Origin: Yuukianura sp. NJ FZ-2021
Taxonomy: Eukaryota
Direction of reading: 5' to 3'
NCBI GenBank assembly: GCA_046563655.1
Contig: CM102285.1
Location: 2,108,001-2,172,000, forward strand
DNA length: 64,000 nucleotides
Shown here: positions 1-64,000 of the stretch, piece after piece
Position numbering within the stretch: position 1 is the first letter of the stretch
How the letters are laid out: each line of letters starts with the position of its first letter
Made by a program: the position numbers and the translations under genes
Notes under the pieces: model-generated
Database searches by the model: none
What the model was told of the DNA's origin: nothing
The model's input: the letters and a program-made list of their open reading frames with translations, nothing else

Positions 1-208
1 TGGCTCGGTTGTGATGGAGCATTTTGGATTTGATGCAGCTTGTACAATTATGGCAGCATCGCTTTTCGTTTTAGTAGGTATCCTAACCTTAATTGTAATT
101 AAACTAAATTAAAAACTAAATTTTCGTTATTTTTAACAGGGAACTATACTCTGCTGCTATTCTGTAACATCCGACGTAATGAAAAAGAAGGGATACATAT
201 TTTACTAG
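1..208 (+). CDS. 3' end (last two exons) of an SLC18B1-like MFS transporter, copy 0 (partial)
   Basis: Reads GSVVMEHFGFDAACTIMAASLFVL, intron, then GTILCCYSVTSDVMKKKGYIFY-stop (TAG 206-208). It matches the final exons of the copies starting at 1564 and 4749. Confidence 0.85.
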
Positions 209-245
209 GATCAATGGGTGAAAGAAGGCAAGGTTTGTTGACTTT

Positions 246-469
246 GATTTTCTTTAACATGTTGGGTAGTACCTCACGTTTGTTTTTGACTTAGCAAAAA
301 AAAAAGTTGTTTTCATTTCAATCGTAAACATAACAATATAGCCGAATTTATTAAATTTTGAATACGAATTGGTAGCAACTTTTCAGACAGGTACTAAAAT
401 TGATACCAATTTTTTTTTTTCGTTTTTTTGTCAACAAGGGAGGTAGTACCCAACCTGTTAAAGAAAATT
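246..469. mobile_element. Small MITE-like element with ~30-bp terminal inverted repeats
   Basis: attttctttaacatgttgggtagtacctc (~247-275) is the near-perfect reverse complement of gaggtagtacccaacctgttaaagaaaat (~440-468). The interior is non-coding and AT-rich. Confidence 0.6.
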
Positions 470-665
470 AACTTTTCGTTGTCAAGGAACCTTGATAAAA
501 CGGTAGAAAACTTTCTGAGGGGTTGAAAGAAAATGATTTCGAGTGAAATTATTTGGGTGAAAGCCACTTTTTCTTTCTCGGTTTTTGCATTCGTTTATAC
601 AAAACCCACCAATATTTGTGTTCAAGGCGACACAAGGTTTCTAGCTGCTTTTGTGTCTTTCAACC

Positions 666-768
666 GCCCCTCTCCTGGCACCATTTTACACAAAAGAGGC
701 AGTATTTAAAAATGGGAATTTCAGTGTCGCTGAAACAGTTTTCTTTGCATCTTCTCTACTTCTACTCT
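666..768 (+). pseudogene. Orphan degenerate fragment of SLC18B1-like exon 1
   Basis: cctggcaccattttacacaaaagaggcagtatttaaaaat... reads LAPFYTKEAVFKNGNFSVAETVFFASSLL and aligns to ~1683-1778. It has no start codon or downstream exons. Confidence 0.75.
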
Positions 769-1563
769 AGTGAGAGAGTAGAATGTGAGAGCTGACTTTA
801 ACATCAACAACTAGGTTAAAAAAAAGGAACTGTTAAAGTTCATCAAAATGAGAATTGTGATGGCGGTTTTTTTGTGGCGTCACCTCTGAGATAGCAGAAA
901 GGCGAAAGAATTAACAAGAAGTAAGCTTGCAGACTAACGTAATATACGTGTGGCAGGACTTTGCCGAAGTGAGAGATAGCGGTTAGCCACATATTTGGCG
1001 TATTAACACCTAATAAGAATACATAAACTCTAAAGGATGAAGATTGAGAACATCTTTCCTAGTCAAAGTGTAAAACTAGACAACCAAAAATTAGATAAAA
1101 GTATTTCTCTAAGAAAGTGTTGGTAAATATGAAACGCCATTGATAATTTTCACGTCACGTTCACTATCACTACCTCTCAATTTGCCAAAAGTTAAAACTT
1201 TTGATGCTAGTAACAATCTTGTTTCAAAGTTTAGATATTTGTTACAAAACTGTGATACAAACAACCCCGGCCAAAAATTCAAGGTAAACTGTTAAAAATT
1301 AAGTAAAGATTTTATGTAAATCTAAAGAACGCATTGTTAACATAAGGAAAAATTGTAAAAAAAAAAACTAAGGCAAATAATAAAAAAAAACTTATCTCCG
1401 TTGGTATTTTTCAAAATTTTCGTTTCTTGTAGAATTAAGGCTAGACATTTGAAAACATAAATTTGCTGTTAAAACTCGATAAAGAGTTAGTACACAACAA
1501 TTTGTGACATCGGTTCACATGTGTCATAATTTTTGAATTTTCAGCTGTTTATTCAGATGAAGA

Positions 1564-3624
1564 ATGGAGTCTCTTACTATGTCTCCGTCAATTACAAACG
1601 GAAGAGGAAAACTGAGTGTTCAAGTCAAGACGATTGTTGGTCTGGGGCTAGTTGAGACTCTGTATTTCGCTGCCCTCTCTTGCCTGGCACCATTTTTCAC
1701 AAAAGAGGCAGAATTTAAAAATGTGAATATCAGCGTCGCTGGAATTGTCTTCTTTGCGTCTCCCCTATTTCTAGTCATCACATCTCCATTTCTGGGCAAA
1801 GCAGTAAGGCAGTCACTAAATATGCTACTAATGTGCAGACAAAAAAAAACTAAACGCGGAAAACTAAATTCTATTTTTTGTTAGGTTGCGTGGGTTGGTA
1901 CACGGAAAATATTTTTCATGGGAATGCTGCTACATGGATTTTCCAACATTTGTTTTGGATTTTTGAATCGAATTGATTCTGGTGGCGCTTTTGTGTGTTG
2001 GTGCGTTTTGTGCAGAGCAATTGCAGGGATTGGTTCGGCAGCAACGGCAATCAAGGTTGTTTTTCTTGCAAAAGCTTTCCCTAATGAAATCAACAAAGCT
2101 ATGGTAAAGTTCAAAATTACAAAAAAAAAAAAAAATTAAAAAAATTTCTGATATTTTTAACAAATTAAAAATGTAGCTAATACATGAAAACTAATGAATT
2201 ATGCTATTTGGAAATTCCAGGGTTTGAGTGAAATCTTTCCCGGAGTTGGAGTGTGTCTAGGTCCTACGATAGGTGGCCTTTTGTATGATGTAAGTATGGC
2301 GCCAAAATTTTGAAATTTCAAATGTTTAAAATTTGAATTCAAAATCTTGATTTTGAATAATGTTTTTCCCGGCTTTAAGTGGGGTGGATTTTCATTGCCG
2401 TTTTGGACAATCGGAACAATTGTGTTGTGCCTCATTCCAATCAGTAATCTTTTACTACCAGAAGTGGACTCAGGTGCAGACGATCTAAAATCGACGGATT
2501 CTGCAAATTGGTGGGAAATTATGAAATCTGCAGGGATGATTTTGAATTTGTGGGTGGCTTTTATTTTTGGTTGTGGCTGGACATTTTTGGATCCAATTCT
2601 AGAGCCACACTTACGACACGTTAGTCTAGCATCTTTCTGTTTCCCGCGATTTTTCTATCTTCCAAAATTTTACATTTTCATAATATTTTTGTTTGTTTAA
2701 CGATACAGGGATTTGGAGTATCCTCTTCTACTATTGGAGGAATATTTTTTGCAATGGCAATTTCATACACGCTGTCCAGCGTCTTTGTAGGTACAATGTC
2801 AGATCGCGTAAAACGGTCATGGATTTTCATTTTCATGGGATATTATGGCTCTGCACTGGCAATTTTGTCCATCGATCCCTCACTATTTGTGCCTGATCAC
2901 ACGTAATTGAAATTAAAAAAAGTTTTTGCCATTTATTTTTACATTGTTTTCAAGTTTTTCGCAATTTTTTTTGTATAGGCAGCTTTGGACAAAGGTCGCT
3001 GGACTCGGGGTGTATGGAATGTTTGTGGGCTTTGCTCTTGTTCCAGTTTATGGAAACATGGTGAACGACGTGGCGTAAGGATAACAAAATTTTGAAAGTT
3101 CAATAAATTTTCTGCTGCAATGAATTTTCATTTTGCATTTTGATCAGCGCCAGAGGTATTTTGCAGGACAATGTTATTTACGGAACGCTCTCTGGATTTT
3201 GGCTTTCCAGTTACGCCATAGGGTATGCTTTGCAACTACTAATATAAACAAGTATGTTTGTTCCTATATAGTAAACTTTCCGTATGATTATATGTTATAC
3301 CTGATGCCTCATTTGTACCGCACATTTAAATCAATTTCTTTAATATTGACAAACATTTATTTCTTCTATTTAGGGAAATAGTTGGTCCAAGTTTTGGCTC
3401 CATTGTGATGGAACAATTTGGATTTAATGCAGCTTGCACTATTATGGCAGGAACGCTTTTGGTTTCAGTAGGTGTCCTAAACTTCATTGTATTTAAACTA
3501 TTTAAACCCAAACTATGTCGCTGTTATTTTCTATTTTTAACAGGGAACTATATTTGGTTGCTATTCTATATCATCTGATGTAATGAGAGGGAAGCAAATA
3601 CTCAATAATCGTGAGATCAATTAA
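1564..3624 (+). CDS. SLC18B1-like (vesicular amine/polyamine) MFS transporter, copy 1, multi-exon
   Basis: Motifs LAPFFTKEAE, G-CLGPTIGG-LYD, WGGFSLPF, FLDPILEPHL, YGTLSGFW and GEIVGPSFGS are spread over GT-AG exons. Stop TAA at 3622-3624. Confidence 0.85.
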
Positions 3625-4748
3625 TGATAAAAGGCTACAAAACTTAATGTGTTCTGGGTATACCTATAATGACGACAGCTATTTTTCAATTTTTGGTTTT
3701 TGCATTTGTTTATGCAGAACCTATTAGTATTCGTGTTCAAGGCCACAGAATGTCACAATTGACTTTCTGTCATTCTACACCCGGTAAACGTAGTGCGATA
3801 AAAATGAAATTATATAAAAAATAATATAATATGTAAGGCAGATAGTTTATTTAAAAAGGCGTCTTTTATTCTTGCCCCTTTCACTGAGATGTTTTTCGAA
3901 GATAGTTTTTCGAAAATTATGATCAAAAAACTAAAAACGGTTTTATGGCAAAGTTTCAAAGTACAATCTAACCAAACAATGAAGAATAAATTCATCAAAA
4001 TGAGAATGGTAAAATGGCGGTTTTTTGTGTCATCATTGACACTTTCACCTGTGGTGTTTATAGCAGAAAACGAAAAAGAATTTAGAAAATGACATACGTT
4101 TTCAGACTAATCTAGTATTGTGTGACTGAACATTTAGGAAGCAAGAGATAGTGGTTAGCCAGTGCTTTGGCGTGTCAAACCAAGAATGTATAAACTACTA
4201 AGGGATGAAGATTGAGGGCATCCTTCAAGTTATAGGCTTTGTGTAAGTAGAAAAACAAGTTACATTAAAGTATACTTTTCTACGAAACGTGTTGGTACAT
4301 GTAAAACGCCCTTAGATACAGTCTATCTTCCTTCACCGTTTACATTTTACCAAAAGTTAAACTTTTCCTTTTAGTAAACAATCTCGTTCCATAGTAATTT
4401 AAAAACGTGAAAAGATACTATAGCTTATTCTGTTTTACTAACGTAAGTGTTTGTGATACAATACAAGTAAAAACGCGATGAAAAAGCTAGGAAAACTAAA
4501 ATGTGACGATTTTAGGTAAACCCATTATAAAGCACTCATATTTAAGGTAAGAAAAATGTGGAAAAAAAGAATATACTTGTCCCCGTTGTTATTTTCAAAA
4601 ACTTTTGTTTCTTATAGCATGCAGACGACAGACTTTAAATCCTAACATGGATGCTAAACCCGTAAAAAACTGAAGTTCACTAAAATTTGCCACATAAGCT
4701 TACCAGCATGATAATTTTTGAATTTTTAGCGGTTTAGTTAGACAAAGA

Positions 4749-6748
4749 ATGGAGTCTCCGTCAATTACAAACGGAAGAGGAAAACTGAGTGTCCAAGTCA
4801 AGACGATTGTTGGATTGGGGCTAGTTGAGACTCTGTATTACGCTGCCCTCTCTTGCCTGGCGCCATTTTTCACGAAAGAGGCAGAATTTAAAAACGTGAA
4901 TATCACCGTAGCAGGAACTGTTTTCTTTGTGTCTCCTCTACTTCTAGTCACCACATCTCCATTTCTGGGTATATTTGTAAGTCAGTCACTAAATATGTTG
5001 CGCATGTGCAGAAAAGAACTAAACGCGGACAACTTAACTCCATTTTCGTTAGGTTTCGTGGATTGGTGCACGGAAAATATTTTTCATGGGAATGCTGCTA
5101 CTTGGATTTTCGAACATTTGTTTTGGATTTTTGAATCGAATTGATTCTGGCGGCGCTTTTACGTTTTGGTGCATTTTGTGTAGAGCTATTGCAGGAATTG
5201 GTTCAGCAGCAATGGCAATCAAGGTTGTTTTTCTTGCAAAAGCTTTCCCCAATGAAATCAACAAAGCTGTGGTAAAATTCATAGTTTCAGAATTTTTTCA
5301 AATGTCTTTTGCATTTTTTGCAAACTAAAAAGCATAACGAGCGAATTGTTGTTCTGTTAAATTCCAGGGTTTGAGTGAAATCTTTTCCGGAGTTGGAGTG
5401 TGCCTAGGTCCTACAATAGGTGGTATACTGTATGATGTAAGTATAGAACAAAAATTTCAAGTTTCCAAATTTTAAAAATTTCGATTCACAAACTTGATTT
5501 TAAATAATTTTTTTACTGCTTTTAAGTGGGGTGGATTTTCATTGCCGTTTTGGACTATCGGAACGATTGTGTTGTGCCTCATTCCAATTTGTAATTGGTT
5601 ATTACCACAAGTGGACTCAGGAGCAGACGATTTAAAATCAACTTCCGAGTCTGCAAATTGGTGGGAAATTATGAAATCTCCAGGGATGTTTTTGAATTTG
5701 TGGATAGCGTTTATTTTTGGTTGTGCCTGGACATTTTTGGATCCGATTCTAGAGCCACACTTACGACAGGTTTATTTCATCTTTTTTGGTTTGCGCGCCT
5801 TTCTTGTAAAAAGTTGAATTTTCATAATATTTTTGTTTTTTTCTCCGTGCAGGAATTTGGATTGTCCTCTTCTACCATTGGTGGAATATTTTTTGCTATG
5901 GCAATTTCATATACCTTGTCCAGTGTCTTTGTAGGTACAATATCAGATCACGTAAAACGGACATGGATCATCATATTTATTGGATATTATGGCTCTGGAC
6001 TGGCAATTCTGTCTGTCGATCTCTCACTAATTGTGGATTATCATATGTAATTGCATAAAAAACAAAAGTTTTTGTCCATTTGTGTTTTATTTTTTTCAAG
6101 TTTTTTACAATATTTTTTGTATAGGCAGCTTTGGACAAAGGTGGCTGGACTTGGAGTGTATGGAATGTTCGTAGGCTTTGCGCTTGTTCCAGTTTATGGA
6201 AACATGGTGAACGATGTAACGTAAGCTATACAAAATTTTGAAAGTCACGCAAATTTTCTATAACAAAGAATTTTCATTTTGATTGTTGATCAGTGCCAGA
6301 GGTATTGTGAAGGACAATGTTACTTACGGAACGCTCTCTGGATTTTGGTTTTCTAGTTACGCCATTGGGTAAACACGTAATATCTATATAACATAAACAT
6401 GTGGGTATATCTGCACCTCCACATGTGTATCTATATGACTATATCAGTGTGGTTTAACTTATAGAGAAATAGTTGGCCCAAGTTTTGGCTCGGTTGTGAT
6501 GCAACATTTTGGATTTGGCGCAGCTTGCACACTTATTGCAGGGACACTTTTTGTTTCAGTAGGTGTTCAAAACTTATTTAATTGTAATCAAACTATTTAA
6601 AACAATACTACACTGCTGTTATATTTAACAGGGAACTATATTCTGCTGCTATTCTGTATCATCCGAAATAATGAAAAAAAAAGTGATACGCAGTTCGCTA
6701 ACCTCCTGCGATTTTTTGGAGAAATCTTTTCAAGAAACGGTATTTTAA
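4749..6748 (+). CDS. SLC18B1-like MFS transporter, copy 2
   Basis: Same exon structure as copy 1 with high identity. The upstream non-coding DNA is also duplicated (~3.2 kb repeat unit). The stop position is inferred from the last exon (TAA 6746-6748). Confidence 0.83.
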
Positions 6749-7352
6749 CTAAACTCAGAGATAAACTGTATTTTAATGGAATATTTTTGATTGTGATGAA
6801 GTTTTCTCTCCAGGACATGAAACCAAAATAATTTTTTTCTCCGAAATTTTGAAAAATTAAATTTCAGTTTCTAAATAAATTTCATGGTGCTGAGCCCGAG
6901 TCGAAGAAAGAGTATTTTTTTTTTTTATTATGAATTCTGGAGAGCCAAAAGTATTATGCAAGACAAAGTTGCGCTGAGAGAAAATGCTTCTGTATTTATC
7001 AACGCAACGGTAAAAGCAATTTTTCATTTCTTCGTTTTTGTGTTCGTTTATACATACTGACCAATATTCGTGTTCAACCCCAGACAGGTTTACCATAGTG
7101 CCTTTTGTGTCTTTAGAAACTAGAAAACATATTGTGATAAATATAAAATAATATGTATAAAATATAATATGTATTTCCAATTGGTATTTAGAAAAGGACA
7201 GGTATTACTTTCACTGTTCTTTTTTGCACTAAAGTTTTTCGAATTTTGCGAGAGATTGCTGGTAGTGTGTTAGGTTGAATCCATTTTTACGCTAAATATT
7301 TCCTTCAAAATTTTATTTGTAGCAGTAATCGCTTCAAGTAAAGCTTAAAAAA

Positions 7353-9009
7353 ATGAAAAACTACACGAAGGCGTTGTTTTTCAAACCAAATCAAGTTGGA
7401 ACTTTGAAAACAATTGAATTGAACCAAGGCTTGAATCCTAACTTCCTATTGGTTGAATACTTTAATTTCTTCTACTACATAGGAGTTTGCCCATTTCGAT
7501 TTCATTTTTCTCTGGAAGAAAACAAGTATGTGGTGCGTAAAAACATTTTTCAAACGGTAAGTTTTCTTTTGCAATAGCATTACAACTTAGTAGCAGTCGT
7601 GAAGTCTAAATTTTGAAATTTGTTATAACAACTTGATTTTCAAAATTTTCTGAAATTTTACCAGGCTTGTTGCCTTTTCCTTACCGTCGGTGTTTTCCTC
7701 AACGTCTTAGTCTATTTTGAACTGTACATTCTTGGAGACACGGGAATATCATACGGAGTTTCTCGAAATTACTTTGAAATTGCTCTATCCTTCAGTGAAG
7801 CACTTTTAGCATTTTCATATTTGTTCGTCGTATGGAGATTTTCTTCAGAATTTCAAACTCTTATCAATTTTTACACCACTGAGTTCAAATTCTGTTCCAT
7901 CAAACGCCCCCTGTGGAATTCATTTGTAAGCATCCGGAGCAAAAATGGCACAAATTTTGAAAATCGCACTAAATGTATCTAATTTTATATTTTTTTAAAC
8001 CTAAGTCCAAACCAATTATGGCGACCATTTTCCTCGTCATATTTTCAGCGTGTGAAGTCATTTCATTTGGACTCGAATTGGAAGAAGGAGGAACACTGGC
8101 AGATGCATACGTCTATTACTTGACCTTTGGCATTGTACGTGGTGCGCACTGGTGGGACTTTATTGTTGTTTCGCTTGCAAATGCTCAGTATTATGCTGTT
8201 TACGTTGCATGTCACATGCTCATCATCGTCTCGGCAATTTCTATTCTCATTGTACTTTCGGGAGTGAATGAGCGTTTGCAGTTTTGTGGTCCTACAGAGG
8301 TAAAATTCGCTTATTCTATTGGTTACCAATTTTCAAAAAAAATATTGAAGTTTATTTTTACTAAAATTAATTTTTATGCCGTAGGGTTTGAAGTTGTACG
8401 AGAAACTGAAAGAGCTTTGTGCTCTGAACAATGAAGCGACAAATTGGGCCGTTTTTGGCGGCGTTTTTGGTCAAATTTTGGCTTTTATTCTTTGCGTTCC
8501 ACCGTTAATTATACCAACGAGTCCCTACGAGTGCATGGGAAATATCATGCATGCTTCAGTTGCTACTACATTTCTGACGCTTGCGTCAAAAATTTCGGCA
8601 AACGTAACTATTTTTTCACGATTCAGTTTTTTCATATTTTTTAAAGAGTTACATTTTGCAATTATACGGTGGCCAAAGTAGTTCGCCACTTTTGTGTAAC
8701 TTATGTTTCAATTTTTAATTTCTTGTTAGAGCTTGGACATGTTCGAAACTTGGTTAATTGAAACCAGAAAATTTCCTGGAATAAGCAAACGGCACGTCTC
8801 AGTTTTGCTATACAATTTGGCAAATCGAGACACTTCCATTGTCACTCTCGGATTTGTGAGAATAGACGGAGTGTTTATGGGAGGCGTAAGGCTTTATGAA
8901 AATATAAAATGAAAAAGTATATCAAAAAGTAGAATTTGAATTAATAATTGTGTGTGTTTTAAAGATTTTAAGCCTTATACTTTCTTTCTCCCTCGTGATA
9001 ATTTCTTGA
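7353..9009 (+). CDS. Gustatory-receptor-like 7TM chemoreceptor, 6 exons, apparently intact
   Basis: Hydrophobic exons at 7353-7556, 7665-7925, ~8006-8298, ~8385-8603, 8730-8885 and 8965-9009. N-terminal YYIGVCPF. C-terminal GFVRIDGVFMGG/ILSLILSFSLVIIS with a short last exon, as is typical of the arthropod GR superfamily. Confidence 0.7.
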
Positions 9010-9204
9010 CTTGTTCAAACACTGGTGCGCGACATTTTCACGTTTAAATTTTACTCCGACTTATTAAGCCACCTCGACTTTTGGACAAATGTAACAAGCC
9101 CATACTAAGGAGCTATACCAAGTTCTTCGTCATAGGGGTCATAGAGGTCAGCAACACCATAATAAATTGTCAATTTTACAAAAACTAACTAACTCCTCCT
9201 CTTA

Positions 9205-10227
9205 CAGTACTGGAAAAAATTATAGGGACAAGCATATTTTTGAAGATAACTTCACGAATTGTTAACCTAAATAAGCCAAAAAACTATATAATACGTGAAT
9301 GTACAATATAAAACTATGGTGAAAATTTCATTAAGATTCATTCGCCCGTTTTTGAATTACCTCAAAAAAACCGAAGTGAAAGTTGGAAAACCTGGAAAAA
9401 ATTATAAGGACACGGCATGTTTTCGGTCCAAATAATTCAGCACTACAAATTCAATTGTTGTAGTAGGCTGCCCAAACTTTCAGGATCATTTTTTAAGTGT
9501 TTGAGGCAAATTCTAAGCAATTTTTCAGAAAAATCCGAAAAAACCGAAGATACCCGAATTCGGGTATTTTCGGTTTTTTCGGATTCGGACACGGGAATCT
9601 TTTAGGGGTCTTATATGGAGCATGTGGTGAAAATTTGAGCAAAATCGGCACGCTAGTTCTCGAGATTGACCAGTTTTAAAAAACGTGATTAAGTTTTAAA
9701 AAATTTTAACATTAGTTAGCATGCACCGTTTTTCAAAAAATGTTGTCCGACTTTTGAAGTGCCGAATCTCGGGAACTAGCGTGCGGATTTTGCTCAAATT
9801 TTCACCACAGGCTCCCTATAAGTCCTCTCAAAGAATCCCGTTCAAAAATCCGAAAAAACCGAAAATACCCGAATTCGGGTATTTTCGGTTTTTTCGGATT
9901 TTTCTGAAAAATTGCTTAGAATTTGCCCCAAACACTTAAAAAACGATCCTGAAAGTTTGGGCAGCCTACTACAACAATTGAATTTGTAGTGCTGAATTAT
10001 TTGGACCGAAAACATGCCGTGTCCTTATAATTTTTTCCAGGTTTTTCAACTTTCACTTCGGTTTTTTTGACGTAATTCGAAAACGGATCCACGTATCTTG
10101 ATGAAACTTTCACCATAGTTTTATATCGTACATTCCCGTATTATATAATTTTGTGGCTGACTTAGATTGCCAATTGGTAGAGTTATCGTCAAAAATATGC
10201 TTGTCCCTATAATTTTTTCCCGCACTG
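9205..10227. mobile_element. Foldback-like non-autonomous Tc1/mariner-type element (1023 bp, ~460-bp inverted arms, TA TSD)
   Basis: Ends read TA|cagtactggaaaaaattatagggacaagcatatt ... aatatgcttgtccctataattttttcccgcactg|TA. Arms ~9205-9667 and ~9765-10227. The paralogous region near 13225-13260 lacks it. Confidence 0.9.
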
Positions 10228-11385
10228 TAGTTTGAGATTTTAAGACCACCTTAAAGTACTAAAATTTTAAGGTGAAATCGACTGAAAGTCACTGTTTCAT
10301 TTTTCCTAGTAACACATAGTTTCTGTCTGAGACAATCTAATCTTCTGTTGGACATTGTATATAGTTCTTATGTATCTGCACTTCAAAAGAAGTATGTGTT
10401 AAAATGTCATAAAGATTAAAAGACCAGTGATAGATGACTGTTCCATCAGTAGAAAATGAGCAAGTCTATTTCTAATTTATAATTACAATGTATTTCTATC
10501 TACAAAAAAATTGAACGAAATCATGAAAAATTTCAAGGTTTTTTTTTCGTATTCCTGAGTTAAACCTTGGTTACAAAACTCTGGAATGAAATTAAAAGTT
10601 GTTGGTGAAAATCATTTGACAGTCGGACAACCTGAAAATAGAAACAAACCGACAGAAGAAAAGTTTATTAAAGTTTCTTTTTGTGCAAGCGCATAACTTA
10701 ACAGGCTTTTGAAATTTTACAAATTATTCTCCAAACGTATAGTCTGTCTTTCATTTTTTTTTTTATTTCGGACGTAGGCAGATAAGTATTACACACGACA
10801 ATTCCTTTCAGAGAAAATGCTTTCACCACAACCCAATGGTGAAAGCAATTTGTCATTTCGCCGTTTGTATTCGCTTATCAAAGCCCACCAATATTTGTAT
10901 ACAAGGCAACATTAAGGTTTGTATATTACCTTTTGTGTCTTTGTAAAAACTGGAAAACGTATTGTGATAAGTATGAAATATACAATGTATTACTTGCGAA
11001 TTGTGTACAGATCTGGATTTTGTAAAGGACAGTTTTTACTTTCACTATCCCTCACTTCACTTCGGTTTTTGGAATTTTTCGCAAGGTGGTTAGCCAGATT
11101 TGTTAAAAACTGAAAACAAGACTAACACTAAATTTTATTTTCAGAAATTGGTTGGAAGTTCTACAAGTGACATGTAAAAAAGACATGGAAGAGTTACACC
11201 AAAAATTTGTTTTTTAAACAAAATCAAGTTGACAGTAAGGAAAAAATGGAATTGAGCGACGGCTTGAATCCTGGGTTTCTGTTGGTCGAATACTTTAATT
11301 TCTTATACTATATTGGCATTTTCGTTTACGAATTTCGAATAAAAAAAAACAATTTTGAATTAAAATTTGTTTGTATTTTTTAAGA

Positions 11386-11783
11386 CTAGAATCTTCCGAA
11401 AGATTCGAGACTGTTGCATACGTACCAGTTTGACTGACTAATCGCACAAAAAACGATTACCCAATTTACAAAAAGATGGGCCGAAAACAAATGTTGGGTA
11501 CAATTATCCTATATTTAGTTTATTTCAACCGTTGTTTATACAAAATTGTCATGCGCGCAGCGGAGGGTAGATTCGCTATTGGGAGAGTAAATGAGAGTGG
11601 ATAAGAAGACCACTTACTACGACATATAGCTTCTTTTCCTCGTGTGCTTGACTGAGAGTTAACTGTTTATGTTTTGCTCCTGTTCACACAGAGTGAATAA
11701 GAGAGCCAGGAGTTAACTCTCATTTCACTCACACACAGAGGACAGGAGGACTATGTATTTGGGATGCTGCAATAAGAGTATGA
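11386..11783 (-). mobile_element. Non-autonomous Helitron A (398 bp)
   Basis: On the minus strand it has 5' TC (11783-11782) and 3' CTAG (11389-11386) with a terminal hairpin. It shares subterminal actgttgc-tacgtaccagtttgac and internal ttgggtacaatta...aaattgtcatgcgc with Helitron B. It sits in an A|T site without a TSD. Confidence 0.75.
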
Positions 11784-11894
11784 CAAGAATCTTGGCTGGC
11801 CTAAGGCCAGCCAAAGATTCTTGACTGTTGCGTACGTACCAGTTTGACGCACTAATTGCAAAAACAACGATATCCCAATAGTTAAATTAACAAA

Positions 11895-12908
11895 TCAATC
11901 AATCAATCAATCAATTAGTTTATTTGACATTGGCAATTGCCCTATCAAGATACAGTTTAGTATGAATTGAGATTTCGAATTTAGTAATTTAAAAGTACGG
12001 TAAAATACGGTAAAATACGGTTAAAGTAGAGTTAAAGTTTGAGTTATTAATTTAAGTTAATTGAGAAAGGAGTTTGCGGGTTACAGTAAAATCAAGGGTT
12101 TGCGGGTGTATGGGAGGATCTAGGGTTGAGATTCTGTTCTGTTCTTAGAATGGGAGTATTCCAAAATTTTGCGTGGAGTTGTGAACCGTCTGATTTCTGT
12201 AGAGCGAGAAGAGGGGGGGGGGGGGGTTAAGTTATCGCTGCCCTATTCCTGAAGGATACGTAGTTTGATGTACTGGGTGCGCGTTGATGTGTCCTAGGTT
12301 CAGTTTGTTTTGCGTTACGTTTGTCTTTTGGCGAGGGTGCGCGGGGACGATTTCCTTGACCGTTTTGTCGTGATTCCCATATCTTTCGTCTTTCAGTTCT
12401 GGTTTCAATGGTCAGGTCTTCGGTAATGGAGCACACATCTTTGTCTTGAAGGAGTGTCTTCCGAAGCTGTAGTGCTTGAACGCGTTGTGCAAAAGTCGAC
12501 ATTCGAACCTTAATTGGGCGGGGTTTATCAGAAGACGGGTTAAACTTTCCAATTCTGAATGCATCTTCTACATTAACTCGAACTTGGTAGTGGCTGAAGA
12601 AGGCGTTGGTAATGTCCGTTGTGTTTTCATTTGTAGTTTCTGGAAGTCCGTGGATTAGAACGTTGTTACGTCTTAGTTCATCTGTGAGGCGGGAGTTAAG
12701 CTTTTTCAATTGATCAATTTCTTTTTGTTGCTGTTCAGTTTTCGTTTGTAATTCTTCAATTTGCTCTTGGTATTTCTCTAGTTTGAGTTCGATTGTGTCG
12801 CATCTCGTGTCAATTTTTGATTCGACCTTGCCAATTAGTGTTGTCAATGCTGCCATTATATCGTCATTCGAGAAATTCGATCGTTTTGGACATGGCTCGC
12901 TTCCATCG
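11895..12908 (-). mobile_element. ORF1-only non-LTR retroelement copy (1014 bp) with a 12-bp TSD
   Basis: TSD taaattaacaaa at 11883-11894 and 12909-12920. The minus strand reads ORF1, stop, C-run, ~300 bp UTR, AATAAA and an (ATTG)n tail. Confidence 0.85.
12227..12908 (-). CDS. LINE ORF1-type protein (coiled coil + RRM + CTD, L1/Transposase_22-like), probably 5'-truncated
   Basis: A coiled coil is followed by LRRNNVLIHGLPE, DAFRIGK...KPRPIKVRM and ITEDLT-ETR-ERRK. The TTG start in the ORF track lies inside the TSD; the first in-frame ATG is at 12856. Confidence 0.8.
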
Positions 12909-14193
12909 TAAATTAACAAAAAGATCGAGCAACCAAAATTGGGTACAATTAGTTAGTATTTAGTTTACTCCAACCCTTGTTTTATAAGAGGAGTAAATTG
13001 TCATGCGCACAGAGGGTGGATAGAAATCCGAGATCCGACTTTTAGCCAAACCCCGCAGAGAGGACACACACACGACAGACATTGCTCTTTATTACTAAGA
13101 TTCTGAGCCTCATACTTTCCTTCTCCCTGGTCATAATTTCTTGAAGAATTCAAAGACTGGTTTCCAAAGTTTGCATGTTCAAATGTTACTTCGATCTAAA
13201 CTACCTTAGCTTAATTTCTCATGCATGTACTACTTTGAAATTTTAAGACTGCCTCACAACTAAAATTTTATGATGAGATCGACTGAGTCATTGCTTGATT
13301 TGTCCTTGTAACCAGTTTCTGTCTGAGAAAAGTCTAATTTTACTTTAGTTTGACATTGTGTAGTTTTGTGCTTTACTCTTGAAAGCTTATGTGTTAAAAT
13401 GTCATAAACATTAAGATATGAAAGGTCGATGATGTGTTTCATAATAAATAGACAAAATGATTAAGTTTATTTGTTAATCATAACTTATTTCTTTCCACGA
13501 GTCAAATGAAAAACAAGCGTTGGAAATTTCAGGTTTTTCTTGTTTATCTAGTTCTTCTCCGAGGTATGATGGATTTCTAAACCTCGATTTTATACTTTAT
13601 AATTGAGGATATAAAAAATTGAGGAGTAAGCTGGCGACAAACAGGTTTTGTGAGTCAAACTCACTTTTAATGTTGAACAGCTTCAAACTACTAAAGGACT
13701 AACAGAACCACATTTGAACATATCAGTTTAGGAAACGTTGAGCAGACCTCTATTCTTGAGAATCATAATTACAAATTATATTGTATGTGAAAAGTTCTCT
13801 TTTGAATGTGGTGAGACTTTTCAAGCTTCTCGAGTTTAAGTTGTTAAGAATATTTTGTCATTACATTTTCTTCACACTGAAATACCCGGTAACGCACACT
13901 TCCGAAATATTTCCATTTTTTGTGTGAAATTAAGAACAGTATAGAAGTGGCAAAAAAGCATGAACGAGGCTACAAAGATTACAAAAATTTAATTGTACTT
14001 TGCGGTAGTACGTTATTTTTTGTTGTTGTTTGTTTCTTCACCTCCTCCGGAAACCATGTAAGCAAAAGAAACTGGTTTATATTGAAATAAGAAATTTTTG
14101 CAAAAAATTATGCAAGAAAATGAGCAAATAACTTGATGGGTTATACTTTATTCTCATTTAAAGATTTTTCTTTGAATTTCGAATTTCTAGACG

Positions 14194-16354
14194 ATGGAGT
14201 CGGACCCAATTTTGATGAGAAGAGGAAACCTGAGCGTGCAAGTGAAAACACTGGTGGGATTGGGGCTAGTTGAGATTTGCTATTTTGCAGCCTTTGCTTG
14301 TTTGTCGCCATTTTTCACAAAAGAGGCAGAGAAGAAAGGTGTGAGCGTCAGTGTCTCTGGAATTGTTTTCGTCGCCTCTCCGTTAGTTTTGGTCATCGGT
14401 TCCCCATTTCTGGGCACAATAGTACGTCGCCGGCCAGTCAACCGCAAATGTGCAAAAATTTAAAATTTAATAGAAGTTTCGTTTTAAATTTTGTAGGTAA
14501 AGTGGCTCGGTGCTCGGAAAATCTTTTTCATGGGAATGATTCTACTTGGATTTTCAAACATTTGTTTTGGATTTCTGGATAAAATTGAGTCAAGTGGAAC
14601 TTTTGCGTTTTTGTGCATTTTATGCAGAGGAATTGCTGGACTTGGTTCAATTGCAATGTGCACTAATGTTATTTTCTTAATACAAGCCTTCCCAAATGAA
14701 ATCAACAAAGCTATGGTAAAATTCAGAAAAAAAAAGTTTCTAAAGTTTCAAAAAAGTGGTTATGAATTTGACAGATTGAATTTTAAAGCTCAAAACTTCT
14801 TTTCAAAATTTTAAGGGCTTGAATGAAATTTTTTGCGGAATTGGAGTCAGTCTGGGTCCGACAATCGGCGGAATTTTGTATGACGTAAGTTTATAATGGC
14901 AGGAAAAGAAAAAAATTTAAAATTGAATTTTGAGAAATTATGTTTTTTTTTGTTTTTTGTTTGTTTGTTTGTTTTTTTTTGAAATTGTGCCATTTGCTTT
15001 TAGTGGGGAGGATTTGCACTTCCGTTTTGGATCATTGGAGCTGTTGTGTTATGCCTCCTTCCAGTCAGTGCTTATCTACTGCCACAAGTTGAGTCAGATT
15101 CAAAAAAATTGGAGACTAATTCAGCGCATGCGCATTGGTGGGAAATTATAAAGTCTTCATCAATTTTCTTGACTCTTTGGTTGACATTTATTTTTTCACT
15201 TGGATGGACTTTTTTGGATCCAACTCTGGAACCGCATCTTCGTGAGGTGTGTACGCCTGTTTTTGATTTATTATTATTATTACGAAACTTTTTATGAAAC
15301 GTTTTATAAAATTCTGCGTATTTTTTTAAAATTTATGTTAAGACTAATTTTATTGTCGTTTCTTCCGACAGGAATTTGGGGTATCGTCGTCAACTGTTGG
15401 AGGAATATTTTTTGTAATGGCAGTTTTTTATACTGTTTCAAGTGTTGTCGTTGGAGCAATTTCTAATCACATAAAACATTCATGGATAATTTGTTTCATC
15501 GGTTGCTGTGGTTCCGGTGTCGCCATTTTGTTGCTCGATCCGTCACTTTTCATTCAAAGCCACACGTAATATATCCCAAGACAAATCTACTTGAGGGCAA
15601 AAGCTGAATATTTTTTCTGCATTTTTTAGACAACTTTGGACAAAGTTCGTGGGACTAGGATTTTTTGGAATGTTTGTTGGTGTGGGGATGGTTCCAACAT
15701 ATGGAGTGACGTTGAAAGATGCAATGTAAGCAACTGTGATGTACTCTTTTTAAAAACTTCCGCCCGTTATGAAAAAAAATGTTCGACAACCTGCTTAATT
15801 TGTGCACAGTGAACGGGGACTTCCCGATAACAGTTTTACGTACGGTACGCTCTCTGGATTTTGGAAATCTTGTTACGCCATGGGGTAAGCAAACATTCTA
15901 CTCTCAAAAAATTGAAATCTTTGTGTAAAAATTTTTCATAGAAGTAGATAATCATAGCATTACTTATCGTTGATTTTGTATAATATTGAGCGCTCTCAAT
16001 TTTTGGGATTTTAGTGACATCGTTGGTCCAAGCCTTGGAGCTGTTGTTACACAACACTTTGGATTTAATGCAACCTGCACCATGGTTTCTGTCGTGTTCT
16101 TGTTAACGGTAAATCCTTATAGCTTTTCAAAAATTTTCACGTTCAAAATTTTCTAATATATATATTTTTTTTTGAAATAGGCGATACTTTATTTCATTCA
16201 ATTCACAACAGCTCCAACGAGGAGTAGAAGTGATTACACTGCAACTGCAATAGAAACACACATTGGTGGTGGAAATTCGGACTTTGAATCTAGCGGAACT
16301 GGCTTTGTACCTCCAATAATACATTCCAATGAACGAAACTGGCGACCTGTTTGA
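14194..16354 (+). CDS. SLC18B1-like MFS transporter, copy 3 (long C-tail subfamily)
   Basis: Same exon layout as copies 1-2. The last exon AILYFIQF...NERNWRPV ends at TGA 16352-16354. Confidence 0.85.
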
Positions 16355-16471
16355 ATGTCAAGGTCATGAGGTCATCTATATGCAGTCTTATGTCATTCTT
16401 TAAAGTACTCGAAAACAAAGTCCAATATTCATTCCAACAAATAATCTCACACAAACTCGAAACGTTTAAAC

Positions 16472-16579
16472 GTATTCGAATACCTTAATTTCTTCTACTA
16501 TATTGTCATTTGTCCATTTCGACTGCTTTTTTCTCCGAAATAGAACAAATATGTGTTACATAAATAACATTTTTCAAAT
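16472..16579 (+). pseudogene. Gustatory-receptor-like exon 1 remnant (copy 3)
   Basis: Reads VFEYLNFFYYIVICPFRLLFSPK*NKYV with an in-frame stop, and keeps the gtaagttttctt donor. Aligns to ~7452-7570. Confidence 0.75.
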
Positions 16580-16728
16580 GGTAAGTTTTCTTACTCAATA
16601 GCGTTATAACTAGGATTTCCTTGCTTATAACTCGGGTTTTAAAAGTTTCCAAAAATTTTGACAGAGAAGACTTTTTTTTTTTCACTGTGTTTTGTACTTT
16701 AGTGCGTCCTGTAGGCAAGGAAATACGT

Positions 16729-16973
16729 CAGTAGAAAACTCTGTAACTTAGAAAATGTTGCAAAATACAAAACAAATGGCAATTACACAAACGGGGGTAG
16801 TGAATATCCTTACATTGAGGTGCTATTGCCATTGCAAAATAAAACCAAAATGGCAAATGGGTGGATTTCGCAATGACAATAGGACCTCAGTGTAAGGAAA
16901 TTTTCTGTCCCCGTTTGTGCAATTGCCATTTGTTTTGTATTTTGCAACATTTTCTAAGTTACAGAGTCTTCTG
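16729..16973. mobile_element. Palindromic MITE (~245 bp, ~105-bp inverted arms)
   Basis: ctctgtaacttagaaaatgttgcaaaatacaaaacaaatggcaatt recurs as its reverse complement at ~16921-16966. The ends CAG...CTG|TA look Tc1/pogo-like. Confidence 0.8.
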
Positions 16974-17772
16974 TAGTCGAACAGTCTGAATTGTTGAATT
17001 TTTTTAACCACATTTTTAATTACCATTAATTTTTTTCAAAGCTACTAAAATTCTATGATGAGGTGAGTGAGTCATTGTTTGAAGTCTTCGTAGTAGCTAG
17101 TTTTCGTCTGAGACAAGTCTAATCTCAAGTTAGTATGACATAATAGTTCTTGTGCTACTGCACTTTGAAGCTTATGTGTGTTAAAACGTCATAAAGATCA
17201 AAAGATCAGAGGTCGATGATGTGTCTCATCCAGAGACAATGAGTAAGTTCATCTGTAAATCACACTTTTTTTCTACCTTCATAATCAAAGAAAGCATGGA
17301 AAATTCCAGATTATTCTCGTGTTTCTCTTTCTACGCCGCCAATAGAAGCCTTGATATCACTAGATTCAAATGGGGAGTTACCTATTCACAACATTGACAG
17401 CTTTTGTGAGTTAAAGTCACAACTGAAAGGCAGAAAAGTGCTAATATAGAAACACCTTTAAACAAACAGTTGGAAAAGTTGGCCAACACTTCAATTCTTG
17501 AAAATCATAACACAAATTGTTTTGTACTATGTAAGAATCTCTTCTGAATGTGATGAGAATTATCACGCTTTTACAAGTTTAAGTGGTTAAGAAAATTTTT
17601 CAATTTTGTTTCTTTACGCTCAAACACCAGGTAAGGCATTATTTTCAGCATTATTTCAGTTTTTTATTTTCAAATTAAGAACAGAGTAGAAGTCACAGGA
17701 AAAGCATAAAAGAGGCTAGCCAGCACGGTTTTCAAAATTTGCAAAGAGCGGAATTTGTCTTGTTTTAAATGT

Positions 17773-18226
17773 TCAGAGGTAGATACAGCAGATCTCTCCG
17801 TTGCGATGTTCGCATTCAGTGTCGGATCTAAGTTGTGGTGCTTTGCCACATGATTGAGGTGGAGCTACACATTCTCCACCGCGGTCCCTGCATGGAGTAG
17901 TCTGTATCACTGCCGCTAAATTCAAAATTAAAAAAAAAGTTCCATGATGAAATGTTAGCTTGTATACTTTTAAAATCTGGGGCATTCTGAAACACAGTAT
18001 GCTAACCTTGAACGATTGAAGATCGTTTGAACAGACCTTCATGAGTTTCATGATATGGGAGAGCTCCTTCAAACAAAAATATCAGAAACTTAAATAAACT
18101 TTGTGGTAGGAAGCAAAATTGTTTAGTTTGTGTTCTTGTACCTTGGTCGGCGTAAGCTTGTTCAGCGCTCCCGGAAACCATTTAAGCAAAAGCAACAGCA
18201 ACGATGAACGCAGTTGAACACTTCAT
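17773..18226 (-). pseudogene. Beta-defensin-like 6-Cys secreted prepropeptide gene with a premature TAA in the signal peptide
   Basis: Exons 18226-18142, 18066-18007 and 17915-17773 are phase-compatible: MKCSTAFIVAVAFA*MVSGSAEQAYADQGALPYHETHEGLFKRSSIVQAAVIQTTPCRDRGGECVAPPQSCGKAPQLRSDTECEHRNGEICCIYL. Confidence 0.75.
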
Positions 18227-18643
18227 TTTGTCCGAAATTTGAACGAATGTGAGAAGAGGAACTCAAAAATTGAGAAATTACGGAAGTGGAGAATCCCACT
18301 GAACGGGAAAAAAAAATTCCAGTGTGAAAAGTGGCCAGTAAACTTAATTGTTTCAATTATTTCAAACTATTAAGTTAATTAGGAACGTTGGGTAATAGGG
18401 TCAAACGAAAACCTCAAAGACTGCACATAGGCACAGGTCAAACCGCAAATATTTTTGGGGTTTTATACAAACATTTGCTATGCAGCCAACTCACCTTTTA
18501 ACGGACAACTTATTTCAGTTACAAAGTGTTAGAAAAAAAAATTGCTAAAAAAATGCGAATAAAAACGTAAAATGGGTTATACGTTATCATGATTTTGAAG
18601 CAAATTTTTTTTTTTTTTTTTTTGAATTTCAGATTTCCAGAAG

Positions 18644-20828
18644 ATGGAGTCGGATACAATTTTGATCAGAAAAGGAAAGCTGAGCGTACAAGTGAAAACG
18701 ATGGTGGGATTGGGGCTAGTTGAGATTTGCTACTTTGCAGCCATCTCTTGTTTGGCGCCATTTTTCACAAAAGAGGCAGAAAAGAAAGGTGTGAGCGTCA
18801 GTGTCTCTGGAATTGTTTTCATCGCCTCTCCCTTAGTTCTGGTCATCGCTTCCCCGTTTCTGGGCACAGCAGTACGTAGCCAACCTGTTATCTGCGCATG
18901 TTCGAAAAGTTAAAATTAACAATTTTTGTCTGCTTTTTAGGTAAAGTGGATCGGAGCTCGGAAAATTTTTTTCATGGGAATGCTGCTACTTGGATTTTCA
19001 AACATTTGTTTCGGATTTCTGGATCAAATTGAGTCAAGTGAAGCTTTTGCATTTTTGTGCATTTTATGTAGAGGAATTGCCGGATTTGGTTCCGTTGCAA
19101 TGTGCACTAACGTTATTTTCCTCACAGAAGCCTTCCCTAATGAAATCAACAAAGCTGTGGTAAAATTCAGAAAACAAATTAACATTGCTCTGAAAGTTAA
19201 AGAAAAATGCTCAGCAAACTTAACTTCCAAAGTCTGTATTTTTAAGTTCAAAACTTCAAAATTTTCAGGGCTTGAATGAAATTTTTTCCGGAGTTGGCGT
19301 GAGTCTAGGCCCCACAATTGGCGGGATTTTGTATGATGTAAGTTTCTATAAAAAAAAAAGAGAATTTGAAATTGAAATTTGAAAAATGAAGTTTTTTTTT
19401 TTGAAATTGTGTAATTTCTCTTTAGTGGGGTGGATTTCCACTTCCGTTTTGGATTATTGGAGCTGCTGTGCTATGCCTCATTCCAGTCAGTGCTTATCTA
19501 CTGCCACAAGTTGAGTCAGATTCAGAAAAATTGGAAACTAATTCAGCGTCTGCGCATTGGTGGGAAATTATAAAGTCTCCAGTGATTTTTTTGAATCTTT
19601 GGTTGACATTTATTTTTGCATGTGGATGGACTTTTCTGGATCCCATTCTGGAGCCACACCTTAGAGAGGTGACCATCGTAACTTTTTATATGTACTTTTT
19701 ATGAAATTTTATTGAAAAAGAATATCAAATTTTTCAAAAAAAAAATTGTACGATTTATTTTACGTTTATTTTTTCCTATAGAAATTTGGAGTGTCGTCGT
19801 CAACTATCGGAGGAATATTTTTTGTAATGGCAATTTCTTATACTGTATCAAGTGTTGTCATTGGTGCAATTTCTGATCACATAAAACGGGCGTGGATCCT
19901 CAGTTTCGTTGGTTGCTGTGGTTGCGGTGTTGCCATTCTATCGCTCGATCCGTCACTTTTTATTCCAGACTGCACGTAATGCATCACGACAAATCTAATT
20001 TTGGCAACATAGCAAAGTACATGGCCTAAATACCTTTTATATTCTTTTTTTTTTGTATGTACTTTATAGACAACTTTGGGCAAAGTTCGTGGGACTAGGC
20101 GTTCTTGGAATGTTCGTAGGCGTGGGATTAGTTCCAACATATGGAGTGATGGTGAAAGACGCAACGTACGGAACTCTCATTCACACTTCTTAAAAATTTT
20201 GAGAAATTTTGAGTTTTGAGAAATACTTTTGACGGCCCACTTGATTTTTTCACAGGCAACGGGGACTTCCCGATGACAGTTTTATATACGGTACGATCTC
20301 TGGATTTTGGAATTCCTGCTATGCCATTGGGTAAGCAATCACTTTAACCTGAAAAAAGTGCAATCATGTATTAAAATTTGCCATAAAAGTGCATAATCCT
20401 AGTATTACTTATCGTAGATGTTGTGTAATGTTGAGCACTTCCAATTTTTTGAATTTCAGTGACGTCGTTGGTCCAAGCCTTGGAGCTGTTGTTACAGAAC
20501 ACTTTGGATTCAATGCAACCTGCATCATGGTTTCAGCCTCGTTTTTCTTAACAGTAAAGCCTTTTTGTTTTTTCAAAATTTTGCGTTCAAAAAAAAATTT
20601 TTTACATGATTTTTATTGAAACAGGCGGTACTTTATTACTTTCAATTCACAACTCCTACAACAATAAGGAGTGGTTATACTGCAATAGAAACAAACATTG
20701 GTGGTAGAAATTCAGATGTTGTATTCAGTGGAGAATCAAGGAAATACATGCATTCTGGATCATGTGACATGACAGGCTTCGTTCCTCCACTAATACATTC
20801 AAATGAACAAAAATGGCGGCACGTTTGA
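18644..20828 (+). CDS. SLC18B1-like MFS transporter, copy 4 (long C-tail subfamily)
   Basis: Same exon layout as copy 3 with high identity. The last exon ends NEQKWRHV-TGA at 20828. Confidence 0.85.
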
Positions 20829-21451
20829 ATGTCAAGGTCGCAAGGTCAACTGAAAGTGGTTTCAGGTCAACGCCAAAGTTCATCTGTAAAATACTCAAAA
20901 ACTAAGTCAAATATTCTGTCCAACTAAGTCTCAAACAAGCTCGAACTGTTCTTCAAAAACTTAAAATTTTCTAAAAGTTAAATCAAATTTCCTATTTTGT
21001 TCCTAATTTAATTGTTGAATCAAATATTTTGTGTTATTAGTTATACACAAAGAAGTAATATAATATTTAGAATATGAAAACTAATAAAATTATTACAATA
21101 TGAAATTTAAAATAATGTGATACTAATTTCAGCAGTTTTGGTGCATGCTGGTAGTAGCCTGAAGGCACAAATATGAAATTCAAATGCAAACAACAAGTAT
21201 TCACTAAACCCAGTGTAAGTTTTTTGTTTTGACTTGAGGAGTTTGACTTTCTAAATTCTTCGAAGGTTGAGTTTCTCAAACTTCATTGTTAAAATCATCA
21301 CAAAAGAGTGACAGCGCATACTAATCATTCACTAATCTGCGAAGAAGCTCCTCTGATTAGTTGCGTTTAGGCTAAAAGGAAGTGGTGTTAAGTTGAGAAA
21401 ATTAATTTTGTAGATGGTGTCACAAACACTCATTGCTGGGCGTAATTTTGA

Positions 21452-21464
21452 TGACCTTTGACCT
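21452..21464. promoter_or_regulatory. Perfect DR1 nuclear-receptor element (TGACCTTTGACCT)
   Basis: Exact reverse complement of AGGTCA-A-AGGTCA, ~330 bp upstream of the PepT copy 1 ATG. Function is not demonstrated. Confidence 0.4.
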
Positions 21465-21794
21465 TCCAGGTGATGGATGACTTCAAAATTGAGTTTGTTA
21501 GAGCATCAGTACTTGTGGGGAAGGATGAGGCAATTTGTGATTAATCAACTTCTGCCTCTGGCTTCTGATAAACATGAATCTGATTGAGATGATAGTAAGT
21601 TCCAATCACCTTTTGTCTGTTTTACGAGTGGATCATAAATCTTGTTCATTTGGAGTCCAAACCCTCCAGTTTTTCCTCCTGACACTGTCGACCAAGACGT
21701 GTCAAAATATTGGAAACTTTTAGTAGCAATTGGAGTGATCTAGCAAGGAAAAATTTTGACACAAGTTTGGATTTCCAAAAAGCGAAGTTTTACA

Positions 21795-24700
21795 ATGGCG
21801 CATCAAGACGAGAGGAAGAAAAATGAGGATGGTGAGTTCAAAAATAATTTCGTGATGTCATGTTTGTACAGTTTTCAAAAACGGAGAACCCAAATTTCAA
21901 ATCAAATTCCAAAGTACAAAAAAGTGAAAATAAGCGTGTGTCAGGAGTTTTCTCAAAACCGCAACATATTTCCTGTCGTAAAATTTTTCAGGTTTTGTCT
22001 CCGGTTTCGATGTAATAGTTGTTTTTGTCATCGCGGAAGTTTTGTTTTTCAAAATTATGTTAACTTGTTTTATTAAAATTTTTAGTTTGTTCCTAAAAAA
22101 GCTACACCTTTTTCAATTTTGTGCTTGATGTTTCATAGTCCCAAAAAGGATTCGCTCAAAATTTGAATTTTATTGCATTAATTTTTTTTTCTGTCAAATT
22201 TTTAGGAATTCCGGATGCCGAATTCGACCATGATCCTCACCGAGATCACGAATCCAGAATGGAGGTGAGAATTTTCTCAAAATTTGACATCATTTTTACT
22301 ATAATTTCAAAATTTTTAAGAATGAGTAATTGGAAATGGTACAGAGCGTTATCTCCAAAATACGACAGTCAATACGGTACATTTCAAAGCATATTAAAGT
22401 TCTATTGTTTTACTTTTAATTGTAATCTGCCCAGATTACAACTGCAAATGAAGGTTAATCGGTTACAAAAAATTTGAAATTTGACAGTATCAGTTTCATT
22501 TGAAATTGGAATTTGGAAAAACAGTTGACGGTGCAGAGGCTACTAGGTTATTCCAAGCATTTTAGCGACTAATTTGACTTTTTAGCAGTACATTTTAGGG
22601 TGTGTGTTAAACAGGTATACTCAAGGACCTAATCATGACACCAAAATTAATCTGCGTCCCTGATTGATTACACAAAGTTCGCTAGCTTTGTATCTTATTA
22701 CACAACAATCAATCACAGGTTTTCTATCACCAGCGTCATTTCACGCCTAATCTTCACCAATTTCCGAAAACTTGCTTCTGTTCCAAAATTTATCAGATTT
22801 CGGATTAGATAAAATTCTTGCTAAATTGTAACAAACTGGATTTACCCATTGCACACAAACACTTCAAATCTACCAGACAACTTGGTCGCTTCTAAATTGC
22901 TTTTGAGGAAACAAATTACGTCATTTTTGAAAACCCCAAATCATGAGCGGCAATTTAGCTAGGACTATGCCGTAAAATTTTACTTCACGTTCATGTTTTA
23001 AAAAATTCCAAATGCAATTATGCACATATCAGTTGCAAGCTGAAATTCTCCGTATTGAATGCAAGTGGAGTGACAATTTTTACAAAATTTGAGCAAAAAT
23101 CCTTGCAAAATTTATTCAACCCAAACACAAACGCAACCTTACTTAACACATATAACAAAGTAAAACTTGAAAACATGTTGTTATAGGCTTTTGGGCGCGG
23201 TTAGGTTAGTTATGTTGTTACGTTTATCACATTATGGACCATCGACACAAAACTAATTAAGCCAAAAATTAGATTTGTATTGTCCTAATTTTGTTTTGTT
23301 TTGAGCCATAAACCATTACACTTATGATAATCTCATCACGTCTTTGGCTGGTATCTTCCAAAATGTAGAAAAGAATGCAGAGTTGTTAACCAGATGTAGT
23401 ATGTGTTGCGTGTATAACAAATGTAGGTGTAATTATTGTGTAAAGGGAACCAATGACAGATGAATATAATTTACAACTCGTCAGAATTTGAGGTTCTGTT
23501 AGGCATACTTCGACGAACTGCTTAACGTTAGGTTAGGAACTTAACGTACAGTCGTTAAGCACATTCAGTTCATTTCAGTAGTTTGAAATTCATTGATCTC
23601 CAATTCCACACCCATATGCTGTGTAGTTTCGCAGTGGAGGAGAGCAATCATTCGCACAACTGTTTTTGGCAAGGGAAAGTGAATTTGATTGCCTCAATTT
23701 CATCATTCAATTGCCAAAATAACATAAACACAGAAAGTGCGAAAAAATAAGGCTGCGCAGGCGTGTTTTGCTAGTTTTTTGGAAATATTGGCAACAATTG
23801 GGATTCATGCTGGCATCAGTTGGAAAGTGGATCGATCCCCAGTTAACTCTTTTTCTCTGACACTATGGTGTAGAAAATACAAGCTTTTTTAAATTTTTAA
23901 ATTTACCCGCCGCGAAGCCCGCTCCACCATCATGGGTTTCCCTCTCGAAATAGAGGAAAAGGTAACTTTAAAAAAAATGGCAAATAATATTCAAAAGCAC
24001 AAAAATTTGTGTGAGAGATCGCGAGATATTTTGTTGAAAAGCATTTTGGGAAATTAGGACTTGTTTTTGTTTTTGTAGGTTTTTTTTATTGAATTAAACT
24101 TAAGAGAATTTTTTTTTCTTTTTTCAGAAATTGCCGTATCCAAAATCGGTCTTTTTCATCGTCACAAATGAATTTTGTGAACGATTTTCCTACTATGGCA
24201 TGAAATCAATTTTGACAATTTACCTCAACACTGTTCTCGGTTTTTCTGAAGACGATGCAACAATCATCTATCACGTTTTTTCATCTCTGTGCTACTTTAC
24301 ACCTCTTCTTGGAGCAATGTTGGCAGATTCACTTCTTGGCAAATTCAAGTACTAAAAAGTTCCAAAAAAAAATAATTTTTATGTTTCCAAATTTCAAAAA
24401 TTTTGAGTTTTGAACTTTATTTCCAGGACTATATTTTACTTATCCATTGTCTATGCCGCTGGAAACATCGTTCTATCCCTTGCAGCAACTCCGCCTCTCA
24501 ACTTACCTGCCGTGTAAGTTAATTCTGAAAATCACTTTTAGAAAAATCAACCAATTTTAAAAAATCAATTTTTAAAATCTGGATTTTGAAAAGAAAAACT
24601 ACTGTTATGACCAAGCGAGTTTTTTCAAAAATCAAAATTAACATACTCTTTCTTATAAATTTTGTAGTGAAATCAGTATGCTTGGATTGGCCCTAATTGC

Positions 24701-27396
24701 ACTTGGAACAGGAGGAATTAAGCCTTGCGTGGCTGCGTTTGGTGGTGACCAGTTTATACTGCCGCAACAAGCTACGCAACTCGTTACATTTTTCTCCATC
24801 TTCTACATGGCCATCAATTCTGGAAGCTTGTTATCCACCTTCATCACACCGATTTTGCGTTCCGATGTTCAATGCTTTGGAGATGAGTCATGCTATTCTC
24901 TTGCCTTTGGCGTTCCAGCAGCCCTGATGATCGTTGCAACGCGTAAGAACATAACTAAATGAAAAGAATTCAAAATTTGGAAAACAAATTCAAAATTCAA
25001 ACCAAACTGAATTTTGAAATGCACATTCGATTGGTTAAACATTACAATTGAATTTTTATTTTCAACAGTTGTGTTCGTGGCGGGTAAATTTATGTACAGG
25101 GAAATAAAGCCAACTGGCAATGTTGTGTTGAAGCTCTGCAAATGCATTGGAGTAAGAACTCTAATTTAAAAAAAAGAATTGAATAACAAATTTTCGGAAA
25201 AATGGAACTAATTTTTTATTTTTGAATTTTCAGCACGCTATTGGAAACCGAGGCCGTGGAAAGGACCATTGGTTGGACAATGCTGATGACGAGTACGAAC
25301 AACGATTCATCGAAGACGTCAAAATCGTTTTGCGCATTCTCGTTCTTTACATTCCTCTTCCGGTCTTCTGGGCACTTTTTGATCAACAAGTAAATTGGAT
25401 CAAAATAAGCCAAAAATTATAATTATACTTATGTTTATATTGTATTTTTAGGGATCTCGATGGACTCTTCAAGCTACTCGAATGGACGGCGTTGTTTTTG
25501 GCTACACGATCAAACCCGATCAAGTTCAAGTCCTCAACCCAACGCTCATTCTTCTTTTCATTCCGCTCTTCGACAAAGTCATTTACCCGCTGCTCGCAAA
25601 GTGCGGACTTTTGAAAAACCCGCTCCATCGTCTCTTCATGGGAGGAGTTCTTGCTGGTGTTGCTTTCCTCATCTCCGGAGTTCTCGAATTAGGACTTGAG
25701 GTGAGTCACGTTTTATGAAACTAAAGTTTGACCCAGAGTTGATCTCCCGCCCTCGAAATTTGAATTTCGGCTATAAATCTGAAAAATTTCTTGTGTTTTT
25801 CCAGAGCACATATCCGATGGTACTGACTCCAGAGCAATCCAATTTGAACTTCATCAACACCCTTCCATGCCCCATTGCACTCAACTACAACGGCCAAAAG
25901 ATTGAGATTCCGACAAACGGCAGCGGTATTTTTCAAAAAGTTGAAGCCCGTGAATACAGCTTGTACATGCACGATGGAAACAAAGGAACAGATCCGTCAA
26001 TTCAACTGACGGTTGGATGCGAACCTACTTACCCTATCATGTTCAATATTTCCAAACCATTTGCATTCAAAGCATACAAAAGCGCTGCGGAGTTAGCAGA
26101 ACAACATGATACGGATGAAGCAAAACAAGGCGGGGTAACTTGAGTATAAAATTTCCATAGTCGAATAATTTGGTTTAACCTAAAATTTAACTTGTTTTTA
26201 AAATTTAGAGCTTTTCGTACATGGTCACATATTCGGTGGATAACAATATCAAGTTAGCGTATGGATCTCGGTCAGATGATAGACAGAAGCCTGCCGAAGG
26301 AGATCCAAAAGTCAGGTAAATTTAAATTCCGTAATTTTGTATTTCTGATTCGCAGTAAAAAAAAAGTTTTCGAAATCGGAATTTCAAAAGTTGCTTTTTT
26401 AAATTTTAGGTTTCTTGTGGGAGGAGACTACTTTTTCCCGCATGAGGGTTCGAACATTCCGCAGGGGAAATTGTCAATGTACGTCTACGGCGACTTCGCC
26501 TCTGGTGAAGAAAGCAAAGAAGCAGTTTTTGTCAAACCATCAAAATCGGATTATCCGTACTATCCAAACGATGGTTACGCGAGTGAAACTATCACGTTAG
26601 AACCAGTTCCGTAAGTACTTTGGAAAAAATCAAAATTAAAAAAATCTGCACGATTTTCAAAATTATGCATTTTTGGATTCTAGACACAAGAAGTTCCGAT
26701 TGGTCTTTGGACGTTCAGAAGATCAAGCAAACATTTCGTCTGTTACGGTGGATTTCGAACAGGAATTTGATTTCAAATTGGGCGGTAGCTACATCATTGC
26801 AATTGCTCCGAAAGAATACAAAAACAGTACAGTGTCAAATCACCTCGCGAATTTTGATAATCCGGAATCCTACGTTCTTTCCCGCCACACGATTACGCAA
26901 GAAAGTTCTATTCATATGTTGTGGCTTCTACCGCAGTACATTGTACTCACTGCAGCAGAAATTATGTTCTCCATCACCGGTCTAGAATTTTCATACTCTC
27001 AGGTATGCGAAAAACGCGTAATTTTGAAATTTCGTCGAAATTTTTTTCGAAAAATCTCAACGTTCACATTTTGTGTCTAGGCTCCAGTTTCGATGAAATC
27101 TGTGATGCAATCGGCTTGGCTCATGACAGTTGCTTTTGGTAACTTGATTGTCGTCATCATTGCTGAAGCTAAATTTTTTCCACTTCAGGTAATACAACGG
27201 CATACATTCGAGTTAAAATTTAGATTTTTGCTATTCAAAATTTGCAATTTTTATGTATTTCCTTGAACAGTCTCAAGAGTTCTTCTTGTTCGCTGGACTG
27301 ATGTTTGTGGACATGATTGGTTTTGCTGCTTTGGCATACCGCTACGTACCTGCTCAACTAGAAGATCCAACTAAAAGAAGGAATAGCTCAAAATAA
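21795..27396 (+). CDS. SLC15/PepT proton-coupled oligopeptide transporter, copy 1 (alternative first exon at 23932-23961)
   Basis: Contains NEFCERFSYYGM (ExxERFxYY), GTGGIKPCVAAFGGDQF, FFSIFYMAINSGS, FWALFDQQGSRWTLQA, a large extracellular domain and GLEFSYSQAP-SMKSV. Stop at 27394-27396. Confidence 0.92.
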
Positions 27397-27874
27397 AATT
27401 TATCAAAATAACTATACGAATTAATAAACACAAATTTTGGAAACATTTCTTTGATGTCCCTATTTTTTACGTTCATTTTCTGTTTATATACATTTATGAA
27501 AGTTCTCAAAGGAAATTGGTTTTATACACCAATTAAACTGCACAGGGACTTCGCAACAGTTAGAAAATTCATCTAAAAACAAAATTAGCCCAGAATAAAA
27601 ATTTCGTGAGTAAATAGCAGGAAGATAAATCCGAATTTTGATAAGTTTAAACAAAAATTGAGGCGGATCATAAGTTTCCTAGAATTTTCATATTTCAAAA
27701 AGTAGCACAGGAAAACAAATTGGGAATCTTATTCCGTGAACCATTCTTACGTCATCGCTTGTACAAAATAAAGCTGTATATAAATCCAACGCAACTCAGG
27801 TTTTGCAAACTTTATTCAAAACTACACTAATTTCGGTTTTTCCTTCAAAATTTTCTATTCAATGAACTAAAACA

Positions 27875-28329
27875 ATGGCGAAACATTTTGGTTTGATATT
27901 GTGCATTTGCGTTATCGGAGTGTTGTCACTGGTGAATAACGTTGAGGGACAGCGAGGAGGCCGTCCGTTTATCACGGGTCGTAAGCCTGGTGGCAGTGGA
28001 GATCCCCGTTTGCACTTCGACAAATCCAGTAACAGGAAACAAGCTATGGATAAAGCACAGGAAGCTGGAAAAGGTTTTTATTTCAACATTATGAATACTT
28101 TTTGTTCTAAATCGTACATTGTCATTTAAATGACAGAATATCAACGCATTAGCATCTATGCTTTAATACATTTCAAATACAATAATTATATTCATATTAT
28201 TATTTCGTATTAGGTAATCCTCCAGTTCATCACCAACCTCACAAACCCGGTCAACAGCCGCACTTCCATCCGACAAATCGTGACGGCAGCATTCGTAAAG
28301 ACGGTTCTCATTACAGTTACCCCGGTTAA
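27875..28329 (+). CDS. Small secreted His-rich protein (104 aa, 2 exons), putative HNH-fold toxin-like nuclease
   Basis: Exons 27875-28073 and 28214-28329 join in phase 1. A signal peptide ends at VEG. TATA (tatataaat) at ~27777 and AATAAA at ~28442. C-terminus SNRKQAMDKAQEAGKGNPPVHHQPHKPGQQPHFHPTNRDGSIRKDGSHYSYPG. The gene model is solid; the product call is inference. Confidence 0.75.
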
Positions 28330-29481
28330 ATCAAAATTGACCACTTCTGTGCAAATTTTACTTTAAAATTTCAATTTTTCAATCAATAACTTTAAATTGG
28401 TTTAAGTTTAAGAAACTTATTATTGGTAGCAAAACACGGCAAATAAAGATTGCGCAGAAGCATTGAGCAGAACGAAAACAATTTCAGAGTTGGGAAAGAA
28501 AACTAGGTTCTGTCAAAAATGTTGAATTTCTTGAAGCTTATGGTTAATTTTCAAGGCCAACTTTTCAATTAGTAGAATCTAAAATTCAACTGTTTGATGA
28601 GCTAGAGTTATGCTCAAAATTTTGAGCTGAAGTAAATTCCAAACTTGTTTGGAAATTCACTTCGATAACTTTTCCATTGTGTTATGTGTAGTAAGGTGAC
28701 CTTTGACTTTTTGATGATTACGTCGGACGTAAAACTTTTAGTAATTCGAAACCACAACCATTGGAAAACCGCGGGCTGATATAAAAATTAAACACAAATA
28801 GTGAAAGTGATATCTCGCCTTGTTTGTCTGAATTTGCAATTTGAACATCATTTGAAAAAAAGTCTCCGACCGTCAGTTGTACAAATATATAAAATTTTGG
28901 TTTTAAAATTTATCACTCGCGTGGCTTTTTTTTTTGCGGAAGTTTACTATACACAAGAACGTTTCTTCTTTTGATAAATTTGTTGTGTTGTGTATTTTGT
29001 TATTTGTGATAAACAATGTATATAGGATTAGGGACACGTACCTAAAATTTAATATGTGTAAATTCTGTCTTTGAAAAGCTTTTCTTGTTTAGTCTCATAT
29101 GGAATCATAACTAAGAATAATTAGCTTTAATTAAAGTTTTAGTTAATTAAAAAGTTACGACACTGTATCTGAAGTGTGCGCGGTGTAATAGGCGTGAATG
29201 ACATCATTTGTGTAATTTTTGTTGACCGGATTTCATCAAAACAGAATACGTCCATGACTACTTTTATCCGATCGTCCGGCATTGATAACTTTCTCAATTG
29301 CTCTATTGATGATAATTTTAACAATGGAATCTCTCAAGTTATGTATCAAGGTTAGTCAGTATTGCTAGCGTAATTCCTACTGTGACCTCCATTGGACGCT
29401 CCTTCGCTAGGTCACTAGCATTTCACATCGCTGAATAGCAACAGTTCGGTTTCAGCTTCCATCCAAACTTATATTTCGGAA

Positions 29482-32400
29482 ATGGAGGACTCGGACAAGA
29501 GAAACGGTAAGCCGAATACACAAAATTAGCTAAACTGTTTTAGATATTGATTACAATTTGCAAATTGAGAGAGACATTTTTTAAATGAAATCGTCGAAGT
29601 TTTGAAAATTTGAGAAATTAATATTTTTAGACTCTGCAGTGGTAGAAGTGAGGCCAAAGGATGTGGAATCTAAGCTGCAGGTAACACAGAAATTAGGAAT
29701 TAATTTATCGGAATTTTAATTTTGTAGTATTGTTTAAAATTTAAAATTTGTTTTTCAAAACAGAAATTACCATATCCAAAATCCGTCTTTCTCATTATCA
29801 CCAATGAGTTCTGCGAACGATTTTCGTTCTATGGAATGCGAACTGTTTTGGTTCTGTACCTCACCACAGTGCTAATGTTCTCAGAAGATGATGCAACAAT
29901 TATCTACCACGGGTTTCTTATGCTCTCTTACTTCACGCCACTTATGGGAGCCATGTTGGCGGATTCCATTCTTGGAAAATTCAAGTAACTTTTTATTTTT
30001 TGGAAATTTCAGACCAGAAATTTCGGTTTAATTTCAATACGTCTCTTTTTAACTCACTTTCAGAACAATTCTTTACTTATCAATTGTGTACGCAATTGGA
30101 AATATTGTTCTGGCTATGGCTGCCACTCCACCGCTCAACTTTCCAGCAGTGTAAGTTTTCAAAAAAAGTACACCCAAAAAATGGGTTTGTATTTATGTTC
30201 AGCATAAATTCTTTGCAGTGAAATCAGTATGCTTGGACTTGTATTGATTGCTTTTGGAACTGGAGGCATCAAACCTTGCGTGGCAGCATTTGGCGGAGAT
30301 CAATTTATTTTGCCACAACAAGCAGAACAACTCGTTTCGTTTTTTTCACTGTTTTATTTGTCAATCAACCTTGGTGGTTTAATGTCAACATTTATAACAC
30401 CAATTATCCGATCCGAAGTTCAGTGTTTCGGTGGGGACGAATGTTACTCACTTGCATTTGCAGTTCCAGCGGCACTCATGTTGGTATCAATTGGTATATG
30501 CTACAAGCAATTTCATTTTTATATAAAAAAAACTATGTTACAGTACATACAATGAACAATTAAAATCAAAGCTCTTCAATATAATGTTTTTTTTTTTTTG
30601 CAAATTACAGTTGTGTTCGTTGCTGGCAAGTTTTTATACCGAGAAGTAAAACCGCAAGGAAACATTGTTGTGAAAATGTTCAAGTGCATTGGGGTAAGAA
30701 TTGCAAGTTGAACTGTATTTGCATATATTCTGAAATTCAAAACAAAGTTTAAACAATTTTCAAAAAAAAAAAAAATAGCATGCCATTGGAAATAAAGGAC
30801 AGGGAAAAGACCATTGGTTGGATAATGCTGATGACAAGTACGAACAGCGGTTCATTGACGACGTCAAAATCGTTCTGCGCGTGCTCGTTCTCTACATTCC
30901 ACTTCCATTCTTCTGGGCTTTGTACGACCAGCAAGTACGGCTAGCTGCTTAGTTATTAACTTATTACAAAACCTAGTTGTATGTAAAACTGCTGCTTTAT
31001 CTTTACACCCACACCTCTATAACAGTGTTTCTGATGTTATTTTTGTTGCTTGTAGTCATCGAGATGGACGCTTCAAGCAACTCGAATGGATGGAGTAGTA
31101 TGGGGCTACACGATTCAGCCTGATCAGTTCCAAGTCGTCAACGGACTTTTGATTATCCTATTTATCCCGCTTTTTGATAGAGTGATTTACCCGATTCTTG
31201 GAAAATGCGGGCTTTTGAAGAAATCGACACACCGTCTCTTCATGGGTGGAATTCTGGCGGGAGTTTCCTTCCTTGTTTCGGGTGGAGTCGAGCTTCTTCT
31301 CGAGGTTAATTTTGCATTATGGGCATTATTATGCGTTCTAAGCTTTTGTGTTTTTATATTTTCAGCGAACATATCCTCTCGTGCTAGCGACGCATCAAGC
31401 CAATTTGAACTTTGTGAACACACTGCCGTGCGACATTACTTTGCGACTGGGCAACCTTGAATCTCGAATAGCCCCATTTGCAAGTCACGTTTTTGAATCT
31501 GTGGAAGCAGGAGAGTACCACTTGTACAAAGACAACGCAGAAGGTGGTGCGGGCACTGGAATTCATTTGCAGATAAATGAAACGTGTAAGCAACCTGGAT
31601 TACCACTGACACTCAACGTTCCTATTAGTTTCAAAGCGGATAAAAGCGACGCAGAAAAGGCAGAACAAGCTAACACAGATGAAGGGAAACAAGGCGGGGT
31701 AAAAACAAACAGAATTTGATGTGGCATGTCAAATTTCAGAATGCAATTTTTAAAATTTTGCACACTTTGTATATTAGGGTTTTACGTACGCGATAACATT
31801 CAATGTTAACAACAACATCACGTTAGGCTATGGGCATAAGTCAGATGACAGACAAAAACCTGCTAACGGAAATCCAAAAATAAGGTAAAACTTATTAAAA
31901 CTTAGTTATCTGACAACTAGCCAAGGTTTTCATGGGTGTACAACAATTTTAAATTTTGGTTCAAAAGATTTTTGGTTGCGGGTGATTACTTTTTACCTCC
32001 ATCAGAAGATGAAGCAGAAGATCATAAAATTCCGCAGGGAAAATTGTCAGTGTTTGTAAAAGGGGAAGGTGACGACGACGCAGAAGATCAGGAAGCAGTG
32101 ATAAACAAGGATCATGTTGATGGCTACGCCAATGTTGGATACTCTTCTGACACCATTACAGTAAAGCCAGTCAAGTACGCATGCGCGTTCAGAAAAACTT
32201 AAATCTTTAAAGATTTCAATAAGCTTTCTTTATTTTTTAAAATTGCTTCTAATTTTTAGGCACAAAATATTCAAGCTCGTGTATGGGCGTTCCAATGAAA
32301 ATCCTGAACTTGGATCAGTTGTTGTCGATTTTGAGCAAGAGTTTGACTTTAAATTGGGGGCTAGTTATGTTATTTCAATTTCCAAAAATGGAAGTTATCC

Positions 32401-32962
32401 TGCAACAGTTTCGAGTCCACTTGAAGGATTTGATGAAGCCGAAAGTTATGGATTGGCTCTACATACAATTACTACAGAAAGTTCAATGCACATGCTGTGG
32501 TTACTGCCACAATACATCATCATCACTGCTGGAGAAATTATGTTCTCAATTACTGGCCTTGAATTTTCGTACTCCCAGGTACGCCAATTTGGCAAGAAAT
32601 TGATGCAAGAGATTGAAAAGTACATGTTTTTAAAATTTTGAATTCTAGTCCCCGGTTTCAATGAAGTCTGTGATGCAGTCTGCTTGGCTTATGACAGTCG
32701 CATTTGGAAACCTGATAGTTGTTATCATCGCTGAACTCAAATTTTTTGACCGACAGGTTTGGGAAAACTATATTTACTTCATATTTTTAGCAAGGTATTC
32801 AACCTCAAAGTATTCAACTTGAATTTTGATTTGCTCTAGTCCATGGAATTCTTTCTATTTGCCATTCTAATGTTCGTGGATATGGTTGCGTTTGCTATTA
32901 TGGCGTACTTCTATGTTCCAGCGCAGTTGGAAGATCCATCCAAGAAGAAAAATAACGACTAA
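29482..32962 (+). CDS. SLC15/PepT oligopeptide transporter, copy 2
   Basis: NEFCERFSFYGM, GTGGIKPC and the same exon structure as copy 1. Stop TAA 32960-32962. Confidence 0.9.
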
Positions 32963-33246
32963 AACAAATAATTCCTATACAAGCTATGGCCCCGAGCAAA
33001 GCTCGGGGCACATAGCTTGAGTATTGCGAGTGTACCCGGATTGACGAACCAACCGCTCAAATAATGATACCAGAAGCGATAGCTTTACAACAAAATCATG
33101 GTTGAGCGCACTTGGGATCTGCCCCCAAGGCCCTGCCCATGCCCAATGTTTGGTCCGTAGACCGAGGCTAGGAGTTAGTCCCTCATTTTCTCACTTTGGA
33201 GTCATTTCTGAAAGTTGTGTTTATTTTTCTTTGCGTTTAATGGGCT

Positions 33247-36200
33247 TTACGCAAAAATTTCTTTGTAAACACAGTTTAGTGTGAACCATTTATTCACTCC
33301 AGGCACCAATTTTCCTTGATTTTCACGGGTAATCATTTTCACCCGTACATTTTCTTGTTTGGTGCACCTAGAGAATGCTACGTATAATTGACCGTGGCTG
33401 AACACTGGAAATGGCAAGTAAATACCAACAGAATCCAGTGACTGTCCCTGGGCTTTGTTAATGCTCATAACGAAAGCCAAGGCCACTGGAAACTGGCGTC
33501 TCCGAATTTCAACCGAAAAGTCACTTTCGGAGGAAACCAAGTCAATTCTGGGTAGAAGGACTTGTTGTCCTTCGTGCCTTCCTTGTAGGATTTCAGCACA
33601 AATGACATTTGGCTTTAGTGACTTTATAATAAGTCGTGTGCCGTTACATAGGCCACGTCTTTTGTTCAAATTACGCAAAAGCATAATTATTGCTCCAACT
33701 TTGAGCTTTAGGTGGTGAAGTGGAAACCCAGATGGTGTCAGGGTGTTAATAAATTCGACAGGATAGTCCTCAGTCGAACCCTCTCCGTCGTCATCGACAG
33801 AATCGGTGCTGAAGTAAGCGACTTCTTGTCCTTCGCTGCGGTATAATATTTGTTCATTTAGTTCATGAACATGTTCGTTCTTTGGTGTTAATATAGCTTT
33901 TTTAGCCAAAGCTTTTACATTTTCTTCATCCAGCGAAATTTTTTCGCCGAAAATGGAGGATATTAGATCATTTTCTTCAATACAATCTGCCGGGAGTTCA
34001 ATTATATCGTCCCCCAAATTGTATTCCGTGGACAAATTGCCATCCCCGAGATCAAGTAGCCATTTATTGTACTCAATTTCTGCGGGTCCAGTACGCATAT
34101 TTTCTGAAAGATTAAGAGGTTTGAAATACCTCCAAACTTTGCTTCTTTTAAGCGAAGCTTGAACAATCTGTGCACGCTTACCATGCTTCACAATTGGGAG
34201 AGTTTGTCTGAAATCCCCTCCAATTAGGAACAACTTATTCCCGAAGGGTTTATTTACTCCCATTATTTCTCGGAATAAACGGTCAACAGCGTCCATGTTA
34301 TAGCATGGGGTCATTGTGACTTCGTCCCAAATAATAATAGAAGCTTCACGTAGAAGCTTTGCCTCTTTTGATGTTGGCTTAATTTTTGACGTTGTCGTCT
34401 CATTTGTATGAATGCCTAGTCCAAATCTAGAGTGGTACGTTGTACCAGCTTCTAGAAGTGTGGCTGCTAAGCCAGTAGATGCTACTAAGCAAGTTTTTAA
34501 GCCTCTACCTTGAAAGGTTTTATCAAGGGTATTATAGAGGAAGGTTTTACCACTTCCTCCAGGGCCATCAATAAAAAAGCATTTGCTGTAAGTGTCAGCA
34601 TTCTCTGCGAATAAAATCGCATCATAAGCTTCCTTCTGGGCAGCATTCAACATTTCAGTCAAACGCTCTGCTTCAGAAGCAAGAGCTTGAATGTCAATAC
34701 CTCCCAAGAGATCTTCCAAGTCATCTCTAGGCATGGGCAGGTTATATTCATCGCAAGATTTGCGATGCAGATTTAAAGTTTCTTCTAAATCTCGCAAGCC
34801 CAGTTGCTCTGCCAGTTCAGGAGAATGTTCTTTCAAATGATCTTCCAGGAAATCGTCTTTGTAAGTTTCCCAGAGTGCCTTAGGATCCGTGGGTGGTCCA
34901 AAAACGCAAATCATTGCAAATAAATCCCGTAATTGGTATGGCATTTGGTAAGTTATAGCATCCAAAATGCATCTCTCCCATTGGGAATCATCAGAAAGAA
35001 GTTGCAAAGCGATAGCAGCTTCTTTGAATGTGTCATAGACAGTTCCGTTTACCGTTCGAACGTCTTTGAACGATTGTGCTCCTTTTACATGTAAGAGGAG
35101 CAGCCTCAAGTAAAACAATTCGCCTTGAGACACAGAAACAGTGTACATTCTAGAAATGGTTTTCCCAGAGGCTTTTTTCCTCGGGTTCCATTTATGCCAT
35201 TTTCGGTCCCATATATAATACTCAGGAATTTCCGAATAGAGAAATCGATGGGCATTGGTATCAGCCCTGTTTAATTCAAAGTAGGCTTGAAGCATCGAAC
35301 TGCTCAGATTCGCTTCTTCAAAAGCCCCCTCTTCATCCCCCTCTTCAAAATATACCTGTTGCATATTTTCGAGATGAACTGGGAGTCTTTTAATTACATG
35401 GGATGTGTCATCCATTCTATATTTTCTGATACGCCATACTCCTTCTGGAGCGCTAATGTATCTAGAATCCACAAACTGTGCAGGTTCGTCCCATGTTAAA
35501 GTATCGAGGCGTACGTTTGCACAATCATGGCCTTTGTATATGTACTTGTACAAATATTTTACGCTTTTAATTGAAGCGCAAACTTCCACGTTAATATGAC
35601 TGTTATATTTTAGTAACAGAAATGGATTGTAAGGAACAACCCATGAATTGTCAATCATGTGACTTCCAAGTTTATATTGTACACCAGTATCACGTCTTCG
35701 GTACTGGGGATAACCGTCTTGGTTAGGGTTTGTTTCGTTTACAAACGTCTTTGGAAATTTCTTAGAGCATTCTCCGTTGCTCATGCAAATAGAGGATGGA
35801 TTCATTTGCCCGCAAGGTCCATGAATCATATTCTGCATAACTATAGCATGAAGCCGTGGATGAGTCTCAGGATTTGGTATTTCTGACCTCACCACTCTGT
35901 CAATTGAGTCAGGCTCTTTAAGTTTATTTTCCTCATCCAAAATTAAAAGCATATGGCAGTGAGGAAGGCCACGTTTTTGGAACTCAATTACATAAACGTA
36001 TGCAATAACTTTGCCAAAAATATTCTTTTTTAGAATATCATTCAAAAGTTCTTTGAGTTTCAGTTTAAAAACTCGGGCAACTAAATCAGGGCGAAATTCA
36101 GCCCTTTGCCAAGGTTCTAGATTTTCTGTAATTTCTCGCCATTTTGGATTACATGTCATCGTGACAAATAGATCAGGCTTTCCATATTTCCGAACAATTG

Positions 36201-37770
36201 TCATTGCGTCTTGGAAATTTTGTGCCATAGCTCTTGGGCTGCCGATAAATGATGACGGCAGAATCACTGCGGTCCCTGCTTTTAGCCCATTATTTTGAGC
36301 AGTGTTGTTCACGTGATCCATAAGTCCAGCATAGCTATCGACTCGTAAAGCCTTTTGGTTCATTCGTATGTAATTTAGCCGATTAGCTTCAATTTTAACA
36401 TAACTGTCAACAATAAATTGTTGAGTTAGTTTCCCAGCATTTAAAATGGGATTAAATTCGTCCCTTACCGCCAATCTGTACGCATAGTACTGTAATTGGC
36501 TAATCTTTTGTTTATCTTCATCGTCATCGTGTGGCTCTTCAATTTCACCTATTGTGAGCCTTTGAAATTGGGTGCTCAATGCTTTACCCACGGTTAAATT
36601 GATAGTCCATCCACTATCACCGTAGGGAAACAGCAATGGGTATGTCATCGCATCACATTTTTTATGTAAAAAGCTAATCGGCTGAGTTCTATTTTCAGCT
36701 CGAGAATGGATCTTTATGTCCCGGTTGAATGGAGGTTCGCCCAAAGTATTTTGAAATACCACCGCAACTTCGTTGCATCTTGGGGCATTGTACCTCCTCT
36801 GATCATCAGAATAGTCATTTACAATAGACATTGAAATTTGATGAGGAACTCGACCTTCTTGTCGAGCTAATTCCTCTTCTTCAAGTTCAAATTCTCGCAT
36901 CATTTTATATGCGTGAGCAAAAGGATTTATTTGGCGCATGAGAATATCTAATTCGTTCATTAGTGCAGGGTTACAACCTTTATTTGAATTCTGCCCTATT
37001 CGGTTAGTTAACGCCTCCTCCGCGTCAATAATATACAGTTGAGCATATTCGGGCTGCTCCCCTTGGCGTGGGTGCAGTGGTCCAGTCAAATGATAAATTT
37101 GTCCGTGAATCCGGAAGCAGTAAGGTCCATAGCCAGGAGGTGGGGCAATTTGTGCTCCCATTGACGCAAAAGCTACTGCACTATTGTAAGATCTGATATT
37201 TTCGACAAAATTCCGAGATAATTCATGGTCATGTTTCATTAGGTTAGTAATAAATTCATTCGTTCTTAGGTTAGGCAAAATAATTTTTCCATGCTCGCAG
37301 CATGATGAAAATTGTTTGGTAGTACTTGACCTTTCCCCATCAAAATTTTTTGAATTACAATGCCCGCACCGTGCAGTCATGCTGCCTATAAAATATTCTT
37401 GGACATTATGTTCATCCAGAAAGCTGGAATTATTCAACTCAGCACGTACTTGCGGCCCATGTCGTCTCAGATTGGAATTTCGTGCATCCGCGCGCCTTGC
37501 TCTTCGCGCCCTATGGCGTAATGTATCGGATTCCCGGCGCTGTTCAACTTCATCGATTGATAGGTTAGCTCTAGAAACCCTCATGCGCATTGCAGCTGAT
37601 TGTCTCTGCTGTGCAACTTCATCTTCTTCCATTAGTGTTCTTCTCACTTGCTGGCGTTCAGCATCCAATTGCTGACGTCTAAGTGTTTCTTGGTCGGTTT
37701 CACGGGCCCGGGCAAGTCTTTTCCGAATAGCGCCAGGAGTCATAGACAGCTCTCTCTTTCTTCCCGACAT
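33247..37770 (-). CDS. Helitron RepHel transposase (HUH Rep + PIF1-family helicase), 1507 aa, intronless and intact
   Basis: Rep motifs PDLFVTMTCN, IEFQKRGLPHCH and KYLYKYIYKG. Helicase motifs GPGGSGKT, IIWDE, GGDFRQTLP, MSINKAQGQSL and HGQLYVAFSR. N-terminal CxxC...CC Zn motif. Confidence 0.97.
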   Translation of the reverse strand: MSGRKRELSMTPGAIRKRLARARETDQETLRRQQLDAERQQVRRTLMEEDEVAQQRQSAAMRMRVSRANLSIDEVEQRRESDTLRHRARRARRADARNSNLRRHGPQVRAELNNSSFLDEHNVQEYFIGSMTARCGHCNSKNFDGERSSTTKQFSSCCEHGKIILPNLRTNEFITNLMKHDHELSRNFVENIRSYNSAVAFASMGAQIAPPPGYGPYCFRIHGQIYHLTGPLHPRQGEQPEYAQLYIIDAEEALTNRIGQNSNKGCNPALMNELDILMRQINPFAHAYKMMREFELEEEELARQEGRVPHQISMSIVNDYSDDQRRYNAPRCNEVAVVFQNTLGEPPFNRDIKIHSRAENRTQPISFLHKKCDAMTYPLLFPYGDSGWTINLTVGKALSTQFQRLTIGEIEEPHDDDEDKQKISQLQYYAYRLAVRDEFNPILNAGKLTQQFIVDSYVKIEANRLNYIRMNQKALRVDSYAGLMDHVNNTAQNNGLKAGTAVILPSSFIGSPRAMAQNFQDAMTIVRKYGKPDLFVTMTCNPKWREITENLEPWQRAEFRPDLVARVFKLKLKELLNDILKKNIFGKVIAYVYVIEFQKRGLPHCHMLLILDEENKLKEPDSIDRVVRSEIPNPETHPRLHAIVMQNMIHGPCGQMNPSSICMSNGECSKKFPKTFVNETNPNQDGYPQYRRRDTGVQYKLGSHMIDNSWVVPYNPFLLLKYNSHINVEVCASIKSVKYLYKYIYKGHDCANVRLDTLTWDEPAQFVDSRYISAPEGVWRIRKYRMDDTSHVIKRLPVHLENMQQVYFEEGDEEGAFEEANLSSSMLQAYFELNRADTNAHRFLYSEIPEYYIWDRKWHKWNPRKKASGKTISRMYTVSVSQGELFYLRLLLLHVKGAQSFKDVRTVNGTVYDTFKEAAIALQLLSDDSQWERCILDAITYQMPYQLRDLFAMICVFGPPTDPKALWETYKDDFLEDHLKEHSPELAEQLGLRDLEETLNLHRKSCDEYNLPMPRDDLEDLLGGIDIQALASEAERLTEMLNAAQKEAYDAILFAENADTYSKCFFIDGPGGSGKTFLYNTLDKTFQGRGLKTCLVASTGLAATLLEAGTTYHSRFGLGIHTNETTTSKIKPTSKEAKLLREASIIIWDEVTMTPCYNMDAVDRLFREIMGVNKPFGNKLFLIGGDFRQTLPIVKHGKRAQIVQASLKRSKVWRYFKPLNLSENMRTGPAEIEYNKWLLDLGDGNLSTEYNLGDDIIELPADCIEENDLISSIFGEKISLDEENVKALAKKAILTPKNEHVHELNEQILYRSEGQEVAYFSTDSVDDDGEGSTEDYPVEFINTLTPSGFPLHHLKLKVGAIIMLLRNLNKRRGLCNGTRLIIKSLKPNVICAEILQGRHEGQQVLLPRIDLVSSESDFSVEIRRRQFPVALAFVMSINKAQGQSLDSVGIYLPFPVFSHGQLYVAFSRCTKQENVRVKMITRENQGKLVPGVNKWFTLNCVYKEIFA

Positions 37771-37877
37771 TATTCTTTATAGGTTAGGAAATGAACACAG
37801 AATGTGCGCTAACCAATTAGGAGATAAGGATTATGCCTATATAAATATGGCTTTACCTTCTAATTGAAGGATAGGAG

Positions 37878-38070
37878 CCTATTAATCAAAATAGGACTTT
37901 GCCTTCCAACCAAGGAAGGTCTTTGCCTATTAATCAAAATAGGACTTTGCCTTCCAACCAAGGAAGGTCTTTGCCTATTAATCAAAATAGGACTTCGCCT
38001 ATTAATCAAAATAGGACTTCGCCTTTCAATCAAGAAAGGACTTCGCCTTTCAGCCAAGAAAGGACTTTTG
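37878..38070. repeat. Tandem array of eight 24-bp units, each a 6-bp-stem/6-nt-loop hairpin
   Basis: Units start at 37878, 37902, 37926, 37950, 37974, 37998, 38022 and 38046. Stems are CCTATT/AATAGG (x4), CCTTCC/GGAAGG (x2) and CCTTTC/GAAAGG (x2). Confidence 0.95.
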
Positions 38071-39288
38071 CCTAACCCCTGCCTAACTATGTTGATTTCT
38101 AACCTAATATCCAAAACGTTGCCTAAAATAACGTTAAACTGTGAAAATCCTAACCAACACCGATTTAATCTAACCCACTTCAATAATACGTTAATCAAAG
38201 TACGTTAAATGTGTTTAAAGAATTGGTAAATTGAAATTATCGCAACTGGTGAAATAAAGTTAAACCTGTCAGCTGAAATCCCGAAAGTGGAATGAGGCTG
38301 TGTAGTTCAGTGTTATGCTGTACGAATAGGTTAGCCTAGAACTGAGTTGCTGTATTGTTATTCCCTGTGCGAGTAAAAGGAAAAGAGTGGGAGCGGAGGA
38401 ATACAGTGCAACTGGCGGCAATAAGAAAGATGGTCTGGCTAAAAGTCGGATCTCGGAATCCTCAGATATGCGTTTTAGGACGCATTAATTTCCATCGTGC
38501 GATTTCGGTTTCCTCAGATCGTTTACCTCGTTTTTTTTAATCAGCCGCTCAAACTACCAATTCCAAATGATATTGCATTGGTTAGCTATCGTAAGAATTT
38601 TGCTAAATCTAACCTATTCGCTATGTGTCCGTCGATTGACAGTATACACCCCTCATACAAATCCGAGGAGTCTGAAATCCTACCTTTAGCCAAACCCTGA
38701 GGAAGAGGACAGACGAACAGACGGCTTCAGGCATTTCCCCTTATGTAAAGGATGTTGTAGCTTTTTGAAGAAAATAAGCTGTCACATGGTTCTTAACCAG
38801 ACAAAAGAATTGAAATGCAATATTTATTCTAAACAAAAAAAAAGTGGGTAATCTATATAGTTCAGTTGCGCTCAATTTGTAGAATATCTTTAAAGAAAAA
38901 CTGATGCTCTCAAATTATTATGAGTAAAACCAAATATAAGTTCCCACCAAATCTAAAAAAGTAAAAGTGCTGTCGACGGCCATTTTGAGGAAAGTTTTAT
39001 TTTTCTGGTTTAGTCGCTAAATTTGTGTTGAAAACATAAACGGGCTGAGAAATATTTGCAAAAGAGGAGAAAAACTGTTTTTGATTAAATTTACAATATC
39101 CGATCGCCCGGCATTGATAGCTTTCAATTGATGATAATTTTAACAATAGAATCTCTCGAGGTATGCACCAACGTTAGTCAGTATTGTACTGCGGCCTCGT
39201 TTTGACGTTGCTTCGCCAGGTCATTACCATTTCAAGTCGCTCAATAGCAACATCGTTTTAAGCTTTCATCTCCTAATAAATTTCGAAA

Positions 39289-42200
39289 ATGGAGGATTCG
39301 GACGAAAGAAAAGGTATGTCGTTGATGCAAAATTAGCAAACTAAAGAATTTTTTGAAAGATTTTTGAAACTTGTAGACTCGGAAATAGTAGAAGTGAGGC
39401 CCAAGGATGTGGAATCTAAACTCAAAGTAAGACAGAAATAGTAAATGAAATTGGAACTAAAAGTCTTGCTAAAATTTTAACTTTTTACTTTTTTAAATTA
39501 GAAAATACCATACCCAAAATCCGTCTTTCTCATCATCACAAATGAGTTTTGCGAACGTTTTGCGTTCAACGGAATGCGGACGATTTTGGTTCTGTACCTC
39601 ACCACAGTGCTAATGTTCTCAGAAGATGACGCAACAATCATCTACCACGGTTTTGTAATGATCTCTTACTTCACGCCACTTCTAGGAGCCATGATGGCAG
39701 ACTCCATTCTTGGAAAATTTCGGTAACTTTTATTTTTTGAAATTTCGTAAAGTTTTTTTTCAGGTTTAATTTCAATTCCTTACTTGTTAACTTTCAGAAC
39801 AATTCTTTACTTATCAATTGTGTACACCATTGGGAATATGCTCCTGGCTATGGCTGCCGCTCCACCACTCAATTTTCCAGCAGTGTAAGTTTTCAGTAAA
39901 TTAATTCCAAAAAGTCAAATCCATTAAGAATCTTTTTTTTTGTTTTGTGTTTAAATTTATGTTTAAAATAAATTCTTTGCAGTGAAATCAGTTTGCAAGC
40001 ACTTGTGCTGATTGCCGTTGGAGCTGGAGGGATCAAACCTTGCGTGTCAGCATTTGGCGGAGATCAGTTTATTTTACCACAACAAGCGAAACAACTCGTC
40101 TCGTTTTTTTCATTGTTCTATTTGGCAATCAACGTCGGTGCTTTACTGTCAGCATTCATCACACCACTTATCCGATCCGAAGTTCAGTGTTTTGGGGAAG
40201 ACGAATGTTACTCACTCGCGTTTGCAATTCCAGCGGCACTCATGTTGGTATCAATTGGTATGTTACAAACACTGATAATTTCATTTTTTTTACTTAAAAT
40301 TTTTAACAAATTTGGATTACTCCGCTGAAAATTAGTGAGAATTGAAGTATGTAGTCCAATTCCAATTTTGTTTTTGATTACAGTTGTATTTGTTGCCGGG
40401 AAATGTTTATACCGAGAAGTAAAACCGCAAGGAAACATTGTTCTGAAAATGTTCAAATGCATTGGGGTGAGAATATTCATTTAAACTTCGTTAGAACATT
40501 AGTTTTGAAATTCAAAATAAAGTTTAAAAAATTAAAAAAAAAACAGCGTGCCATTGGGAATAGAGGACAAGGGAAGGACCATTGGTTGGATAATGCTGAT
40601 GACAAGTACGAACAGCGGTTCATTGACGACGTCAAAATCGTTCTGCGCGTGCTCGTTCTCTACATTCCACTTCCATTCTTTTGGGCTTTGTATGACCAGC
40701 AAGTAAGGCTAGCTGCTATGTTTTTGACAACCGAGCTGCGAATAAAACATGAAATTTGCTATTTCCGTATATGATTTTTTTGTGGATCTGATTTTCTTTC
40801 TTCCTTGTAGTCATCAAGATGGACACTTCAAGCATCTAGAATGGACGGAACAGTGTGGGGCTACACGATTCAACCTGATCAGTTCCAAATAGTCAACGGA
40901 ATTTTTATCATCATATTTATACCGCTTTTTGATAGAGTGATTTACCCGGTTCTTGGAAAATGCGGGCTTTTGAAGAAATCGACACACCGTCTGTTTATGG
41001 GTGGAATTCTGGCTGGAATTTCCTTCCTTGTTTCTGGTGGAGTCGAGCTTGTTCTCGAGGTGAGTTTGCACATGGGCAGTATCGGTTTCACCTAATCGGC
41101 AATGTCTGCACTTAACGCATATTTTGTAATATGGGCATTTATTAGATTGTTCTAAGCTTGTGTGTTTCTACGTTTTCAGCGAACATACCCTCTTGTGCTA
41201 TCGACGAATCAAGCCAATTTGAACTTTGTGAATACACTGCCCTGCGACATTACTTTGCGACTGGGAGACCTAGAATCTCACATGGCCCCATTTGCAAGTC
41301 ATATTTTCGAATCTGTTGAAGCAGGAGAGTACCACTTATACAAGGACAACGCAGAGGGCGGTGCTGGCACTGGAATTCATTTGCAGATCAATGAAACATG
41401 CAAGCAACCTGGATTACCACTAACACTTAACCTTCCTATCAGTTTCAAGGCGGATAAAAGTGATGCAGAAAAGGCAGAACAAGCTAACACTGATGAAGGG
41501 AAACAAGGCGGGGTAAAAAAAAACAGAATTTCATGTGGCATGTCAAATTTCAGAATGCAATTTTTAAAATTTTGGACAATTTGTATACTTTGTACAATAG
41601 GGTTTTACCTACGCGATAACATTCAATGTTAACAACAACATCACGTTAGGTTATGGACATAAGTCTGATGACAGACAAAAACCTGCAAACGGAAATCCAA
41701 AAATAAAGTAAACCTAACTTATGTTTGCAACTAATATGTTAGTTAAGTTTCCAACGTAACTATAATTTTCATAAGTGTACTAACAATTTTAAATTTTTGT
41801 TCAAAAGATTTTTGGTTGCTGGTGACTACTTTTTACCTCCATCAGAGGATGAAGCTGAAGATCATAAAATTCCGCAGGGAAAATTGTCAGTGTTTGTAAA
41901 AGGGGTAGGTGACGACGACGCAGAAGATCAGGAAGCTGTGATTAACAAAGAGCAAGTTGGTGGCTACGCTAATGTTGGATTCTCGTCTGACACCATTACA
42001 GTGAAGCCATTGAAGTACGCATGCGCGTTCAAAAAAAAAACTTTAAAAATCTCATGTTGAAATTTTTTCTTTATGGCTTTTGCTTGTGATTTTAAAGGCA
42101 CAAAGTATTCAAACTCGTCTATGGGCGTTCCGATGCAAATCCCGAACTTGGATCAGTTGTGGTAGACTTTGAGCAAGAATTTGACTTTAAATTGGGGGCT

Positions 42201-42813
42201 AGTTATGTTATTTCAATTTCCAAAAATGGAAGTTATCCTGCAACAGTTTCGAGTCCACTTGAAGGATTTGATGAAGCCGAAAGTTATGGATTGGCTCTAC
42301 ATACAATTACAACAGAAAGTTCAATGCACATGCTGTGGTTACTGCCACAATACATTATCATCACTGCTGGAGAAATTATGTTCTCAATTACTGGTCTTGA
42401 ATTTTCGTACTCCCAGGTACGCCAATAGAATTCAAAATTTGGCAAGACATTGATGGGTTGAAAAGTACTTGTTTTTAGAATTTTGAATTCTAGTCCCCGG
42501 TTTCAATGAAGTCTGTAATGCAGTCTGCTTGGCTTATGACAGTCGCCTTTGGAAACCTGATTGTGGTTATCATCGCTGAACTCAAATTTTTTGACCGACA
42601 GGTGTGGCAAAAACTGTATATTTTACTTTATTCTTTCAACAAAAGGTATTCAACTTCAAAGTATTGAAGCTGAATTTTGATTTGTTTTAGTCGATGGAAT
42701 TCTTCCTATTTGCAATTCTGATGTTCGTGGATATGGTTGCGTTTGCCATTATTGCGTACTTCTATGTTCCTGCGCAGTTAGAAAATCCATCCAAGAAGAA
42801 AAATGACAACTAA
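39289..42813 (+). CDS. SLC15/PepT oligopeptide transporter, copy 3 (recent duplicate of copy 2, altered TM1 motif)
   Basis: Near-identical to copy 2 in the 3' half and in the proximal promoter. TM1 reads NEFCERFAFNGM. Stop at 42811-42813. Confidence 0.9.
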
Positions 42814-43413
42814 AACAAAGAATTCTTACAAGTTTTAACATCCGGGAAAAAATCAGCCATGATATACAAGATCTTAATCAGCAGAAGAATTGAAATAATT
42901 AATACTAAACAAAAAAATTTGCTCCTAACGATCAATAATTATTTGGTATTGGCAGATTTTTCTCCAATGTAAATTGTTTCTAAACAAGTTGCTTCAAAAT
43001 CTGAATTGTTACCACAGAAGTTGTGTTTATGTTTTAATGTATTCTAAACGCAAATTGGTACTAAAGCGATTTGAAAACAACCGCGTTGCCGTTGTTCTAG
43101 CGGAATTAGTAGCGAATTTTGATATAACTGTACTAAAATTGTTTTCGAATGATTTTAGAAGTAATTTGCATTTAGAAGATTTCAGCATTTCATAACACCT
43201 CCGTTAGTAGCATTCCAGCTTGTGAAGCAATCAGTTTAGAAGCAATTGTATTCGAAGTAAGCTACCTTATACAATCCAGTTGAAGTTTAGAAGCCATTAT
43301 TTAGAAATAATTTCTTACCAAATAATTGATCTTTTGAAACCTATTACTTACAAACAATTAATCTTACAAAGTAGCTGCATAAATTAAATATAAAAATATG
43401 TACATAATTCTAA

Positions 43414-44798
43414 TTAATTGGAAGACGACGAACTTGGAGAAGACGAAGCGATATGACATGCCAGTTGTCTAGGAGCCTTTGGACGCACGTCTAAATTTAC
43501 CCTGAAACCCGCAGCGCAGAAATCATTATTTGAGGCGCGGAATATTAGCGAAGCGTTTAAATATTAAAATTCTCATTTAACAGTTTGTTACCGCAATAAA
43601 ATCTCACATCGGTTGGACATTTTCGTTGATTTGCTTTTCAAGTTCCAATTCAGCCTTAGCTGCTGCCAATTCCAGTTTTAACTGGGCATTCTCATTGGAT
43701 AATTGGTCCAACTCATTCTTGAGTGTCCTGTTCTCGTTCCTAGAACACATTTTTGTTTGGAGCACAAGGATTGATCATTTTCTAGGGCAAATTCAGATGT
43801 TGAATGGAACAAATTTTTTACCTATCAACGTTTTCTGGATCGGGATACTTCGTATTGAAGCAAGCATTAGAGCAATACATGACGTTCGATCTACCGATCA
43901 GTTTGTGAATCCTACGACGGCAATCGATCCCATCACAAGGAAACGAGCGGCTTTGCGGATCTCCTTGTCTCGTAGGCCTGAATACAATAAAATAAAACAA
44001 AACGTAAGAAACATTGAGTAATATCTATACTGCGTTATAAATTTTAAGCCACAGAAGTGGTAAACTCGGACAAATGAGGTAATTCCAAAAGTAATGTGTA
44101 CTAATTTATATTTACAGTTTCCTAGTGTTCTGCTCGGATTTTGAAACTCTTGGGCTTTGAGGCCTTTTTGTATAAGTTGGTGAAACTTTTGCAATCAAAA
44201 TTGAATTCTCACTTTGCAGGTTTTGACAACCATCTTCTAATTTAACAGCTGAAAACATACTCAATTTCAAATAATGTTGAACTCAAAATTTTCCGTTAAT
44301 GTGTTGACTAGTGTTGCATTTACCTTCAGTTTTAATTTTCTGAGTTTGGTTATTTACCAAATATTTGAAAGGAGCATTTCCCGACATTGTTATATGTTAC
44401 AATTAAGAGCAACTTTTAGGAGTGAGTTACAAATAAAAAGTTAACTTTTCTTTCTTTAGTTCTACTTTTCTTCAACACTTCAACACAAAGATGAGAAATT
44501 TTAAATTTCGAACAAAAACCTTGAAGGTGTATTTTCTTAATAAAAATTCTTCTCTAAGTGTTCAAATTTAGCGCTGGGCAAGTCATAAATCTTCTACCTA
44601 CCGCTTCACATATATTAAGCATCATAAATCTTATTTGCGAAAATCGAAAAGTGAATTCCATTTTACTCGCAAATCAAAAACTTAAAATAACAGCCGCATT
44701 TCTAGCATTTCCAACAACTAAAAGCTAAATAAAAGGAATATAACCAGAACTCACGGATTTGTAGGTACACTCTGTGACCTTTTGCGTCCTTTTGGCAT
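43414..44798 (-). CDS. Small uncharacterised protein (139 aa): basic N-terminus, Cys4 Zn-ribbon-like motif, coiled coil
   Basis: Exons 44798-44755, 43977-43822, 43739-43608 and 43501-43414, all phase-2 GT-AG joins and open throughout: MPKGRKRSQS...CDGIDC...YCSNAC...LKNELDQLSNENAQLKLELAAAKAELE. The first exon is the least certain. Confidence 0.65.
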
Positions 44799-45700
44799 TA
44801 TTTTGCCAACACTTAAAATTTCAAATTGAAGAAACAGTAGAGTGAATTTGTAATTGCCGATTAGAGAGATACTTGGACTCCAACTCCAAGCACTGATTCA
44901 AGAATGAAAGTTAGTTTCTTCGAATACAATCCTAATGTCAAAAGGTGAAGGCAGGTCACTCTTTGTCCAAGTCCAAACAAAATCCTAGGTCAAGCTGTAA
45001 TAATGCAACAAGATAAGCCAACCGACAAGCCGCTTTTTTACTATATATAATTTTATGCATGTCAAAGAGAGGTCATCCAACACATCTACGTATTTCCTTC
45101 AAAAAATTTTAGTATCTTGAGTAAAGGTACAAAACTCCAGATAATATTTCCAATTCCTTAACTTTTCTATTTACAGTAGAAGATATTAAGTAAAGACAAA
45201 GGATTTTAAAAAATAGAAGCGAGTTTTTCTGGACGGGTCGTGCTTCTCATGTGAATGATAATTATCAAAATGAAAAAAAAAATGAATTCAATTAAGGTTT
45301 AGTTTTTTATTTGATTTTTTAAATTGTTTTAAAGGAAAATGAGAATCGTAAACTTCACAGAATGAAAAAAAAAACATTCGCAAATATTTCTAAGAAAGCC
45401 AAACCCGATAACCGCAGAAAACGTGAAATTTTTGGTGATCAATCGAAGTCCACAAAATCCAGTGCAACCGCATGATACATTTTCACAGACATTCAAAGTG
45501 GTTTTTCGTTTTCCTTTTTGTTTTAAGGGAAACGGCAAACATTTTTAAACTTCCGGTGGGCTTTTCAAAAAAAAAAGGGTAGTCATAGTTTATATACACT
45601 CACAGATTCGGCTCCATCCAGCAATGTAAATCTCAACGTTTTAGTACATTTGTGTACATTTTGTGCTCAGGGCATCAAATCATAACAACTATTTTGCATA

Positions 45701-47671
45701 ATGTGTTCTGATTCAGAGGTGACAGGAGTGCTTGAACTGCTGTGGGTCAACCAGAAAACTAGGAAAGACAACAGTAACTGTGTCATTCACATTCCAGTTA
45801 GAGGTGGAACTGCACTTAACTCCTATCTAGAAGCAATCTACTTAAAAACTGCTGAACTAGCATCAGATTCAGAACTATCCCAACGAAACGTCATCCTCGA
45901 GAAATCCAAAATTCATTTATTTCAAAATGGATCCGAACTTACAATTGAAGAATATGCAATGCCAATTGAATATTTTGCAAACATCGGAAGCAATCGCCAA
46001 GCTCAACTTCTCTCACTAATCACTGGCCACTGTGGTACTCTGTTCGTTTCGGTTCTCCGCGGACATGCTCATGTGCTATCCGATGAAGATGCGTCTCCGA
46101 CTTCCGAGCATGCAGCAGACTCAGACTGTGAAAATTCAACTCCGATTGTACTAGAATTTGACCTCAGTTTAGATACTATTGGAGATTTAAAAACGCGAAT
46201 TGAGGCATCAACAGGATTAAAACCAGATTTCATTTTCACCCGATACGAAATTTTGGATTATCCGGAAAAATTGGATTTTGATGAAACTAAAATACGGGAT
46301 GTTCAAAATTTGGAAGAAATAATGATTGCTCAAAAATCAAGTTCGGATGACATTGTAATTGAATTAGAAGTCAAAATTCCTTGGCGAGCGGGTAGAAGCG
46401 AAGGGGCGCTGCACCATGTTCTAATAGTTCAAAACACAATGACTCCAACAGAGTTGGAGACTATGGTGAAAAAGTTGCTTCTTGGAATTCCAGAATTTTC
46501 GGAAGCGGAAATCATGACGGGCCAACTGCTGCTTATACCCGGGAAACCAACCTTGGACTCATGTAACATCAAAAACGGAACCAAAATTCTATTTGCCAGA
46601 ACCAACTACTCCAAACTTGAAAGCAATGTTGCCACGCCCAGTCCTTTTTTCAGTAAAACTATAAATCAAAGTGGGTTGGATGATAACCGATCCAGTCTTG
46701 AGGAAGCTATTCTAGATATCCGGATTGCTGCAGATGAAATATATGCCATATTGGATTTCGAGTCAGAACATACGGAACGAATCGAAACTAAAAAGGTTAA
46801 TGAAAAATACTGCCGCAATCCAAAATTTAAAGAAGAGTAACAATAATGCTCGCATGTATACTGTTTTTTTTTGCAGGCTGTCGCATACAGCGGGAATAAG
46901 AATAAGGTGAAAAGGTGTTGCACCTGTTGTTTCAAAGTTTGCTGTTTTTGCTGTTTGCTGTCTTGCTGCAAACCAAGACACAAGCACTTCAGCCCAACAC
47001 AAAGTGAAGGAGTACCAGTAGTACCGCCATCAGACATTGTAAAGTGGACTGCACCTAAAAAGGGACTCAATTTGCGCGGGAGTTGCGATAATCCAAATTG
47101 TTTGTTGCGACAAAACGGAGTTCCACCTTTGGTTCATTGGAGTCAAACGACATTTGACCTTTCAAATGACCACAAATTCATTCGTTGTCCATTATGTCAC
47201 AGTGCACTTTCAATTCAAGCTCCAGTCTTTCACATGACACAATGGAAATACTATGGGCACAAACTGACCACACCCCTTGCGCAAGCCAAACATTCAAATG
47301 TTATGGAATCTGAAGATACAGGAAACGCAAATAGCAATGAAGCTCAAAATGTGCAGGAGCGAAGCATTGAACTTGTGAAATGTGATTGGCAAGTTGCAGG
47401 TAATGCAGCTACTCATTTCTAGGCTCATTGAGCTCTAAAATTTTAAATTTTGCGGTTCCTAGATGCTAAAAGTGACGATACTGTATCAGTTTTGGACAAA
47501 GTGGGAATTAAAATTGAAGATTTTAGTGAACTGGTTTTACTGACACGCCCTCTTGAAAAATCCAAAAGACGCCCTCTCGTGGAACAGTACAGAGTAGGAC
47601 TCAGCGTCTCCGTTCCACTCGTGTGCACAGTAATGTTCAACTTTGACATGTTCAGAGACTACAGAAAATAA
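45701..47671 (+). CDS. Ubiquitin-like-domain protein with a Cys string and a C-terminal Zn-binding-like domain (~608 aa)
   Basis: Exons 45701-46795, 46877-47399 and 47463-47671 join in frame. Ubl-like segments DTIGDLKTRIEASTGL and TLDSCNIKNGTKI. Also CCTCCFKVCCFCCLLSCC and GLNLRGSCDNPNC...CPLC. Confidence 0.7.
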
Positions 47672-48605
47672 AAATGTAACAAAAAATATACTATATGAAG
47701 TCATGTATTAATAATTTAGTTGCTCCAGAACTCCGTTTATAGGACAACGGAATAAAATTCTAAATCAGCATTTTGTCCGTTTAATCCGCGTATAATATCC
47801 TTTTCTTGTCGGATTTAAATTTCGGTTTTCGGTTGATTATATTAGTTATTAGCTAACATTTTTTGAACAAACATTTACTTAACGAGCCAGAATGATAAAG
47901 CCACTTACAACTGATGTTTCTGAAGCAAACAAATCATGTTGAACTCCAATTGAGGTCCCTATGTTTTAAAAATTGATAAACAAAAATTTATGACCTTATT
48001 AAGGTGAACGCCAAACCAAATTAAGTGGCCGCCTTTTTGTGATTTTTAATTTAAGCGTGAAATGGCTTCGGATTACAAAGCAATATGTGGAAAGTTGGTA
48101 TTAAATATGCGCCGGGCAGAAAAATATTCTATACTAAACTCAGAAGAACCAAGCTCTAAAGCATATAAGGATTTTGCACTTGAATTCTTAAAAACTTTTA
48201 TACCGTGAGTTCCAGCGAAAAGTGTACGCATCTATTTTGTTTCCATAGAGACGAGGTGAAGCTTACGGAAACATGAGGGGAAAGTCAACTCAAAATTTGA
48301 AACTTCTGGTTACTGTATGAATTTTGGCAAAAGAGTGTTATGTGGATTGCTTTCTATCCACAGTTGCGAAATAAAACAAATTAATGACTTTTGGATTTCT
48401 GGATTTGTACTCTTTCCGTTGGAGCTCACGGTATAAACAGAATTTATGTAAAATTTAAAGGTGAAACCAAACCCTAATTACTTTGAAGAAAATTATTTTT
48501 TTTATTTTCTCCTTGCAACAGAAGAACAATCTCAGTATCACCTCAGTTGACAACTGCAGCTGGCGAACGGTACCGGCAAACCAAAATTCCTACAATTTGA
48601 GCAAA

Positions 48606-49865
48606 ATGGAGATTCCAGTTTGGTTGAAATACACGATTTTGGCTACAGAGCATATGCATAAGACATATCAAACTCCGGTATGTTGGGACGCAAGTACAAA
48701 GACGTTTGCACTTAAATATCCCAAAGGATACAACTGGTTGGCCACTGCAATTCTCTGCAGCGACGTTATTACTGTCCTCGGTAGTATTTTTTTTGGAATC
48801 GTCAGCTACGCATTTGGATTAAACTTTCTTACACTTGGAATAACAACGTTTGCAATTGTTATGCTAGAAAGTATTGTACTGGACTACAGCATGCTCAACA
48901 ACTACACAGAATTTGTTCAGGGACTCAACATGTTAACAAAGTATACAAAAGAACTCAAAAGACATCAGCCAGGTACTACGCATTCTTTGATACCGTATTT
49001 CCCGTCGTATTGTCCCGTCGATAATAATTGTATTACACTATCTTTTTTTCCTTTTTTTAGCGGATGCGCTGTATGTTCCAAAAGCGGCAATGCGCATTAG
49101 CAACCTTGTCGCAGGGCCGAGCTATACGGCCATCAAAATTATATATCCGGCATGCTACACGATTATGCCACTATTTTTGGTAAAGGATATGTACTCCCTT
49201 TGCAAAAAATTAATGGAACTGAGCTACAAAGTATTGAATATTGATGCGGGCCAGAACCATTTGCTTATCGTTGTCATTTTGATGCTTGTAGTATTATATT
49301 TATACGTGTGTTTCACAAGTCGGCTAACAATGTACAAATGGATGATGTACGCAGTCATAGCGCCGGCAGTTTGTGATGTCATGTATTGTTGGTTAGCCAA
49401 AGGTCAGTTGGAAGTAAAAAGCAAACAGAGTAGTGTACAGGAGCAAGTAAACTGTAATACAAAAATGAAACTCGGTATACAGTTGTGGGCCGACTACGGA
49501 ATGTTACCGCTGACATGCTTTACATTCGTCGCAGCAGCGGGATGTGCCAATGGGTTCACGTTATGTATAACACATCCAATGTCGGTCACATTTTTTTTGC
49601 GATGATAAGTTGGATTGGTATTTTGGTATTTCTGAATTTCTGTCTCTACGCAGCCGGGAAACTCCATTCGATGGAAAGATCTATCCATGATTGTATTCAA
49701 ACATATGGATTTCCACGGGACAGTGAAATTCACAAAACTGTAATTGCATTTCAATCATTCGAATTATCCTGTGGACCGTTGAACTTCGCAGATCGAGGAA
49801 TGTTACTTTCCGTAAACGAACAAATAGTTAACTACATTTTTACATTTTTGCTTATATTTAACTAG
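48606..49865 (+). pseudogene. Divergent multi-TM chemoreceptor-like (GR/OR superfamily) gene with a 1-bp frameshift
   Basis: Exons 48606-48972 and 49061-49865 with multiple hydrophobic segments. C-terminus SFELSCGPLNFADRGMLLSVNEQIVNYIFTFLL. The frame breaks at a T8 run (49591-49598); T9 restores it. Confidence 0.6.
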
Positions 49866-51192
49866 CACAGCATAATAGTGGTTACATGAAGCAATTGTGT
49901 CTAACTAATATTTTAGTTCACAACAATCACTGTCCACTGAAACAGCCAATGCAATCACGGGAACAGGCACACATTTACCTGTGACTTTAACACAGTACAC
50001 TTACAATTTACAAATGGTACACACTGTTATAATTAGATTAAAAAGTTGTGCTTGATAAATAATATTAATTTCTGAGCTTTTAATTAAAATCCGATTTTAG
50101 TGGAATCACAAGAAGAAAAAGCAACGTAACCTAAACTAGGCTAAAACTAAAAAAAACCTAACCAAATTCTGCACTTCCTGCATTCATTTTTGAACTCTTT
50201 GGAAGGAAGTATAAAACAGTTGAGGTTGAAACATTTAAAATTGGGAAAAACCGCAGAAGGTAGAAAAGCGGTAGAAGGAGCCAATGTACCATGAAAGCCG
50301 AGAAAGGGAAAGCGACTTTACAAAAATATTTTTCACTTTCAAAAACTCTAAGTATTACTGGAATGGTCTAAATTCTTAAACAGGTAATTTCGCAGTACTC
50401 AGGTACTTCTTATTGTTAAATTAATTTTAATATATAATTAAATATAATATTACATCATAGAATTAAAAGCAATTTTAATATAATTAAACCATAATTCAAA
50501 AATTCAGAGCAGGAAGTAATTTGATTACTTTTTTTAAGTGTGTTGTTTGTTTAGTAATTAGGTTGTTAGTTAACTGATAACGAAAAACGTACGTGAATAA
50601 AATTTGTATTGTGTCCGTTATTTTGCACGAAGAATCCAAGGCCACTTTTCCTTTCGGCTTTAAATTTGTCCAGTGCATCGGCGACAGTGTGTGAAAAAAA
50701 ATTATTCACACTCTTTTCGTTTACTTTCCTTTTTTTTCGAATATGTTATTCTATTTTTTTTGTTGATTATAAACGTGACGTCTATTTAATAGTTAAGTTG
50801 ATAGTTAACTATGATGAGGATGACGGAAACTGTATGTGCATAAAAGCCCACCTTGATTTTGTACTAATTTTGTGTCCTTTTTCCATTAGTGATTGACGTT
50901 TGGAAAGGATGTGTGTTGTGATTTATGAATTCGATATTCATTAGTGTGCAAAGCACTAACGTAATGTGTTAAGTACTACACGGTTGTGATTATCTGGAAG
51001 TGATACAACTGCTGATTCTTGATAATTTTCAACATCATTGTAAATTCCCTGTGCCTAAGTGTCAAATTGTGGTGAGAATTTCTGTGGCGGAGACGCCTTG
51101 TGAAACAAGGCGTGTAACTGCTCAATTCAAGTGGGGAATAGCGTCAAAGCAAAGTTTGAGGCTACTAAAACCTGAAAAGTTCGTTAAATAAT

Positions 51193-54100
51193 ATGGGCAA
51201 GGCAAAGGACAAAAGCGGCGGTAAGTACTAAATACCAACGTTTTTTGTAAAATATTTTTTTTAAGATTTGAACCTAAGGTTTAATTATTAGTGCAGCAGA
51301 TAATGAATTTATTGTCAAATATTTTGGAGCTTTCAAAAATTTCACAAAATTTTAAAGTTTACTACATTGCTTGAGGTTAACTAATTAAATATTAAAAATT
51401 GTAATTTTTCTTCAATTTCATAGATACCGAAATCATGAATAGGGATATGGAATCAGTGAAACAGGTTTAAAACATTAACAATTGAAATCCCAAGTTGAAT
51501 TAAATTTGGTTAAGCGTTTTCAATATGTTTTTTTCTAAATAGAAGAAGATGCCTTATCCCAAAGCAGTCTTTTTCATTGTAACGAATGAATTCTGCGAAA
51601 GATTTTCATTCTACGGAATGCGAGCAGTTTTAACGTTATATTTGACCAGCATTTTACTTTTTTCCGAAGACGACGCAACTGTCATTTACCATGTATTTGT
51701 CATGTGTTCTTACTTTACACCGCTTTTTGGAGCTATGCTAGCCGATGGCCTTCTTGGAAAATTCAAGTAAATTTTCAAAAACTTAGACTATTCAACTGTC
51801 TTTACTTTTGAAAACAAATTTCAAACATTATTTTTTGAAACTTTTAGAACGATTTTGTACTTGTCTATTGTCTACGCCACAGGCAGTATCGTCCTGTCGC
51901 TAGCAGCAACTCCGACGTTGAATCTGCCAGCAACGTACGTCTACCACAAATTTTTTTCAACGAAACATTCAAGACATATTTTCAAAAATTGTTTTTTTTT
52001 TTACAAGATTTTTCATTTTTATTTCTCTGATTTTTGAATTTTAGTGAAATCAGTATGCTTGGACTTGCTCTGATTGCCCTTGGAACAGGCGGTATAAAGC
52101 CTTGCGTTGCGGCATTTGGTGGAGATCAATTCGTTTTGCCACAACAAGCGGAACAGCTTGCCACATTCTTTTCCTTTTTCTACATGTCGATTAACCTGGG
52201 CGCTTTCATTTCAACTTTTACAACGCCGATTATGCGCGAAGATGTTGAGTGCTTTGGAGACGATACGTGTTATTCCCTTGCTTTTGCAGTTCCTGCTGGA
52301 CTCATGGTCGTTTCCATTCGTTCGTAACAAATTTGTAACTTTTTCATAAAGTTTTGAACATAGATTCACAATTCTGACAAAATTTCGAAAAATGATTTTG
52401 CATTTCAACAGTCGTATTTTTGGCGGGTAAATTCCTGTACCGAGAAATCAAACCTAAAGGAAACGTTGTTGTGAAAGTTGCCAAGTGTATTGGGGTAAGG
52501 CAAGGTTGCTATAGCGTCCATTTATACAAATGCACTAGCAGGTTATGTCATAACTCCATTTTTTCAGAAAATTGCGAGAAAAAAAAAACTTTGTACCAAT
52601 CCCGTTTGCTTAGGTGCGGGCTCAACGTTTTCAAACACAAAATCAAAATAAACAATATTTAAAAAATAAAGGAGTTATGGCGTAACCTGTTAAGAAAAAT
52701 CATACAAAATTTCGATTTAAACATAGCGCCACTTTTTTTAGCAAAATCTTCTTCATGTTTACAGCAATTTCAAATTAAGTTTTGTTAAACTAAAACAACT
52801 TTAGCACGCGATCAAACAAAAATGGCATTGGAAGGAAGAGCGTGATCACTGGCTGGACCACGCTGACGACGAATACGAACCGAGATTCATTCATGACGTC
52901 AAAATCGTTCTGCGCGTGCTCGTTCTCTACATTCCACTTCCGTTCTTCTGGGCTCTATATGACCAACAAGTAAGAAGTAGAAAATATTCATGCAGTTTAA
53001 CTCTGCGCATGAGCCGCAGTATGTTTGATCACCATTTTCACTTGTGCTTCTAGGGTTCAAGATGGACGTTACAAGCTACTCGAATGGACGGAGTCGTTTG
53101 GGGCTACACGATCAAACCCGATCAAGTTCAAGTTCTGAGTGCTTTCTTCATTTTGTGCTTCATTCCGCTCTTCGATGGCATAATTTATCCAGTTCTAGCA
53201 AAATGCGGACTTTTGACAAAATCGCTTCAACGTCTCACGACTGGCGGCGTGCTCGCTGGACTTGCGTTTGTCATTTCCGGACTTCTCGAACTTCAACTAG
53301 AGGTTGACGTTTGCAACAGTAAAATTTCAAAAAAAAAATTGTTATACTTGAATTTTTTTTAGAAAACCTATCCAAATACTTTGACACCTCAACAAGCTAA
53401 CATCAATTTCATGAACACCTTGCCATGCGCAATTCAGCTTAGACTGGATAACAACTTGGTCGAACTTCCGCCATTTGCAAATCACATTTTTGAAGCAGTC
53501 AATGCCACGGAATACAATCTGTACATGCAAACTCCTGGAAACGGAACTGGAATTCATTTGACGCTGAATGAAACTTGTGCCGATTTCACCATGCCTGAGG
53601 CCATCCACTTCAAAGCAGACAAAAGTGACGCTGAAAAGGAAGAGCAAAAAGGCACAGAAGCAGCGCATGATGGCGGGGCAAGTTGAGACTTAAACGGTCA
53701 AAGGTCAAGTTGCCATCAATTTTTTTTTTTTGAATCCAGGGCTTCAGTTATATGATCACGTTCAATGTTGACAATGAAATTAAACTCGCCTACGGAAATA
53801 AGTCTGATGACAGAGAGAAACCGCAGAACGGAAATCCAAAACTGAGGTATTTTAAAAACTAGCATCAACTATGATTCAACGCCATGTTACACTTTTTTTG
53901 AAACTTTTACAGTTTTTCCAAAATAGTGATATTTTTTTTTAACTTGGATAGGTTCCTTGTCGGTGGTGACTACTTTATCCTTGACGAAAACTCAACCCTC
54001 CCCCAGGGGAAGCTTTCTGTATACGTCTATGCACCGGGATTTGAAGGTCAAGAAGCCGTGATTGATCGATTTGTACATACCGATCCAAATAACGTTGGAT

Positions 54101-54908
54101 TCTCCTCCGAGACTGTTTCAGTGGAACCTGTCAAGTAATATTTTACAGCCACTTAATGCGCAAGAGCAAACTGAATTTCTTAATGGTTTCTGGACTTACT
54201 CAATAATAGGCACAAGCTGATATTGGTTCATGGACGGTCGAATGACGACCTTGAAACTGGAAGCGTCAGTGTGGAATTTCCACAGGAATTTGACTTTAAA
54301 CTTGGAGCAAGTTACGTGATTTCCATTTCAAGGAATGGAACTTACACAGATTTCATTTCTGGTCCACTCGATGATTTTGAAAATCCCGCCAGTTATGGAG
54401 TCGTTGTGCACACAATTACGAAGGAAAGTTCACTTCACATGTTTTGGCTTCTGCCACAGTACATTGTCCTCACTGCGGGAGAAATCATGTTCTCGATTAC
54501 CGGTTTGGAGTTTTCCTATTCACAAGTAATTGACAGATTTTAGTTTAATTAATTTTGACTACTTGAACAAAGTGTTTGAAACTATGTAATTTGGTTGTAT
54601 TCTTTTAGTCACCAGTGTCCATGAAGTCTGTGATGCAGTCGGCTTGGCTCATGACAGTTGCTTTTGGTAACTTGATTGTCGTCATCATTGCTGAACTCAA
54701 ATTTTTTGAGCGACAGGTACTAACACTACGATTAATTGCAAAGCAAATGAAATCAATGTTGAATGAAATGCGTTTTTTTAAACAGTCAATGGAGTTCTTC
54801 CTGTTTGCTATTCTGATGTTCGTCGATATGGTAGTATTTGCTGTCATGGCCTACTTTTACGTACCGGCTCAGTTGGAGGACCCATTGAAAAAGAAACAAG
54901 ATAGTTAA
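51193..54908 (+). CDS. SLC15/PepT oligopeptide transporter, copy 4
   Basis: NEFCERFSFYGM, GTGGIKPC and the same exon structure. One GC-AG intron at 53678. Stop at 54908. Confidence 0.9.
52539..52689. mobile_element. Small intronic MITE-like insertion
   Basis: caggttatgtcataactcc and ggagttatggcgtaacctg form an imperfect inverted repeat. This intron is much longer than the equivalent intron in the other PepT copies. Confidence 0.55.
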
Positions 54909-55352
54909 TCAATTAGAAACAATGAACAATTTTTTACAATGAAAGCTGATTGAACTCACCTAACCTTTAGTACGATGGATATCAAATAACTCGTCACGAC
55001 TTAAAATAAACACAACCTTGTACTGCAATTCCAAATGAATCAAATCAAATCGCTACGAAAACCTTTCCAGCTCGCGAACACCTCATTTTGCAAAAGTTTA
55101 TTCAGTAACTTCGATTAATTCCAATTATGCCTGACCCATTTCAATCCAGAAATTAACGTGATTTTCTAATTATTTATTCCCCATTCTCATAAGTAGATCT
55201 GTAACAGAATAATAAGGAAAGTTATCAGTAAAAGTGGACGTTAAATATTGAATATACTTTTGTTTTGTTTTTTTGGTTTGCTGCAAAACGATGGTGTCTT
55301 AGGGATTCAGACACGTCGACGTTAGTTGGATTGTTGAAGTGACCCTGATTGT

Positions 55353-55869
55353 TTATCCAATGAAATTCATGACTACCAAGTGAAGAAGCAAGTGAGCAAA
55401 GATGAAATCCGCAAAGGCTCGCTCTGGACTGATTCCAGTGAAGAGTAACTTGTTCTCCGGGTTAACTTGGATTCGAAGACACACTGCAAATAAAAACAAC
55501 CAATAAGTAAAAATTAACCAATGAGTCAAATTCGAATCAAAGTTAATTTAAAAGAAGTTGGCATGCTACTATACTACTTAAAATTAGTCTGCCTGAACAG
55601 CTGATATATCATGCCGCCGTCGGTGTTTTTAGAAGTGTACACTTACCAGCAAGGACAAACGAAGCGACTGTGGATATGAATCCAGAAAGGAATGAGTTGA
55701 ATGGAAACGTTCCAACGAGACAGCAGTACAGAAACTGGAAAATTCCAGTCAGCAAGATGTAAGTGAGGTAGGAATCGACGATTTTCAATTTTTTCGGTGT
55801 TTGTGTCCAGTACTCTGACATGAACTTCTGGACTACTCCCAAAGACGTTGATGGCGATGAGGATGACAT
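55353..55869 (-). CDS. DAD1: Defender against cell death 1 / oligosaccharyltransferase subunit DAD1 (OST2)
   Basis: Exons 55869-55647 and 55483-55353: [12 protein letters not shown]...[19 protein letters not shown]...[11 protein letters not shown]...[27 protein letters not shown]. Confidence 0.97.
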
Positions 55870-57012
55870 GACTTCTGAAACCAACGATTAATCGCCACTG
55901 AGGCAGTTAGGAAACTTACTGTTGCTGAGAACGCCGGTAACAATCTAAAAACTGGAAAAGTGACAGCAACTTTGAAGTTTTTATCTGACACGTCACTTTG
56001 CCAAATCCAAAGTTTTGTTGCAGTACGACGGCATACTGCTTTGTAACCGCAGCTTGAATAATTAAAACCAATTCTGAGCAGCAACGTCGTAAGCACACAG
56101 GATTACCACCACCGCTGCCATATCCTTTGCCACAGTTGCCACATTTGAGTAGTTAGAAATGCTAACTCTGTAGATGTAGCGTGTAGCCACATACTGGTTT
56201 GTGGACAGCCCGGTGGATACGTTAGCTACAACTCTCGTTTGCTTCAACCCAACTCTGTCCAAATTTCTGGGGTACCTAATCCTCGGCTATCTGTGAATAT
56301 CCAGCGACTGATTTGCGAAATTGAAGAAATTAGTTAGCTAAACCTTTAATTTTTTTCGCAATTCGGTGTATCATTCTTTGTATTTCATTTTTTTAATGTT
56401 TACATTAATGAATTAACTCAGTAGTAGCACAGAACATAACTTAGCTAGCAAGAAGTTGCAAAATGCAAGTTAACTTCGCCTTTAATTTTGAGATTTCGCA
56501 ACGGTCTTCAAAGTAGTAAATAACGATGTCCAAGTAGTCGGAATTTTGCAACCGTAGCGATTTACGCACCTGAATTTCATGCCGCGAAACCAGTTCACGC
56601 TTGTGTCACACTCTCAACTGTGAATATGATGCGTGTCGTCGTTGGCGTTTCCTACACTCCAATGTTCAAAATGTTTACTGTCATAAATCTTGAGATTTTT
56701 TACGGGCAATTACGTCTTTCCAGCGTGTTGCTACGAGTTAAGTGTAACACGCTGAAGACGACAAGTTCTGATAAATGCTTAAAAAAAATATTAAGTTTTG
56801 TTTGCCGAGCATTCCAACTTTTCATATTTTTCCAAGGAAAAACTGCTCACAAATTGTGAGCTGGCAATTCAATTGCAGATACAACGGTACTCAAGGAGCG
56901 TCAGTTTTATTGTTTAACAAAGTCGACCCAAAGTCAAACTCATGATGAATGTATTCATGTAGTTTCTAATTCGGAAAATCTCACTTTAAGCTACACTTGA
57001 GGTGTGACAGTT

Positions 57013-58087
57013 TTAAAACCCACCAAACTGTCCTGGATATGGATATGGAGGTCCACCAAAGTCTGGTCCACCATAGTTAGGCCCATCATCGTGGCCTTCG
57101 TACCTCACCTCCACTTGCATAATGGCTCTCTTGGCTTCACTCATTGTAGCACTCACTTTCCACTCCCCATGAGTCATGTGCAGGGCAACTCCGTGGGAAG
57201 TCTTGAAAATTTAAATTCAAAATTATGAATTTTAAAAATTCGGAACTTAATTAGGAGTGACTAATTTTTGTTTTAGTTAATTACATACGCCTAACCTTGG
57301 CTCTTTTCATATGAGGCAAGTCCTCTGACTCATGTCCGTAGTACATTTCCTTAAACAGCTCCTCATTTGCGGGAGTGTTGGGGTCAATGAAGGCAAGGAC
57401 AAACCAACTGCTGTACAAGTTGAAGTCGTACGGCACAGAAAACATAAGCGCCAGACGCTTACCGGAGTTACCCATAATGTATGTGAGCACTCCAACTGCT
57501 CCAGTAGCAGTATCACTGTGGAGGTAACATGTAACATATGGTCAAAAAGTGAGAAGATCAAATATAAAAAACCTGGCATTCTCTTAGTAACGATTGACAT
57601 TTTCACTTTTTTGACCATTTCACTTTTTGATCAAATTATTTTGACCATTTCAAGTGCTACGCACTGTGGAATGCCAGAAAGTATGCAAAGTTTAAAGTTT
57701 AAAGTTGCATTCAAAAAGTTAGGTTGATAGAATTAAAACAAAAACAAATTTTGAACTGACGCGGTTTTAGAAAACGAGCAGGCGTCTCTTGTGTTGGCGG
57801 CGATCGTAGGCTGAGGTGGAGCGTAGCAGTAACCAGAATGGCAGTACGTGTTAGGATCATTAAGCGTTTGAAAGCCGTGATTGGCTAAAAAAATTTCAAA
57901 AATAAATTTCATAATTTTTTGAGTTAGCATAAGAAATTCGTCGTAGGAAGGTTTAGAGCAAAGGATTCTGATTGGTCATGTGCTTACTGATTTGAATGAC
58001 GCAGTTGCGATTTGTATTGATTGCGGCCGAAAGTTCTTGAACGGAAGTTCCCGCCAAAGAAGAGCCGTCAACAATTGGGAACAACAT
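57013..58087 (-). CDS. Actinoporin-like protein (anemone cytotoxin family), 210 aa, 4 exons
   Basis: Exons 58087-57988, 57884-57761, 57515-57296 and 57201-57013 are in frame. Signatures TATGAVGVLTY, LALMFSVPYDFNLYSSWF and LFKEMYY. Confidence 0.9.
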
Positions 58088-58822
58088 TTTCTTCTGACTT
58101 TTGGCGCGTAGATGGTTACGGTACGAAATATTGAAAAGTATTGTGATATCTTATGTCGAAAATTTTTTGAGTGACAGAACTGCCTAAGCCACCAAAGGAT
58201 AACTGATAAACAAACGAACTTTTTGTAACCAAAGCTAAGGTAAAATGCATAGTAATTTTATTTTTATGGAACTTCCATAATAGCAGCAGGCACAAATTAA
58301 CACATCTGAAGTCCTAAATGTGCTAAACTGCAAAGTGTTATTGTCGAGTTGCACATCATGTCTCGAAATTTCCATACCTTTTTGGCAAAATTGTCAATTA
58401 GTACTTTAGTCACAAGTTTATTTTCGTTAAGCATGAAGAAATAATTTCATGCCATTTAATTTTTTTTAGCAAAAGTTTTGCCTGAATTTTTTTTTCAAAA
58501 ACTAGAAACTAATTCTATTTAACCAAAGTGTTACCAAAAGTTCTACTTACTTTCTTCTTATGTAAACGTAAAGTATTGGTGAAAGGTGTGAAATTTTTAA
58601 CAAAGTCAACAGCATGCACTGAGTGTTAAATGGCACTCTATTAATTGTTCAATTCACCACAATCTCGTAACAAACTCATTGTCATTAGATAGTGAAAATT
58701 TTATATAAAGCCGTCTTCGCTCATTAATTTGAGAATCGAATAGAAATCGTAGTTTTCAATTCTTGGCACAAAGAATTAAGAAGTCTTTCACTTGAAAAGT
58801 TTCATCCAGTAATCGCAAGGAA

Positions 58823-59282
58823 ATGTTGCTATTTGTGCGTACGTTGGTCGTATTTATTGGTTTGGTTTTGATTCTCCAGGTTTCAAATGTAAGTATCAAG
58901 CGCTTTAGAAATAAGTTTGCACACACAGTGATTCAAAGGTTTTGTGTTTTTTTTTAACAAAACAAATTTTTGTTTTTGCTAATTTCTAAAATCAGGGCCT
59001 GAGTGATGAGAATTTTGAGTCCGAATCGCCTAGAATCCTGAGTAGCCGGAATCGTCGGGCGTTAGGTAAATTTTTTTATGTTAACTACTAATACACGTTT
59101 TAATTTTAAAATTTTATATTTGCCAAATTTTTGAATCTACTAATTTTTGAAACAATTTTTTTGAAAATCAACCTTCAGACTGTAAGACGTTTGGGTGTTT
59201 CTCACTTGGTCAAACGTGCGTTGAGTGCTTGGGATGGGTACCACCATTGTGGCAGTGTGTTTCGGAAGGAGAAAGCTGTTAA
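58823..59282 (+). CDS. Unrecognised secreted Cys-rich prepropeptide (79 aa, 3 exons)
   Basis: Exons 58823-58888, 58996-59065 and 59179-59282. Signal MLLFVRTLVVFIGLVLILQVSNG, acidic pro-region ending RNRR, mature ALDCKTFGCFSLGQTCVECLGWVPPLWQCVSEGESC. TATATAAA at ~58702. Confidence 0.8.
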
Positions 59283-59668
59283 CAAAAACGTTTCATTTTT
59301 ATCAAATGATGTAACACAGAACTGTTTATACAAGTAAAATAAAAAAATTTTCTTTGAAATGCAGTAAACCAATTTTAATAAATTTAGTAAGAAAGAGCCA
59401 AGTTGGAAGTATATTTTTTTTTGACATGTACGAAGTGAAAAATACTTATGACGGGTAACAGACAACAGAATTGGATGTTTTTTTTTTTACGTTCACACGG
59501 TTTTGAGAAATTACGATATTTCCTAACATTTTCGCACTCACAAAGGTGTTTGAAATATTTTATTAACAAAGCAAGGGCATTTCAAAACTTAAAAACTTTG
59601 ACTGCAATATTTCAAAAAATTATTTAAAGACGTTTTTGTGGCACTTTATGCATTCAATTTTGTAAAAA

Positions 59669-62600
59669 ATGGACGACAGCATTGTAGTTGCAGGAATTTC
59701 AGGAAGATTTCCAGAGTCTACTACAGTAGATGAATTTTGGACAAATTTAGTGAATGGCGTTGACATGGTAACTGCCAATGATCGGCGCTGGCAGCAAGGT
59801 AAGCTAAGAATTTTATACTGATTAACTCTACAAGTTGTCTAATAATTTACATTATATCTTATTCGTACATTAACATTATATTACATTTACACTATGCATT
59901 ACTATGCATTATACTATGTTTACATTACACATATTATATTTAATAATTTATTTTTGTTTTACAAACAGGATTTTCTGGGCTTCCAAGGCGGAAGGGAACT
60001 TTGAAAAATTCGTTGGAGGAATTTGACTCGGACTTTTTCGGAATTCATCGCAAGCAAGCCGAAAGGTTGGACCCACGCCTTAGACAGCTTTTGGAAGTGA
60101 CCTGGGAAGCGATTTTCGATGGCGGTAAAAATTCAAATTCCAAATGCAAAAAATGTTGTTTGAAATTTAAAAAAATTGTTTGAAATTAGTGTATAAATTT
60201 TTTAACTAGGAGTGAATCCAGTTGAACTTCGTGGGCGAGCTATTGGTGTTTACGTTGGTGTTTCAAGTCAAGAAACAATTGAAGCAGCGCGATCGAATCC
60301 AGCGACTGTTAGCTCTTACGATGTTCCAGGTTCAGCCGGTTGCATGTTTGCAAATCGCGTGTCGTTTGCTTTTGATTTTCGCGGTCCCAGTGCATGCGTC
60401 GACACTTACTGCTCGTCATCACTTATGGCATTACATATGGCGACAAAAGCAATCAGAAATGGAGAATGTGATGGAGCAATTGTGGCGGGAATTAACTTAC
60501 TGCTCAATCCATTCAGCAGTTTGCAAATCAATGCTCTAGGAGTGTTGTCAGAAGATGGAAAATGCAAATCTTTTGACGCTTCAGGTATTTTCATTTCAAA
60601 AAATTCTGTTCCTAAAATACTTTTTTTTGAAAAATATTTTTGTGCCATGCAATTTGCGTAATGCTTCCAAAGGTAACGGTTACGTCCAAAGTGAAACCAT
60701 CGCTGCTGTGTACATTACCAAAAAATCCTTGGCGAGGCGTTGCTACGCAACAATTGTAAACACTAAAACAAACACTGATGGTTACAAAACCAATGGCCTT
60801 ACATTTCCTTCTGGCTCTGCCCAAGAACTGCTCATGCGTCAAACTTACGCAGAAGTTGGACTACGTCCAGAAGACGTCTACTATGTGGAAGCTCACGGTA
60901 CAGGAACGGCTGTTGGAGATGTCCAAGAACTACAGGCAATTTCGGCAGTATTTTGCCCAAATCGTTCTCCGTCGACTCCACTTCTAATCGGATCAACTAA
61001 AAGCAACATGGGACATGCCGAAGCTGCTGCTGGCGTTGCATCATTGATCAAAGTAGTTCTTTCTATTAACAGAAATTTGATTCCACCGAATCTTCATTTT
61101 TGCACTCCGAATCCCGCCATAGCAGAATTACTCAACGGAAAGTTAAAGGTCAATTTAGCATGAGCTCAGATATATTTTGTTTGTTTATCAAATAGAAAAA
61201 TTTGTTAAATTTTGAAATTGTAACAGCTAAATATGTTGAATTTTTAAAAAATTTGTTCCAGGTAGTGACAGAAGCATCTGCTGTGTGCGGTGACCTGTTC
61301 GGAATTTCAGGATTTGGACTTGGTGGTACAAACGTTCACGTTATACTGAAACGTGAAATGGATCTGCCGGCAGAAACGTTTTTGCCAGCTTCAACCACGT
61401 TATTTCCAACGTTGATTCCGTTTTCCGCTCGAACACGAAAAGGAGTTCAGGGAGCGTTGGAGCAGGCAATAAAAACTTTTTTGTTTTTGAAATTTTCAGT
61501 TTCATTTATTTCTAGGCCAAAAAAAAATTTTTTTAACACGCAAAAAATTTTTGTATGAGTTTGTGTTTTCTCTTGACAGATCACCCAGAACCATGATTTT
61601 GGACAAATTCGTTTGCTAAACAAAATACATGAAATGCCAATTGCAAATCACAAATTTCGTGGCGTTTCTGTACTTGGATCAGAGAAACCAAATTCAGCCA
61701 TTCAGGTGAGTGTCAAGGCTCAATCGGAGTTTATTTATTTTATGTATTATTTAATATTCTGTTTTATTTTATTTTTCCTTCTCCTATATTGAATTTGGGA
61801 AATTTTGAATTTTAGTTTTTGAATACTTTTTTGTGTCAGGAATTGAGTGGCTGTAGACCTCTGTGGCTTATTTTCCCAGGGATGGGAACTCAATGGGCAG
61901 GAATGGGCAGAGACGTCATGGAAATTGACACCGTAAGACAATCCATTGAAAAGTCAGCGGCAATCATGAAACCATTTGGAATTGACGTGCCAGATTTAGT
62001 TGTCACTCAAGATGAGGAAACGTTCACGAAACATGTCATCACAGCATACACCATTATGGGGGTCAGTATATGCCAACAATTTAAAAAAACCCAAAGTTCA
62101 ATTGAAGTAAAAACACAAAATTTCCTCGAAATGCCCAACAATAATTTCTGGTGTTTCATCAATTTTTGAATTTTTAGATAGCGTTGGTGGATTTCATAAA
62201 ATCTTTGAATTTGACGCCGGATGGATTCATTGGACATTCAGCTGGAGAGGCACTCTGTGCCTACTTTGATGGTTGTTGGACACACGAAGAGGCTTTGTTG
62301 TGTCAGTATCATAAGGAAGTACTGCTTGCTGAAAATCCAGGCAACTGCGCCTGTGCAATGGCTTCGGTCGGGTTGTCTTGGGAAGAGGCAAATGCACAGT
62401 GTCCAGAATCCATATTTCCTGCTTGTCACAATGGTGACGACAACGTGACCTTGGCTGGTCCAGCAGCCGAACTGACGAAATACGTTGATGAGCTAAAGTC
62501 GAAAGGCGTTTTTGCTAAAATTGTTCCAACTGGGGGAATGGCTTTTCACAGTCCTTACATTAGCCACATCAGTTCAAAATTAGAAATATTTTTAAGGTAA

Positions 62601-64000
62601 GTTGAATTCAGGTAAAAACATGGATTTTGAAAAACAAAATGGAAATAATTTTTGAAAAGTTCATCGAAAATACTTTGAATTGCGTGTCGTCAGGACTCAT
62701 ATCCAAGGTCATCGCTCGAGGTCACCGAAATGGATTTCGACAGTGTATGCACAAAATGACACCCAACATGAAGCAGTATTCAATCCAGAATATATTCTTC
62801 GTCAATTTGAATCTCCAGTTAGATTTCACTCCGCTGTGAAACGAGTACCACCGAATGCAGTTGTGCTGGAAGTTGGAAGTCATTCCTTGTTTCAAACTAT
62901 TTTGAAAAGATCGCTTCCCGCCAGTGTTACTCTCATTCCAACAATGATGAAGAATGGAAATGATAACTTAAGTAGACTTTATACTGCAGTGGGTTTACTA
63001 TTCGTCAATGGATTTCAGCCAAAACTCACCGCGTTGACATCACAACGTAATCAGCAAACTGTCGAGAAGTTGGCGCGAAATACAAAGGTCAAGTATTTCA
63101 TCGCTTGTAAAGTGGGATCACTCGCAGAAATTTCCGCTTCTGAACTATATATCTGTGAGTGATTTTCAATATATTAGAGACTATTTACAAGTTCAAAAAG
63201 TTGGCGGAAATTTTGAAAATGAAATATTTGAAATTGTAAATTCAAACTTAATTTACGTTTTATGTTTGAACAGAAAAGTCGCAGTGAAAATGTATTCACA
63301 GTGTCGATAGATGATGCAGAGTGGGAGTTTTTGAAAGGGCATAAAATCGACGGTCGAATTCTTTTTCCTGCTACAGGCTACCTAGTAACAAAAATTTTTT
63401 TGAACTTTAATTTATAAAATTCACTTTGTTTTATACATTACAAAACTGTTAATCACATTTGCATGAAAATATATCCAAGGTACTTACATGGAAGGCCTAC
63501 GCTAACATGTTAAGAAAAAGCTGGAAATCGTTTGGCGTCAAATTTGAAAACGTAGAATTCCATCGTGCAACTGTTCTAAATATCAAAGGTACACTGACAC
63601 ACTGTAGTTTAACATTAACAAAGTTCATCTGATTCTGATTTTGGTTTTGAAAAATTCTAGATTCAGTTGATTTTTCAATAAGCATTTTCGAAGACAGCGG
63701 TAAATTTCAAATTTGTGAATCCAAGAGCATTGTGGCTTCTGGCATGATTCATGAACTTGGACAAAATGACAGAAATTTTCTCCCTAATTCAAGTTCTTCT
63801 GAACTCGTCCTACAACAAAAAGATATTTATAAAGACTTTCGTCTTCGCGGTTACGAATATACTGAAAAGTTTCAAGGAATTTTAAGTTCCAGTATTACCG
63901 GTAACATTACAAAAATTTTATTTGAAAACCTGAATTTGATTAAGGACAAACATTTTTTAATATTTACTATTATACAAATTTTGTTTTTGAAACAGGGGAT
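59669..64000 (+). CDS. Type I fatty acid synthase / FAS-like PKS, 5' part (KS, AT, start of DH), divergent and with an apparent frameshift; runs off the window
   Basis: KS: IVVAGISGRFPE, VDTYCSSS, EAHGTGT, KSNMGHAE. AT: FPGMGTQW, GHSAGE, MAFHS. DH: LKGHKIDGRILFPATGYL. Frame break at ~63088. Confidence 0.88.

Follow-up and report, generated by a model that had tools for sequence, protein, structure and literature searches.

The domestication of bacterial toxin genes by animals is a known type of event, and the dae amidases of ticks are one example of it. To our knowledge few animal borrowings of bacterial toxins are known, and most of them come from families whose chemistry is understood. Gall midges, according to the available portion of the account, have domesticated cdtB, aip56, rhs, and sltxB from bacteria, the rhs genes having been taken over whole (PMC8455502). 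The Tox-GHH domain of the teneurins is described as an animal-domesticated bacterial toxin in the accessible sections of Zhang et al. 2012 (PMC3482391), which also report that several toxin domains were transferred to eukaryotes and in which the table gives Tox-EHHH as bacterial only.

Among described polymorphic toxin tips, several are similar to the family reported here. Tox-HNH-EHHH (PF15657) is likewise a short C-terminal tip with a PHF motif, a terminal HYxY, and a basic upstream helix, and it ends Rhs, filamentous haemagglutinin, or LXG toxins (PMC3482391, accessible sections); no eukaryotic members are counted for it in the available part of Jablonska et al. 2017 (PMC5714182). Tox-REHH/Rehh, as far as the available text describes it, is a tip borne by Rhs and other systems that, like the present family, resembles nothing in the databases and is encoded beside an immunity protein; its basic metal pocket of histidines, to which the present family may have a counterpart, makes it a Mn-dependent DNase and an example of what such a domain can be (10.64898/2026.09.22.753552). 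PT1 and PT7, in the portion of the source at hand, are similar in being short tips of novel fold with adjacent immunity genes (10.1101/2021.10.19.465003). The gene described below probably descends from a tip of this general kind, carried by a bacterial Rhs toxin and passed on by horizontal transfer, and would now be an exported, domesticated copy in an animal-type genome.

The gene was found in the window, by which is meant the whole 64-kb stretch of DNA that was analysed. Read from the sequence, it consists of two exons on the + strand between 27875 and 28329, with ATG at 27875 and TAA at 28327-28329. Exon 1 (27875-28073, + strand) contains codons 1-66 and the first base of codon 67 and ends in GGA AAA G, and exon 2 (28214-28329, + strand) contains the last two bases of codon 67, codons 68-104, and TAA. 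When the exons were joined by these coordinates, a coding sequence of 315 nt was obtained, equal to 104 codons and a stop. The intron (28074-28213, + strand) is a 140-nt GT-AG intron in phase 1 with a GC content of 0.22, and the corresponding values are 0.48 and 0.50 for the exons and 0.29 and 0.32 for the 500-nt flanks. A TATA-like box, TATATAAA (27777-27784, + strand), is located about 90 nt 5' of the ATG, and an AATAAA sequence (28442-28447, + strand), located 113 nt 3' of the stop, resembles a polyadenylation signal; both would be expected to act as their names suggest. Residues 1-25 (27875-27949, + strand), composed of MAKH, a hydrophobic core, and NNVEG, look like a signal peptide with a predicted cleavage site at their end, and the hydrophobic stretch comprises 16 residues with a mean Kyte-Doolittle value of 2.97. 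The predicted mature part has 79 aa, a pI of 10.5, a net charge of +8, and seven histidines.

The toxin-tip domain (27977-28326, + strand, split by the intron) was delimited by alignments, column counts, and blastp to residues 35-104. Its elements are a GxSG strand, a helix at residues 53-66, H72/H73, H83-x-H85-P86, G91, and H99-Y-x-Y. The two-exon structure with a GT-AG intron had been proposed in the original prediction, and its coordinates and 104-codon coding sequence agree with the DNA, as do the signal-like N-terminus, the TATA box, and the AATAAA element listed there, which are features of a eukaryotic gene. It was also correct that the ORF track covers exon 1 alone, the only ORF listed at the gene being an 84-aa read-through of that exon. 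The histidine motif had been described accurately as to PHFH and HY, but the spacings are H76-x5-PHFH and PHFH-x13-HY rather than x6 and x15. A separate cationic leader had to be given up, as GRKPGGSGDP belongs to the conserved domain, where it supplies the GxSG motif. No paralogue of the gene was found within the window, Rfam gave no match on the window, and no Pfam match was obtained for each exon alone, the exon-1 read-through ORF, or the intron ORF.

The splice junction at 28073/28214 is supported by homology. Uninterrupted homologues can be aligned with the spliced protein through residues 66 and 67 without any gap, and in a metagenome locus (L110) a GT-AG intron of 61 nt interrupts the same codon, in the same phase, as in the window gene. 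The nucleotide context of that intron is also the same (GGA AAA G/gt…ag/GT AAT CC), and the 8-mer that spans the junction (residues 64-71) is present exactly in three homologues (P0048, P0052, and P0071).

The gene has PTR2/POT-like exons on either side, at 26640-27077 and at 32165-32638, both on its own strand and both scoring under the curated Pfam cut-off (E 2e-5 and 1e-5, respectively), and the first of them has SLC15A2/A1 as its best PDB match, which agrees with the position between PepT genes that had been predicted. Elsewhere, the window contains an intact Helitron ORF and a ketoacyl-synthase exon, for which animal fatty-acid synthases were the best matches in the PDB (E 2.8e-55). The spliceosomal intron, the eukaryotic signals, and the eukaryotic neighbours are all on one contig, and to judge from these matches the neighbours are eukaryotic and of animal type.

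Relatives were sought with the separate exons or with homologues as queries in Pfam, AlphaFold, and the large searches, and the spliced window protein was compared by local scripts. When exon 2 (37 aa) was compared by phmmer with 1.84 billion representatives, 19 proteins had E<=1e-3 (lowest value 1.1e-10), and 17 of the 19 were taken as clear relatives. P0061, which has zinc-finger-like repeats, is probably a spurious match, and P0051 is a degenerate repeat protein. The spliced protein matched P0047 at 70% over 74 aa and P0048 at 58% over 99 aa, and window residues 35-104 matched residues 288-359 of P0057 at 57% identity over 72 aa (E 6e-22 in a search of a small database). As judged by these alignments, window residues ~35-104 belong to a domain family of about 65 residues.

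Members of the family were also found in other eukaryotes by cluster look-up: P0049 and its cluster mates are Rotaria proteins, and the P0063 cluster includes Adineta steineri and A. vaga, Rotaria and Adineta being genera of bdelloid rotifers. A hydrophobic N-terminal segment like that of the window protein is present in P0047, P0048, P0058, and L110; the rotifer copies are without a signal peptide, so that secretion is not general among the eukaryotic copies. A pattern scan of metagenome contigs, based on a 7-sequence alignment, produced 39 loci in two groups. Ten of these loci have low GC (0.29-0.36) and short forms, some with hydrophobic N-termini, and one of the low-GC loci (L095) adjoins EGF and NHL genes. 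Relatives at the C-termini of Rhs toxins and a patchy eukaryotic distribution had both been anticipated in the original prediction, and both were found, in Rhs hosts and in bdelloid rotifers and low-GC contigs, respectively. The family is rare among the genomes sampled, with a match in one of 401 Pseudomonadota genomes. Nothing was found by a word-indexed search of a 5.8-billion-protein index with exon 1 and exon 2 or by tblastn of exon 2 against plasmids, no relative was present among 543 pattern matches of exon 1 in genome contigs, and no viral relative was found when viral contigs were compared with the family alignment.

The bacterial setting of the domain was apparent from its hosts. P0057, named 'RHS repeat-associated protein', has RHS_repeat (Pfam), Rhs_assc_core at residues 139-214 (NCBIfam), and the tip at residues 288-359. 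In the remaining 29 of the 39 metagenome loci (GC 0.37-0.69), the domain is located at the very end of an ORF, with 0-10 residues between the two ends, and host ORFs of at least 2096, 1512, at least 1423, 1178, at least 951, and 622 aa were recorded. RHS_repeat scored above the Pfam cut-off in six of the eight large host ORFs scanned; one of these hosts adds TcdB_toxin_midN and FG-GAP, another adds DUF6531 and an RHS core, and no Pfam family was assigned to the tip in any of the eight. In L129, an RHS core is located upstream of the tip.

A conserved ORF of 92-130 aa follows the tip on its 3' side, starting -16 to +22 nt from the toxin stop, with the conserved pattern …LWIGL..V……GAF.N……FGTFH. 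Fourteen such ORFs, one of which had been wrongly chosen, were used to build a profile, which matched directly 3' of the tip in 28 of the 29 bacterial-type loci (13 used in building the profile and 15 not) and in none of the ten low-GC loci. Applied to the window translated in all six frames, the same profile found no immunity homologue (best E 0.38), in line with the earlier remark that none was recognised near the gene. Ten downstream ORFs were compared with Pfam, where no family reached E<0.009 and no match to an Imm family, Imm8, Imm50, and Imm22 included, was obtained, and NCBIfam assigned no family to the downstream ORFs. These ORFs have no hydrophobic segment and a median pI of 5.2, with 3 of 13 basic, and the tips have a median pI of 10.3 and a net charge of +8. 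The gene order and ORF composition indicate that the bacterial arrangement is a standard one, a polymorphic toxin tip with a putative cytoplasmic immunity protein.

Both the bacterial family and its putative immunity partner appear to be undescribed. Neither had a match in Pfam (2025), NCBIfam release 20, or PDB sequences, and no paper describing the family was found in the literature on polymorphic toxin transfer and PT7, although the supplementary lists of Zhang et al. 2012, of the PT1/PT7 study, or of the Salmonella STox survey may include it under another name; peptide words of the family were found in the literature only in collagen and peptidome papers. Rehh would differ according to its description, which, in the text available, gives the conserved residues R46, H52, E53, H102, and H121, implying a domain about twice as long and a spacing that would not suit one of 65 residues, and which names Imm22 as the immunity protein, a family that the downstream ORFs do not match (10.64898/2026.09.22.753552). 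PT7 (PDB 8owu) was not matched by the family profile at E<=10, and Foldseek gave 8owu_B only at E 4. The gall-midge genes resemble the window gene in that a bacterial toxin is located in an animal nuclear genome and has acquired eukaryotic signals; the rhs genes among them, as described in the portion available, keep the YD-repeat shell, whereas the window gene consists of the ~65-residue tip only, with a signal-like N-terminus and an intron inside the domain (PMC8455502).

Column counts were made in window numbering over an alignment of 37 domains, of which 19 are bacterial and 18 are not. A57, A61, H83, H85, P86, and G91 are invariant in all 37 rows, and H99 is present in all 36 rows that have a residue at that position. 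G39, S41, G67, and P70 are kept in at least 34 rows. Histidine occupies position 73 in 32 rows, against D in 3, and position 47 in 27 rows, against N in 8 bacterial ones; position 72 is variable, with K in 9 of the 19 bacterial rows. H76 is present in 16 of the 18 non-bacterial rows and in none of the 19 bacterial ones. The original prediction had made conservation of the clustered histidines a point to be checked; the P-H-x-H pair and the histidine of the HY motif are universal, but H72 is variable and H76 is non-bacterial only. Relative to four low-GC relatives, pN of the window protein was 0.18-0.31 and pS was saturated at 0.83-1.09, and this low pN against a saturated pS indicates that the protein has been under purifying selection.

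In a tree of 40 rows, a branch with support of 97/96 parts 16 bacterial tips from all other rows. All eukaryote-like or unplaced rows fall inside a group supported at 97/93, together with the bacterial locus L098 and the Rhs protein P0057, and the bacterial loci L100 and L108 are sister to that group. The placement of these four puts bacterial tips on both sides of the main split. The eukaryotic copies are thus nested in a single bacterial subfamily, whose tips end in H-Y-x-Y-P, and this nesting fits a transfer in the direction from bacteria to eukaryotes. A branch sets all non-bacterial rows to one side, but its support is only 10/0, and one or several transfers are both possible. The nearest relative of the window protein is P0047 (93/74).

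Structure predictions with AlphaFold2 were made for P0047 (24 sequences; mean pLDDT 79.6, with values of about 90 or higher in residues 50-106) and P0052 (36 sequences; mean pLDDT 72.6). Both models have the order strand-helix-strand-strand-strand, and the chain stops after the last strand. Foldseek found no match to either model in the PDB at E<=1e-3, the best Z values were 4.7 and 3.3 with VIA-align wide and 4.4 with the VIA search of the PDB, and the family profile had 0 matches in PDB sequences at E<=10. The fold matches that recurred were single modules of the VOC type (4z04_A at Z 4.7, rmsd 3.0, 56 residues aligned), and the CDI toxin 5t86_A was matched at Z 3.1 and 2.4. A single module of the VOC group (glyoxalase/bleomycin-resistance/FosA) has the same order of secondary structure as the tip model, but all Z values are below 5, which is under the tool's typical noise, the identity is 2-14%, and VOC sites need two modules. 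None of the five fold searches yielded a clear match, and no His-Me-finger nuclease was present among the fold matches listed.

A likeness to HNH-fold tips such as Tox-HNH-EHHH had been put forward in the original prediction, and a reading in which the window protein belongs to the PF15657 His-Me-finger nucleases, or is a shortened form of one, and cuts DNA with a beta-beta-alpha-metal site is considered unlikely. Its appeal lies in the motifs: PF15657 members have an R-x-G-A-F-x-E-A-K-R helix, D/E-H...G-H, G-P-H-F-N, and a terminal H-Y-x-Y, to which N-R-K-x-A-x-x-x-A, H-H, P-H-F-H, and H-Y-S-Y would correspond in the window protein. When the [ED]H,H,H pattern was placed by eye, [HEK][HD] at 72-73, H83/H85, and H99 stood against DH/GH, PHF, and HY, with a different spacing. 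The comparison used eight PF15657 loci from genome sweeps (5 of 401 and 3 of 301 genomes matched) and 44 proteins, a set dominated by one subfamily. The Pfam PF15657 model was absent from 18 full-length homologues (E<=1), eight host ORFs (E<=0.01), and each exon (E<=10), with a threshold of 25 bits and positive controls at 55.8 and 88.1 bits, and NCBIfam gave no match. HHalign returned probabilities of 2.8% over 8 columns and 1.1% over 42 columns in differing registers, and its score of 14.0 was equalled by 2 of 100 column-shuffled controls (shuffles 9.7 +/- 1.8); the best profile-sequence E-values were 0.15 and 0.028. Kinship thus finds no HMM or profile-profile support, and these insignificant comparisons, together with a partner ORF that matches no Pfam family, including Imm8 and Imm50, speak against the assignment. 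PF15657 further differs in its immunity family and in a central beta-hairpin of ~35 residues that is without a counterpart in the new family. A local HMM of whole PF15657 proteins gave 5 bits against the spliced protein in a meaningless register and was discarded. The idea that the intron is a decayed PF15657 hairpin (read-through GKGFYFN...YIVI, resembling GKVYEF...VIIRDD) was rejected because uninterrupted homologues, bacterial Rhs tips included, are without any such segment. In an ESM Atlas feature search, PF15657 clusters ranked 6 (0.77) and 13 (0.75), and the top matches were unnamed Bacillota clusters at 0.85-0.87; all of these are leads only. A canonical His-Me finger requires a helix after the hairpin that carries a metal ligand, with the catalytic histidine at the end of strand 1. 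The fold check that had been proposed gave, for the two homologues modelled, a beta-alpha-beta-beta-beta chain without a helix after the hairpin and without a Foldseek match at E<=1e-3, and a remodelled site is possible; Rehh, in the part of its description available, is a precedent for a remodelled HNH site hidden in a globally dissimilar scaffold (10.64898/2026.09.22.753552).

Toxin ancestry could also be history only, the present product being a non-catalytic, cationic, histidine-rich peptide with antimicrobial or metal-sequestering action. The 79-aa length, pI, +8 charge, and seven histidines of the mature part agree with this, as do the absence of a delivery apparatus and the conserved H76 gained by the eukaryote-like group. 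The reading is nevertheless judged improbable, to the same degree as a PF15657 origin, since the residues that are invariant (H83, H85, P86, G91, H99, and the helix alanines) are the same as in the bacterial toxins, and the predicted fold is compact (pLDDT ~90 over P0047 residues 50-106), unlike a disordered cationic peptide. An unexpressed relic of transfer or a contaminant of the assembly might be suspected on the grounds that the gene is absent from the 5.8-billion-protein index in the shared-word search. Such an explanation is very improbable in view of the intact ORF and canonical splice sites, the intron position common to L110, the sharp exon/intron GC contrast, and the low non-synonymous change. 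The gene is, moreover, embedded between intron-bearing PepT-like exons near the Helitron and the animal-type FAS exon, and a search of genome contigs with exon 1 gave no bacterial relative.

Capture of the C-terminal tip of a bacterial Rhs (YD-repeat) polymorphic toxin by horizontal transfer is thus the preferred explanation. The ancestral bacterial order would have been Rhs core, linker, tip, and then a dedicated small immunity gene. The animal-type genome would have kept the tip alone, with loss of the Rhs shell and the immunity gene, and would have gained the signal-peptide-like N-terminus, a promoter, poly(A) signals, and the phase-1 intron. The product would be exported co-translationally as a strongly basic protein of ~79 residues with seven histidines. 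Metal sites of three histidines are usually built from two that alternate on one strand and a third on the strand beside it. H83 and H85, which alternate in this way, may form a metal or catalytic site with H99 of the neighbouring strand, usually together with H73, which would be a possible fourth ligand or base.

The ancestral target was probably cytoplasmic and anionic, as suggested by the very basic tips and by immunity proteins without export signals, and nucleic acid would be the best guess; with 3 of 13 immunity candidates basic, a simple DNA-mimic argument is weakened. A nuclease is accordingly placed foremost among the possible activities, with somewhat less than even confidence, and another enzyme activity is held to be appreciably less likely. 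A more specific proposal, which is tentative and rather doubtful as a whole, is that the domain is a new toxin enzyme of non-HNH type: a ~60-residue beta-alpha-beta-beta-beta module with an H-x-H plus H metal site, possibly completed by a dimer as in VOC proteins, with a new immunity family, captured by animals (bdelloid rotifers and the lineage of the window) and made, in at least one lineage, into a secreted effector to which a fourth histidine, H76, was added in that lineage alone. The window protein may serve its animal host as a secreted defence or digestive effector. Export would spare the producing cell, which would account for the missing immunity gene. Once secreted, a tip that has lost the Rhs delivery shell has no evident way of entering target cells. 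An extracellular role, directed at parasites or at nucleic acids free in the gut, saliva, or haemolymph, would be as plausible as the killing of bacteria.

For the family, the case would mean that a minimal tip of ~65 residues was retained on its own and an intron inserted within the domain, and that bdelloid rotifers and another animal-type genome have members of the same family. Because of its small size, the domain is easily synthesised, and it has three invariant histidines, so that both the mechanism of the toxin and its function in the animal would be directly testable.

The toxin-tip gene (window 27875-28329, forward strand) is flanked by two exons with a Pfam match to PTR2/POT, located at 26640-27077 and 32165-32638 on the forward strand; SLC15A2/A1 was the top PDB match of the first. 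Because both exons cover the same segment of the Pfam model (positions 309-352), the pair is consistent with tandem PepT paralogues on either side of the gene. On the reverse strand, roughly 5 kb 3' of the toxin-tip gene, an uninterrupted ORF of 1508 aa at 33247-37776 carries the domains Helitron_like_N (E-value 4e-65), PIF1 helicase (4e-57), and Pif1_2B, and appears to encode an intact Helitron transposase. An exon at 60540-61160 on the forward strand encodes a ketoacyl-synthase C-terminal domain, and its top matches in PDB were animal fatty-acid synthases (E-value 2.8e-55).

In the bdelloid rotifer copies (P0049, P0063, and their cluster mates, from Rotaria and Adineta), the start methionine lies only a few residues ahead of the domain. 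Since the proteins as annotated have no hydrophobic N-terminus, these copies would not be secreted if the annotated starts are correct. A further carrier architecture for the tip may be represented by the relative P0064, a protein of 408 aa that ends in the tip and whose N-terminal 320 residues are rich in Lys and Glu and matched no Pfam family.

The 215-aa protein P0051, which looks secreted, gave a single weak match over the full domain and additional partial matches to the domain's C-terminal half, in which Q, Y, and F take the place of the histidines. This protein may have arisen from the tip family by repetition and degeneration. A subgroup having the shared intron comprises the metagenome-contig locus L110 (637-985) and the proteins P0062 and P0065, in which H-H is replaced by H-D and seven residues are inserted ahead of P-H-Y-H. 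For P0062 and P0065, a prokaryotic gene caller seems to have read through from the intron into the exon-2 ORF. At L103, L126, L127 (on a 2.09-Mb contig), and L128, stops or frame changes interrupt the bacterial-type tip, and the toxin cassettes there may be in decay or orphaned.

A conserved family of ORFs of about 100-130 aa was located directly 3' of the bacterial tips at 28 loci, including L099 (6288-6608), L115 (3028-3360), L120 (6223-6531), and 25 more. The members share the pattern …LWIGL..V…GAF.N…FGTFH, matched no family in Pfam or NCBIfam, and presumably constitute a new immunity family.

Residue H76 of the toxin-tip gene (window codon 28240-28242) was conserved in 16 of the 18 non-bacterial domains, versus none of the 19 bacterial ones. 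It is a lineage-specific addition adjoining the conserved site.
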